Shown: piece by piece, positions 1-52,056 of the stretch
How positions within the stretch are numbered: the first letter of the stretch is position 1
Layout of the letters: every line of letters starts with the position of its first letter
Assembly (NCBI GenBank): GCA_964518835.1
Contig: CAZFKU010000004.1
Span: 1-52,056 of the forward strand
Direction of reading: 5' to 3'
DNA length: 52,056 nt
From: an uncultured bacterium
GTDB lineage: Bacteria; Fidelibacterota; Marinisomatia; Marinisomatales; AB-629-J13
The notes under the pieces: generated by a model
The model's input: the letters and a program-made list of their open reading frames with translations, nothing else
Told to the model about the DNA's origin: nothing
The model's database searches: none
Made by a program: the position numbers and the translations under genes

Positions 1-54
1 ACCGACGACCTCCTGAATGCCATTCAGGCGCTCTCCCAACTGAGCTACGGCCCC
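1..54 (-). tRNA. tRNA-Ala(GGC), 3' end cut off by the window edge
   Basis: Reverse complement reads GGGGCCGTAGCTCAGTTGGGAGAGCG-CCTGA-ATGGCAT-TCAGG-AGGTCGTCGGT. D arm present, anticodon GGC, with the A32-U38 pair typical of tRNA-Ala(GGC). Confidence 0.95.
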
Positions 55-118
55 AAATTTAATATTTAACTGAATCCCTCAATAATTCAGGTAGTTAGAA
101 ATTTAAGTTTAAAAGTTA

Positions 119-589
119 TTAGTGTTTTCTCTTCTTAATCAACCGAAATTTTCTGGCAAATACTTTTGATCGAACGATCCAGGCAGTATCATATCCCAGG
201 TTGCTTAACCTTATTTTCATATTTTCAGCTTCATTTCGGGTGGTGAAATTCCCTACTCTTACCTTGTAAACCGGTGCATCAAATGCGATGTATAATTCCT
301 CATCTAATTTTTCTTCAAGGACGGTTTTTATACTGTCAGCAGACTTAGAAAAACGGGTAGCAAAAACCTGAACCCTGAATCCGTCCAATTCCTGAAGAGA
401 TGTGTCAAGGGCGGCAGTGTCAGTAATAGCAGTTTTGTTTTTCACGAATGAATGAATAACCTGAGGCCATTTAGGAGGAATATCATTCAGCCGGGATGGG
501 TCAAATTCTTCCTTAGTCTGGCAGAAAATTGTAGAAACAATCAATATCAACAGACTCCATTTAAAAATTATGTCATCGGATGAGTTCAT
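119..589 (-). CDS. SPOR-domain peptidoglycan-binding protein, probably exported or a lipoprotein
   Basis: Hydrophobic N-terminus ending IFC; C-terminal GFRVQVFA...YKVRVGNF...A...L..LGY..AWIV SPOR pattern. Confidence 0.8.
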   Translation of the reverse strand: MNSSDDIIFKWSLLILIVSTIFCQTKEEFDPSRLNDIPPKWPQVIHSFVKNKTAITDTAALDTSLQELDGFRVQVFATRFSKSADSIKTVLEEKLDEELYIAFDAPVYKVRVGNFTTRNEAENMKIRLSNLGYDTAWIVRSKVFARKFRLIKKRKH

Positions 590-1332
590 AAGAATCTCAA
601 CTGATTAGTTTTGATCCACCCTTTTTTTCCGTCCATTAATGAAATCTCCACCCAGTCTCCCTGATCATGGTCAACGGATACTTTTATACCTTCGTGAATT
701 TTAAATAGGACAGCATCACTCCGGACAAATGGACCGGAAAATGCTTCAACTTCATAATCGGTGATAATGGCTTGATTTTTTTCTGAAATATCCCAATATT
801 TATCCAGGAGAATTCCATGTAGAATCATCGCTGAAAATAAAAATATTTGGAAGGGTACCCAGCTGAAATCTATCCTGATAAATTTAATCACCAGATAATA
901 AATTGAAGATAAAAGAACAAATAAAGCTGATATGGATAATAATTGGGAAAAGGTCAAGGATGATTTTATGAACCGATACCATTTAAGGAGGAAGAATGTT
1001 TCGGGGACGTGAATTCGGTCCTTTACATGGGTATTTACCAATGCAAGATTGAATTTTGCATCTCCATCTAAAGGGTTTAGTTCCACCGCTTTTTCGTAAG
1101 CCCATATCGAATGACCGTAATTGCCCGATCTGTAGTATGAATTTCCAAGATTATAATACAAATCACCGTTGAAATATCCCTGATTCAGTATCGTTTCAAA
1201 CAAAGCGGATGCTTTTTCAAAACGCCCTGTTTCCAAAAATGACGTACCCTGCATAAATAATGAATCAACATTCTGACTCAATCCAATGGACAAAAATAAA
1301 AAAATGAAAAGTCTATTCGCCATAGTTATCAA
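586..1332 (-). CDS. batE: BatE-like TPR + SH3 protein (start probably 1323)
   Basis: TPR (YYNLGNSYYR...YEKA..LNP.D.DAKFNL), TM segments, C-terminal SH3b (IHEG.KV...W.EI...DGKKGWI); follows batD. Confidence 0.8.
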   Translation of the reverse strand: MITMANRLFIFLFLSIGLSQNVDSLFMQGTSFLETGRFEKASALFETILNQGYFNGDLYYNLGNSYYRSGNYGHSIWAYEKAVELNPLDGDAKFNLALVNTHVKDRIHVPETFFLLKWYRFIKSSLTFSQLLSISALFVLLSSIYYLVIKFIRIDFSWVPFQIFLFSAMILHGILLDKYWDISEKNQAIITDYEVEAFSGPFVRSDAVLFKIHEGIKVSVDHDQGDWVEISLMDGKKGWIKTNQLRFL

Positions 1333-3058
1333 TTTTCTTTAAGAGGGAAATCACAGCAGGGACAAGATTTTTATTATTTTCTTCAGTTTGTGGAGAATAT
1401 TGTCCTTCATCGCATCGATGCAATAGCTGAATCAATTCATTCATTTCCTGTTCAGGGATTAAATTTCCGAGAATTATCTGAACAGAGGTCGGGTCCATTT
1501 TATCAGTCTGTAAATAGAATTTTTCTTTTAAATAAGTGTAAAGAACGGAAGCACTCATTTCAAATTCATTCTCTTCCAATGTTTGAAGGGATCCTAACGC
1601 CTTTTTAAGTGCTTTTTTGGATTGGCGTACATCCATTCCATCATAGTGTTTTTGCTGGTATGTGTTTACCATACCCGGAAAGATAAAACCGCAAACAGCC
1701 AAAGAATAAAATAAAAATGCTACAACGGGTAAACGTTTATTTTGATTCCATTTGGGTACTGCAGTCCTGTGGTATCGAATGTCTTTCCCCAAAAGAGCTA
1801 CTTCCTGTTTTGTTAATCCTTCCGGGGAACCGGCAGGGACAGATCCCGGGGAAACCGATATTTGAATGGAGTGAGCTTTCGCTCTTTTCCATGTGGATGT
1901 TTTCGGATCAAAAAAGGGGAGTTCTACCCGTGGAAGGTTAAACCTACCGGTTTGACGGGGAATGACTACATATTCCCAACGTAAGGTTCCGGTGATCTCA
2001 TCCCGAAATGAATCTTTATTGAGTTCACTCACCGGTGGAAAAACTTCAATTGATTTTGGAAAGGACAAATCTGGTAAACTGAATAAAGATAGATTTCCCG
2101 TTCCCTTCACTTCTATAAAAAAAGTGACTGCTTCATTTGCTTTTACTTTTTGGACATCTACGGAAGTCTTCACTGTATAATTTCCTACCGCACCTGTAAA
2201 ATCGGAAGGTTCTCCCTCTGGATAAGGAAGTACGTTTACCGTTTTTGTTTCAGATTTCAATACTTTCCGAACCATCTGCCGGGAAGAGAACGAATCAAAA
2301 ACGTCAAAAAATGGATCTCGTCTTTTTGATTTCTTTTGCTCCACATGGATCTTAGAGTTGATTGTGTAAGGAGGAAGGGGTATATTTCCTGTTTTTGTCG
2401 GAAATAATGCTACGGTGTACAATTTAGCCTTTTTATATCGAACTCCATTGTAGGTTACTTCACGCATATTAATCTGCCTGGGTGAATAAAGGCTTTCCGT
2501 CCAAAATCCTACGAATTCAGGTAAATCGACACTTTCTATGGATATATCCATTTTAGTGAATAATTGATAGGTAACGGTGATCTGTTCCCCCAAATAAGCT
2601 GATTCCTTATCCAATTCCATCTGAATAAAATAAGATTGAGAATTCCCGGTATTTGAACTGACAGAATTTTTTGAAACATTTAAAATTATCGGTCTCGTTT
2701 TGAGTTTAGATTTCCCTATTGATACTGTCAGTGAAGGTATATTTAGAACTCCTGTCTTTTTTGGTGATAATGTCCAGGATAATCCACGGGTGGATGTCAT
2801 TTTACCATTCACCCATGAAATATTGGTTTGCTGACTGGGTCCGTTCACCACAATAAAATTTTTCTTAACTGGCGTCATATCTACTTGGGGTGATTCACTA
2901 CCATCAATGGCTTCAATCGTTAATTCAAATACATCATCAATGGTCAATTTATTGCGGTCAACCGTTGCATTTACCGTCAATCCAAATGCCAAATGAATTG
3001 CACATAAAAAAGGCAGGTTTTTTATCATAAATTTTAATAAATGGCACGCTAAATTCAT
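1313..3058 (-). CDS. batD: BatD oxygen-tolerance family protein (start may be about 3028)
   Basis: Signal peptide, ATVDRNK, GPSQQ..ISWVNG, YLGEQI.VTY, FTGAVG.Y, GTGN motifs, C-terminal TM; position in bat operon. Confidence 0.88.
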   Translation of the reverse strand: MNLACHLLKFMIKNLPFLCAIHLAFGLTVNATVDRNKLTIDDVFELTIEAIDGSESPQVDMTPVKKNFIVVNGPSQQTNISWVNGKMTSTRGLSWTLSPKKTGVLNIPSLTVSIGKSKLKTRPIILNVSKNSVSSNTGNSQSYFIQMELDKESAYLGEQITVTYQLFTKMDISIESVDLPEFVGFWTESLYSPRQINMREVTYNGVRYKKAKLYTVALFPTKTGNIPLPPYTINSKIHVEQKKSKRRDPFFDVFDSFSSRQMVRKVLKSETKTVNVLPYPEGEPSDFTGAVGNYTVKTSVDVQKVKANEAVTFFIEVKGTGNLSLFSLPDLSFPKSIEVFPPVSELNKDSFRDEITGTLRWEYVVIPRQTGRFNLPRVELPFFDPKTSTWKRAKAHSIQISVSPGSVPAGSPEGLTKQEVALLGKDIRYHRTAVPKWNQNKRLPVVAFLFYSLAVCGFIFPGMVNTYQQKHYDGMDVRQSKKALKKALGSLQTLEENEFEMSASVLYTYLKEKFYLQTDKMDPTSVQIILGNLIPEQEMNELIQLLHRCDEGQYSPQTEENNKNLVPAVISLLKKIDNYGE

Positions 3059-3064
3059 AGCTGG

Positions 3065-3898
3065 TTACCAATCCTTTTCCATTTTTCTGGATTTCACACG
3101 ATTCATTTGGCGTCTTTTATTGATTTTTTCCTTATCCTTCAATGCATTTAAAATTGCCTGAGCATTCATCATGTTTTTTAATGAGTCTGCTTTCTCATCA
3201 TTTTTTTCAGCCTGATTGGGTTCAGACTGGTTTTGCTTCTGGGGTTGTTTATCGTCATTTTCTTTTTGTGAATTATTAGTGTTTTCATCTTGTTTTTGTT
3301 CCGGGTTTGTTTCATTTTTTTCTGCTTGTTCGGATTGTTTATCCCGGGATTCTTCATTTTTTTGTTTTTCTGACGAGTTTTCTTTATTTTCTTTTTTCTG
3401 CTGATCTTGTGATTGATTTTCCTTTTGGTTTTTCTCGTCTTTTTCCTGAGAATCCTCTCCCGATTCATCGTTTTTCTGGGATTGCTGCTCCATCATTTTT
3501 TGAACCAATTCATAATTCCATTTTGCTTCCATGTCCTCCGGATTTAATTCAATTGATTTTTTGAAATGAGCAAGACTCTCTTCCAACTTCTGTGTCTGAT
3601 AATACAAATTCCCCAAATTATAATGAGCTTTTGCCTGCAGTGAAACATCTTCCGCTGACAATGCCTGTTTAAACGCTTCTTCTGCTGTTTGAATATCCTG
3701 TGTTTGTAAAGAAACTGCTCCCAAACCGAATTGAGCTTCTTTATTTTCAATTTGTTTTCTCAAAATGGATTCATAATATTCCAGGGCATTTTCGTAATCT
3801 CCATCTTTATAATAGGTAACACCCTCATCCTCATTTGCAGACACTAAATTACAGAGAAGTATAACAATAGGGATGAAAATCAATTTATTGTATCTCAT
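3065..3898 (-). CDS. batC: BatC-like TPR protein with Q/E/K/N-rich linker
   Basis: Signal peptide, TPRs (AHYNLGN...LNPED.EAKWNYEL), low-complexity linker, C-terminal EKDW. Confidence 0.85.
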   Translation of the reverse strand: MRYNKLIFIPIVILLCNLVSANEDEGVTYYKDGDYENALEYYESILRKQIENKEAQFGLGAVSLQTQDIQTAEEAFKQALSAEDVSLQAKAHYNLGNLYYQTQKLEESLAHFKKSIELNPEDMEAKWNYELVQKMMEQQSQKNDESGEDSQEKDEKNQKENQSQDQQKKENKENSSEKQKNEESRDKQSEQAEKNETNPEQKQDENTNNSQKENDDKQPQKQNQSEPNQAEKNDEKADSLKNMMNAQAILNALKDKEKINKRRQMNRVKSRKMEKDW

Positions 3899-4914
3899 GT
3901 CTTGTCTGCAAAATTATCTGAAGTTTTCTTTTTTGTAGGAATTAAAATTGCGCTGATGAAAAGGGAAAGAGAAATAATTCCGAATACCTGAAATTGATCT
4001 TCATATTCTGAAAACTCATGTGTGCTGATGGTTTTTTTCTCCATTTGGTTTATTGCCTGGGTTATCGTCTTGTAATGAGCTGCACGATTATCAAATCGTA
4101 CATAAACTCCCTCGCCTGCTCTGGCAATATCCTGAAGAATACCTTCGTTTAATGTGGAGGTAATTAATTTTCCCTGGCGGTCTCTCTTGTATGATGTATT
4201 TCCTGTTTTTTTATCTAATATGGGAATAAGTGACCCTGAAACAGATCCTACACCAACGGTGTGGATGACGATCCCAGTTCGGGCTGCTTTTTCAGCAATT
4301 CCGATAGCTTCCCCTTCATGATCCTCACCATCCGTGATTAAAACCAAAACTTTGAATTTTTCACTTTCATCCGAGAATGCAGAAAGCCCTGTGTTCAGGG
4401 CAGAACTGATAGCTGTTCCCTGTGTGGGAATCATTTCCGTATCTATTTCATCCAAAAATAAATTGGCAGCCTCGTAATCGGAAGTGAGAGGTAAATACAG
4501 GTGGCTTGCTCCTGCAAAAACGATGACCCCCACCCTGTCTCCCTTAAGTTGACTGATGATTTGGGTAATCTCAAATTTTGCTTTTTCAAGCCGGCTCGGT
4601 TTTACATCTTCTGCATTCATGCTGACCGAAACATCCACGGCAAAAATTAAATCAATCCCTTTTCGTTCCACCGGTTTCACTTGTGTTCCTATCTGGATAC
4701 CGGAAGCAGATATCATCAAAAACAGCAGTCCTGTAAAACGAATACGGTTTTTCCAATTCGTTTTTTTATAGTCCACATGTTGGAATAACTGGTCTTTTAA
4801 TTGGTTAGACCTAAGGTGGAGTAATTTTGAAATAGAACTCCTTTTATTACCAAAAACCAGGATAATTCCCGGTACGACTAATAATAAAAAAACAAGTGGA
4901 TATCGAATATCCAT
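3895..4914 (-). CDS. batB: BatB vWA-domain protein
   Basis: MIDAS DVSVS, AEDVKPSRLEKAK, GDRVG, PLTSDY, ITDGEDHEG. Confidence 0.9.
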   Translation of the reverse strand: MDIRYPLVFLLLVVPGIILVFGNKRSSISKLLHLRSNQLKDQLFQHVDYKKTNWKNRIRFTGLLFLMISASGIQIGTQVKPVERKGIDLIFAVDVSVSMNAEDVKPSRLEKAKFEITQIISQLKGDRVGVIVFAGASHLYLPLTSDYEAANLFLDEIDTEMIPTQGTAISSALNTGLSAFSDESEKFKVLVLITDGEDHEGEAIGIAEKAARTGIVIHTVGVGSVSGSLIPILDKKTGNTSYKRDRQGKLITSTLNEGILQDIARAGEGVYVRFDNRAAHYKTITQAINQMEKKTISTHEFSEYEDQFQVFGIISLSLFISAILIPTKKKTSDNFADKT

Positions 4915-5882
4915 TAAAATGACCTTTTAAACATAAATCTATCCAAAATTTCATGAAATAATCCCAGGAACAATGCCGGTATCATGAAAAAACCATATAA
5001 TTCCCGGTATTTTGTGTATTCCTTCACTTCGATTTCTGTCCTTTCTAACTGATCAATTTCTGAATAAATATCTCCCAGAGATTCTTCATCTGTAGCACGG
5101 AAATATTGTCCATGTGTTCTCATAGCAATTTCTTTAAGGGTTTCTTCATCAATTTCATTTTTAACATATCCACGATTTGGTATAAACGTATTGGATTGAT
5201 TTGTTCCAGCTCCGATCGTATATATTTTTATGTCAAATTCTGTGGCAATATCCGCCGCTGTCAACGGGTCAAGTTCGCCGGCGTTATTACTTCCATCTGA
5301 TAGCAAAACCATTACCTTGCTTTTTGCTGAACTTCCTCGAAGCCTGTTCACCGCATTCACAATTGCCATTCCAATAGCGGTTCCATCATATTGTCTTTCT
5401 GCAACAGTTACTTCACCTAATAATTTTCCTAAGACCTCTGTATCAACCGTGAGGGGACATTGAATGAATGTTTCTCCTGCGAAAACCAACAATGCTATTC
5501 TATCACCTGACCGACTTTTGATAAATTGCGCCGCTGTTTTCTTGACCGCTTCCAACCTGTTCGGTTTAAAATCCTCTGCCAGCATACTGCTGGAAATATC
5601 CAAAACCATTACAATATCGACTACGTCCACCTTGGATTTCTCTAATGTATCCACTTTTTGAGGTCTGGCAAGACCAAGAATGATCAAGGATAAAAAAAGT
5701 GAACCCAAAACTCTTAAAATCAAATGTCTATATTTTCCGCTGGTGATGAAAGAGTCAATTAATAATTCTTTTGAAGAAATTTGGACGACACTTTCTTTCT
5801 GTTGACCATATTTTCGATACCAGAATTCCATTAAAGGAATGAGTGCTAAGGCGCATAAATACCATGGATTTGCAAAATTCAT
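4914..5882 (-). CDS. batA: BatA vWA-domain protein
   Basis: MNFANPW, LARPQ, DISSSMLAEDFKPNRLEA, DGTAIG, LLSDGSNNAG, IDQLE. Confidence 0.92.
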   Translation of the reverse strand: MNFANPWYLCALALIPLMEFWYRKYGQQKESVVQISSKELLIDSFITSGKYRHLILRVLGSLFLSLIILGLARPQKVDTLEKSKVDVVDIVMVLDISSSMLAEDFKPNRLEAVKKTAAQFIKSRSGDRIALLVFAGETFIQCPLTVDTEVLGKLLGEVTVAERQYDGTAIGMAIVNAVNRLRGSSAKSKVMVLLSDGSNNAGELDPLTAADIATEFDIKIYTIGAGTNQSNTFIPNRGYVKNEIDEETLKEIAMRTHGQYFRATDEESLGDIYSEIDQLERTEIEVKEYTKYRELYGFFMIPALFLGLFHEILDRFMFKRSF

Positions 5883-5955
5883 AATAGGGATTTATATGTT
5901 AAAAAGGTAAAGTTATTTTAATGAATGCCTGATCCATTAAGATAAATAAAATAAG

Positions 5956-6192
5956 TTAATCAGCTAATGGACTTTTATCCTTTTCACTTTCTGAATTGGA
6001 TTCCCCGTCTGTGGTGGCATCTTCAATTTCCTGCTTGGCATCACTCATAGCACCTTTAAATTCTTTGATTCCCTGCCCTAATCCTTTGGCAAGTTCCGGA
6101 AGCCTTTTTGCACCGAAGAGCAATAAAACCACCAATAAAATGAGGATGATTTCCCAAGGTCCGAGATTAAACATTGCTTGTACTGTGTTCAT
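5956..6192 (-). CDS. tatA: Twin-arginine translocase TatA/E
   Basis: [36 protein letters not shown]; AAGGAG upstream. Confidence 0.95.
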
Positions 6193-6255
6193 GAGACATA
6201 CCTGCTCCTTTAAAGTAAATTATTGCTTCATTAATGATAATATTTCTGAATTTCA

Positions 6256-6570
6256 TTATCGGAAATACCGTAAAAAATAATAAGCGGTTGCCAGACCGAC
6301 TAAACCAATAAAATTCAGTGAAACTGTTAACCCGAACTTAAGGGTTAATACAATCAAATTCAGGACAATTACTCCGGATTCAAAACCGGCTAATCCTGCT
6401 AAATCTAAATCAATTCCCGTGAGAAAGAATTGTTTTACAACTCCATCCGGCATTATCCATCCGATAAGTGTGCCCATCACAGAGCCGATAGCGGCACCAC
6501 TGAAAAGAACAATAAAAATGAATCCAAGTGTTCGTTTATTCAACCGTATCCACCCGGTTTTCAAATTCAT
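6256..6570 (-). CDS. Small membrane protein, DUF4321-like (start probably TTG at 6543)
   Basis: Hydrophobic segments, GA.IGS..G.LIG..P.GVVK.FF and LNL.V..L.FG...LN..G..G pattern; family recalled, not searched. Confidence 0.65.
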   Translation of the reverse strand: MNLKTGWIRLNKRTLGFIFIVLFSGAAIGSVMGTLIGWIMPDGVVKQFFLTGIDLDLAGLAGFESGVIVLNLIVLTLKFGLTVSLNFIGLVGLATAYYFLRYFR

Positions 6571-7315
6571 TTATTTCCGAAGAATGAAGACGATTGTTTA
6601 TCAACCAATTTATGATGTTGTAGGCAATGTAACACAATAGTATTGGAAATAACACCAACCCCTTCCAAATGATGAGGGAAATGATAAAAATTCCTAATCC
6701 AACAAGACGAATAGAGTTAGTCTTACCTTTTTTAAAGGACAAAATTGGAAGTTTATTAAATCTCAATGGACTGATCATGAGAAATCCAAGAATAACCATT
6801 AAAACCAGTAAACTCCTTGGATCTCCTGGCTGTCCATTCAACTGAAAATGAAACAGAAAAAATCCGTAAAGGGTTAAGGCATTCACAGGTGTTGGAAGTC
6901 CGGAAAAATAATCCTTATCCTCAGAATAATCCAAATTAAAACGAGCCAATCGGAAAGTGCCAAAAACAAGAGGTATAAAACTGATGAGTCCACCTAAAAT
7001 TGGTTCCATTCCATTAACATAAACTGTATAAATTAATAGAGCAGGTGATGCGCAAAATGAAATCGTATCAGCAAAGGAATCAAACTCGGTGCCGAACCTT
7101 GAAGGAATATTTAACAGTCTTGCTATTTTCCCGTCCACCGCATCGAAAGCACCGGCAATTAGGATTATCCATCCAGCATGAACCGGTTTTCCGTTTATAA
7201 GTAATCCTATGGAGAAAAAACCGAAAAACATATTTATCACCGTTAACAAATTTGGGATAACCCTTTTGTTAAACCGTTTTCTTTTCAGGCGATGAGGTTT
7301 AAGTCTGCGTTTCAT
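6536..7315 (-). CDS. pssA: CDP-diacylglycerol--serine O-phosphatidyltransferase (type II)
   Basis: PNLLT, D..DG.IAR...S.FG.EFDS.AD..SF CDP-alcohol motif, RLARFN, F.GLPTP; adjacent to psd. Confidence 0.92.
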   Translation of the reverse strand: MKRRLKPHRLKRKRFNKRVIPNLLTVINMFFGFFSIGLLINGKPVHAGWIILIAGAFDAVDGKIARLLNIPSRFGTEFDSFADTISFCASPALLIYTVYVNGMEPILGGLISFIPLVFGTFRLARFNLDYSEDKDYFSGLPTPVNALTLYGFFLFHFQLNGQPGDPRSLLVLMVILGFLMISPLRFNKLPILSFKKGKTNSIRLVGLGIFIISLIIWKGLVLFPILLCYIAYNIINWLINNRLHSSEINEFENRVDTVE

Positions 7316-7949
7316 TACTTTTGGCTATGATGGATTCGCCACCCTTTACTTTCTGTCCTAATTTTACCCTTAAATCTATGTGTTCCGGAAGAATAATATC
7401 CACCCTTGATCCAAACATGATAAACCCCAATTTATCTCCGGTATTTATTTGATTTCCCTTTTTCACATAACAACGGATACGGCGGGCTAAAAGTCCGGCG
7501 ATTTGTTTTACTTTTATTATTCCTTCCGTTGAATGGATGGAAATATCTGACTGTTCATTCTCATCAGATGCTGAGTGATTAAATGCCGCCAGGAATTTAC
7601 CCTTTTTGTATTGAACTTTATTTACAGATCCTCCAATCGGCGTACGATTCATATGTACATTAAATACATTCAGAAAAATTGAAATTAAATTCGATTTTCC
7701 AATTTCAGGATCCTCAACAGGTTTAATCTGAACTATTTTGCCATCTGCAGGAGAAACAATGATCCCTTTTTCCTGAGGGATTTTTCTTTTAGGGTCCCTG
7801 AAAAAATTTAAACAAAATAGTAATAATAAACCGGGAATCGCAGCACTGTCCATTATGACAGTAGAATCTGAAATGTTTCCGATGATTCTCAGTACGATTG
7901 CTGCAACCAGTAGGCAGAGTATAAATGGATATCCTTCTTTAGCGATCAT
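7299..7949 (-). CDS. psd: Phosphatidylserine decarboxylase proenzyme (short type)
   Basis: FFRDP.R, SPADG, IFLNVFNVH.NR.P, QIAGLLARRI, FGSRVD self-cleavage motif. Confidence 0.95.
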   Translation of the reverse strand: MIAKEGYPFILCLLVAAIVLRIIGNISDSTVIMDSAAIPGLLLLFCLNFFRDPKRKIPQEKGIIVSPADGKIVQIKPVEDPEIGKSNLISIFLNVFNVHMNRTPIGGSVNKVQYKKGKFLAAFNHSASDENEQSDISIHSTEGIIKVKQIAGLLARRIRCYVKKGNQINTGDKLGFIMFGSRVDIILPEHIDLRVKLGQKVKGGESIIAKSNETQT

Positions 7950-9052
7950 TAATAAAAATATGAATTGTTTATTTTTTCCAATTTTAAGTTGACCATTTTT
8001 GTTTTCCCATCTCTATAAATTTTAATCTTTATCCGATCACCTGACCGAATATCCTGGTCCAATATGACACTTTTTATATCTTGTGCACTGGTAATGTGGA
8101 CACCATTCACCGCCAGAATAATATCCGCAATTTTAATTCCTGCTTTATCTCCGGAGCTTCCTTCTTCAACTTCGACTACAATGACTCCCTCGACAAAAGG
8201 AAGATTCAGATAACGGGCAACCCGTTTATTTAGGGATTGAACCTGCAGTCCTGTGGAATAATTTCGGTCAATCCTTCCCTTATTTTTTAATTCTTCCGCA
8301 ATAGTTTTTGCCCGGTTAATTGGAATAGCAAAACTGATGCCGATAGATCCCTGAGAATAATTTGAACCGGTATAAATAAATGTATTGATTCCCACGATCT
8401 CACCTAATCCATTGACAAGAGGTCCGCCACTATTCCCGGGATTTATCGCCGCATCCGTCTGAATCATGTCCTGAAATATTTGTCCCGATTCCTGCTGACC
8501 AAAATCCATATTCAGAGCGCTGATGATCCCTGCAGTTGCCGTAGGTTGATCGCTGACATCAAATAGTCCGTATGGGTTGCCTAATGCAATTACCCACTCC
8601 CCGATGATCAAATCGTCCGAATTTCCCAATGTAGCGTAGGGAAAATTAGATCCAGCCATTTTTAATAAAGCTAAATCAGTGAATCTGTCCTTTCCTATGA
8701 TTTCCGATTCGTACTCTTCGCCTCCTGGAAGTGTAATGATAATTTTATGTGCATTTTCAATAACATGATAATTTGAGAGCACATATCCATCAGGACTTAT
8801 CACCACTCCTGAACCGGAACTTTTTACCTTTTGCCGATGAAGTTCGTAAGGAAAAAAGAACTCAAAGAAAGGATCGGAAAATGGAGATCTCCGGGAAATT
8901 TCTTTTAACTGAATCACATTTACACTTGCAACAGCTGGTGAAATTTTTTCGATTGCCCGGGTAATAGCATTTTGACGGGAATGATACAAATCCTCCTGAC
9001 CATTTATGATATTCCCCAAAAGGAATAATGGAACCAGAATTTTATTTATCAT
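7949..9052 (-). CDS. htrA: HtrA/DegP-family serine protease with one PDZ domain
   Basis: GSGV, NYHVI, DLALLK, IQTDAAINPGNSGGPL; single C-terminal PDZ. Confidence 0.92.
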   Translation of the reverse strand: MINKILVPLFLLGNIINGQEDLYHSRQNAITRAIEKISPAVASVNVIQLKEISRRSPFSDPFFEFFFPYELHRQKVKSSGSGVVISPDGYVLSNYHVIENAHKIIITLPGGEEYESEIIGKDRFTDLALLKMAGSNFPYATLGNSDDLIIGEWVIALGNPYGLFDVSDQPTATAGIISALNMDFGQQESGQIFQDMIQTDAAINPGNSGGPLVNGLGEIVGINTFIYTGSNYSQGSIGISFAIPINRAKTIAEELKNKGRIDRNYSTGLQVQSLNKRVARYLNLPFVEGVIVVEVEEGSSGDKAGIKIADIILAVNGVHITSAQDIKSVILDQDIRSGDRIKIKIYRDGKTKMVNLKLEKINNSYFY

Positions 9053-9776
9053 ATTCTATTTTTTCCAAAATAAGACCCTGGGGAGGTGCTTTATGCAATG
9101 CAACATTTTTTTGAGGGTTTGATAACAACTGAATAAAATCTTCTTCAGAATAATTCTTTTGAGCTACTGCCACCATTGTTCCTGTTAAATATCTAACCAT
9201 GTGGTGTAAAAAACGGTTCCCTGTGATAGTAAAAATTACCATTTTATTTTCTTTTGTCCATGCAGATTGAAAAATACTGCATTTCGAGTTTTTTAATTCT
9301 TCATTCCACTTTGAAAAGGATAAAAAGTCATGTGTTCCCCGCAGGATCTTGGATAAAGAATTCAATTTGTCAATATCTGGTTCCGGTAAAAACCAGCACT
9401 GATTTTTAAAAAGCGGATTCGTCCCGGTATAACATTGATATTTATATGTCCTGCGAACAGCAGAAAACCGAGCATGGAAATCCGATGGTACAACTTCACA
9501 TTCAATAACTGTAATATCTTCCGGACTTTTTGCATTCATGGCTCTCATCATTGTACATGTGTCTAAATCCGTTTTTAAATCAAAATGAGCAACTTGTCCC
9601 AATGCATGGACACCGGAATCCGTACGTCCGGCGGCGGTAATTTTGACTGGTTTTTCACCGTTGAAACTTCCTAGCAGTTCTTCCAGAACCGGTTGGATAG
9701 CTGGACCATTTTGTTGGGTTTGCCACCCGCAATACCGGGTTCCATCATATTGAATAGCTATTTTAAATCGAGGCAT
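9042..9776 (-). CDS. truA: tRNA pseudouridine(38-40) synthase
   Basis: YDGT.Y.GWQ.Q, AGRTDSGVHA.GQV.HF, FHARF.A..R.Y.Y, FLHHMVR. Confidence 0.96.
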   Translation of the reverse strand: MPRFKIAIQYDGTRYCGWQTQQNGPAIQPVLEELLGSFNGEKPVKITAAGRTDSGVHALGQVAHFDLKTDLDTCTMMRAMNAKSPEDITVIECEVVPSDFHARFSAVRRTYKYQCYTGTNPLFKNQCWFLPEPDIDKLNSLSKILRGTHDFLSFSKWNEELKNSKCSIFQSAWTKENKMVIFTITGNRFLHHMVRYLTGTMVAVAQKNYSEEDFIQLLSNPQKNVALHKAPPQGLILEKIEYDK

Positions 9777-9794
9777 ATAAAATTAGTTTATAAA

Positions 9795-10484
9795 TCAAAA
9801 CGAAATGGAAAGATTAAAATAAATTTCATCCATTGAGATTTGAACCGGTCTGAAGGATAAATGGATTTCACTGCCAGAATGTTTCCGGCTTAGATACAAC
9901 GCATCAATTCCGGAAATAATGTGATTCAATACAATACCCCCAATGAAAAATTTTCCCATGAGTAATAACTTGTCACTGCGAACTCTTTTTGATTCAAATA
10001 TTTCTTGTTGGGAGTCTGAATCCCAATTCCAGTCCCACTGCGGGTCTTCATAAGCAGAAACGGCATCAAAATCTCTCCAACGTAGATGTTCTGTTATAAA
10101 ATCCTCACGACTGTCATAATTGCCAATATCAACCCAAAATTGACGTGGTTTTTCTCCGGGACTTATTTCGCCGTGTTCCCTTGCAATTGCCTCATAAGTA
10201 TTTTCTTCTAATTCAGCTCCTAAAAAACTTCCTCCCATCCCAATCCAAAGAAGTGTTTCGGTGACAACAAAAATTTTTCCTCTTTTTGGTTCGTTTAAGG
10301 AATATTCACCCCAACCGGGAATCATCAATGATCTCCAGACATAATGAGAAGTACTCTGCTCTCCATCCGTTTGTCCGGGTATTCCGGTGAATGGAACAAT
10401 TAAACTAAATATGAATAAATAGGTTATATTTTTTTTGACCATGAAATTATTCCTGTACATAAAATAATAAATATTACACTGCAT
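9795..10484 (-). CDS. Hypothetical exported/membrane protein, DUF5683-like (start probably about 10442)
   Basis: Signal-like N-terminus, SL.IPGWGE motif, NH.IS.IDA, C-terminal alternating strand ending in Phe. Confidence 0.6.
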   Translation of the reverse strand: MQCNIYYFMYRNNFMVKKNITYLFIFSLIVPFTGIPGQTDGEQSTSHYVWRSLMIPGWGEYSLNEPKRGKIFVVTETLLWIGMGGSFLGAELEENTYEAIAREHGEISPGEKPRQFWVDIGNYDSREDFITEHLRWRDFDAVSAYEDPQWDWNWDSDSQQEIFESKRVRSDKLLLMGKFFIGGIVLNHIISGIDALYLSRKHSGSEIHLSFRPVQISMDEIYFNLSISF

Positions 10485-11935
10485 TTACCTAAAATATTTC
10501 CGAATTTTGTATAAATCGTTATTTTATTGGATAATGAAATATCCCCTTTAAATACCGCTCGTTCGCCTAACATTTTTTTTTCTAATATTTTTCCTGATGG
10601 TAAAATGATCCCGGAGATTCCTGTATTTGCACTTCTTACGATAGAACGCCGATTTTCAACGGCTCTCAATTTTGCAATTTCAAAATGTTGATAGGGTCCC
10701 GATGTTTTCCCAAGCCATCCGTCATTTGCCTGAACAGTTATAAATTCTGCTCCCTTCAATACAAATTTTCTAACGACTTCCGGTAAACTGGATTCATAAC
10801 AGATCAGATTTGAAAATGAAAAATTGTCAAATTGAAATAAAGTAAATTCTTTTCCTGCAGTAAAGTTCCCCTGACCAAAATTCAGATCATTTAGTTTAGG
10901 AAAATAACCAGATAATGGAACATATTCAGCGAAGGGTACTAATTTCACTTTATGATACATTTCAGGAGGTTCATGCGGTTGAAAAAAAATGGATCCATTG
11001 AAATAAAGAGGTTTTCCGTCCTCAGACTTTTCCCTGTCTATCGTTCCGGAAAATAAAGGTATTTTATTCATATTCACTTTTTCCTGAATTGGAGAACGGT
11101 CTTTTCCGGACAATCGTAAATAACTGGGTAAAGCGGTTTCCGGCCAGACGATCAAATCAGGTCCTAAATCCATCGCTTTATCCAGAAGTTGGTGCATGAG
11201 TTCGAACATTTGTTTTCGATTATCTCTTTCCCATTTTTCATTCGGATCTACAGATGGTTGTGTTACTGCCACATTTACGGAATTATCAACCGAATTATTA
11301 TCTAAATTGTTAATTTTCTGTAAACCAACCATCCAGAGAACAGAGACTATTCCAACAGCAGCAAGAGCATATTTCAATTTTCCGCTCTCAGACTCGTATG
11401 AGAAATACAATAGAACATTTAATATTAAAATCCAAAGTGAAATTCCAGAAGAACCCGTAACATCCAATAATTGGATCAGTGGTATAAATCTGGATTGAGT
11501 GAGAGCCAAATCTATCCATGGGAATCCTAAAGTCCCGAAACTTCTGATCCATTCCATTGCGATCCAAATCAGAGGAGAAAACCAGAGAAATACCTTTTTT
11601 TTCTGTAAAAATATGCAAAGAATTAATGTAAACAATCCCCAGAAAAGTGATAAATAAAAAACCGCACTAATAAGGGAAAGAAAAACAGGGAAAAATCCGG
11701 CTCCGCTGTTAAACCCAATCCAGTATAGGGTAATGAAATGAGCAGTAATTCCTCCTAAATAACCATATTTAAAGGCTTCTTTCAGATCGCATTCTTTCAA
11801 AGCAAGGAATAAGGGGATGAATCCAAACCAAGCCAGAAAACCAAGTGGCAGGGGCGGGTAAGATAGTCCGATGAGCACTCCGCTTAAAAGTGCAGGGAGT
11901 GATTTATGTTGACTGATGGTATTCAAAATACCCAA
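10424..11935 (-). CDS. lnt: Apolipoprotein N-acyltransferase
   Basis: Multi-TM N-terminus, GFPW, nitrilase triad WPETA / K..LVPFAEY / ICYES, NDGW, RAVENRR, RSANTGIS. Confidence 0.95.
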   Translation of the reverse strand: MGILNTISQHKSLPALLSGVLIGLSYPPLPLGFLAWFGFIPLFLALKECDLKEAFKYGYLGGITAHFITLYWIGFNSGAGFFPVFLSLISAVFYLSLFWGLFTLILCIFLQKKKVFLWFSPLIWIAMEWIRSFGTLGFPWIDLALTQSRFIPLIQLLDVTGSSGISLWILILNVLLYFSYESESGKLKYALAAVGIVSVLWMVGLQKINNLDNNSVDNSVNVAVTQPSVDPNEKWERDNRKQMFELMHQLLDKAMDLGPDLIVWPETALPSYLRLSGKDRSPIQEKVNMNKIPLFSGTIDREKSEDGKPLYFNGSIFFQPHEPPEMYHKVKLVPFAEYVPLSGYFPKLNDLNFGQGNFTAGKEFTLFQFDNFSFSNLICYESSLPEVVRKFVLKGAEFITVQANDGWLGKTSGPYQHFEIAKLRAVENRRSIVRSANTGISGIILPSGKILEKKMLGERAVFKGDISLSNKITIYTKFGNILGKCSVIFIILCTGIISWSKKI

Positions 11936-11940
11936 TCGAA

Positions 11941-12369
11941 TTATGGAACGTAAATAGATTTTTTCCGGTCAAGATAGTTTTGCAAAATAAGAGCAGCTGC
12001 AGTCTGATCGATAAGAGTTTTATTTTTTCCGGTATTTATATTTTGTTTTATAATTTCTTTTTTTGCGATAACTGTTGTTAATCTTTCATCTTCAAGGATT
12101 ACCCTGTAATTATTTTTTATTAATGAATCCGAAAATTCCCTCACTGACTTGGTTTGCTTTGTCTCTTTTCCATTCATCCCTAAAGGTAGTCCCAAAACAA
12201 TAGTCTCAATATCTAATTCCTTGACGATTTGATTAATGTTTTCCAGTAGGTTTTGGTTAGACTTATTTTTTATTGTTTTCAGAGGTGTAGCAATTATATG
12301 TAACGGATCCGACACTGCAAATCCGACCCGGCTTGAACCGTAATCTATGCTAAGAATTCTACCGTTCAT
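11941..12369 (-). CDS. ruvX: YqgF/RuvX family nuclease (pre-16S rRNA processing)
   Basis: IDYG..RVG.AVSD, VLGLP, DERLTT, ID..AA..ILQ.YLD. Confidence 0.93.
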   Translation of the reverse strand: MNGRILSIDYGSSRVGFAVSDPLHIIATPLKTIKNKSNQNLLENINQIVKELDIETIVLGLPLGMNGKETKQTKSVREFSDSLIKNNYRVILEDERLTTVIAKKEIIKQNINTGKNKTLIDQTAAALILQNYLDRKKSIYVP

Positions 12370-12382
12370 TAAAAATGATGAA

Positions 12383-14581
12383 TTATCTGCCTACTCTCTC
12401 AATAGAATCTATCCCCTTCAGGCGGGATGCTTTTTTTATAATTCTATCCAACTGCCGGAGGTTTCGAACCTGGATAATCAACATCATTTTCGCCAATCCA
12501 TGTACCACTTTCAGATCAAGACTGGTAATATTGATATTCTGACCTGAAATGCACTCAGTTAATTCTTTTAATGTTCCTTTTCGATCCACTCCGGTTACTT
12601 TTAAACGGACATTAAAAAAATCTTTGCGACCCACATTCCATTCAACCGGTACGAGTCTATCCGATTCTTCCTGCAATAAGGGAAGACTCTTACATGAAGA
12701 TTGATGAACGGTAATTCCTCTTCCCCGTGTGATAAATCCTACCATTTCATCTCCGGGTATGGGATTGCAGCATTTTCCAAAATGAACCATTAAATCCGTG
12801 ATTCCCTGCAATTTGATACCCCCGGTTTTTGATCGGGCATCTTCAATAAATTTCCGGTTTGATTCAAATTCCTCGTCAGAAACTTCTATTTCATTTTTGG
12901 GTCTCATTTTTCGAATGATTTGCTTGACGGTTATTTTACCATTTCCTATGGCTTCCATTAAATCATCCTTAGATTTATATCCAAAATCTGAGTGGGATTT
13001 CTGCACTTTTTTTAACAAGGAGCTTAATTTATTTCTCCTCAGGGATTTTTCTAAAATCTCAGTTCCGATATGAATACATTCCTCCCTTCGAATAGATTTT
13101 AGATAACGGTTAATATGCGTACGAGCTTTGGATGTCACCACAAATTTTAACCACCCATAACTTGGTTTTTGGGTTGAAGAAGTCAAAATCTCTACTCTAT
13201 CTCCATTTTTCAGCACTGTGTTGAGAGGAACCACCTTATGATTTATTTTTGATCCTAAACAGTGGAGTCCAACTTGTGTATGAATTTGAAAAGCAAAATC
13301 AATGATTGTTGCATTCTTCGGTAATTGAACTAAATCACCTTTGGGTGTGAACACAAATATTTCGTCATCAAATAAGTCAATTTTTAACAGGTGCATAAAT
13401 TCATTGGGGTCTGCAGTTTCACTTTGCAGTATATCCGTTAATTCTCTCAGCCATTTAACATTTTTGTCTAAATCAGTGGAAGTATTTTTTCCTTCTTTAT
13501 ATCGCCAATGGGCAGCAACACCAATCTCGGCTGTTTTATCCATCTTGCGGGTGCGGATTTGAATTTCAACCATATTTCCATGAGGTCCAATCACTGTAGT
13601 ATGTATGGATTGATATCCATTCGATTTTGGAGTTGCGATAAAATCTTTAAATCTTTCCTGCACAGGGGAATACAACTGATGAATCAACCCAAGGATGAGA
13701 TAGCATTGTTCAAGTTCATCCACTAAAACCCGAATTGCATACAAGTCATAAATTTCTTCAAAAGTTTTATCTCTATTAATCATTTTTCCAAAAATTGAAA
13801 AAACGGATTTTGGTCTTCCGAATATCTCTGCATTTAAATCAAATTCCTTTAATTCCTTCTGAATGGGATTGATGACTTGATTTATTACTTTTGCTCTCTG
13901 CTTTTTTGTCGCTTTCAGTTTGGATTTAATTTCCTTATGTTTCTTAGGATGAAGCGTTTCCATGACCATATCTTCCAACTCCCATTTTACAGACGCCATC
14001 CCCAGACGATGAGCAAGAGGGATATAAACATCCCTAGTTTCCCTGGCTATTCGGTGTTGCTTCAATCGGCTCATATAATGAAGCGTTTTCATATTGTGAA
14101 GTCTGTCTGCAAATTTAATCATCACAACACGCAGATCCTGAGCAACCGATAACAGTAATTTCATAAAATTGCCTGCCTGTTTATCCTGCCTGCTTGAGAA
14201 TTCTATATGTCCTAATTTGGTCACACCGTCAACCATTTGCGCTACATCTTCACCAAATTGCTTTTTAATCTGGTCAATGGAAATATCTGAGTCTTCCACC
14301 GTATCATGGAGTAATCCGCCTATAATGGTGTTATGGTCCATTTTCCAGTCTGCCAGAATATTAGCGACACTTACGCAATGTTCAGAAAAATAAGGTTTTC
14401 CAGAGAGCCGTTTCTGACCGGAATGGCAAGACTTTCCAAACTCATAAGCCCTCCACAAAATTTGCTTGATCTCATCTTCAGAAAATGAAGCGGAGATGGG
14501 GATTTTATTGAAAAGTGTTGTAAAAGATTTTGGATAATCTCCCACGATTTGGGGGATTAGACGACTGAGTGCATTCGCCAT
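12383..14581 (-). CDS. rel: Long bifunctional (p)ppGpp synthetase/hydrolase (Rel/SpoT)
   Basis: Intact HD motif (LLHDTVED), ADRLHNM, RFKDFIATPKSNGYQSIHT, TGS, KCCNPIPGD zinc finger, ACT domain. Confidence 0.96.
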   Translation of the reverse strand: MANALSRLIPQIVGDYPKSFTTLFNKIPISASFSEDEIKQILWRAYEFGKSCHSGQKRLSGKPYFSEHCVSVANILADWKMDHNTIIGGLLHDTVEDSDISIDQIKKQFGEDVAQMVDGVTKLGHIEFSSRQDKQAGNFMKLLLSVAQDLRVVMIKFADRLHNMKTLHYMSRLKQHRIARETRDVYIPLAHRLGMASVKWELEDMVMETLHPKKHKEIKSKLKATKKQRAKVINQVINPIQKELKEFDLNAEIFGRPKSVFSIFGKMINRDKTFEEIYDLYAIRVLVDELEQCYLILGLIHQLYSPVQERFKDFIATPKSNGYQSIHTTVIGPHGNMVEIQIRTRKMDKTAEIGVAAHWRYKEGKNTSTDLDKNVKWLRELTDILQSETADPNEFMHLLKIDLFDDEIFVFTPKGDLVQLPKNATIIDFAFQIHTQVGLHCLGSKINHKVVPLNTVLKNGDRVEILTSSTQKPSYGWLKFVVTSKARTHINRYLKSIRREECIHIGTEILEKSLRRNKLSSLLKKVQKSHSDFGYKSKDDLMEAIGNGKITVKQIIRKMRPKNEIEVSDEEFESNRKFIEDARSKTGGIKLQGITDLMVHFGKCCNPIPGDEMVGFITRGRGITVHQSSCKSLPLLQEESDRLVPVEWNVGRKDFFNVRLKVTGVDRKGTLKELTECISGQNINITSLDLKVVHGLAKMMLIIQVRNLRQLDRIIKKASRLKGIDSIERVGR

Positions 14582-15942
14582 TAAAAAGGTACCGGTACTT
14601 CTTCCTTGTGATAGGATAAATCTTTAAAACTGGTATATCGAGAGGTGAACGCTGCCATAACCGTCCGAACAGGGCCGTTTCTTTGTTTAGCGACAATGAT
14701 TTGAACTTTACCATCATCCTCCTCTTCCTGAGTATAAAGGTATGGTCGATACAGGAAAATGACTACATCTGCATCCTGTTCTATGGCACCGCTTTCCCGC
14801 AGATCCGACAGGAGCGGTATGCGGTTACTGCGATTTTCCACTGCCCTGGAAAGCTGGGAAAGTGCGATGACCGGAAGATTCAATTCCTTCGCCAATCCTT
14901 TTAAGGATCGGGATATACTCGAAATTTCCTGCTGACGACTTTCCGAATCAGGACCCTGCATTAATTGCAAATAATCCACAACAACAAGCCCAATGTCTTT
15001 CTCTGCTTTGATCCTTCGAGCTTTTGCCCGTAATTCCAACACAGAAATTCCCGGTGTATCATCGAGATAAATAGGCGCTTCAGCTAATATTCCTACGTTT
15101 GTGCTCAAATTTACCCACTGATTTTTGGGAAGATTCCCGGTACGAACCAGATGACTATCCACTCTAGCTTCGGTACAAAGTAGTCTCATAGCTAATTGGC
15201 TGTTCGCCATTTCAAGACTGAAAAAACCGACTCCTACATCATGATCAATACTTGCGTTTCGGGCAATATTTAGAGCTAGGGCAGTTTTTCCCATGGAAGG
15301 TCTGCCTGCAAGGACAATTAAATCCCCGGGATGAAATCCTGCAGTTACATCATCCAAATCAGTCAATCCCGAAGGAACCCCAATGACTCCACCTTCTTTG
15401 GATGCTATGGAATCCAGATGCTCAAATGATTCATGCAATATTCTATCAATGGGTTGGAACCCGCCTCTTAATCCTGATTGAGTAATGGAAAATATTGACT
15501 GCTCAACCCGATCTAAAATTTCCTCTGCTTTGCGTTGGTCATCATAAGCTTCATTGGATAATTCCTGTGCAACTTTAATTAACTGCCTCAATAAAGATTT
15601 TTCCAAAACGATTTTCGAATAGCTTTCAACATTTGCAGTTGTCGGAATGGATTCAACCAAACCAGTCAGAAAATAGGCTCCTCCCACCGATTCAAGGATT
15701 TTTTTCTTTTTAAGGATGTCCGATACAGAAATTGTATCAATTTGCTCATTATCATTGAACAATGAAACCATCGCAGAAAAAATCTTTTGATGTGCTATCT
15801 TGTAAAAATGGTCAGGTGTTAACCATTGAAGCGCCTTACTCACAGCTTCCCTGCTGGAAAGCATGGAACCCAGTACAGCCGCCTCCGCTTCCAAGGACTG
15901 AGGTGGTGCTTTTAAAAGAGTATTCTGGTTTTCTTTTGCCAT
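14581..15942 (-). CDS. dnaB: Replicative DNA helicase
   Basis: PPQS.EAE.AVLG, GRPSMGKT, FSLEM, VDYLQLM, LSQLSR, DLRESGAIEQDAD, KQRNGP; no intein. Confidence 0.97.
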   Translation of the reverse strand: MAKENQNTLLKAPPQSLEAEAAVLGSMLSSREAVSKALQWLTPDHFYKIAHQKIFSAMVSLFNDNEQIDTISVSDILKKKKILESVGGAYFLTGLVESIPTTANVESYSKIVLEKSLLRQLIKVAQELSNEAYDDQRKAEEILDRVEQSIFSITQSGLRGGFQPIDRILHESFEHLDSIASKEGGVIGVPSGLTDLDDVTAGFHPGDLIVLAGRPSMGKTALALNIARNASIDHDVGVGFFSLEMANSQLAMRLLCTEARVDSHLVRTGNLPKNQWVNLSTNVGILAEAPIYLDDTPGISVLELRAKARRIKAEKDIGLVVVDYLQLMQGPDSESRQQEISSISRSLKGLAKELNLPVIALSQLSRAVENRSNRIPLLSDLRESGAIEQDADVVIFLYRPYLYTQEEEDDGKVQIIVAKQRNGPVRTVMAAFTSRYTSFKDLSYHKEEVPVPF

Positions 15943-16628
15943 TAGCTTTTATTTCGAATGAAATCCTGGATAAATTGAAAGTCTTCCCAGGCAAATCTTT
16001 TTAAATTGGGATTACGTAACAAAGCAGCAGGGTGATAAGTTACCAGAAGAGGTGTTCCGTGATAATCATGCAATCTTCCTCTCATGGATTTGAGAGGTTC
16101 ATTAATTCGTAACAATGTTGTTCCGGAAATTCTACCCAATGCAACAATGAGCTTTGGTTTGATCAAATTGATCTGATGCAGAAGATAAGGTTCGCATTTT
16201 TCCACTTCGTCCGGTAGTGGATCTCGGTTTTGCGGAGGTCTGCATTTTAACACATTGCAGATATACACATTTTTATGACGGGTCATTTTGATTGCGGATA
16301 ATATTTTATCGAGCAATTTTCCTGCTCTCCCCACAAATGGTTCTCCTTTCAGGTCTTCTTCCTTTCCAGGTGCTTCCCCAACAAACATCAGATCCGCATG
16401 GGGATCACCAACACCAAATACAAATTTATTCCTGAGTCGTCCTAAATTACATTCCTGACATGTGGAAATAGAATTTCCAAATTCATCCAACCGGGGAGAG
16501 AAAGAATGACCTGAATGTGTACTTCCTGATCCGTTTTTGGGTAAACATCCATACAATGAAGAACCGAAAAGACCTTTAGTCTGTTCTAAAAAACGGACAG
16601 TATCCTTTTCCAGTTTGGAATTCGTCAA
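15942..16628 (-). CDS. udg: Uracil-DNA glycosylase family 4 (Fe-S)
   Basis: [36 protein letters not shown]. Confidence 0.93.
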
Positions 16629-16630
16629 TG

Positions 16631-16909
16631 TCAGCTGACTTCCTCTTTCACTGACTTACTCCAATCCAAATCACCGCTTAAAAATTCCTCTACAGCAACG
16701 CTGGATGGTTTATCTGAATGAATAATTGATTCCTTTTCAGGGATTTCATCTAATACACCCAATTCCTCTTCGGTGTTTTCATGCAACATTTTTTCCACCA
16801 GTCTGTCATGCAAAACCTGACGTGCCCGGTGAGAAATAACCACAACTGCTTCGTAAATATTCTTTGTTTTGGATTCAAGCTCTTTAAAAGAGATCGATTT
16901 AATATTCAT
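16631..16909 (-). CDS. rpoZ: RNA polymerase omega subunit
   Basis: NIYEAVVVIS.RARQ and KP...A.EEF; follows gmk. Confidence 0.85.
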   Translation of the reverse strand: MNIKSISFKELESKTKNIYEAVVVISHRARQVLHDRLVEKMLHENTEEELGVLDEIPEKESIIHSDKPSSVAVEEFLSGDLDWSKSVKEEVS

Positions 16910-17474
16910 GTATTTTTCCTTTTAGTTCTGTTAAAATAATATGTTTTAATTCTTTTATTGCTGTGTCCAGATCATCGTTAATTAAACTGACATCAAACAT
17001 TTTTCCATATTCCAGTTCCATATGAATACGGGTTAATCTTTTTTTAATCAGTGCTTTATCATCTGTTCCCCTATTTTCCAATCTCAATCGTAAGGCGTCT
17101 TCATTCGGAGGTTTCACAAAGATAGAAAGCGTTTGTTCAGGATATAATTTTTTAATAGCCATGGCTCCTTTTACATCCAATTCCAACAACAATGGATTTC
17201 CCTTTATCATTGAGTCTTTCAAAGAAGTTTTCAGCGTACCGTAAAAATGACCATGTACATCTTCGTATTCAGCGAGTTGTCCTTTATCAATCATGAATTG
17301 AAATTCAGAATGACTGATAAAATGATAATCCACTCCATCAATTTCATTTTCTCTCTGAGGTCTGGTCGTATATGAAACTGAAAAAGACAGATCAGGAATT
17401 TCCTTGAGAATCGCTTTACATAAAGTAGATTTCCCTGTACCGGAAGGAGCAGATATGGTGAATATCAACTTCAT
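16899..17474 (-). CDS. gmk: Guanylate kinase
   Basis: SAPSGTGKST, SYTTR.QR..E.DGVDYHF, YGT, L..RL..RGTD. Confidence 0.96.
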   Translation of the reverse strand: MKLIFTISAPSGTGKSTLCKAILKEIPDLSFSVSYTTRPQRENEIDGVDYHFISHSEFQFMIDKGQLAEYEDVHGHFYGTLKTSLKDSMIKGNPLLLELDVKGAMAIKKLYPEQTLSIFVKPPNEDALRLRLENRGTDDKALIKKRLTRIHMELEYGKMFDVSLINDDLDTAIKELKHIILTELKGKIHEY

Positions 17475-18334
17475 AAAATATTTTGAATTTGTTCCCTAAT
17501 TTTTTCTATTCTGGATTTCAGGTCAATGACATCCCGGCTTATGGTAACATCTGCGGCTTTTACACCTAAAGTATTGACTTCCCTGCTTAGTTCCTGAGTA
17601 AGAAAATTCAACCGTTTTCCAACCGGTTCATCCAATTTCATCAATTGTTTGAATTGGTCCACATGGCTTAAAACGCGGGATAATTCTTCCGAAACATCTG
17701 TTTTATCAGCCAGTATTCCAATTTCCATGGTCAGTCGGGATTCTTCCAGGGGCATTCCATTAATCAATTCCTTGATCTTTTCCCTGTACTTATTGATTTT
17801 CTTATCAATCAACTTAATTATTTTTTCTTTTAATCCTTCAATTAATCCGGTTATTTCATCCAATAAAGATGTCAAATGTTCCGCAGTTTTTTTCCCTTCT
17901 TTTATCCTCATTGAATCCACCTGATTCAATGCTGAATTTATGGCAGTTATAATTTCTGAATTATCCATCTTAATCTCGGCACCGTCCATAAACAGATCTT
18001 TTGTGGTTATTACATCGGTCATATTCATGTGTTTGCCATATTTTTTTTGGATGGTGGATAATATATTGTCAATTTGTTCAAATCTCTCCTGATTAAATTG
18101 AACAGGGTTTTTTCCACTCATTCGAAGATCTAAATTGACATTCAGCTGAATACTCCCTCTTTTCAACTTTTCTCTGATCTCATTACGGATGGAAAGGTCT
18201 AACTCCAGGTAGCCGTCCATACCGAATAATTTGATGTCTAAATACCTCGAATTCAAAGCACGAATTGTAACGGTACACATCCCATTTTCCAATTGGGCAG
18301 TTCCCTGACCAAATCCTGACATGCTTTTAATCAT
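17471..18334 (-). CDS. yicC: YicC/YloC family endoribonuclease
   Basis: MIKSMSGFG, NSRYLD, D.SEEL.R..SH, GKRLNFL.QE..RE.NT.G.K, EKIREQIQNI. Confidence 0.93.
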   Translation of the reverse strand: MIKSMSGFGQGTAQLENGMCTVTIRALNSRYLDIKLFGMDGYLELDLSIRNEIREKLKRGSIQLNVNLDLRMSGKNPVQFNQERFEQIDNILSTIQKKYGKHMNMTDVITTKDLFMDGAEIKMDNSEIITAINSALNQVDSMRIKEGKKTAEHLTSLLDEITGLIEGLKEKIIKLIDKKINKYREKIKELINGMPLEESRLTMEIGILADKTDVSEELSRVLSHVDQFKQLMKLDEPVGKRLNFLTQELSREVNTLGVKAADVTISRDVIDLKSRIEKIREQIQNIL

Positions 18335-18358
18335 TTTTCATTCCGAATACAGTCTCTA

Positions 18359-18387
18359 AAATTATTACTGTAATTTGACCTATTCAA
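18359..18387 (-). promoter_or_regulatory. Candidate sigma70 promoter for yicC-gmk-rpoZ
   Basis: Minus strand TTGAAT-17 nt-TAATTT in the intergenic gap; the AT-rich context lowers specificity. Confidence 0.4.
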
Positions 18388-18402
18388 TTGTTTTAATTGT
18401 CA

Positions 18403-19410
18403 TTATTGAAACCATTTTTTCATTGTTTCAACATCTATCAAAAAGGTGAAAACATGACCATTTGAATTTTCACCCCATCCTTGTTTTGAGCTCAAAGTGT
18501 AATTTAATGTGTTTTTTCCCGAAGTCATGCTGAATCCCGTTGACAGTCTTCCTTTACCGGACCTTCCGATTCTCAATGCGAATATTTCATCTGCATTCAA
18601 TTCAAATCCGTAACGAACGATACCACCATGACCATGAACGTGAAAATCATCGTCAAGTGTTCGTTCATCAATTTGAAGTCCACAATCAAAGAATAAATTG
18701 ATTTCACTCCAAGAATTCCGGAAAATAGGTGTCATGCTTCCACCAATAAAAATTTCAGGTTTCATAAATTCTTTTATTCCGGAAGACCATTTCATAGGTA
18801 GAATTGTAATATTTTTCACTTCCATCCCCACAGAGATAGATGAATTCCATTCTCTAAAAATTCCTCCATTTACAGTAAATCCATAACCATTTTCATCCAA
18901 AATTGAAGTGAAGTGTGATTGAAATCCCATCCCAATCATCCAGTCATTCCATTCAACCCCATTTTGGAACAATAATCCAAATCGATGCTGATTAAAAAAA
19001 GAAATCTGATTGGTATTCAGTCTTTCGTTTGGATTTAACATTCCATCCCCATTCCAATCATTTAGAGCAAAACGGGTGTCCGGAATCTTGGTTGCTCCTT
19101 CGTGAATAAATATGATATTTACAGGATAGGAGATGCTTTGATAGGTAAATAATTGTCTGGATAGAGTACCGGAGAATCGGGATTCACTTGAGAATAAAAA
19201 AGTCCCCGGTTTGAATTGATTCCTTCGTGCAGGGTTGGTTAATCCTGCGTCCTGAGAAAACCGGGCTCCGGTAAGTGCATTCCCAACTGCCAGAGCCGGG
19301 GCATCGATGACGGTGTTAAAAACAGAATTACCGGCATTTAAATTGGAAATAAAGATCAAAATGGAGAGAGTGATAAACAAAATGATATTTTTGATAATTT
19401 GGTTTTTCAT
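18403..19410 (-). CDS. Putative outer-membrane beta-barrel, PorV/FadL-like
   Basis: Signal peptide, A.ALAVGNA...NPA hatch-like motif, then amphipathic beta-strands (G.G...N.G, G.EVKNI, RYG.E, ALR.G). Confidence 0.6.
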   Translation of the reverse strand: MKNQIIKNIILFITLSILIFISNLNAGNSVFNTVIDAPALAVGNALTGARFSQDAGLTNPARRNQFKPGTFLFSSESRFSGTLSRQLFTYQSISYPVNIIFIHEGATKIPDTRFALNDWNGDGMLNPNERLNTNQISFFNQHRFGLLFQNGVEWNDWMIGMGFQSHFTSILDENGYGFTVNGGIFREWNSSISVGMEVKNITILPMKWSSGIKEFMKPEIFIGGSMTPIFRNSWSEINLFFDCGLQIDERTLDDDFHVHGHGGIVRYGFELNADEIFALRIGRSGKGRLSTGFSMTSGKNTLNYTLSSKQGWGENSNGHVFTFLIDVETMKKWFQ

Positions 19411-22046
19411 CAGGACTTATACCTGGATTTTAAATCAAACAGCATTTGCAGAGCTTCCAATGGAGTCATGGAATCAATATCTAATCTGTTCAATTCTTCT
19501 TTTAATTTTTTTTCCTCAATATCAAATAATATTTCCTGTGCAACGGACTCCGGTGGATTTTCCTGAAACTGATTTCCTTTAGATTGAGAGATATGTTGTA
19601 TCAGGATTTCATTGGCTCGTTTTAGGATTGACTCCGGAAGTCCCGCCATTTTTGCTACGTGAATTCCGTAACTTTTATCACCCGCCCCGGGAATAATTTT
19701 TCTCAGGAAAATAATTTTATCCTTATATTCCTTTACTTCGGCGTGATAATTAGTCAGCCTGTCCAAAGTATCTTCCAAAACGGTTAACTCATGATAGTGG
19801 GTCGCAAATAATGTTCGAGCAGCAACCTGTGGATTTTCGTGTAAATATTCTGTGATTGCCCATGCAAGAGATAAACCGTCAAATGTTGCTGTCCCCCTGC
19901 CAACCTCATCCAGAAGAATCAGACTGTTTCCCGTGGCATTATTCAGGATATTTGCCGCTTCGATCATTTCCACCAGAAATGTGCTTTCCCCTCCCGCTAA
20001 ATTATCACTGGCTCCCACCCGTGTGAACAGATGGTCAACAATACCTATTTCCGCTTCTTTTGCCGGAACGAAACATCCGATTTGTGCCATAATAACAATG
20101 AGTCCAACCTGCCGTAAATAGGTTGATTTTCCCGCCATATTTGGACCGGTGATTAAATGAATTTGATTTTTTTCTGTGTCAATTGTCAGATTATTGGGTA
20201 TAAACTTTTCAGTGACAGGCAATAATTTTTCCACTACCGGGTGGCGGGATTGTTTCAAATTTATGACGGGTTTGTCCGTAAACTTGGGTTTTACATATTT
20301 ATTCTTTATAGCCAAAAATGAAAAGGTTGTCAAGACATCCAATTTGTTCAAACCTTCCGCATTTTTCTGAATGGAAAGGGCTTCTGATAAAATTTCATCA
20401 CACAATTCATGGAATAATCGGTTTTCGATTTCAGATACTTTTTCTTCTGCGCTGAGGATTTTTTCTTCATATTCCTTTAACTCGGGAATGATGTAACGTT
20501 CTGCATTTACCAGGGTTTGTTTCCGAATATATTCCGACGGCACTTTTTCAAGATGAGTTTTCGTCACTTCAATATAATACCCAAATACCTTGTTATATCC
20601 AATTTTTAAGGATGCAATTTCGGTTCTCTCCCTTTCAGAATGCTGCAATTGTGTAATCCAGTCGGATCCTCCTTTTACCAGTAGTCGCAGTTCATCTAAC
20701 TCAGAATGAATTCCATCAGCAATAACTCCACCTTGCTTTAATAATGCAGGTGCATCCTCTTTGATCTTGGTTTTTATCTTTTCAACCAGTGGTTCAGTTT
20801 TCCCAAACCAACCACTCATGCTGAGGTTTTTCAATGCGTCAGAACTTCTGAGTAATTCTAATATTTTAGTAATAATCTCATAAGTATTTTTCAATCCTAA
20901 TAAGTCCCGGGGAGATGCTTTTAACTTATTAACTCTTCCCAGTATTCTTTCCACATCCGCTGTTTTTCCTAGAAGTTCTCGCAATGATTTGAGAATGGAT
21001 TTTTCATGAGTATATGAATCAACGATGGTGACACGGTCAATTAACCGCTTCATATCCGTCAACGGATTGTGAAGCCATTTTTTCAATAACCTTCCACCTC
21101 CCGATGAAACTGTTTCATCCAGAATACTTGTCATCGTGCCATGTGTTCCTTGTGTAGAGAGGGAAGTGAATATTTCCAGGTTCCTCATAGTAAAACTGTC
21201 CAAACCCATGACGGATTCACGGAAAATTGGTTTTAATTTGGAAATATGGTTTAACGGAGAATTGAAGTTTTGCTTCATTTGATACATCATTGCACCGGCA
21301 GCACTTATACCCAATCTAAATTTTTCACATCCAAACCCTTTCAAAGATGGAGTGTTAAAATGATCGGTTAAAAGTCGGTATCCATGATCGTAATCAAATA
21401 TCCAGTCCTCTACACGAGAAATGAACGGTTTTAGTTGTGTGTACCAATCAGCTGTGATATAAGGTTGAGAATCCGCAATGAGTATTTCCTTCGGAGCAAA
21501 TTGACGAAGGTCTTCACTCAAATTATTTACCGGTGATTCACCAAGATAAAACTCACCTGTAGATTGATCTAAAACAGAATAGCCAGCATTGTCTTTTGAA
21601 AATGACAAAGAAACGATAAAATTATTTGATTTTTGAAATGATTGTTCACCCGGTACCAATGTTCCGGGAGATATAACCTCAATCACCTCACGTTTTACAA
21701 TACCTTTTGATAATTTGGGATCTTCCACCTGTTCACAAATGGCTACCTTATGACCGGCATTCACAATTTTAGGAAGATAATTATCCAATGCATGATGGGG
21801 AAATCCTGCTAATGGAACATCAGCAGCAGCTCCGTTCGCTCTTTTTGTCAATACAATTCCAAGGATTTTAGCAGTGATTTTTGCATCCTCATTAAAGGTT
21901 TCAAAAAAATCACCCATTCTGAACAATACAATACTGTCAGGATATTTTGATTTTACATCACCGTATTGCCTCATGAGAGGTGTACCGGAAGAAAAATTCT
22001 CATTGCTTTTTCCTTTTGACCCTTGTCTAACAGCCGGATTTTTCAT
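19410..22046 (-). CDS. mutS: DNA mismatch repair protein MutS
   Basis: TPLMRQY, FRMGDFFETF (F-x-E), TGPNMAGKSTYLRQ, STFLVEM, DEVGRGT, FATHYHEL, SYGIHVA. Confidence 0.98.
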   Translation of the reverse strand: MKNPAVRQGSKGKSNENFSSGTPLMRQYGDVKSKYPDSIVLFRMGDFFETFNEDAKITAKILGIVLTKRANGAAADVPLAGFPHHALDNYLPKIVNAGHKVAICEQVEDPKLSKGIVKREVIEVISPGTLVPGEQSFQKSNNFIVSLSFSKDNAGYSVLDQSTGEFYLGESPVNNLSEDLRQFAPKEILIADSQPYITADWYTQLKPFISRVEDWIFDYDHGYRLLTDHFNTPSLKGFGCEKFRLGISAAGAMMYQMKQNFNSPLNHISKLKPIFRESVMGLDSFTMRNLEIFTSLSTQGTHGTMTSILDETVSSGGGRLLKKWLHNPLTDMKRLIDRVTIVDSYTHEKSILKSLRELLGKTADVERILGRVNKLKASPRDLLGLKNTYEIITKILELLRSSDALKNLSMSGWFGKTEPLVEKIKTKIKEDAPALLKQGGVIADGIHSELDELRLLVKGGSDWITQLQHSERERTEIASLKIGYNKVFGYYIEVTKTHLEKVPSEYIRKQTLVNAERYIIPELKEYEEKILSAEEKVSEIENRLFHELCDEILSEALSIQKNAEGLNKLDVLTTFSFLAIKNKYVKPKFTDKPVINLKQSRHPVVEKLLPVTEKFIPNNLTIDTEKNQIHLITGPNMAGKSTYLRQVGLIVIMAQIGCFVPAKEAEIGIVDHLFTRVGASDNLAGGESTFLVEMIEAANILNNATGNSLILLDEVGRGTATFDGLSLAWAITEYLHENPQVAARTLFATHYHELTVLEDTLDRLTNYHAEVKEYKDKIIFLRKIIPGAGDKSYGIHVAKMAGLPESILKRANEILIQHISQSKGNQFQENPPESVAQEILFDIEEKKLKEELNRLDIDSMTPLEALQMLFDLKSRYKS

Positions 22047-22060
22047 AGATGAAATCGGAA

Positions 22061-23941
22061 TTATATCCGTTGGAATTTGGAAGGAAACTTTGTTCCTACA
22101 ATGCGTTCATTTCCTCTGCGGAATGTGATTCCGGTTTTATCTAAATACTCAAGTAAAGGAATGGCAGTTTTTCGTGTTAGATTCGTCATGGATTTAAATT
22201 CACCGACACTTAATATTTCATTTGAATTATAGTGATCATCAAGTTTGTCAATCAACTGATCTAAATCCGATTGACTCATCCACAAATGGTCGGATATATC
22301 AATGGAATTTCCCCGACGTTTTAATATATGCAGTAATTCGAGAATTTGTTCAGATCCACACTGGATTTTTTCTGTCAGTTCTTTAACAGAAACCGGAAGG
22401 AATTTCATTTGGGAAAAAATATGTTTAATCTTTTCCATATTTTCTTTATCCTGGTTTTTCAATTCCATCTTATGAGATTTTAAAGCCAGTCCACCATTTT
22501 GAAATGTGATTTCCTTTCCGTCTAAATTTGAGATAATGTAATCATGCCATGGTCTGCTAAATCCCAATTCGCTCCGCACTGATTCCGAATTAATAACCCC
22601 GCGATATGGATTTTTCTTATGAAAAGCAGTTATAAATTTTATCATCGCTTTTTTTGAACTGTCAACACCTTCTTTTGAAAAAACCATTTCATTTTCGTGT
22701 ATCAAGTGATTGGATTCGATCCAACCGTGAATTAATTTCCTTGATTTTGAGAATTTATCAGCCCAATATGTTTCTGATTTTGGAGTATTTTTAGAATTAT
22801 GAATAAATTGGACGAAACGTTCGGTCTTCATCACTGAAAGCTGTTGACATTGAGACTTTATATTTTTCCAGAACCCTTGCGGATCTATTTCCAAGATTTT
22901 ACCTCCACCGATTGTATCCATGGGAGAATAAGTACGGAGAATAAAACGATCATCCAATGCAATGCTTACCGGTTTATCAAATTCCAAAAACGCATTTATA
23001 GATTCCCCCGCTACAATAGTTTTGGGAATATAAATAATTTTTGCCAAAGATTCCGATGTGCCGGAATGTATCCGAATCCTTTGCTGTGCTTTTAATTTCC
23101 ATTTTGTTGTTTTAATTAAATTAATATTTACGATTGCTCGATTAGATGCATGAAGGGAACGAGGTGTTGCAAGTTCGGACCCCCGCCAGATTTGGGTCAA
23201 TTCAATTCCTGTTAAATTTATGGCGGCTCTGTCCCCTATTGATACAACATTAACTGCTGCACCATGACTCTGGAGTCCCCGTACTTTTCCCATTTGATTT
23301 GAGGGTTGCACTCCAACCATGGACCCTATTTTCAAAACTCCCGAAAGTACCGTCCCGGTAACAATTAATCCATATCCGGTTTTTTGAAAGACACGATCAA
23401 CCTGTAATCTGAATATTTCATCATCGTGGGTTTTACCTTTTTCTCCCTCTAAAGTAGTGAGCAGATCATGTAATTCCGTAATACCTTCATTTTTATGAAC
23501 TGAAGTCTTAATAATGGGTTTACCCTCTAAAACGGTGTCTTTTGTTTTTTCCCTGATTTCATCTTTTACCAATTCCACCCATTGTACGTCTTGAATCAAA
23601 TCTGATTTTGTTAACACAACAACACCATCAGGAATCCCCAGTAAATCGATGATGTGTAAATGCTCCATAGTCTGAGGCATGATTCCATCATCCAATGCAA
23701 TCGTTAAAATTACAAAGTCAATGGTGGAAACACCGGCTACCATATTCCGTATGAACCGTTCATGACCGGGGACATCTATGATGGTAATTCGGTCGTTTAA
23801 AAATGCAAATCCCAAGTCAATGGTCATTCCACGTTTCTGTTCTTCTGCCAGTTTATCCGTGTCTATCCCGGTCAAGGCTTTCACGAGAGCTGTCTTACCG
23901 TGATCAATATGACCTGCAGTGCCGATGACGATCTGATTCAT
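22061..23941 (-). CDS. selB: Selenocysteine-specific elongation factor
   Basis: GTAGHIDHGKT, EE.KRGMTIDLGFA, DVPGHERF, TIGGG, C-terminal winged helix TRK.AIPLLEYLD; coupled to selA. Confidence 0.95.
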   Translation of the reverse strand: MNQIVIGTAGHIDHGKTALVKALTGIDTDKLAEEQKRGMTIDLGFAFLNDRITIIDVPGHERFIRNMVAGVSTIDFVILTIALDDGIMPQTMEHLHIIDLLGIPDGVVVLTKSDLIQDVQWVELVKDEIREKTKDTVLEGKPIIKTSVHKNEGITELHDLLTTLEGEKGKTHDDEIFRLQVDRVFQKTGYGLIVTGTVLSGVLKIGSMVGVQPSNQMGKVRGLQSHGAAVNVVSIGDRAAINLTGIELTQIWRGSELATPRSLHASNRAIVNINLIKTTKWKLKAQQRIRIHSGTSESLAKIIYIPKTIVAGESINAFLEFDKPVSIALDDRFILRTYSPMDTIGGGKILEIDPQGFWKNIKSQCQQLSVMKTERFVQFIHNSKNTPKSETYWADKFSKSRKLIHGWIESNHLIHENEMVFSKEGVDSSKKAMIKFITAFHKKNPYRGVINSESVRSELGFSRPWHDYIISNLDGKEITFQNGGLALKSHKMELKNQDKENMEKIKHIFSQMKFLPVSVKELTEKIQCGSEQILELLHILKRRGNSIDISDHLWMSQSDLDQLIDKLDDHYNSNEILSVGEFKSMTNLTRKTAIPLLEYLDKTGITFRRGNERIVGTKFPSKFQRI

Positions 23942-25311
23942 GAAAGGTTTTTTTCAATAAGTTGAATGATGATTTTATCCTGTTTAGGCAGAATGGATTT
24001 AAAATCAATATAATATTTGTTGCTATGGATGTAACCGATTAGGGGAGGATTGCCATCCCTGAATTTTTCAGCTAATAGTGTCGGTTTTAATTTTTTGGAA
24101 GAAAATACCAGCGCTGCACTGGGTAGATTCTTCACCGGAAGGGAACCGCTCCCGGCTTCAACTTTTGTTTCCACGGTAGATATACTAAATGACCGGACAA
24201 GATTCCGGGGTAGGCAGTCCAACACCCGATTTACCCGGCCTATCAATTGTTTTCCTGTAGTTGCCAACAATGATAAGGTTAGATTTGGATTTCCTCTTTT
24301 TTTACTCCCCAGTGATTTTAACGTCTCCTCCAAAAGTGAAATTGTAAATTTATCACATCTTATCGTCCGATAAATGGGGTTTTCACCACATTTTTTAATA
24401 ATTTTTTTTGAACCCAGCATTATTCCAGCCTGAGGTCCTCCCAATAATTTATCACCTGAAAAAGTGATGAGTTGGGGGTTGACCTTCATAATGTCCTGCA
24501 CCGGAATTTCTTTGGGAAGCCCCAGATCCGAAATATTTTCCAGAGCACCACTTCCTAAATCCGCCATGACAGGAATCCGTTTTTTCTTACCAATTTCTAC
24601 CAGAGTTTCCAAGGATAAATCCCGGGTGAATCCGTGAATTTTATAATTGGATGTATGAACCCAAAGTAACAAACCTGTATTGGAATTTATTGCATTTTCA
24701 ACATCTTTTCTGTGAGTTCTGTTGGTCGTTCCAACTTCCCTCAATATTCCGTTACTTTTTTCAATGATGTCAGGAATCCTAAATGACCCGCCTATTTCCA
24801 CTTCCTGACCTCTGGATACAATCACCTCTTTATTTTCCGCAATGGTATTTATTCCCAGAAAAACTGCTGCAGCATTATTATTCACAACCAAAGCTGATTC
24901 AGCTCCTGTTACAGCCCTGAAATATTGAGTTACATGAGACTGGCGATTTCCCCTTTTACCGGACTCCAAATTCAATTCTAAATTTGAATATCCTTCCAGT
25001 GTTTTTGAGGCTTTCCTAAGGACTTGATGGTGAATGGGTGCCCGCCCCAAACCTGTATGAAGAACGATTCCCGTTCCATTAATCACAGGTCTTAGGCTCC
25101 CTTGTGTCTTTTCCATTACTGTGGAAACAATAACTTGGATGATCTCTCGTCTGTCCTTTTCTAATATACCTTTTTTTGCATCGGACCTGTAATTAGCTAA
25201 AATATCATTAATCCAAAGAGTCAATATTCTTTGGTCAATATCTGTTAATTGCTTTACCTCAAGTAATACTTCAGATACTGAAGGTAAACTTTTTAGTTGT
25301 ATTTGATTCAT
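23938..25311 (-). CDS. selA: L-seryl-tRNA(Sec) selenium transferase
   Basis: VINGTGIVLHT.LGRA, YSNLE, VNNNAAA, EIGGSFRIPD, EVGTTNRT, FSGDKLLGGPQAG (PLP lysine). Confidence 0.96.
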   Translation of the reverse strand: MNQIQLKSLPSVSEVLLEVKQLTDIDQRILTLWINDILANYRSDAKKGILEKDRREIIQVIVSTVMEKTQGSLRPVINGTGIVLHTGLGRAPIHHQVLRKASKTLEGYSNLELNLESGKRGNRQSHVTQYFRAVTGAESALVVNNNAAAVFLGINTIAENKEVIVSRGQEVEIGGSFRIPDIIEKSNGILREVGTTNRTHRKDVENAINSNTGLLLWVHTSNYKIHGFTRDLSLETLVEIGKKKRIPVMADLGSGALENISDLGLPKEIPVQDIMKVNPQLITFSGDKLLGGPQAGIMLGSKKIIKKCGENPIYRTIRCDKFTISLLEETLKSLGSKKRGNPNLTLSLLATTGKQLIGRVNRVLDCLPRNLVRSFSISTVETKVEAGSGSLPVKNLPSAALVFSSKKLKPTLLAEKFRDGNPPLIGYIHSNKYYIDFKSILPKQDKIIIQLIEKNLS

Positions 25312-25345
25312 TCCAAATTAACGGTAAATACCCACCAAAATATGT

Positions 25346-26518
25346 CTATAATTCTTCCACTTTTCCAATCAAAATCCAACTTAAAATTAAAGCAGGAATT
25401 AAAACAATTCCCATCATCGGAAAAATATATGTTACGGCAAATTTTTCTGCGATAAGTCCCCCAACGGCAGCCGCTCCCGCTCCTATACCGATATTCAGGA
25501 AAAAATTAATTCCATATCCTAATCCACGGTGAGTTGAATGGGTCAGATGGGCAATGAGGGAGTTTGCTACAGGCTGCCAATTAAAATGGATAATTCCCAG
25601 AAGTACAGCTGAACCAATTAACCAATAATTAGAAACCAGCCCCAAAACAAATAGAATAGGGATATTAAACAAAATAACCCAAAACAAGTATTTTGCTAAG
25701 GGGAATCTTTCTCCTGCCCATCCTCCCATGGACTGTCCTACTATACCCGACAATAGAACGAGAGTTGTAAACATTCCACCTCTCATTGTGTCTGAGAAAC
25801 CCTGTAAAACAGTCCGAGTTTCAAATGCAAAATGTGTAGGCATAAATGTTGTAAATCCGGTAAACGTAAATCCCATAAGAACTGAAACCGCATAATAATA
25901 TTTTAAAGCTGGTTTATTAGTTTTACTTTCAATTTTATCTTCCTGAGATTTTGGATAGGGAGTATTTCTCCAGTATTTTGAAGAAATCAGAGTGAACAGA
26001 AACAAAAATAAATTCACTATTGCGATAGTGATATATGCAAATCTCCAGGAAATAAGTTCAGTACACCCGGCGCCTATCACAGGTCCTAATGCAAGTCCCA
26101 ACGAACCGCCAATACCATGAATAGCCATTCCTTTAGACAATTTATTAGAGTGATGGGATATCAATGTCAACCCTGCAGGGTGATATATGCTGGCAAAAAG
26201 TCCTGCAAAAACCAATCCTATAGTCAACGTGAACAATGAATGAGCACCGGCAATGAAGAGTGTCGATATAATCGTCCCGATCTGGTAAACCAGCAACAAA
26301 GTGGATGCACCATATTTTCTTTCTAGAAGACCAGTTGGCAAAGCACCCAAGCCGTACATAAAAGTAGTGACAGAAGCTATCGCCCCCAGAGTGGCAAGTC
26401 CTGTTGAAAATTCATTTTTCAATACCAGCATAATCGTTGGAAAAATGAGCATCATACTGTGAACGCTCATATGTGAACCGGTCGTGATACTTAGAATTAT
26501 TTTCTCTTTATGACTCAA
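25346..26518 (-). CDS. MFS transporter (FSR-like)
   Basis: About 12 hydrophobic segments, YHPAG, G..G.LG.ALGP, G...G..GER; TTG start. Confidence 0.88.
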   Translation of the reverse strand: MSHKEKIILSITTGSHMSVHSMMLIFPTIMLVLKNEFSTGLATLGAIASVTTFMYGLGALPTGLLERKYGASTLLLVYQIGTIISTLFIAGAHSLFTLTIGLVFAGLFASIYHPAGLTLISHHSNKLSKGMAIHGIGGSLGLALGPVIGAGCTELISWRFAYITIAIVNLFLFLFTLISSKYWRNTPYPKSQEDKIESKTNKPALKYYYAVSVLMGFTFTGFTTFMPTHFAFETRTVLQGFSDTMRGGMFTTLVLLSGIVGQSMGGWAGERFPLAKYLFWVILFNIPILFVLGLVSNYWLIGSAVLLGIIHFNWQPVANSLIAHLTHSTHRGLGYGINFFLNIGIGAGAAAVGGLIAEKFAVTYIFPMMGIVLIPALILSWILIGKVEEL

Positions 26519-26540
26519 ATGATATTTCCAGAATCTGGAT

Positions 26541-26582
26541 TAAAAATTAAAAACCCCCACATAGATAAAATATTGTGAGGGT
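26541..26582 (-). terminator. Rho-independent terminator after rplS
   Basis: Minus strand ACCCUCACA-12 nt-UGUGGGGGU (9 bp, one G-U) followed by UUUUAAUUUUU. Confidence 0.75.
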
Positions 26583-26603
26583 AATTTTAGTGAAATCTCC
26601 CGT

Positions 26604-26945
26604 TTATCTCCGTTCCGATATTCGGGCAGCTTTACCTTTTAATTTTCTAAGATAATTTAATTTAGCCCGGCGTACTTTTCCTTTACGTAATACTTTAATT
26701 TTTGCTATCATAGGTGAATGAAGTGGGAATATTCTTTCAACTCCCACACCTCCTGATATTTTCCGCACGGTAAATGACGCTTCTACACTTCCACCTTTTT
26801 TGCTGATCACATCTCCTTGAAATTTCTGAATTCGTTCTTTTCCACCCTCAATAACTCTGTAGTCTATAGAGACCCTGTCACCTGCTCTGAATCGCGGTAG
26901 GTCATCCTTTAAATACTCTTTTGTCACTTCCTGTATTTTATTCAT
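26604..26945 (-). CDS. rplS: 50S ribosomal protein L19
   Basis: [43 protein letters not shown]; start reassigned to ATG 26945 behind GGAG. Confidence 0.97.
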
Positions 26946-27663
26946 GTGATTCTCCATTTCTTGTCGGGGAATTATATTTTTCCCATAAATCTTTCCTTCT
27001 TGCTTCAGTGCGTTCTTCTCTTTTCTTATTCCGCCAGGAATCAATTTGTTTATGATTTCCGTTTAACAATACTTCCGGAACCTGCTCACCGTCAATCTCC
27101 CTGGGTCTTGTATAATAAGGTGCATCCAGAAGTCCATTCATAAAGGAATCTGAGAGCGCTGATTCGTATGAGTTTAGTACACCGGGAATCATCCGGATGA
27201 TACTGTCCAACATAACCATCGAAGACAATTCCCCGCCTGAAATGACATAATCTCCAATGGAAAACTCATGTGTTACATATTTATCAATCACCCGTTCATC
27301 AATCCCTTTATAATGACCACAAAGAAAAATTGTATTTCCCGAACAACTGAATTCCTGAGCCGCCTTTTGTGACCAGATCTCACCTTGAGGTGTGGGATAG
27401 ATAATTTTGACATTATCATATTCCTGCCACGAAGAAATGGTATGATCGATTGCTTTAAAAAATGGTTCTGCCATCATGACCATTCCTCCTCCTCCTCCAT
27501 ATGGTTCATCATCAACCTGACGGTAATTCCCTTCGGTGAAGTTTCGCAGGTTAACAACTTTTATATCTGCTATTCCGTTTTCCACCGATTTTCTGATGAT
27601 TGATTCCTGTATCACCTTATTTACAAGGTCCGGAACCGGTGTTATGATTGCAAAACGTTTCAA
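26938..27663 (-). CDS. trmD: tRNA (guanine-N1)-methyltransferase
   Basis: [49 protein letters not shown]. Confidence 0.97.
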
Positions 27664-28160
27664 TCCAGTAGTCCTTCCATGGCAGATATAACCAGAGTTT
27701 CACTTTCCCAATCAAGGTGTTGTACGATCTCATGAATGACAGGAACTAGAAATTCCCTTTTTTCTTTCTGAATCACATAAACATCATTTGAAGGCAGCCA
27801 GAGAATTTCTTTTAAAATTCCTACCCATTTGTTTTCTGTGGTCACAACTTCAAATCCGATTAATTCTTCGGAAATCCAATTGATCTGATCATGCTCTGAT
27901 ACACCGGCAAACACAAATTGTCCGATGATTGATTGAGCTGATTTTTTTGTATTCACACCGGAAAAACGATATCTTGGGTGCTTTCCTGATGGAATTATAT
28001 TTTCTAATTCAGTTGCTGTATTTGCAGATTCAGAAAACCCTAAATACAGCGGTTTTTCATCGATATACTCCTCGAAATATCGAGAAAGAGGTTTACACCG
28101 CACTTCTCCATTGAGACCCGACACCTTGGTCACCTTTCCAATTGCAAACAGTTTTTTCAT
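27660..28160 (-). CDS. rimM: Ribosome maturation factor RimM
   Basis: IGKV....GL.GEV, LIG.EV, NDVYV, LVP.I, EGLLD; operon position. Confidence 0.92.
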   Translation of the reverse strand: MKKLFAIGKVTKVSGLNGEVRCKPLSRYFEEYIDEKPLYLGFSESANTATELENIIPSGKHPRYRFSGVNTKKSAQSIIGQFVFAGVSEHDQINWISEELIGFEVVTTENKWVGILKEILWLPSNDVYVIQKEKREFLVPVIHEIVQHLDWESETLVISAMEGLLD

Positions 28161-28165
28161 TAATT

Positions 28166-28402
28166 TTATCTGTCAATTACATCCAGTCTTGCACGTTTGC
28201 CGCCTTCCTTGGCATTTATGGCAAATATGAGAGATCTAATTGCGGAAATGTTCTTTCCTTTTTTACCTATGACTTTGCCGTAGTCGCCCTCACCAACCAT
28301 CAGTTCATAAATAATTCGTTTTTCAGATTCTACTTCATTCACTTCAACTTCGTCCGGTTTATCTACTAACTGTTTTACGACCATTTCAATAAAATCCTTC
28401 AT
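28166..28402 (-). CDS. khpA: KH-domain RNA-binding protein KhpA
   Basis: LVDKPDEV, D.GKVIGKKG (GxxG), AIR; AAGGAG RBS; lies between rpsP and rimM. Confidence 0.93.
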   Translation of the reverse strand: MKDFIEMVVKQLVDKPDEVEVNEVESEKRIIYELMVGEGDYGKVIGKKGKNISAIRSLIFAINAKEGGKRARLDVIDR

Positions 28403-28423
28403 AACGTGTGTCTCCTTTTGGTT

Positions 28424-29542
28424 TTATTCCTTTTTTCGCTTTGAATTTCCTGAAGATTTTAACTCCTTTGCGGTATCATCTTTATCATCAATTGATTCAG
28501 CATTTTCTTCACTTTGGCTGTCCTCAGTTTTGGATGAGTCATTTTCCTCTGGACTATCATCATCCGTATCTTCAATAACATCATCTGTCACCTCTGCAGA
28601 ACCCTCTTTTTCAGAATCTCCTCCATCAGTTTCCTCACTTGAATCTTCATCATTCGAGGCACTCTCTTCCTCGGAATCATCACTCTCTATATTTTCGTCT
28701 TCATCTTGAGATTCACCTGAATCGGTTTCACTTTCATCTGTTTTCTCTTCATCTTCAGAATCTTCTGATGTTTCTTCAGCATTTTCTAATTCCTCTGTGT
28801 CGGTATCTACTTCCGCTGCCTCCTCCTCTACTTCCGTCTTATCTGAGTCCTCCTCATCTGAATCACTATCATCTATGGATTCAACATTTTCTTTTGATTC
28901 TTCTTCCGATTCCTCCTCTGATTCTTCTACAGTTTCGTCCTCATCAGAATCTTCTTCCATCATTCCATCATCCGTATCTGAGGAATCTTCAGATTCAGCT
29001 TCCACTTCTTCCTTGCTTTCCTCATCTTCAAATTCGGTCAATTCTTCAGTGATCTCTTCCGTCTTTTCTTCACTTTCCTCTTCTTGCAAATCGGTTTCCC
29101 CAGAGTCTGATTCTATGGTAACTTTTACTTCTTCATCTACTTCTTTCTCTTTTTCCGCTTCCTTCTTCTCCGCTTCTGCTTTTTCCAGCGATTTTTCCGT
29201 CCGTTTTTTCAAAGTCAATTCCCTGTCTAACCTCCATTTTTGCATATTTTTTTCTATTTCATCATCGCCTAATCCCAATTTCATTAGGTGCCATCGATGG
29301 GATAATCCTGTTTTTGTCATCATGTTCTTCACTACATCAGATGGTTGTGCTCCTTTAGATAGCCAATGTAAAATACGGTCTTCTTTCATGGTAAAATTCT
29401 TACCATTTTTTAAAATAGGATCATACCACCCCACTTCTTCAATGGCGGCACCGTCACGTCTTTTTCTTGAATCAATGACAATGATGCGGTAAAAAGGTCT
29501 GTTCCTTCGTCCTAATCGTTTTAATCGTATTCGAGTTGCCAA
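28424..29542 (-). CDS. rpsP: 30S ribosomal protein S16 with very long acidic C-terminal extension
   Basis: IRL.R.GR..RPFYRI...DSR.RRDG..IE..G.YDP, WL..GAQPSD.V; TTG start behind AAGGAG; open frame to 372 aa. Confidence 0.95.
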   Translation of the reverse strand: MATRIRLKRLGRRNRPFYRIIVIDSRKRRDGAAIEEVGWYDPILKNGKNFTMKEDRILHWLSKGAQPSDVVKNMMTKTGLSHRWHLMKLGLGDDEIEKNMQKWRLDRELTLKKRTEKSLEKAEAEKKEAEKEKEVDEEVKVTIESDSGETDLQEEESEEKTEEITEELTEFEDEESKEEVEAESEDSSDTDDGMMEEDSDEDETVEESEEESEEESKENVESIDDSDSDEEDSDKTEVEEEAAEVDTDTEELENAEETSEDSEDEEKTDESETDSGESQDEDENIESDDSEEESASNDEDSSEETDGGDSEKEGSAEVTDDVIEDTDDDSPEENDSSKTEDSQSEENAESIDDKDDTAKELKSSGNSKRKKE

Positions 29543-29552
29543 AATTGTCTCC

Positions 29553-30890
29553 TTAATGAACTGTCATAAAATGTGATCCGGATTTCCTCATCTGCGGAAA
29601 TGATTTTTTGCTCATCTGTTTCATCATTTTTTTTATTTGGAAAAATTCTTTTAATAATTTGTTTACTTCCTGTACGGATCTTCCGGAACCATTTGCAATC
29701 CGTTTTCTTCTGCTGCCGTTTATAATTTTTGGCTGGTTTCTCTCCTGAACAGTCATGGATTGAATGATTGCTTCCGTCCATACCAGTTGTTTATCATTCA
29801 TATTAATTTTTTTCATCATTTTTCTATTTACCCCCGGGAGCATACCAACAATTTGTTTCAGTGAACCCATTTTTTTAATTTGTCTAATCTGGGATATAAA
29901 ATCATTCAAATTAAACTCTTTTCCTGAAAATATCTTTTGAAATGCTTTCTCATCTTTATTTTCAATGGATTCCTGCGCTTTCTCAACCAGAGACACTACA
30001 TCTCCAAAACCCAAAATTCTGTCTGCAATCCTCTTGGGGTCAAAAACTTCCAATCCATCTATTTTTTCTGAGACCCCGAGAAATTTAATGGGCACTCCCG
30101 TAACTTCAGTCACCGAAACCGCTGCACCGCCCCGGCTGTCTCCTTCCATTTTTGTGAGGACAGTACCGGTAATTGAAATGGTTTCTGAAAATATCTTAGC
30201 CGAATTAACCGCATCCTGACCCGTCATTCCATCCACTACAAATAAGGTTTCATGTGGATTAATGTCGTCATGAATAGATTGTATTTCTTCCATCATTTCT
30301 CCATCCACATGTAATCGTCCTGCAGTGTCCAAAATTACATAATCAAGTCCGAGAGAATCTGCTTTATCAACTGCTTCCTGACAAATTACCACCGGATCAG
30401 ATTTTCCCTTTGAAAAAACGGGAATATCCACTTGTTGTCCCAAAGTCATCAGTTGATCGATTGCCGCAGGGCGATACACATCCGCTGCTGCCAATAGGCT
30501 TGTAAAACCCTTTTTTTTCAGGTGCATCGCTATTTTTACAGCAGTTGTAGTTTTTCCAGATCCCTGCAATCCCGCCAGTAATATTATTTTCGGTTTTCTA
30601 CGACCCGATACTAATGGTGAAACTTTTCCACCCAATAAAGACACCAATTCGTCATGAATAATTTTGATGAACTGCTCACCGGGTTTAATAGATTTAATTA
30701 CTTTTGTACCTTCGGCACGGGATTTCACCTTTTTAATAAATGATTTTACGATCCCGTAATTCACATCCGCTTCCAAAAGAATGATTCGTATGTCCCGAAC
30801 CGTGGATTGGATGTTAGTCTCCGTAATCTTTCCCAGTCCTCTTAAAGTCCGGAATACAGTGTCAAATTTTTCAGTGATTTTATCAAACAT
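29553..30890 (-). CDS. ffh: Signal recognition particle protein Ffh
   Basis: LLEADVN, GLQGSGKTT, DVYRPAA, DTAGR, M domain with SMT..ER..P.I...SR..RIA.GSG. Confidence 0.98.
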   Translation of the reverse strand: MFDKITEKFDTVFRTLRGLGKITETNIQSTVRDIRIILLEADVNYGIVKSFIKKVKSRAEGTKVIKSIKPGEQFIKIIHDELVSLLGGKVSPLVSGRRKPKIILLAGLQGSGKTTTAVKIAMHLKKKGFTSLLAAADVYRPAAIDQLMTLGQQVDIPVFSKGKSDPVVICQEAVDKADSLGLDYVILDTAGRLHVDGEMMEEIQSIHDDINPHETLFVVDGMTGQDAVNSAKIFSETISITGTVLTKMEGDSRGGAAVSVTEVTGVPIKFLGVSEKIDGLEVFDPKRIADRILGFGDVVSLVEKAQESIENKDEKAFQKIFSGKEFNLNDFISQIRQIKKMGSLKQIVGMLPGVNRKMMKKINMNDKQLVWTEAIIQSMTVQERNQPKIINGSRRKRIANGSGRSVQEVNKLLKEFFQIKKMMKQMSKKSFPQMRKSGSHFMTVH

Positions 30891-31188
30891 AAAATAATGA
30901 TTTGAGTTTAGCTTACAATTTTAATGTATTTTTTATATGTGTTAAAAGATTTTCCGTATATTAAATTATTAAAAATCTCAAAAATGTATCTTTAGAATTA
31001 TTTTGGAATTTTCATCTAATGTATTTTTTCAATTTGTAAACATTCATAATAAGATAAAGTAATGCTCCATAAAATTTAACTTTCAGGCTGATTCGATTTC
31101 CAAACCGGAATTATCCTTTTTCTACCCTATCCAGAAATCATTTACATATTTCATGTTGAGATAATCAGTTTAAATTCTCCCTTGAAAA

Positions 31189-32019
31189 ATGCCCGAATTC
31201 CATAAAATACTAAAAGACACACGTATCCAACGGGGTATCGAATTAGAAGAAATTCAAACCCGGACAAAAATTAATATAAAATTTCTTAAAGCTATCGAAA
31301 ATGGCGAGTATGACCTTCTTCCTGAACCATATATCAGATTATTTTTAAGAGCATATAGTACCGAAATTGGTTTGGACCCGAAAAAAATTTTAGATGAGTT
31401 TGAACAATTTATTGACGGGAAAACTTCAAAAAGTAAAGGAGTAAAAAGAAATAAAAAGCCTGTAAAAAGACAACCACTAAAGGAAATCAAAACAGAAAAA
31501 GAGATTATTTATCCAAAAAAATCCCCTAAAATAAATCGGGATAAAGTTATTAAGAGTCTCATTCTGCTTGCATGCTGGATTTTTGGATTAATTATTATCC
31601 ACAAAATTACCAATCCAGCTCATAAGCCCACTCCCACCGTTGTTAAGCAAGATGCATCAAATTTTATAACCAATCTTAATACCAATTATCATGAAACTTA
31701 CAAGGAAGAACAGCAACTTGAATTTTCACCACCCTATTCTTTATCAATCAAAACCGTGAGTCAGTTAACTATTTTAGTTCCATCGGATACAAGTGGTTAT
31801 ACTCAGGTTTTGTTAAAAACCGGTGAACATAAATCTTTCTATACAGACAGCACATTATCACTCATACTTGAACATACTCAAAATGTCACTCTTACCATCA
31901 ATGGGGAATCAGAAACATTATCCATTGAAAAATTCCAAGAATCTCCTGATCCCGTAAAAATCGAAATAACTGCTGACCCTCCTGCCTATTCCGTCAGGCA
32001 ATATACTCAAAAACAGTAA
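31189..32019 (+). CDS. rodZ: RodZ-like protein (HTH + TM + periplasmic domain)
   Basis: LK..R...G..LEEI...TKI....L.AIE.G.Y..LP..Y.R.FLR.Y...GLD HTH; basic linker, one TM helix, C-terminal beta domain. Confidence 0.7.
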   Translation: MPEFHKILKDTRIQRGIELEEIQTRTKINIKFLKAIENGEYDLLPEPYIRLFLRAYSTEIGLDPKKILDEFEQFIDGKTSKSKGVKRNKKPVKRQPLKEIKTEKEIIYPKKSPKINRDKVIKSLILLACWIFGLIIIHKITNPAHKPTPTVVKQDASNFITNLNTNYHETYKEEQQLEFSPPYSLSIKTVSQLTILVPSDTSGYTQVLLKTGEHKSFYTDSTLSLILEHTQNVTLTINGESETLSIEKFQESPDPVKIEITADPPAYSVRQYTQKQ

Positions 32020-32045
32020 AACTTCCTCTCTTAATCCGATGGTTT

Positions 32046-32081
32046 AAAAAGGGTTGAATCGTGTAATTCAATCCTTTTTTT
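32046..32081. terminator. Rho-independent terminator between the rodZ-like gene and mraZ (possibly bidirectional)
   Basis: AAAAA-GGGTTGAAT-CGTGTA-ATTCAATCC-TTTTTTT. Confidence 0.8.
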
Positions 32082-32133
32082 GATCTATCTTCTGCTTATT
32101 ACTAATTATTATTAAATAATTTTAAAAAATATT

Positions 32134-32183
32134 TTGACTTGAGTGGGTAATATTATTAGACTTGTGGGTAATAGTGGGTAGTT
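32134..32183 (+). promoter_or_regulatory. dcw promoter with three MraZ-binding boxes
   Basis: TTGACT (32134)-17 nt-TAGACT (32157); GTGGGTA repeats at 32143, 32164 and 32174, matching the known GTGG/TGGG MraZ repeats. Confidence 0.85.
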
Positions 32184-32203
32184 ATCCCTTTCTTTAGTTC
32201 AAT

Positions 32204-32665
32204 ATGTCGCATAGTCCAAATACATTTACAGGAGAATATTCCTACACTGTGGATCCCAAAAGCAGGGTCAACATACCGGCAAAATTTCGTCAAGCACTTT
32301 CTCCGGAAAATGATAATTCTTTTGCAATAACCAAGGGGATGGATCAGTGTATATGGGTTTACCCGCTGGTAGAATGGAATAAAGTTCTTTCGAAACTCAA
32401 AGAACAGTCTTCCTCCCAGGTTAAACGTGCATTTACCAGAGAATATTCCCGATTTTCCACGACAGTAACGTATGACAAACAGGGACGTATTCTTCTATCA
32501 ACTGAATTAATGAATTATGCTGAAATTAATCGGCAGGTAACCATAATCGGGATGATAAATAAAATTGAAATTTGGAATCCTGATTTACTTAATAATTTTG
32601 ATAAACAAGTATCATCCCAGAATAACGAAGCATTTAATGAATTGGCTGAAAAGATCATCCTGTAA
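32204..32665 (+). CDS. mraZ: Division/cell-wall cluster repressor MraZ
   Basis: FTGEY...VDPK.RV.IPAKFR, DKQGRILL, IEIW. Confidence 0.95.
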   Translation: MSHSPNTFTGEYSYTVDPKSRVNIPAKFRQALSPENDNSFAITKGMDQCIWVYPLVEWNKVLSKLKEQSSSQVKRAFTREYSRFSTTVTYDKQGRILLSTELMNYAEINRQVTIIGMINKIEIWNPDLLNNFDKQVSSQNNEAFNELAEKIIL

Positions 32666-33543
32666 TGCAATCTTCACTTCATCATATACCCGTTATGGTG
32701 AAGGAAGTCCTGTTTTATCTGGATATAAAACCTCATCTCACTTATGTGGATGGGACTGTGGGCCAGGGAGGACACACCGGGAAAATTCTTTCTCATTTAT
32801 CTTTAAAAGGAAATTTAATAGGAGTTGACCGGGACAATGAAGTATTGGAAATTTGTCAGCAGAAATTCTCTGCTTCTAATACTCAACTGTCTCTTTACCA
32901 TAATTCATACCATCACCTTCCTGAAATCCTGCAAGAGGAAGGGATACAATCCGTGGAGGGAATATTGCTTGATTTAGGCTTGTCCACGTTTCAATTAGAC
33001 TCCGAAAACCGCGGATTTTCTTATTCTCAAGATTCCCGGTTAGACATGCGGTTTGACCAAGCCAGTGGAAAACCTGCTGTTGATTTTCTCAAAAAATTAA
33101 CACGGACAGAACTGGAAACTATTTTGAAAGAATTCGGTGAAGAGCGCTTCTCAAGGAAAATCGCCTATCATATTCATCAGTCTCCAGAACTGAAAACAAC
33201 ATCTGATTTGAAAAATATTATAAAAAAGTCAACACCTCCGGCACACCGTATAAAATCTTTCTCCAGAGTGTTTCAAGCCATTCGCATCGCTGTTAATGGA
33301 GAATTAGAGATTTTGAAAAAATTTTTAGACTCATTCATTGATTACCTGTCCATTGGCGGGAAAATTGTCATTATCAGCTACCATTCCCTGGAAGACCGCC
33401 TGGTAAAACAGGCATTTAAAAGACTAAAACAAACGGGAGCGGTCGCCATCCTCACAAAAAAACCGGTAACACCTTCTCAGGAGGAAATCAGTAAAAACAG
33501 TCGCTCCAGAAGTGCAAAACTTCGGGCGGCAGAAAGGATTTAA
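32665..33543 (+). CDS. rsmH: 16S rRNA m4C1402 methyltransferase
   Basis: HIPVM..EV, DGT.G.GGH, DLGLS..QLD...RGFS, LDMR, FQAIRIAVN.E, SYHSLEDR.VK, RSAKLR. Confidence 0.97.
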   Translation: MQSSLHHIPVMVKEVLFYLDIKPHLTYVDGTVGQGGHTGKILSHLSLKGNLIGVDRDNEVLEICQQKFSASNTQLSLYHNSYHHLPEILQEEGIQSVEGILLDLGLSTFQLDSENRGFSYSQDSRLDMRFDQASGKPAVDFLKKLTRTELETILKEFGEERFSRKIAYHIHQSPELKTTSDLKNIIKKSTPPAHRIKSFSRVFQAIRIAVNGELEILKKFLDSFIDYLSIGGKIVIISYHSLEDRLVKQAFKRLKQTGAVAILTKKPVTPSQEEISKNSRSRSAKLRAAERI

Positions 33544-33549
33544 ATAAAA

Positions 33550-33876
33550 ATGCCAAAGAAACAACGTCGTTCTAAAAAAGTACAAAATATAATTGATACA
33601 TTGATTTTTTATCTCATTACATGTTTATCCATCGGAGGGTTGGTTTTATACCTCTGGGTGTATACCGAAATTGATGATTCATTATATGCTTTAGATATCC
33701 AAAAGGAAACAGTTGAAGAATTAATAAATGATATTCATCTCTTGCAAAGTGAAATTGATGCTTTATCAAAACCGGATGTAATCGCAAGGAAAGCAAAAAT
33801 GAAATGGGGGATGGTATTTGCAAAGCCGGAGTCAATTTCCATATACATTAATGCAGATGAGTTGAGCAGTTTGTGA
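33550..33876 (+). CDS. ftsL: Cell division protein FtsL-like
   Basis: Basic N-tail, one TM helix, coiled coil, LS.P..I...A....GM; lies between rsmH and ftsI. Confidence 0.8.
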   Translation: MPKKQRRSKKVQNIIDTLIFYLITCLSIGGLVLYLWVYTEIDDSLYALDIQKETVEELINDIHLLQSEIDALSKPDVIARKAKMKWGMVFAKPESISIYINADELSSL

Positions 33877-35846
33877 CAAAATCTTTTTTAAGATATCGGA
33901 CAAGAGTAACGGTACTCTCTTGTTTTGTGATCCTTGGATGGTGCGTCCTCAGTGCGAGGTTGTTTCAGATTCAAATTCTTGAAAATAAAAATTATATTGG
34001 TAAAGGGTTCCAGCAGGGGCAACACAGAGAAAGCCTGGAAGCATCCCGTGGAAATATCTATGATCGAAATAACGTCCTTTTAACCCGAAATATTTCTCAT
34101 ATTACTCTATGCGGAAATCCGTCTGATATTATTGAAAAGCAAACTGTGGCTCAACTATTAAGTCAATGTACGGAAAAACCCCATGAATTTTATTTAAATA
34201 AATTAACCTCACGGGATTCCTTTATATTTCTGGAAAGGAATATCCTTGAATCAGAATGTGATGGTATATCAAAAATAGAAGATTACGGGGTGATTATTAA
34301 AAAAAATTATTTTCGATATTATCCATTTGGTTCTTCAGGAAGCCAAGTGATAGGATTCACAGACCCCGATAACCGTGGGTTAAGCGGAATTGAAAAACAA
34401 TTCGACCCTGTCTTGACCGGTACACCTGGATGGATCTTAAAAAAACGGTCAGGCACTGGAAAAAGCAAACCCGACAACAGTTATCCATTTGTTGATCCAC
34501 TGAATGGTTCCAATATTCAATTGACACTGGATATTGAATACCAATGCATATTGGAAGATGAATTAACAAAACAATTGAATGATACCAATGCAAAAGGAGC
34601 CACCGGTGTCCTCATGAATCCTGAAACAGGTGAAGTACTGGCAATGGCTTCTATTCCCTGTTTTGATCCGAATCACACCGGTGATTATCCTTTGGAATAC
34701 CAGAAAATAAAAGCAATAACCGACCAATTTGAACCGGGTTCCACCTTTAAAATTGTTTCAGCAACTGCTGCTTTGGATAGAAATATGGTGAGTGTTGATG
34801 ACGAATTCTTCTGTGAAAACGGAAGTTTTTTTTACAATGGTGTTAAAATTCGAGATCATGAAAAATACGGTTTGTTAACATTTTCCCAAGTTATCGAACA
34901 GTCAAGCAATGTGGGAATAATAAAAATAACGGAACTCCTTCAGGTTCAACCCTTTTACCAATATATTAAAAAATTTGGATTTGGGATTGCAACTGACATC
35001 AATTTACCGGGTGAATCCAAGGGATTCATCCGTGAACCGCAAAACTGGAGCAAAATTTCTCCTGGTGTAATCTCCATGGGTCAGGAAATCAGTGTAACCG
35101 CTTTACAATTGGCATCGGCGTATTCTGCAATTGCAAATGGAGGATATTTGCTCAGACCCGAAATTGTGAGACAGATCATGAGTCATGATGGACAAATCAA
35201 TAAAATTAACAATTCCAAAGTCCTGCGCAGGGTAGCCACTATAGAAACAATGGAAACTTTAAAAAAAATATTAGTAAAAACAATTAAAATGGGGACTGGT
35301 TCATCCGCCGCAATCCCGGGCTGGAATTTAGCAGGAAAAACGGGGACAGCTGAGAAATTCATTAATGGTTCTTATTCAGAAACTAAATTTATTTCAAATT
35401 TTGTAGGGTTTTTCCCTGCAGACAAACCAAAACTTTTGGGAGTCATTATCATAGATGAGCCAAAATTCGGTAATCATTGGGGCAGTATGGGAGCGGCACC
35501 CGTTTTTCAAAAAGTTGCCAAAAGAATAATCAACATGGATGACTCATTCCAACCTGAAAATGAACCGGAAGAACACATCCATAACAACAAATTATGGGCT
35601 TCAAACAAAAATGGCTTTTCAGAAAATTCCAATAATCCGATTCTTTTCAATCATCCTGTAAAAGTTGAAAATAAGGAATGTACGGTACCGGACGTTCGGC
35701 AAATGAGCTTACGCAAAGCAGGTAGAAAATTAAAAGAAAGCGGATTTACCTATTCGGTTCATGGTTCAGGAATCGTGAGTTGGCAGTCCCCGAAACCCAA
35801 TGAAATTAAATCCTGTGGTTCAACCTGTGTCATTGGACTCAAATAA
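33873..35846 (+). CDS. ftsI: Class B PBP (FtsI/PBP3) with C-terminal PASTA domain
   Basis: RG.IYDRN, EPGSTFK (SxxK), SSN, KTGTA; terminal VPDV..MSLR.A PASTA repeat. Confidence 0.95.
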
Positions 35847-35847
35847 A

Positions 35848-37293
35848 ATGCATAAACAATTGACAGAACTGGTAAAAAATATTAATCCACTTAATTTAGT
35901 GACTGATGACATCCAAATCAGCAGGTTGTGTACTAATTCTAAACAAGTATTAGAGGGAGATTTGTTCATTGCAATTCCGGGGAATTCTGTTGATGGACAT
36001 CAATTTGTTCAAGAAGCAATTGATAATGGTGCCGGAGCTTTACTGATCAACGGAAGAGATGTTGGATCTGTTTCTATTCCACTTATATCTGTTGCGAATC
36101 CTCGCAGAGCATTGTCAAAACTGGCAGCGGAATTTTATGACAACCCATCCAGAAAGATAAAAATTACGGGAATAACAGGGACGAATGGAAAAACATCCAC
36201 GGCATATTTGCTGAATTCAATATTAAAAGCAGACGGAAAGAATTCAGCAATTTTGGGCACACTGGGATTAAAAACAAAAAACTATGAAGAGAAAAAATCT
36301 CTCACAACCATGGATCCTGTCAATCTTCATAAAACGATTAACCATTTAGTTGAAGAAAATATAACTCATTTAATTATGGAAGTGTCCTCCCACGCCATTG
36401 ATCAATTTCGTGTATCTGATGTTGATTTTAATTATGCTGTTTTTACCAATTTATCTCAGGATCATTTGGATTATCATCATACCATGGAAGATTACTTTCA
36501 GGCAAAAGCAAAATTATTCAAAACACTGCCTCTGGATGCAACAGCGGTGATTAATACGGATTGTAAATATGGTAAATTATTAAAAAATTTATGTCCTGTT
36601 CCTTTTTTATCTACCTCTGCAAATTCTAAGGATATGATCCAATTTTCCGAAGCAAAATCCACTCTTGATGGGATAACGGGAAAAATAACAGCAGGAAATC
36701 ATAAGTACAAAATTCAATCACCCCTCATTGGACATTTTAATAAAGAAAATATCTTAATGGCTGTAGCTGCTGCTCATAGTATGGGTATTCCACCTAAATC
36801 AATTGAAAATGGAATTAAGAACTGTACTCATATTCCCGGAAGAATGGAGTACTTTAAAACATCAAAAGGCGGGACGATTATCGTTGATTATGCCCATACA
36901 CCGGATGCTTATGAAAAAGTTCTCTCCACGTTAAAATCATTTATTAAAGGAAAAATTCAAACGGTTTTCGGAGCAGGAGGAAACCGGGATAAAAGCAAGC
37001 GAGCCATTTTGGCTTCAATTGCGGAGAAATATTCAAATCACTGCCATATAACCCCGGATAACCCCCGAGATGAAGATCCAAACAGCATATCTGCTGAAAT
37101 CATTTCCGGATTTTCAACCAATTGCTTCACAATTTATCCGGACAGAAAATCCGGGTTAATCTGTGCACTTGAAACCTTGAAGCCCGGGGATGCAATAGTC
37201 GTATTTGGGAAAGGACGTGAGAATTTTCAGGATATAAAAGGTGAGCGGATGCCTTATTCCGATGTGGATACAGTAATGGAGTTTATTTCATGA
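35848..37293 (+). CDS. murE: UDP-MurNAc-tripeptide synthetase (meso-DAP type)
   Basis: [44 protein letters not shown] specificity motif; start moved to ATG 35848. Confidence 0.96.
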
Positions 37294-38630
37294 GAGTTTC
37301 CTTGCCTGATCCCAAGGAATTTTCAGAATGTTTTACAGAAATTACCGGTGAAAAACTGAATTCCGATGTTACAGGAATTACAATAGACAGCAGGGATGTG
37401 AAACCGGGGGATCTTTACATAGCATTGTCCGGTCGGCGGACGGACGGACACAAATTTGTTCCAGCAGTCGAATTGGAAGGATGTAGTGCAGCTTTGGTGT
37501 CTGCATTCAGTGAGGATTGTAAATCAATTCAGCAAATTAAAGTTGGTCATCCTTTAAAAACTATTGGGCAAATTGCCCGATTATGGAGGGAAAACCTCGG
37601 AATCCCTGTATTGGGTATCACAGGAACAAATGGTAAAACATCTACAAAAGAATTAATAAAGCATATCCTGAGTGCAAATATGACCGTCCATGCAACGGAA
37701 GGGAATTACAATACATCCATTGGGGTTCCCCTCACTGTGTTAACCATGTCCTCAACACACGAAATATCCATTTTGGAATTGGGTGCAAATCAATCAGGAG
37801 ATATTCGGTACCTGTGTGACGTCACAAAACCGAATCACGGCCTCATAACCAACATAGCACCTGCACATTTGGAAGGATTTGGTTCTGTGGAGGAAATCGC
37901 AAAGGAAAAAGGTGAATTATTTCTCTCACTGACAAACGGATCTGCTTTTGTTAATTATGCAGATGAAAATGTGTGTACTCTCCCCTGTTCCGCTACAAAA
38001 ATATCCTATGGGTTAACACCAAATTGTGATTTTCCTGCAGATATCATCTCTGAAGATGACGGCAGACTGACTTTAATTATTGATTCAGAAGAAATACCAA
38101 CAGATTCCCGAAATTTTACGTTCCTGAAAAATGTGATTGCAGCTGCATCGGTATCCGTAACTCTTGGAGTGGAATGGGATGATTTTAGGGAAAGAATATC
38201 AACATTCGATCCACCGAAAGGAAGATGTCAGGTAAAACAATTCAATTCTGTTACTGTCATTGATGACACCTACAATGCAAACCTTGAATCAACCATTGCT
38301 GCAATTGATTATTTACAGGCTTTCGGTGGAAATGGAAGAAGGATTTTCATTTTCGGCGATATGTTTGAACTAGGGAAGGATGCAGAATTACACCACCGGA
38401 AAATTGGAAAAAAATGTAAACAGAATCAATTGGACGCTGTGTATCTGCTGGGAGAAAAAACATTGTTTACCGATATGGAATTGAATTCATCCATTACTCA
38501 TCGCCATTATGTATCCAAAAATGAATTGATCTCCTCATTGAAAGAATCATTCAAAGATGGCGATAAAATTTTAATAAAAGGATCCAGGGGAATGGCAATG
38601 GAAACAGTGATACAGGGGATCTTTGACTGA
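37290..38630 (+). CDS. murF: UDP-MurNAc-pentapeptide synthetase
   Basis: [46 protein letters not shown]. Confidence 0.96.
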
Positions 38631-39733
38631 TGCTTTACCATTTTCTATATCCATTAAAATCACATTGGTCCGCTTTAAACCTGTTTCAATACATCACTTT
38701 CCGGTCTGCTCTGGCAGCGATCATTGCATTACTTATAAGTTTCATTTTTGGTCCGAAGGTCATTCACATGCTCAAATTTCACCACATTGGTGAAAAAATA
38801 CGATCTACCGGACCACAAACGCACATACAAAAGCAAGGAACACCCACAATGGGAGGAGTACTCATATTAATTGCAGTACTCCTCCCTACCCTCCTTTTAG
38901 CCAACCTGACAAGCCCCTTCATTCAAATCATTATATTTTCTGCAACATGGATGGGAATAATTGGTTTTTTGGATGATTATTTGAAAGTGGTAAAGAAATA
39001 TGAAAAGGGACTTATTGCCAGATATAAATTATTTGGACAAATCACACTCAGTCTTGGTATCAGTGTGTGGATTTATAATCAAGTGAATTGGGATGGTATC
39101 CATTCGGTTACTTCCGTTCCCTTTCTGAAAAATTATAATTTAGATTTCGGGGTATTTTATCCCCTGATTGTTTTGCTTGTGATTACAGGGACTTCAAACG
39201 CCGTAAACCTGACTGATGGTCTGGATGGACTTGCTACCGGGTTACTTGCAATTGCTTTTACAGTTTTTGGTGCGATTGCCTATATTTCCGGAAGGGTTGA
39301 TTTTTCAAGTTACTTAAATATTTTATATCTTCCGGGAGCAGGCGAATTGACCATATTTACTTCCGCCATGGCAGGAGCATGTCTTGGGTTTCTTTGGTTC
39401 AATTCAGCGCCGGCACAGGTTTTTATGGGAGATGTAGGTTCTCTTTCTGCTGGAGCCGCCTTAGGAACCATGGCTGTACTGTTAAAAAAGGAATTGCTGT
39501 TGGTAATCATCGGCGGAGTGTTTGTTTGGGAAGCGTGTTCTGTCCTCCTTCAAATTGGATATTTCAGATGGACTAAAAAGAAACAAGGCGAAGGGAAAAG
39601 GCTTTTTAACATGGCGCCGGTTCATCACCACTTTGAATTAGCAGGATGGCCTGAAACAAAAGTAGTTGTGCGCTTCTGGATCATCGGGATTCTTTTGGCA
39701 TTATTCTCTCTCACGACATTTAAGATCCGATGA
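38630..39733 (+). CDS. mraY: Phospho-MurNAc-pentapeptide transferase
   Basis: GTPTMGG, GFLDDY, SNAVNLTDGLDGL, FMGD.GS, MAP.HHHFE. Confidence 0.97.
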   Translation: MLYHFLYPLKSHWSALNLFQYITFRSALAAIIALLISFIFGPKVIHMLKFHHIGEKIRSTGPQTHIQKQGTPTMGGVLILIAVLLPTLLLANLTSPFIQIIIFSATWMGIIGFLDDYLKVVKKYEKGLIARYKLFGQITLSLGISVWIYNQVNWDGIHSVTSVPFLKNYNLDFGVFYPLIVLLVITGTSNAVNLTDGLDGLATGLLAIAFTVFGAIAYISGRVDFSSYLNILYLPGAGELTIFTSAMAGACLGFLWFNSAPAQVFMGDVGSLSAGAALGTMAVLLKKELLLVIIGGVFVWEACSVLLQIGYFRWTKKKQGEGKRLFNMAPVHHHFELAGWPETKVVVRFWIIGILLALFSLTTFKIR

Positions 39734-41103
39734 TGGATATATCTCAATCTATCCCAAAAACCCTGAAAAATAAACGTGTAACCGTATTGGGAATGGGAAT
39801 CAGCGGGATGGGTGCAGCAAATTTACTTCATCATTTGGGTGCAGAAGTATTTATGAGTGATATCAGGAAATTTTCAAGCACTCATGAACATCCGGTTCAA
39901 TTGAATAAATTAAATATCCCGTTTGAAACAGAAGTACACAGTGAGAGGGTTTTTGACAGTGATATGATCGTGGTTTCTCCAGGAATTGGGAAAGAGACAG
40001 AAGTAATGCAGAAGTCACTGAAAAAGGACATTCCCATTATTGGAGAAATGGAACTGGGAAGCTGGTTTACAGATGCTCCCATCCTTGCTATTACCGGATC
40101 AAATGGAAAAACAACCACATCAAAATTGTTAGAATCAATCTGTCAAACTGGAACCGTTCATGGACTTTTAGCAGGAAATGTAGGAATATCCTTTACCCAA
40201 AAAGTTCTGGAGGATTTAATTCAATCTGATGAAAAACGAGTTTTCATTCTTGAAATATCCAGTTTTCAAACGGAGTTTTTCGTTCATTTTTCTCCCTTTA
40301 TCAGTATTTTCCTTAATATATCTCCGGATCATTTGAATCGTCATGGAACAATTGAAAATTATCTGAATGCTAAAATCAGGTTATCAACAAATCAGGATAA
40401 AAATTCGTATGTGGTGTATAATGAAGATGATCCCATGATAAAAACCTCATTTGAAAATTCACATTTACATCAAATCCCGTTCAGTCTTGATCCCGACCAA
40501 TCCTTTCGATATGGACTAAATGAGACCAGAATCATTAAAAAGAACCATAAAAATTTCCTTCCTCTCGATGAAATTGCATTGATAGGTAAACATAATTATT
40601 CTAACATTATTGCTGCAGCAACAGCGGCACACCTATTGGGAATCAAAGAAACCAAAATTGCGGAATCAATTCGAAATTTTCAACCGATCCCGCACAGAAT
40701 GGAGCATTTCCATACTCGAAAGGGTATTAAATACATTAACGACTCCAAAGCGACCAACATTGATGCCGTAAAATGTGCACTGGAGAGTTTTCATAAACCG
40801 GTAATTCTTATTCTTGGAGGATTGTATAAGGGTGGAAATTTTGAAGATCTCCTTCCACATACAGGAAACGTATCCGCTGTTATTGCATTTGGCAAAGCTC
40901 AGGAAATCATAACCACCGCATTGAGGGATGCGGTAAGACTGTACAATTCTGACAGTCTTAAAAAAGCGGTGGTCCTGAGCTGGTCAATTGCTAATCCGGG
41001 GGATATCATTTTATTGTCCCCCGGTTGTGCAAGTTTTGATGAATTTAAAAATTTCGAAGAAAGAGGAGAATGTTTTAAAAATTGGGTTTTAGAACAAGAT
41101 TAA
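39730..41103 (+). CDS. murD: UDP-MurNAc-L-Ala--D-Glu ligase
   Basis: G.G.SG, SPGI, ITGSNGKTTT, EISSFQ, PDHL.RH, NDSKATN, LSPGCASFD.F.NFEERG. Confidence 0.97.
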   Translation: MMDISQSIPKTLKNKRVTVLGMGISGMGAANLLHHLGAEVFMSDIRKFSSTHEHPVQLNKLNIPFETEVHSERVFDSDMIVVSPGIGKETEVMQKSLKKDIPIIGEMELGSWFTDAPILAITGSNGKTTTSKLLESICQTGTVHGLLAGNVGISFTQKVLEDLIQSDEKRVFILEISSFQTEFFVHFSPFISIFLNISPDHLNRHGTIENYLNAKIRLSTNQDKNSYVVYNEDDPMIKTSFENSHLHQIPFSLDPDQSFRYGLNETRIIKKNHKNFLPLDEIALIGKHNYSNIIAAATAAHLLGIKETKIAESIRNFQPIPHRMEHFHTRKGIKYINDSKATNIDAVKCALESFHKPVILILGGLYKGGNFEDLLPHTGNVSAVIAFGKAQEIITTALRDAVRLYNSDSLKKAVVLSWSIANPGDIILLSPGCASFDEFKNFEERGECFKNWVLEQD

Positions 41104-41107
41104 TACG

Positions 41108-42253
41108 ATGAGCCATTTAAATCTTTTTAAACGAAATATTGATCATATCCTTCTTGGACAGATCTTGCTCATAACTGCATTTGGAATGATTATGCTTTAC
41201 AGCGCCAGTTCTGCCCAGTCCATTCATCTAACCGGCGGTAAAACAAACTCGCTGTATTTGACCGCTCATTTAAAAAGATTACTGATTGCATTGTCTGCAA
41301 TGACCGCTTTTATTTTTTTTGATTATCGAAAGTTAAAACAGTGGGCTCCCCTGTTGATTGGTATTTCATTTGGAATACTTTCTCTTGGATTAATCCTAAA
41401 GGTTTTTTCCGGTAGTTCATATCCTGCACGATGGATTCATTTTGGTTCAATCACATTTCAAACATCCGATTTTGCACGATTATCAATTATCATTTATCTG
41501 GCGACTTATCTGGATACAAATTATCGGAAAATTACTGATTTTACAAACGGTCTTCTCCCACCAATCCTGATTTTAACTGGTGTCTGCGGATTGATCGTAC
41601 TTCAGCCTGATTTCAGCACCGCTATGGTGATTGCTTTAATTGGATTTGTGATATTGTTCATTGGCGGTGCAAAAGTATCTCAGTTGGCAGCATGCGGATC
41701 AGTTGGAATCGCTATTTCTATTCCTGTACTACTGTTGAAATCATATCGGTTAGATCGGATCTTAGCATGGTTTAATCATGAAGGTTCTAATAATTACCAG
41801 GCATCACAATCGCTCATAAGTCTTGGAAACGGAGGATTGTTTGGATTGGGATTGGGACAGAGCCTGCAAAAAAACCAATTTCTTCCGACTCCTCATACTG
41901 ACTTTATTTTTGCAATAATTGGTGAAGAAACGGGCTTTCTGGGAGGAATGTTTTTATTATTTCTGTTCATCCTTATTTACCGAAGAGGGATCAGAATAGC
42001 CAGAGAATGTACTGATCCATTCGGAATTTTCCTGGCAGTGGGAATTGGCTTCAATCTGATTTGTTATACCTTCATCAATGTTGCTGTTGTAACAGGAATA
42101 TTACCGGTGACAGGATTACAAATCCCCATGGTGAGTTATGGAGGTTCCGGTTTGGTTATAACATTAATCGGAGTAGGAATTTTGTTGAATATCAGTCAGA
42201 GAAAAAGATCATTGAATTTGCCTGATATTCAAAGCAGGAGAATGTATGGATGA
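41108..42253 (+). CDS. ftsW: SEDS peptidoglycan polymerase FtsW
   Basis: M.YSAS, RWI, QPDF.T, YQ..QS...G.GG..G.G.G.S.QK..LP..HTDFIF.IIGEE.G, P.VSYGGS. Confidence 0.95.
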   Translation: MSHLNLFKRNIDHILLGQILLITAFGMIMLYSASSAQSIHLTGGKTNSLYLTAHLKRLLIALSAMTAFIFFDYRKLKQWAPLLIGISFGILSLGLILKVFSGSSYPARWIHFGSITFQTSDFARLSIIIYLATYLDTNYRKITDFTNGLLPPILILTGVCGLIVLQPDFSTAMVIALIGFVILFIGGAKVSQLAACGSVGIAISIPVLLLKSYRLDRILAWFNHEGSNNYQASQSLISLGNGGLFGLGLGQSLQKNQFLPTPHTDFIFAIIGEETGFLGGMFLLFLFILIYRRGIRIARECTDPFGIFLAVGIGFNLICYTFINVAVVTGILPVTGLQIPMVSYGGSGLVITLIGVGILLNISQRKRSLNLPDIQSRRMYG

Positions 42254-43343
42254 AATTAGAATTCTTATTGCAGGCGGCGGAACCGGCGGACACCTTTTCC
42301 CGGCAATCGCTATCGGGGAAAAAATTCAATCTATTCATAAAAACCCCGTTATTCATTACATGGGATCTACATTTGGAATTGAGTCAAAAGTTTTACCTGT
42401 GAAAGGACTTCCTCATACGTTACTGCCAATAAAAGGATTGCAAAGAAGTTTTGCTTTTCATTCTATCATAAAAAATCTAAGTCTTCCCTATTTTTATTTT
42501 AAATCTACTTCCATGGCAGGGCATATATTTGATGCGTTTAAGCCGCAGGTTGTTGTGGGAACAGGTGGATATGCCAGCGCAATTCCTGTGAAAATGTCAC
42601 TGAGGAACGATATTCCTGTGGTTTTGCAGGAACAAAATTCCTATCCCGGACTCACGACCCGTATGTATGCTTCCCAATCGAAAGTTGTTTGCACTGCTTT
42701 TTTGGAAGCCCATGACTATCTTAATGCTGAATGCTTTCTTAGCGGAAACCCAATTCGCAAAGATATACTGCAGGGAAGTAAGAATGAAGGGGAAAGAAAA
42801 TTTCATTTAAATCCTACAAAAAAGACTCTTTTTCTGATGGGCGGCAGTCAAGGATCTCTATTTCTTAACCAATTAATGGAAAAATCCGTTAAACGGTTAC
42901 AAAAAAATAATATCCAGGTTTTGTGGCAAACGGGAGATTTGCATTACCACAATTATAAACATCTTGATTCAGAAACTATTCGTGTCACACCTTTCATTGA
43001 TGCTATGGCAGATGCCTATGCACTTTGTGATCTGATCATTTCACGGTCAGGTGCGTTGGCAGTTTCCGAAATTATGGCAGTGGGAAAAGCAAGTATTTTA
43101 ATCCCTTTTTCCGATGCTGCAGAAAACCACCAATTCAAGAATGCTAAAGCATTATCTGATCAAAAAGCAGCAGTCTTGATGAGTGAAAAGAATCTGGACT
43201 CAAAGAATTTTTTGAAAACAGTCATTAAATTAGTATATGACAATTCGAAATTAACTGAAATGGGCAGCAGGGCAAAATCCATGAGCAAACCAAATGCAAC
43301 AAAATTGATTGCCAATAAAATCATCGAATTGGCAACTGCCTGA
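42246..43343 (+). CDS. murG: Lipid II GlcNAc transferase
   Basis: GGGTGGH.FP, GTGGY.S, EQNS.PG, GNP.R, GGSQG, RSGA, HQ..NA. Confidence 0.97.
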   Translation: MDEIRILIAGGGTGGHLFPAIAIGEKIQSIHKNPVIHYMGSTFGIESKVLPVKGLPHTLLPIKGLQRSFAFHSIIKNLSLPYFYFKSTSMAGHIFDAFKPQVVVGTGGYASAIPVKMSLRNDIPVVLQEQNSYPGLTTRMYASQSKVVCTAFLEAHDYLNAECFLSGNPIRKDILQGSKNEGERKFHLNPTKKTLFLMGGSQGSLFLNQLMEKSVKRLQKNNIQVLWQTGDLHYHNYKHLDSETIRVTPFIDAMADAYALCDLIISRSGALAVSEIMAVGKASILIPFSDAAENHQFKNAKALSDQKAAVLMSEKNLDSKNFLKTVIKLVYDNSKLTEMGSRAKSMSKPNATKLIANKIIELATA

Positions 43344-44728
43344 TGTTCCGCAAAGTTAACCATGTTCATTTTGTAGGAATTGGAGGTATTGGAATGAGCG
43401 GAATTGCTGAATTACTGTTAAATTTAGGTTTTAAAGTGAGCGGTTCTGACTTGCATGATTCACCCATCATCAGTTCCCTCATGGAAAAAGGTGCAGAGGT
43501 GTATTTCGGGCATGACAAAACCAATTTGAATCATAGTGATGTATTGGTGTATTCAAGTGCTGTTCATGAGGATAATCCGGAAATTTCTGCGGCACAGGAA
43601 AATGGGATTCCTGTTATCAAACGTGCCGAAATGCTGGGTGAATTAATCGCAGTCAAACCGACCAGCATTGCCATTGGTGGAACACACGGAAAAACCTCCA
43701 CTACATCTATGATCGGGGCCGTATTGACTGAAGCGCAAATGGAACCCACTTTAGTGGTGGGAGGACATGTGAAGAATATAGAATCTGGCTCAATGCTGGG
43801 AAGTGGAGAGATCATCGTAGTGGAAGCGGACGAATTTGACCGTAGTTTTCTCGCATTACGCCCCACCATCAGTATTGTAACGAACATTGAGTTGGAACAT
43901 ACAGACTGTTACCAAAACCTTACAGAATTACAAGATGCATTCCTTACGTTTTGCAATTCGGTGCCGTTTTACGGAGCAGTCGTTGTGTGCGCTGATTCTC
44001 CGGCGTTGGTAGAAATCCTCCCTGATATTCGCAGGTCAACCTTAACCTATGGATTGTCCTCCTCCTCACAAATTTCGGCACAAAATATCAGTCACACAGG
44101 AAGTGAGAGTACATTTCAGGTAACCCGTGATGAAAATTCTTTAGGGGAAATTTCAATAGATGTTCCCGGCAAACATAATGTCACTAATTCTCTGGCAGCA
44201 GTTACTCTGGGATTGGAATTGGGTATTCCTTTTTCAGCTATTTCACGGGGGATACAATCTTATTCAGGAGTGAAAAGGAGATTTGAAATTAAAGGGGTAT
44301 GTCATGATGTGATGGTTGTGGATGATTATGCTCATCATCCTACCGAAGTTAGAGCGACGTTGGATGCTGCCAAAGATGGTTGGAACCGAAGAATTATTGC
44401 TGTGTTTCAACCCCATTTGTTTTCACGAACACGGGATTTTTATCAGGATTTTGCTGACTCATTTTCACAAGCGGATATTCTCATCGTAACCGATATTTTT
44501 CCATCGAGAGAGGAACCAATTGAAGGAGTATCCGGTGAATTGGTTGTTCAAGCAGCGAAAGAAAAAAACCATCCCCAAACACTCTATGTGAAAGATTTGA
44601 ATCAACTACAAATCACACTGGATGATTTTGTAAAATCAGGAGACATGGTCATTACAATAGGCGCAGGAAATATCTGGAGGTTCTGCCAGGAATATTTCGA
44701 TCATTTAACTGCTAAATCAACTCTCTAA
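43343..44728 (+). CDS. murC: UDP-MurNAc--L-Ala ligase
   Basis: HFVGIGGIGMSG.A, GTHGKTSTT, EADEFD.SF, DDYAHHPTE, FQPH.FSRT. Confidence 0.97.
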   Translation: MFRKVNHVHFVGIGGIGMSGIAELLLNLGFKVSGSDLHDSPIISSLMEKGAEVYFGHDKTNLNHSDVLVYSSAVHEDNPEISAAQENGIPVIKRAEMLGELIAVKPTSIAIGGTHGKTSTTSMIGAVLTEAQMEPTLVVGGHVKNIESGSMLGSGEIIVVEADEFDRSFLALRPTISIVTNIELEHTDCYQNLTELQDAFLTFCNSVPFYGAVVVCADSPALVEILPDIRRSTLTYGLSSSSQISAQNISHTGSESTFQVTRDENSLGEISIDVPGKHNVTNSLAAVTLGLELGIPFSAISRGIQSYSGVKRRFEIKGVCHDVMVVDDYAHHPTEVRATLDAAKDGWNRRIIAVFQPHLFSRTRDFYQDFADSFSQADILIVTDIFPSREEPIEGVSGELVVQAAKEKNHPQTLYVKDLNQLQITLDDFVKSGDMVITIGAGNIWRFCQEYFDHLTAKSTL

Positions 44729-45648
44729 TGGAGTATGAAAAGGAAATAACATCTATGATCAACGGAACCTGTCTCATCAACGAACCCATGTCAAAGCACA
44801 CAACCTTTGGAATTGGCGGTCCTGCTTCATTTTACATCAAACCTCAAAATAAGGAAGATTTGAAAAATATTTTATTATTTGCAAACGGCAAATCAATTCC
44901 GATTTATTTTGTCGGAACGGGTTCTAATCTTCTTGTATCAGACTTGGGAATAAAAGGGATTGTTATTTCACTGGATAAAAAATTAAAAAATATCACATTT
45001 TTGTCTGAAACAACGATTTATGCAGAAGGCGGCGCTATGTTGGGAAAACTGGTGAAATTGTGCATCAGTCATAATCTTACAGGATTAGAAAGTTTGATCG
45101 GAGTACCGGGAACATTGGGTGGAGCGCTGGTGATGAATGCCGGAGCATTTGGTGGAGAAATTTCAAGATGTCTTCAGTCGGTTGATGTCCTCAAAACGGA
45201 CGGTTCTGAACATCAATATTCCTCAAAGGATATTGATTTTCAATATCGATCATCCAGTTTCTCAAAGGATGAGATAATTATCGGTGCTTTATTCCAATTA
45301 AAAATAGATGATCCGAATCAAATTCAAGAAAGACGACAAAAGGCAAGTCTGGGAAGAAAAACAACCCAACCGTTGCGTATTCGCTCTGCAGGAAGTGTAT
45401 TTAAAAATCCCGAAAACTACGCAGCAGGTTACCTTATTGATAAAGCCGGATTGAAAGGAACAGTCAAAGGTAGTGCAGAAATTTCATCAAAACATGCAAA
45501 TTTCTTTGTGAATAACGGAAATGCTACCAGTGATGATTTAGTATCTCTTATTTGCCTTGCCCGAAAAAAAGTATTGGAAAAATTTGACATAAAACTGGAC
45601 CTGGAAATTAAAACTTTGGGATTCCCGGAAGGGACATTTGAAGCCTGA
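44728..45648 (+). CDS. murB: UDP-GlcNAc-enolpyruvate reductase
   Basis: HTTF.IGGPA, G.GSNLL, PGT.GGA..MNAGA, SAGSVFKNP, KHANF. Confidence 0.96.
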   Translation: MEYEKEITSMINGTCLINEPMSKHTTFGIGGPASFYIKPQNKEDLKNILLFANGKSIPIYFVGTGSNLLVSDLGIKGIVISLDKKLKNITFLSETTIYAEGGAMLGKLVKLCISHNLTGLESLIGVPGTLGGALVMNAGAFGGEISRCLQSVDVLKTDGSEHQYSSKDIDFQYRSSSFSKDEIIIGALFQLKIDDPNQIQERRQKASLGRKTTQPLRIRSAGSVFKNPENYAAGYLIDKAGLKGTVKGSAEISSKHANFFVNNGNATSDDLVSLICLARKKVLEKFDIKLDLEIKTLGFPEGTFEA

Positions 45649-45650
45649 AA

Positions 45651-46406
45651 ATGAAAAAATATAATTTCCCATTATTTTTTATTGTCCCCCTTGCCAGCGG
45701 ATTGTTCATCCTGTTGATATGGAGTTCCTTTAAATGGGCATCATTTTCCAAAAACATAAATATTTCCAGCATAAAAATTACAGGGAATGAACTCATTCCG
45801 GTTGAAGAATATCGCAATTTAATTGAATCTATTAATGGTGCATCCACTTTCTCTGTTGACTTGAGAAATATATCGTCAAAACTGGAAAAACACTCTCATG
45901 TAAGTTCAGCAAGAGTGAGTCGGTTATTTCCAAATGGATTATTAATAGAAATAACCGAACGGCAACCCATTGCAATGGTAAACGCATCTCCCCCAATGCT
46001 TTTGGACAGACATGGATTTTTATTTCCATTAAAAGGTTCACTCAGTGATTATTCAATTCCCGTACTGTCCCATTTTGTAGCAACGGATAATTCCTACCAT
46101 ACCATAAATAAAAGCCAATCGAAATCCATTGCGGCAGCAAAACAAATCCTTCACTTTTTAGCTGATGAACATCCCCATTTATTCCAGAACATTTCCGAAT
46201 TACGATTGAACAATCAGGAAGATTTTGAAATCATTTTACTGGAACAGCCAACCAAGGTTGTATTAGGAAAAAACCACCTAATCAAAAAATTAAATGTATT
46301 ATTGAATTTTAACAATCAACTTCAATTCCTCCAAAAAAATATTACCGATTACAAGAACCTTGATCTCCGTTATGATCGGCAGATTATCGCCCGGGAATGG
46401 ACATGA
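45651..46406 (+). CDS. ftsQ: Cell division protein FtsQ/DivIB
   Basis: N-terminal TM, POTRA (I.I.GN...V..A.V.R.FP..L.I.I.ER.P.A), C-terminal DLRY..QI. Confidence 0.88.
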   Translation: MKKYNFPLFFIVPLASGLFILLIWSSFKWASFSKNINISSIKITGNELIPVEEYRNLIESINGASTFSVDLRNISSKLEKHSHVSSARVSRLFPNGLLIEITERQPIAMVNASPPMLLDRHGFLFPLKGSLSDYSIPVLSHFVATDNSYHTINKSQSKSIAAAKQILHFLADEHPHLFQNISELRLNNQEDFEIILLEQPTKVVLGKNHLIKKLNVLLNFNNQLQFLQKNITDYKNLDLRYDRQIIAREWT

Positions 46407-47692
46407 TTAAGAAAAGAACACTCATCCAAAATCAGACAACTCTGGCAGGGATAGACATCGGGTCAGCTAAATGCTGCTGCTCCATCGGTAAAATCAATCA
46501 TGATACTGGTAAAATTAACTTGCTGGGAATTGGTGAAAGTCCCTCAACAGGGATGAAAAAAGGATCCATTGTGGATCGTGACAAAGTGATTGAAAAAATA
46601 GAATCTTCTGTCCGGGATGCTGAGTCAATGGCACAAGTAAAAATAGACAGAGCAAATGTTACCATTTCCGGAAATCATATCCGAGGGTTGAATACTCAGG
46701 GTGCCATTGCCATACAAACAAACGGTAATGGTCACATTCCGAATGCCCAGGCAATCCAGCCTAAGGATATTCGTAAAGTGCTGGATATGGCAAGGGCAAT
46801 TTCATTTCCGATTGACAGAAACATCCTGCATGTGATTCCGCAGGAATATATCATTGATACAATGGATGGTGTCATCAATCCGATTGGAATGACAGGACGA
46901 AGACTTGAAGCACGTGTCCATCTCATTACTGCAGCAATTTCTTCCCTGACTAATATAAAGGATTGTGTGGAGGAATCAGGAATTTCGGTTGATGAAATAA
47001 TCTATCAGGGATTGGCATCCGCATTAAGCGTCATTTCAAATGATGAAAAGGAAATGGGTGTAGCAGTGATTGATATTGGAGCGGATACATCAGATTTAGT
47101 TGTTTTTCATGAGGGCGGCGTAAGACACAGCGCTGTCATTCCAATTGGTGGGAATAGTATTACCCAGGATATAGCGATGATGCTGCAAATCAGTACTGCA
47201 GAAGCAGAAAAAATAAAAAATAAATACGGCTCTGCTATTGCATCCATGGCAAGTGCCGAACTTGAATTCGAACTCCCGTCAGAAAACGGACAGTTAAAAA
47301 GGTCTATTTCCGAGCATGAATTATCCCGTTATATCGAAGCCCGAGCGGGAGAAATTCTCCAGTATATTGCCAAGGAAATGTCCAGAGCCGACATTGACGG
47401 ACCCCTGACCTATGGAATTGTACTCACCGGAGGCGGTGCTCAATTAAACCATTTTGCAAAATTATCCGAAAATGAATTGAATATAAAGACAAGAATTGGA
47501 AATCCTGTTAATTGCGGGAATGTAATCAAACTGGGTTCGGAACCTAAATATGCGGCATCCCTGGGATTATTGAACTGGGAAGAATTTATTCACAATGAAC
47601 GAATATTATTGAACGGAAATTCCGGATCATTAGGTGGAAAAGTGAAAGGATGGATGGACGGAATTTCAAACTGGAGTAAAGGATTTTTCTAA
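46397..47692 (+). CDS. ftsA: Cell division protein FtsA
   Basis: GIDIGS.K, G.KKG.I.D, H.IPQEY, P.GM.G.RLE, DIG..T, AE..K..YG, G.VLTGG. Confidence 0.96.
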   Translation: MDMIKKRTLIQNQTTLAGIDIGSAKCCCSIGKINHDTGKINLLGIGESPSTGMKKGSIVDRDKVIEKIESSVRDAESMAQVKIDRANVTISGNHIRGLNTQGAIAIQTNGNGHIPNAQAIQPKDIRKVLDMARAISFPIDRNILHVIPQEYIIDTMDGVINPIGMTGRRLEARVHLITAAISSLTNIKDCVEESGISVDEIIYQGLASALSVISNDEKEMGVAVIDIGADTSDLVVFHEGGVRHSAVIPIGGNSITQDIAMMLQISTAEAEKIKNKYGSAIASMASAELEFELPSENGQLKRSISEHELSRYIEARAGEILQYIAKEMSRADIDGPLTYGIVLTGGGAQLNHFAKLSENELNIKTRIGNPVNCGNVIKLGSEPKYAASLGLLNWEEFIHNERILLNGNSGSLGGKVKGWMDGISNWSKGFF

Positions 47693-47742
47693 TAAGAATT
47701 AAACAATGACAATTTTCAAAACATACCAACAAGGAGAAAATA

Positions 47743-48978
47743 ATGCTATTTGAATTTGACCCCAAAATGGAACAAAAAGCGAAACTAAAAGTCCTCGGTG
47801 TCGGTGGAGCAGGCGGGAATGCAATCAACCGGATGATCAAGGCAAATATGACCGGTGTAGATTTCATCGCCATAAATACAGATGCCCAGGATCTGGAAAA
47901 TAATTCGGCCGAACACCGAATTCAGATCGGTAAAACCCTGACCAAGGGTCTGGGTGCTGGAGCACGATCTTCCATCGGCCACGAAGCCATGACAACAGAC
48001 AGAGAAGCTGTGGAAAATCTTATCGATGGTGCGGATATGGTGTTCATCACCTGCGGGATGGGCGGAGGGACAGGAACCGGTGCGTCTCCGGTCATTGCCC
48101 AGATTGCTAATGAACTTGGAATTCTGACCGTTGGAATCGTTACCCTACCCTTCAAGTTTGAAGGACCCCGGAGGTTGGAACGGGCATTGGAAGGCATATC
48201 AGAGATGCGGAAAGTGTGTGATACTGTCATCATCATTCCTAATCAAAAATTAATGTCAATCGTTGATAAAAATACCACTCTACCGGATTCATTTTTATTG
48301 GCAGATTCCATCCTTCACCAGGCGGCTAAAGGTATTTCAGATCTCATCAATGTTCACGGAATGATAAACCTGGATTTCGCAGATGTGGAAACCATCATGA
48401 AAAACATGGGACAGGCAATTATGGGGACCGGCTGTGCTTCCGGAGAAGAACGGGCAGTATTGGCGGCTCAACAGGCAATTTCAAGTCCCCTGCTTGACAG
48501 TGCAACCATCAGCGGTGCCCAGGGTGTGCTGGTGAATATCACGGGCGGAGAAAATATGACCTTGCATGAGGTAGATGAAGCAACCAGCATCATTTTTGAG
48601 GAAGCAGGAAAAGATGCCAATATCATATTCGGTGCTGTCCTTGATCCCAATATGGATGATGATATACAAGTAACCGTAATTGCTACCGGTTTTAATCAAA
48701 TCAGTCAGGTTGACCACACAGAAGAAAAAACACCTGAACCGAATTACAGGAATACCCAATCCAGAATATTGATGGAAAATAAAAATGAAACCTTAATTCA
48801 GCAGAAATCAAATCCGGTGAATGGTGAGAAAGAAAGTGAACCGGTACCAAAACCTTTATATCGCTTTGACGGTATATCCAATAAAATAAATGACGAGGAA
48901 TTCAAACATATTGAGAAAATCCAAAAGGAAATCACCGATCTTGAAGTCCCTGCTTTTATCAGGAGGCAGCAACAATAG
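47743..48978 (+). CDS. ftsZ: Cell division protein FtsZ
   Basis: GVGGAG.NA, GGGTGTG, NLDFADV, C-terminal DLEVPAFIRR; AAGGAG RBS. Confidence 0.98.
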   Translation: MLFEFDPKMEQKAKLKVLGVGGAGGNAINRMIKANMTGVDFIAINTDAQDLENNSAEHRIQIGKTLTKGLGAGARSSIGHEAMTTDREAVENLIDGADMVFITCGMGGGTGTGASPVIAQIANELGILTVGIVTLPFKFEGPRRLERALEGISEMRKVCDTVIIIPNQKLMSIVDKNTTLPDSFLLADSILHQAAKGISDLINVHGMINLDFADVETIMKNMGQAIMGTGCASGEERAVLAAQQAISSPLLDSATISGAQGVLVNITGGENMTLHEVDEATSIIFEEAGKDANIIFGAVLDPNMDDDIQVTVIATGFNQISQVDHTEEKTPEPNYRNTQSRILMENKNETLIQQKSNPVNGEKESEPVPKPLYRFDGISNKINDEEFKHIEKIQKEITDLEVPAFIRRQQQ

Positions 48979-48981
48979 ATC

Positions 48982-49013
48982 AAAAAAAATCCGGATTATT
49001 TAAAAACCGGATT
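48982..49013 (-). terminator. Terminator hairpin between convergent ftsZ and rpmB
   Basis: AATCCGG-12 nt-CCGGATT stem; the A-run on the left gives a U-tract for the rpmB transcript. Confidence 0.6.
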
Positions 49014-49040
49014 ATTCAATATTTTTGTTTCAGGGAATGA

Positions 49041-49277
49041 TTAAATTTTCATTCCCTGATTTCTTAATTCATTTACTACTTTACGAATACCCTTTTTGTC
49101 AATGATTCGCATTCCCCGAGTAGAAACATTTAAGGTAATATAGCGCTTCTCATCAGGCAGCCAAAACCGTTTTTTTTGTAAATTGACGTTAAACCGTCGC
49201 CGTGTTTTGTTGTGAGCATGACTCACATTGTTCCCAAACATGGGTTTTTTACCGGTTACATCACACACTCTGCTCAT
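49041..49277 (-). CDS. rpmB: 50S ribosomal protein L28 (single Cys, non-zinc form)
   Basis: MSRVC.VTGK....GNNVSHA.NKT.RRF..NL..KRFW...VS..G.R.IDKKGI. Confidence 0.97.
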
Positions 49278-49333
49278 AATAAATTCCTGTTATATTGCAT
49301 AATTTTTGACGCCGAATTTAATCTAATAAACCT

Positions 49334-49813
49334 GTGAATAAAATGGAAAGTTTAAATAAAAATATTGTCATCCGGTTAGGAGATATAACCGACCTTGATA
49401 CGATTATTGTAAACAATATTAAAATGGCTCTGGAAACAGAAAATAAAATATTGAGTCAATCCATCATTCGTAATGGAGTTGAGGAAGTGTTGAATCACTC
49501 TAACCTGGGATGGTATTATTTGGCTGAAATTGAAGGGAATAATGCCGGACAACTCATGATTACAAGGGAATGGTCCGATTGGAGAAATGGATATTTCTGG
49601 TGGATACAATCCGTTTTTGTAAAAAAAGATTATAGACAAAAAGGAGTTTACTCTTCACTACATAAACATGTTTTAGAAAGAGCCAAAAAAATAGGCGCTG
49701 TGGGAGTCAGGCTGTATGTGGACGGGCAAAATAAAAATGCCCGAACGATCTATGAACAATTGGGAATGAAAAACTCAAATTACCTGTTTTATGAGGACGA
49801 CTGGTCTGAATGA
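49334..49813 (+). CDS. GNAT-family N-acetyltransferase (start may be ATG 49343)
   Basis: EWSDWRNG..WWIQSV.V...YR.KGV, RLYV...N..A...Y..LGM. Confidence 0.88.
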   Translation: MNKMESLNKNIVIRLGDITDLDTIIVNNIKMALETENKILSQSIIRNGVEEVLNHSNLGWYYLAEIEGNNAGQLMITREWSDWRNGYFWWIQSVFVKKDYRQKGVYSSLHKHVLERAKKIGAVGVRLYVDGQNKNARTIYEQLGMKNSNYLFYEDDWSE

Positions 49814-50781
49814 TTAATCCTGTAAAAATCGGGAATATTGATATTGAGTTCCCGGTTTTTCTGGCACCGATGGCGGGAGTAACAGATCATTCTTTCCGGA
49901 TTTTGTGCAAAGAGATGGGAGCAGGAGTAGTGTATTCTGAGTTTGTATCTGCACATGGAATCATTCGGGAAAATGAAAAAACTCTTGAAATGATTCGATT
50001 TACAGAGGCGGAACGACCCATCGGCATTCAAATATTCGGGGATTCTCCTGATGTGATGGCGAAAGCAGCACGAATGGTGTCAGACAAATTCCAACCAGAT
50101 ATCATTGATATCAATTACGGTTGTCCCGTACCAAAAGTGACGAAAAAAGGTGCTGGTTCTGCAGCGCTTAAAGACCTTTGTCTCATGGATGATATCACCT
50201 CTGCAGTGGTAGAATCAGTTCCGGAATTGCCTGTAACAGTGAAAATGAGAGCAGGTTGGAGCAGTGATAAACTTGTATCAACCGAAGCCGGACCCCGGCT
50301 TGAAAAACTGGGTGTGAAAGCCATTGCTCTACATCCCCGGACTACAAAACAAAGTTACACAGGAAATGCAAATTGGGAACTCATTAAAGAACTGAAAAAT
50401 GCAGTATCTATTCCAGTTATCGGAAATGGGGATATAAAATCTTCAAATGATGTAGTAAGGATGTTTAATGAGACCGAATGTGATGCAGTGATGGTTGCAA
50501 GAGCTTCTTTAGGAAATCCATGGTTTTTTAAAGAAACAAAGGCATATTTAAATGGGTCTTCCCTTCCGGAAAATCCCTCAGTTAAAGAAAGAGTAAATAC
50601 CTGTCGTCGTCACATGGAACTGCTTATCCAAACTCGAGGGGTTCATACCGGAACCAACCTCATGCGGAAACATTTTGGATGGTATATAAAAGGATTTGAA
50701 GGAGCGGGAAAAATTCGCAAGGAACTTGTGACAAGTAAGAATTCAGAGGAGATGGTGAACTTACTTAATGGGATAATCTAA
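49810..50781 (+). CDS. dusB: tRNA-dihydrouridine synthase B
   Basis: LAPMAGVTD..FR, IDIN.GCP..KV...GAGSA, KMR.G, H.RT, GNGDI, GNPW.F. Confidence 0.93.
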   Translation: MINPVKIGNIDIEFPVFLAPMAGVTDHSFRILCKEMGAGVVYSEFVSAHGIIRENEKTLEMIRFTEAERPIGIQIFGDSPDVMAKAARMVSDKFQPDIIDINYGCPVPKVTKKGAGSAALKDLCLMDDITSAVVESVPELPVTVKMRAGWSSDKLVSTEAGPRLEKLGVKAIALHPRTTKQSYTGNANWELIKELKNAVSIPVIGNGDIKSSNDVVRMFNETECDAVMVARASLGNPWFFKETKAYLNGSSLPENPSVKERVNTCRRHMELLIQTRGVHTGTNLMRKHFGWYIKGFEGAGKIRKELVTSKNSEEMVNLLNGII

Positions 50782-50846
50782 ATATTATACTAAATTAATC
50801 AAACATTTTTACAAGGAGGTGAGTAATATTCCCCTACAAATTCTAT

Positions 50847-50874
50847 TGCGCAAAGGGTGGGATTCGAACCCTCG
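50847..50874 (-). repeat. Degenerate copy of the tRNA-Ser(GGA) 3' end (att-like direct repeat)
   Basis: tgcgcaaagggtgggattcgaaccctcg versus tgcggagagggagggattcgaaccctcg at 51865-51892: 25/28 identical, same orientation. Confidence 0.85.
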
Positions 50875-50984
50875 ATATAGTGGATTGTTAAAGTCTTGTT
50901 TCAAAATTATAAAAAGAAAGTATAAAAAAAATCACCACTATACGCAATCAATTTTTTATTTATAATTTTTGTTCAGGTTTTCTG

Positions 50985-51785
50985 TTATTTCAGAATTATT
51001 TCTGTTTGTTCTTTCACGAATTTAAGTAAAAGTGGTAAGCCGGGTTCAACCATATTATGTCCATATCCATCAAGTTCATAAATAATTGTATTTGGATGAC
51101 CCGTCAGTTTCATCATTCTAGCCATATATGCGTTTTCTTCATATCTACCCAATAATTCTAAATCCCTGTTGCCGGTAATTATAATGTAGGGTGGTGCATT
51201 ATTTCGGACATGATATAGGGGTGCCATCGAATCTACGATAACTTTATTTCTATCTGTAATTCCCATCTCTTCCCTAACGGTAAAATGGGTTATAGTATGT
51301 CCACTAAATGGAATCAATCCTGCTATTACATCTGCATCAATCCTATGTGCCATCAACCAAGATTTATCCAAACCCAACATACTCGTTAAATATCCCCCTG
51401 CTGAATGTCCAGATACAAAAATCAATTCTTGGTTTCCACCATAATCCTTAATGTTTTTAAAAGTCCATGCAACTGCCGCTGCAGCATCTGAAATTACTTG
51501 TTTGGTTGAAACATCAGGAAAAAATCTATAATTAGCACTAACAATTGCTATCTCTTGATTTTTTAATCTATCTGCAATGTATTTACTTCCTCGTTTTAAT
51601 CCTCCAGCATGAAACCAAACAATAGTTGAAAAATTTTCTTTATTTTGCGGATAATAAATATCCAATAAACACCTTTCATTATTGAAATCATCATAATATG
51701 GTATATTTTCTTCAAGTTGATAAGTCGTTTGACCATTTACCAACCCAATTATTAGTAATAATAATAAATATCTATGCATTTTCAT
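50985..51785 (-). CDS. Secreted alpha/beta-hydrolase (HSL-like carboxylesterase)
   Basis: Signal peptide, LDIY.P, FHAGG oxyanion motif, GHSAGG nucleophile elbow, C-terminal GH. Confidence 0.9.
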   Translation of the reverse strand: MKMHRYLLLLLIIGLVNGQTTYQLEENIPYYDDFNNERCLLDIYYPQNKENFSTIVWFHAGGLKRGSKYIADRLKNQEIAIVSANYRFFPDVSTKQVISDAAAAVAWTFKNIKDYGGNQELIFVSGHSAGGYLTSMLGLDKSWLMAHRIDADVIAGLIPFSGHTITHFTVREEMGITDRNKVIVDSMAPLYHVRNNAPPYIIITGNRDLELLGRYEENAYMARMMKLTGHPNTIIYELDGYGHNMVEPGLPLLLKFVKEQTEIILK

Positions 51786-51866
51786 ATCTACTTATTCCAC
51801 AAGGAAAAATCTCCTCAACTTACCCCATCCCCACTTTTTTCCATTGTTTTATTACAGAATGTCATG

Positions 51867-51953
51867 CGGAGAGGGAGGGATTCGAACCCTCGTTACACGT
51901 TAATGTAAACACGCTTTCCAAGCGTGCGCCTTCAGCCACTCGGCCACCTCTCC
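51867..51953 (-). tRNA. tRNA-Ser(GGA), CCA not encoded
   Basis: GGAGAGG/CCTCTCC acceptor stem, G discriminator, CACGC-TTGGAAA-GCGTG anticodon arm, long variable arm, GGTTCGAATCC. Confidence 0.97.
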
Positions 51954-52003
51954 TGAAAATTTTTTATGAACCTGGAATCTTGCTAATAAAAAAAAATTAA
52001 ATG

Positions 52004-52056
52004 CGGAGGGGGAGGGATTTGAACCCCCGATGCCCAAAGGACATGCCGGTTTTCAA
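52004..52056 (-). tRNA. tRNA-Ser(TGA), 5' part cut off by the window edge; CCA not encoded
   Basis: Reverse complement TTGAAAACCGG-CATGTCCTTTGGGCAT (long variable arm)-CGGGGGTTCAAATCCCTCCCCCTCCG. Confidence 0.9.

Follow-up and report, generated by a model that had tools for sequence, protein, structure and literature searches.

A long acidic tail, predicted to be disordered, on ribosomal protein bS16 of the Fidelibacterota

The rpsP locus and its open frame

The stretch of DNA analyzed here, referred to below as the window, is 52,056 nucleotides long and contains no N. It comes from a 1.52-Mb genome of the Marinisomatota/Fidelibacterota (SAR406), a phylum that NCBI assigns to the FCB group. 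The named records nearest to it are Candidatus Neomarinimicrobiota MAGs, and the ESM Atlas clusters bear the label Fidelibacterota. No 16S gene turned up in this assembly when it was scanned with universal primer-site patterns. The window carries the genome's sole rpsP gene, encoding the small-subunit ribosomal protein bS16 (S16), in the gene order ffh-rpsP-khpA-rimM-trmD-rplS, with the neighbors recognized by Pfam domains and ORF translations.

27660-28160, minus strand: rimM, downstream neighbor (Pfam RimM and PRC_RimM)
28166-28402, minus strand: khpA, downstream neighbor (Pfam KH_KhpA-B)
28424..29542, minus strand: rpsP (bS16), 372 codons plus stop, TTG start at 29540-29542 (ORF list and Pfam PF00886)
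29549-29554, minus strand: Shine-Dalgarno sequence AAGGAG, 6 nt 5' of the TTG and overlapping the ffh stop codon (read from the sequence)
29553..30890, minus strand: ffh (SRP54), upstream neighbor (Pfam SRP54, SRP_SPB, and SRP54_N)

The original prediction had named the gene as S16, with an unbroken frame, its own ribosome-binding site and khpA next in line, and each of these points held. The Pfam Ribosomal_S16 domain (PF00886) matched residues 9 to 68 (E value, 1.8e-25; 89 bits; cut-off, 27), and a six-frame search of the genome returned this gene as its single S16 match, at 92.6 bits. The spacer between rpsP and khpA is 21 nt. Over the 257 codons of the C-terminal tail (residues 116 to 372; window 28427-29197, with the stop codon at 28424-28426) there are 0 stops in the S16 frame, versus 13 and 43 in the two other sense frames. 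This open frame exceeds chance expectation, as none of 2,000 mononucleotide shuffles gave a stop-free tail and the mean was 19 stops.

The gene with its tail is genuine, genetically encoded, and present in independent populations. Contigs from three other studies (X3, X4, and X6) span rpsP with 1 to 2 substitutions each, and the sole indel among them over the gene, on an X6 contig spanning 28100-29712, is in frame.

28815..28817, strand not given: natural in-frame 3-nt deletion in another population

Contigs from a metatranscriptome run (X16) cover 28559-29316, which places the tail in an RNA library, and the ESM Atlas holds a letter-for-letter identical S16 sequence. The original prediction had flagged a misassembly or a stop after about residue 115 as a concern; neither was seen, and the contigs of the three studies span the gene intact. 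Scaffold gaps occur in this region in several relatives, as might be expected if the tail were an artefact arising from a chimeric assembly, an overlooked stop or frameshift, or the fusion of two genes. Such an origin is extremely improbable given a window free of N, near-identical single contigs carrying the full gene from three other studies, the exact match in the ESM Atlas, and the same architecture in hundreds of genomes.

Core, helical extension, and tail of the protein

The AF2 model and the amino acid composition divide the protein into four parts.

29303..29542, minus strand: canonical bS16 core, residues 1-80, net charge +11 (composition, AF2 pLDDT 84-97, and fold superposition)
29129..29302, minus strand: helical C-terminal extension, residues 81-138 (AF2 helices 80-88 and 93-138)
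28463..29128, minus strand: disordered polyanionic tract, residues 139-360 (AF2 pLDDT below 50 nearly throughout, no secondary structure)
28427..28462, minus strand: Lys-rich C-terminal tip, residues 361-372, LKSSGNSKRKKE, net charge +4 (composition)

Compared with solved ribosome chains, the AF2 model gave 59 chains with Z scores of at least 8, identifying a bS16 fold, and the core superposed on the solved bS16 chain 8buu_p with a Z score of 11.6 and an rmsd of 1.6 Å over 86 of 87 residues. Along the extension the pLDDT declines from 97 to 72. A core followed by a helical extension had been proposed to run to about residue 115; the extension stands, and its end point has moved, because the AF2 helix continues to about residue 138 and so leaves a disordered part of about 234 residues. 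A WHL...QKW motif of the extension is kept in 20 members of the phylum.

As modeled, the helical extension is of the FCB/Bacteroidota type and also of the actinobacterial kind. With phmmer, residues 1 to 136/137 align to residues 1 to 140/141 of the 192-amino-acid and 188-amino-acid bS16 chains of Bacteroidota. VIA-align matched model residues 2 to 138 to the Porphyromonas gingivalis chain 9i5v_c (Z score, 10.2; rmsd, 5.0 Å; 117 residues) and residues 2 to 141 to the Cutibacterium acnes chain 8cwo_P (Z score, 9.9). Searching the PDB by sequence with the extension and tail alone, or with the extension and tail of a Latescibacterota protein, gave no relevant match; the case for an FCB-type extension therefore rests on the joint alignment with the core and on the fold.

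Shorter extensions in Bacteroidetes and Actinobacteria, which the original prediction had mentioned, are indeed described. In P. gingivalis, PMC12123416 reports about 100 extra C-terminal residues contacting uS4 and 16S rRNA. The Bacteroidota proteins (P. gingivalis 70S, 9i5v/9i5x; Flavobacterium johnsoniae 70S, 7jil), from the same FCB group, share the core and helical extension found here, and their far C termini are also invisible, with 118 of 192 and 85 of 188 residues modeled. Compared by length and resolved residues, they are 188 to 192 amino acids long with some 74 to 103 residues unseen, whereas the protein here has 372 residues, about 234 of them predicted to be disordered, and a tail (residues 116 to 372) with a net charge of -106. 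The actinobacterial proteins (C. acnes and Mycobacterium) likewise carry a C-terminal extension. That of C. acnes, according to PMC10085706, binds uS4 and contacts h17, and its extreme C terminus is without density; it comprises about 65 extra residues in a 147-amino-acid chain, and no long acidic tract is reported there. Actinobacteria are an unrelated phylum, and so the extension may have originated there independently.

The tail contains 127 Asp and Glu residues among 257 (49.4%), together with 21 Lys and Arg, 56 Ser and Thr, and one Phe; Cys, His, Trp, and Tyr are all absent. The counts given in the original prediction (372 residues, 127 of 257 acidic, one aromatic, no Cys or His) were exact, and its expectation of disorder agrees with the AF2 prediction, in which pLDDT stays below 50 after residue 138. 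The tail's fraction of charged residues is 0.58 and its net charge is -0.41 per residue. Residues 1 to 115, comprising the core and most of the helical extension, carry a net charge of +14, and the whole protein -92. Within the polyanionic tract, 20-residue windows range from -7 to -12, and its DNA has only short tandem repeats.

Asp and Glu make up 12.6% of this organism's proteome, and among its ORFs of 200 amino acids or more S16 alone has a net charge per residue below -0.2. Its tail is the longest acidic tract of the genome, with 265 residues covered, the runner-up having 114. A core 30S protein is thus the most negatively charged long ORF of its genome, against the norm that ribosomal proteins are basic; in bioRxiv 10.64898/2026.06.18.733196, they are described as typically basic, with an enrichment of Arg and Lys in their unresolved flexible ends. 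The proteome as a whole is not of the acidic, halophile type, its median net charge being -0.016 per residue. An acidic tail on uS2 was also considered as a phylum trait and rejected, since most of 61 genomes have uS2 open frames of 240 to 315 amino acids, compared with 362 here.

Distribution and turnover of the tail

An S16 match was obtained in 38 of the 41 genomes of the order, counting the host, and in 277 of the 301 of the phylum. Among the 150 matches listed of 278 in the phylum, 145 had open frames of at least 135 amino acids and the median for those 150 was 223.5, with frames counted from stop to stop, so that a frame may reach beyond the real start or be truncated by the end of a contig. 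To compare complete proteins, 58 phylum loci (L001 to L058) were reduced to 46: L030 had no S16 pattern match, six ran off their contigs (L004, L010, L011, L026, L037, and L052), and five contained X derived from N (L012, L013, L016, L025, and L049). All 46 are tailed, with lengths of 155 to 432 amino acids and tails of 23 to 49% Asp and Glu (median, 36%), and 38 of the 46 are net negative over the whole protein. N-gaps lie inside the tail in five relatives.

The tail is no peculiarity of this genome, as acidic tails are found on 46 of 46 complete sequences and on Latescibacterota proteins as well. The original prediction would have counted it as a refutation if such tails were routine and already described in the lineage: routine they are, and our literature searches found no paper describing the acidic S16 tail. 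Since every relative examined in the phylum is also tailed, this S16, with a strongly acidic, disordered tail of roughly 230 to 260 residues, is an extreme case of an unstudied, phylum-wide trait. The basic tip noted in the prediction (SKRKKE) is present, at +4 over the last 12 residues, and it is a feature of the genus; K/N/S-rich tips occur in the same-genus relatives L005, L007, and L028. As a conserved basic C terminus across the phylum it was ruled out, the tip being less acidic than the remaining tail in only 23 of 46 sequences and holding at least two Lys or Arg in 29 of 46.

Low-complexity S16 tails recur in sister phyla of the FCB group. In Latescibacterota and Zixibacteria (a set from which L150 and L155 were left out for want of a pattern match), a helical extension is followed by a low-complexity tail as it is here, in shorter proteins of 141 to 293 amino acids. 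The Latescibacterota tails are rich in Ala, Glu, Lys, and Pro, and one of them (L148) has 113 residues with 49% Asp and Glu. Those of Zixibacteria are mixed in Lys and Glu or net basic, as in L141 with 43 acidic and 45 basic residues.

The tail turns over rapidly in sequence and in length, partly by in-frame tandem duplication, and keeps its acidity. Uninterrupted full-length sequences of a single genus range from 250 to 423 amino acids, and tails span 40 to 317 residues among relatives. Within the genus, dN is 0.07 to 0.18 for the core and 0.44 to 0.76 for the tail, at least four times higher. One genome of that genus (G008, locus L007) has a 291-nt in-frame tandem duplication of 2.3 copies at 87% identity, in which the copies differ by 6 synonymous and 9 nonsynonymous changes (15 in all), giving a dN/dS of about 0.34. 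Between species, dS was saturated or undefined and the alignment arbitrary, so that the dN contrast and the L007 copies were used instead; tail dN/dS values are soft for the same reasons. No tail motif conserved among the 46 complete phylum sequences was found. In the window, the tail is nearly without DNA repeats, from which we infer that it is old, yet it is still acidic and open.

These observations bear directly on whether the tail does anything at all. A solvent-exposed C terminus may simply be permissive, so that GA-rich low-complexity sequence grows and shrinks there by slippage and tandem duplication with no function of its own, and we regard such tolerated drift as a close rival to the explanation preferred below, possible and somewhat less probable. 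It would account for lengths of 155 to 432 amino acids among the 46 complete proteins and of 250 to 423 within one genus, for the recent duplication in G008, for a tail dN at least four times that of the core, and for tails of different charge in sister phyla; the N-gaps within the tail in five relatives are what repeats would produce. The family distribution points the same way: frames of at least 330 amino acids occur in at least six families (f1, f6, f9, f10, f13, and f21), and shorter ones also occur in three of these (f9, f10, and f13). Several findings count against drift. None of the 46 complete sequences is tail-less, acidity is everywhere 2 to 4 times the proteome level, and a frame of 257 codons has stayed open here in a tail without DNA repeats. 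The sole strain-level indel is in frame. The trait is kept in streamlined genomes of 0.7 to 1.1 Mb, where open frames are still 140 to 345 amino acids among the matches listed for family f13, and S16 is normally among the most abundant proteins.

Possible roles of the tail

Of the readings considered, the likeliest, at roughly 45%, is that the tail forms a polyanionic brush over the solvent face of the 30S body, selected for its composition and acting through bulk charge. The core (residues 1 to 80) is the standard RNA-binding part, and the extension to about residue 138 would run, as in the solved Bacteroidota and Cutibacterium ribosomes, over the 30S solvent side to uS4 and 16S rRNA. Homology would put the tail's exit point close to the uS4 side of the body. 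The tail would then work as a strongly charged polyelectrolyte through its bulk properties and not through a specific motif, giving the 30S solvent face excluded volume and negative potential. It may also maintain the solubility of the very basic free S16 ahead of assembly, and deter non-specific sticking by RNA and other ribosomes. Any benefit is probably graded and not all-or-none, given that tails of 40 to 317 residues suffice for relatives. Counting against the brush, length is labile, with 250 to 423 amino acids in one genus and tails down to 40 residues elsewhere, so that a need for about 250 residues is unlikely. The Lys/Glu-mixed or net basic tails that Zixibacteria bear on the same scaffold indicate that FCB-type ribosomes do not generally require negative charge, and duplication can enlarge low-complexity tracts without selection.

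The original prediction had offered the ideas of an RNA mimic, a chaperone, and a spacer, all of which are possible. In one form, the tail would be a tethered nucleic-acid mimic that, while S16 is free, folds onto its basic RNA-binding surface and possibly onto neighbors such as uS4, raising binding specificity, being displaced by 16S rRNA, or competing with mRNA near the entry side, as does the acidic C-terminal domain of Hfq. The juxtaposition of a +14 domain (residues 1 to 115) and a -106 tail would suit this, and there are precedents. PMC5606850 describes the disordered acidic C-terminal domain of Hfq as a nucleic-acid mimic that autoregulates an RNA-binding protein, and RimK polyglutamylation of bS6, in which added acidic residues alter the proteome, is reported in PMC4741518 and PMC7343187. 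The tail shares with Hfq an acidic disordered segment on a basic RNA-binding protein, and differs in scale: Hfq has a short acidic tip contacting a defined rim, while the S16 tail, known from sequence and model, is an order of magnitude longer. Some 106 net negative charges are far above what masking a +14 domain would need, and the tail has no conserved segment marking a defined contact; we judge a mimic or self-chaperone of this kind improbable. With tail pLDDT below 50, the AF2 model holds no tail-contact information. The nucleoplasmin-type chaperone invoked in the prediction was rejected, as there is no nucleoplasmin core and Ribosomal_S16 is the only Pfam domain at E values of 0.01 or below; the likeness is one of composition.

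Two further suggestions, that the tail is a docking platform for KhpA, RimM, and Ffh or a buffer for Mg2+ and polyamines, we judge very improbable. Gene adjacency and tail charge are all that speaks for them. A Bacillus locus whose S16 has 90 amino acids shows the identical gene order from ffh to rplS, the tail lacks any conserved motif that could be a docking site, and the basic tip does not extend beyond the genus. As a cation buffer the tail would be quantitatively weak: a ribosome has roughly 4,500 rRNA phosphates, judging from E. coli rRNA lengths, to which about 106 charges add only about 2%.

Should the tail have a function, nature would offer in it a constitutive case of ribosome surface-charge tuning, and the bS16 C termini that are invisible in Bacteroidota cryo-EM maps would be part of a larger, evolvable appendage. 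The tail resembles polyglutamylated bS6 in that a protein of the small subunit ends in an acidic, unstructured appendage. In the RimK system, the bS6 tail is post-translational, regulated, and a few to some tens of Glu long; the S16 tail is on another protein, genome-encoded, and constitutive. With its acidic residues encoded in the rpsP frame, S16 falls outside the RimK system itself. It is tempting to go further and propose that in SAR406/Fidelibacterota bS16 constitutively tethers to the ribosome, next to uS4 and near the mRNA-entry side, a polyanion whose net negative charge reaches about 110. Selected for charge, this module would be an RNA mimic or entropic brush with which very small, slow-growing cells tune the recruitment of mRNA, the assembly of the 30S subunit, or the spacing of ribosomes, and so a genome-encoded counterpart of RimK polyglutamylation. 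We hold this fuller proposal to be doubtful. Should the tail instead be neutral, it would measure how much disordered mass the ribosome tolerates at that site.

The trait holds for an entire phylum, one commonly met in the ocean interior, and even its genomes below 1.1 Mb have it. It also has a practical bearing on annotation and assembly, as scaffold gaps fall exactly at the tail in five relatives. Metaproteomics would be affected as well, because with Lys and Arg so sparse (21 in 257 residues) tryptic peptides of the tail would be few and very long.

The rpsP gene and its reading frame

The sole S16 match in the assembly (1.52 Mb, 96 contigs, 90% complete) is the rpsP gene of the window:

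28424..29542, minus strand: rpsP, open reading frame of 372 residues with a TTG start

Residues 9 to 68 of the product match the Pfam family Ribosomal_S16 (E value, 1.8e-25). An AAGGAG motif lies 6 nt 5' of the TTG and shares bases with the ffh stop codon, and khpA, rimM, trmD, and rplS follow downstream. The ribosome binding site of the original prediction was recovered, as was khpA. The tail, residues 116 to 372, was said to be unbroken and is: the S16 frame has no stops in its 257 codons, the other two frames of that strand contain 13 and 43, and not one of 2,000 shuffles of the tail DNA was stop-free. Composition alone is therefore not the cause of the open frame. At the conserved N-terminal position, 57 Fidelibacterota loci start rpsP with TTG (47) or GTG (10) and none with ATG (29540-29542 in the window), and a Bacillus locus starts with ATG; the non-ATG start across the phylum may be a sign of translational control. 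At gathering score, Rfam matched the window just twice, both times as a tRNA, at 51867-51953 and at 1-54, both on the minus strand and the latter cut by the window start.

A recount of the tail agreed exactly with the earlier hand count, giving 127 Asp/Glu in 257 residues (49.4%), a single aromatic residue (Phe), and no Cys or His. Trp and Tyr are likewise absent, and there are 21 Lys/Arg and 56 Ser/Thr. The net charge is -106 for the tail and -92 for the whole protein, and the last 12 residues, LKSSGNSKRKKE, carry a net charge of +4. The G000 proteome, that of the same assembly, shows no acidic shift, with D+E at 12.6%, K+R at 9.8%, and a median of -0.016 net charges per residue. No other open reading frame of at least 200 amino acids falls below -0.2 per residue as S16 does, and the S16 tail is the longest acidic tract of the genome, covering 265 residues, with the runner-up at 114.

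The tail is not an assembly artefact. Among the matches listed, the stretch was present in at least 20 runs from 12 studies, and the window contains no N. Single contigs from three other studies (X3, X4, and X6) span the whole of rpsP without a break and with one or two substitutions, and the only indel is a frame-preserving 3-nt deletion at 28815 in the X6 contig. Contigs from a metatranscriptome run (X16) span 28559-29316, from a library in which DNA carry-over is possible. Runs of N, representing scaffold gaps, occur within the S16 tail of five relatives (L012, L013, L016, L025, and L049). Assemblers break on this low-complexity tail, and S16 lengths in MAG annotations of the phylum are therefore often wrong.

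Tails across Fidelibacterota and beyond

The genome belongs to Fidelibacterota, also called SAR406 or Marinisomatota. This is a phylum of the FCB group, and an S16 match was obtained in 277 of its 301 genomes. Among the 150 matches listed, the median open frame was 223.5 amino acids, with 145 of at least 135, 19 of at least 300, and 5 of at least 379. Within the order, 38 of 41 genomes, G000 included, gave a match, with open frames of 144 to 437 amino acids, and uninterrupted full-length proteins of the window's genus have 250 to 423. Among the matches listed, six or more families (f1, f6, f9, f10, f13, and f21) include frames of at least 330 amino acids, and far shorter ones are also found in f9, f10, and f13; in f13, with genomes of 0.7 to 1.1 Mb, the listed frames are still 140 to 345 amino acids.

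S16 was extracted from 57 of 58 loci, and removal of six cut by contig ends and five with N gaps left 46 complete proteins of 155 to 432 amino acids for comparison of tail length and charge. Their tails after residue 115 have 40 to 317 residues and 23 to 49% Asp/Glu (median, 36%), and 38 of the 46 proteins are net negative. In acidic fraction the window protein ranks first, and in negative net charge third, behind -111 and -101. Tails that were both routine and already described in the lineage would have spoken against the original prediction. They are routine, all 46 proteins having acidic tails, but a published description was not found. That search, of article texts mostly outside subscription journals, covered bS16 extensions and acidic tails of bacterial ribosomal proteins, and it yielded no paper on Marinimicrobia S16 or on Fidelibacter ribosomal proteins. 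A preprint of 2026 about the flexible ribosomal coat emphasizes basic residues, and its text mentions neither bS16 nor acidic fragments (bioRxiv 10.64898/2026.06.18.733196). The proteins themselves are public under the plain name S16, with close homologues such as [quoted passage not shown] at NCBI (250 to 317 amino acids) and ESM Atlas clusters labelled Fidelibacterota (representatives of 264, 392, and 442), and the bS16 extension as such is known. The tails thus appear to be new to the literature as a variant of extended bS16.

Outside the phylum, 68 of 80 loci from genome contigs, mostly Bacillota, encode an S16 of 81 to 94 amino acids. Latescibacterota proteins have 146 to 228, with Ala/Glu/Lys/Pro tails, and Zixibacteria proteins have 141 to 293, with tails that are Lys/Glu mixed or net basic. 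An extended low-complexity tail is therefore a trait of the FCB group. Consistent acidity is seen in Fidelibacterota and part of Latescibacterota, where one protein has a 113-residue tail with 49% Asp/Glu, and the window gene stands at the extreme.

The tail evolves quickly. Between species of the genus, dN was 0.07 to 0.18 for residues 1 to 138 versus 0.44 to 0.76 for the tail; tail residues can be aligned only arbitrarily, and dS has reached saturation. The window tail DNA has tiny repeats only. In G008, of the same genus, a 291-nt (97-codon) in-frame tandem duplication lies inside the tail (L007 528-1207; 2.3 copies, 87% identity), and between its copies 6 synonymous and 9 nonsynonymous changes were counted, a small sample with a dN/dS of about 0.34. 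The S16 tail of another locus, L029, has internal repeats in its protein sequence, and TRF on the DNA gave short periods only. A search for a conserved linear motif in the tails of the phylum revealed none; the basic C-terminal tip is common to the genus only, and tips are less acidic than the remaining tail in 23 of 46 proteins. The extreme lability of length, and the basic Zixibacteria tails on the same scaffold, are what tolerated drift at a permissive S16 terminus would produce, and this main rival, if somewhat doubtful, deserves serious weight. The data fit a tail selected for composition and not for sequence. Because the tail is always present, always acidic in the phylum, and in frame, yet free in length and sequence, it would be a disordered region acting by its bulk physics.

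Anatomy and possible function

An AlphaFold2 model built on a 32-sequence alignment has a confident core, helices at 80-88 and 93-138 along which pLDDT drops from 97 to 72, and no secondary structure beyond 138, pLDDT staying under 50 at almost every position of 138-372. A WHL...QKW pattern in the extension is kept across 20 phylum members. Residues 1 to 136/137 align by phmmer to 1 to 140/141 of Bacteroidota bS16 chains (192 and 188 amino acids), and VIA-align matched residues 2 to 138 to Porphyromonas gingivalis bS16 (9i5v_c; Z, 10.2; 117 residues; rmsd, 5.0 Å) and 2 to 141 to Cutibacterium acnes bS16 (8cwo_P; Z, 9.9). The P. gingivalis protein is reported to have about 100 additional residues at its C terminus, in contact with uS4 and 16S rRNA (PMC12123416). 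In the C. acnes structure, uS4 is bound by a 65-residue extension that also makes contact with h17, and the far C terminus is without density (PMC10085706). We infer that the extension contacts uS4 in this organism as well. Of the solved Bacteroidota chains, one is modelled for just 118 of its 192 residues and the other for 85 of 188, so an invisible tail already exists there, a third to a half the length of that in the window protein.

The tail, in which the fraction of charged residues is 0.58 and the net charge -0.41 per residue, should be an expanded polyelectrolyte. We estimate a contour length of about 80 to 90 nm and a coil of several nanometers, sufficient for it to range over much of the solvent face of the 30S subunit. 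This character, together with the signature of selection for composition, therefore leads us to favor, tentatively and with a probability of roughly 0.45, a polyanionic brush on the 30S subunit. Such a brush would keep the very basic free S16 soluble, would give the 30S body added negative potential and excluded volume, and would make RNA and ribosomes less prone to stick nonspecifically. A rather improbable alternative would be a tethered RNA mimic or a self-chaperone, on the model of the acidic C-terminal domain of Hfq (PMC5606850). Docking of KhpA, RimM, or Ffh and cation buffering, both raised in the original prediction, are very improbable. Docking has only gene adjacency in its favor, and the same gene order flanks a 90-amino-acid S16 in Bacillus. 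Buffering is unlikely because the tail adds only about 2% to the ribosome phosphate charge, taking E. coli rRNA lengths.

Other acidic tracts in the genome

Two further ribosomal proteins of G000, uS2 and bL25, both encoded outside the window, have acidic C-terminal tails that are shorter than that of S16. The uS2 tail (C43:6317-7405, locus L139) has about 110 residues, the S2 domain occupying residues 37-249 of a 362-amino-acid frame. Across 61 genomes of the phylum, uS2 frames are mostly 240 to 315 amino acids, with outliers of 329 and 536; such tails are sporadic, and a phylum trait was rejected. The bL25 tail (C11:29147-29821, locus L140) has about 37 residues, the L25p and TL5_C domains extending to residue 187 of 224. 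Next in acidity within the genome are the tracts at C64:5455-6762 and C25:15741-17033, outside the window. One of these proteins begins with a signal-like segment and has a run of about 60 residues rich in D/E, and the other is multipass membrane-like with an acidic C-terminal tail.
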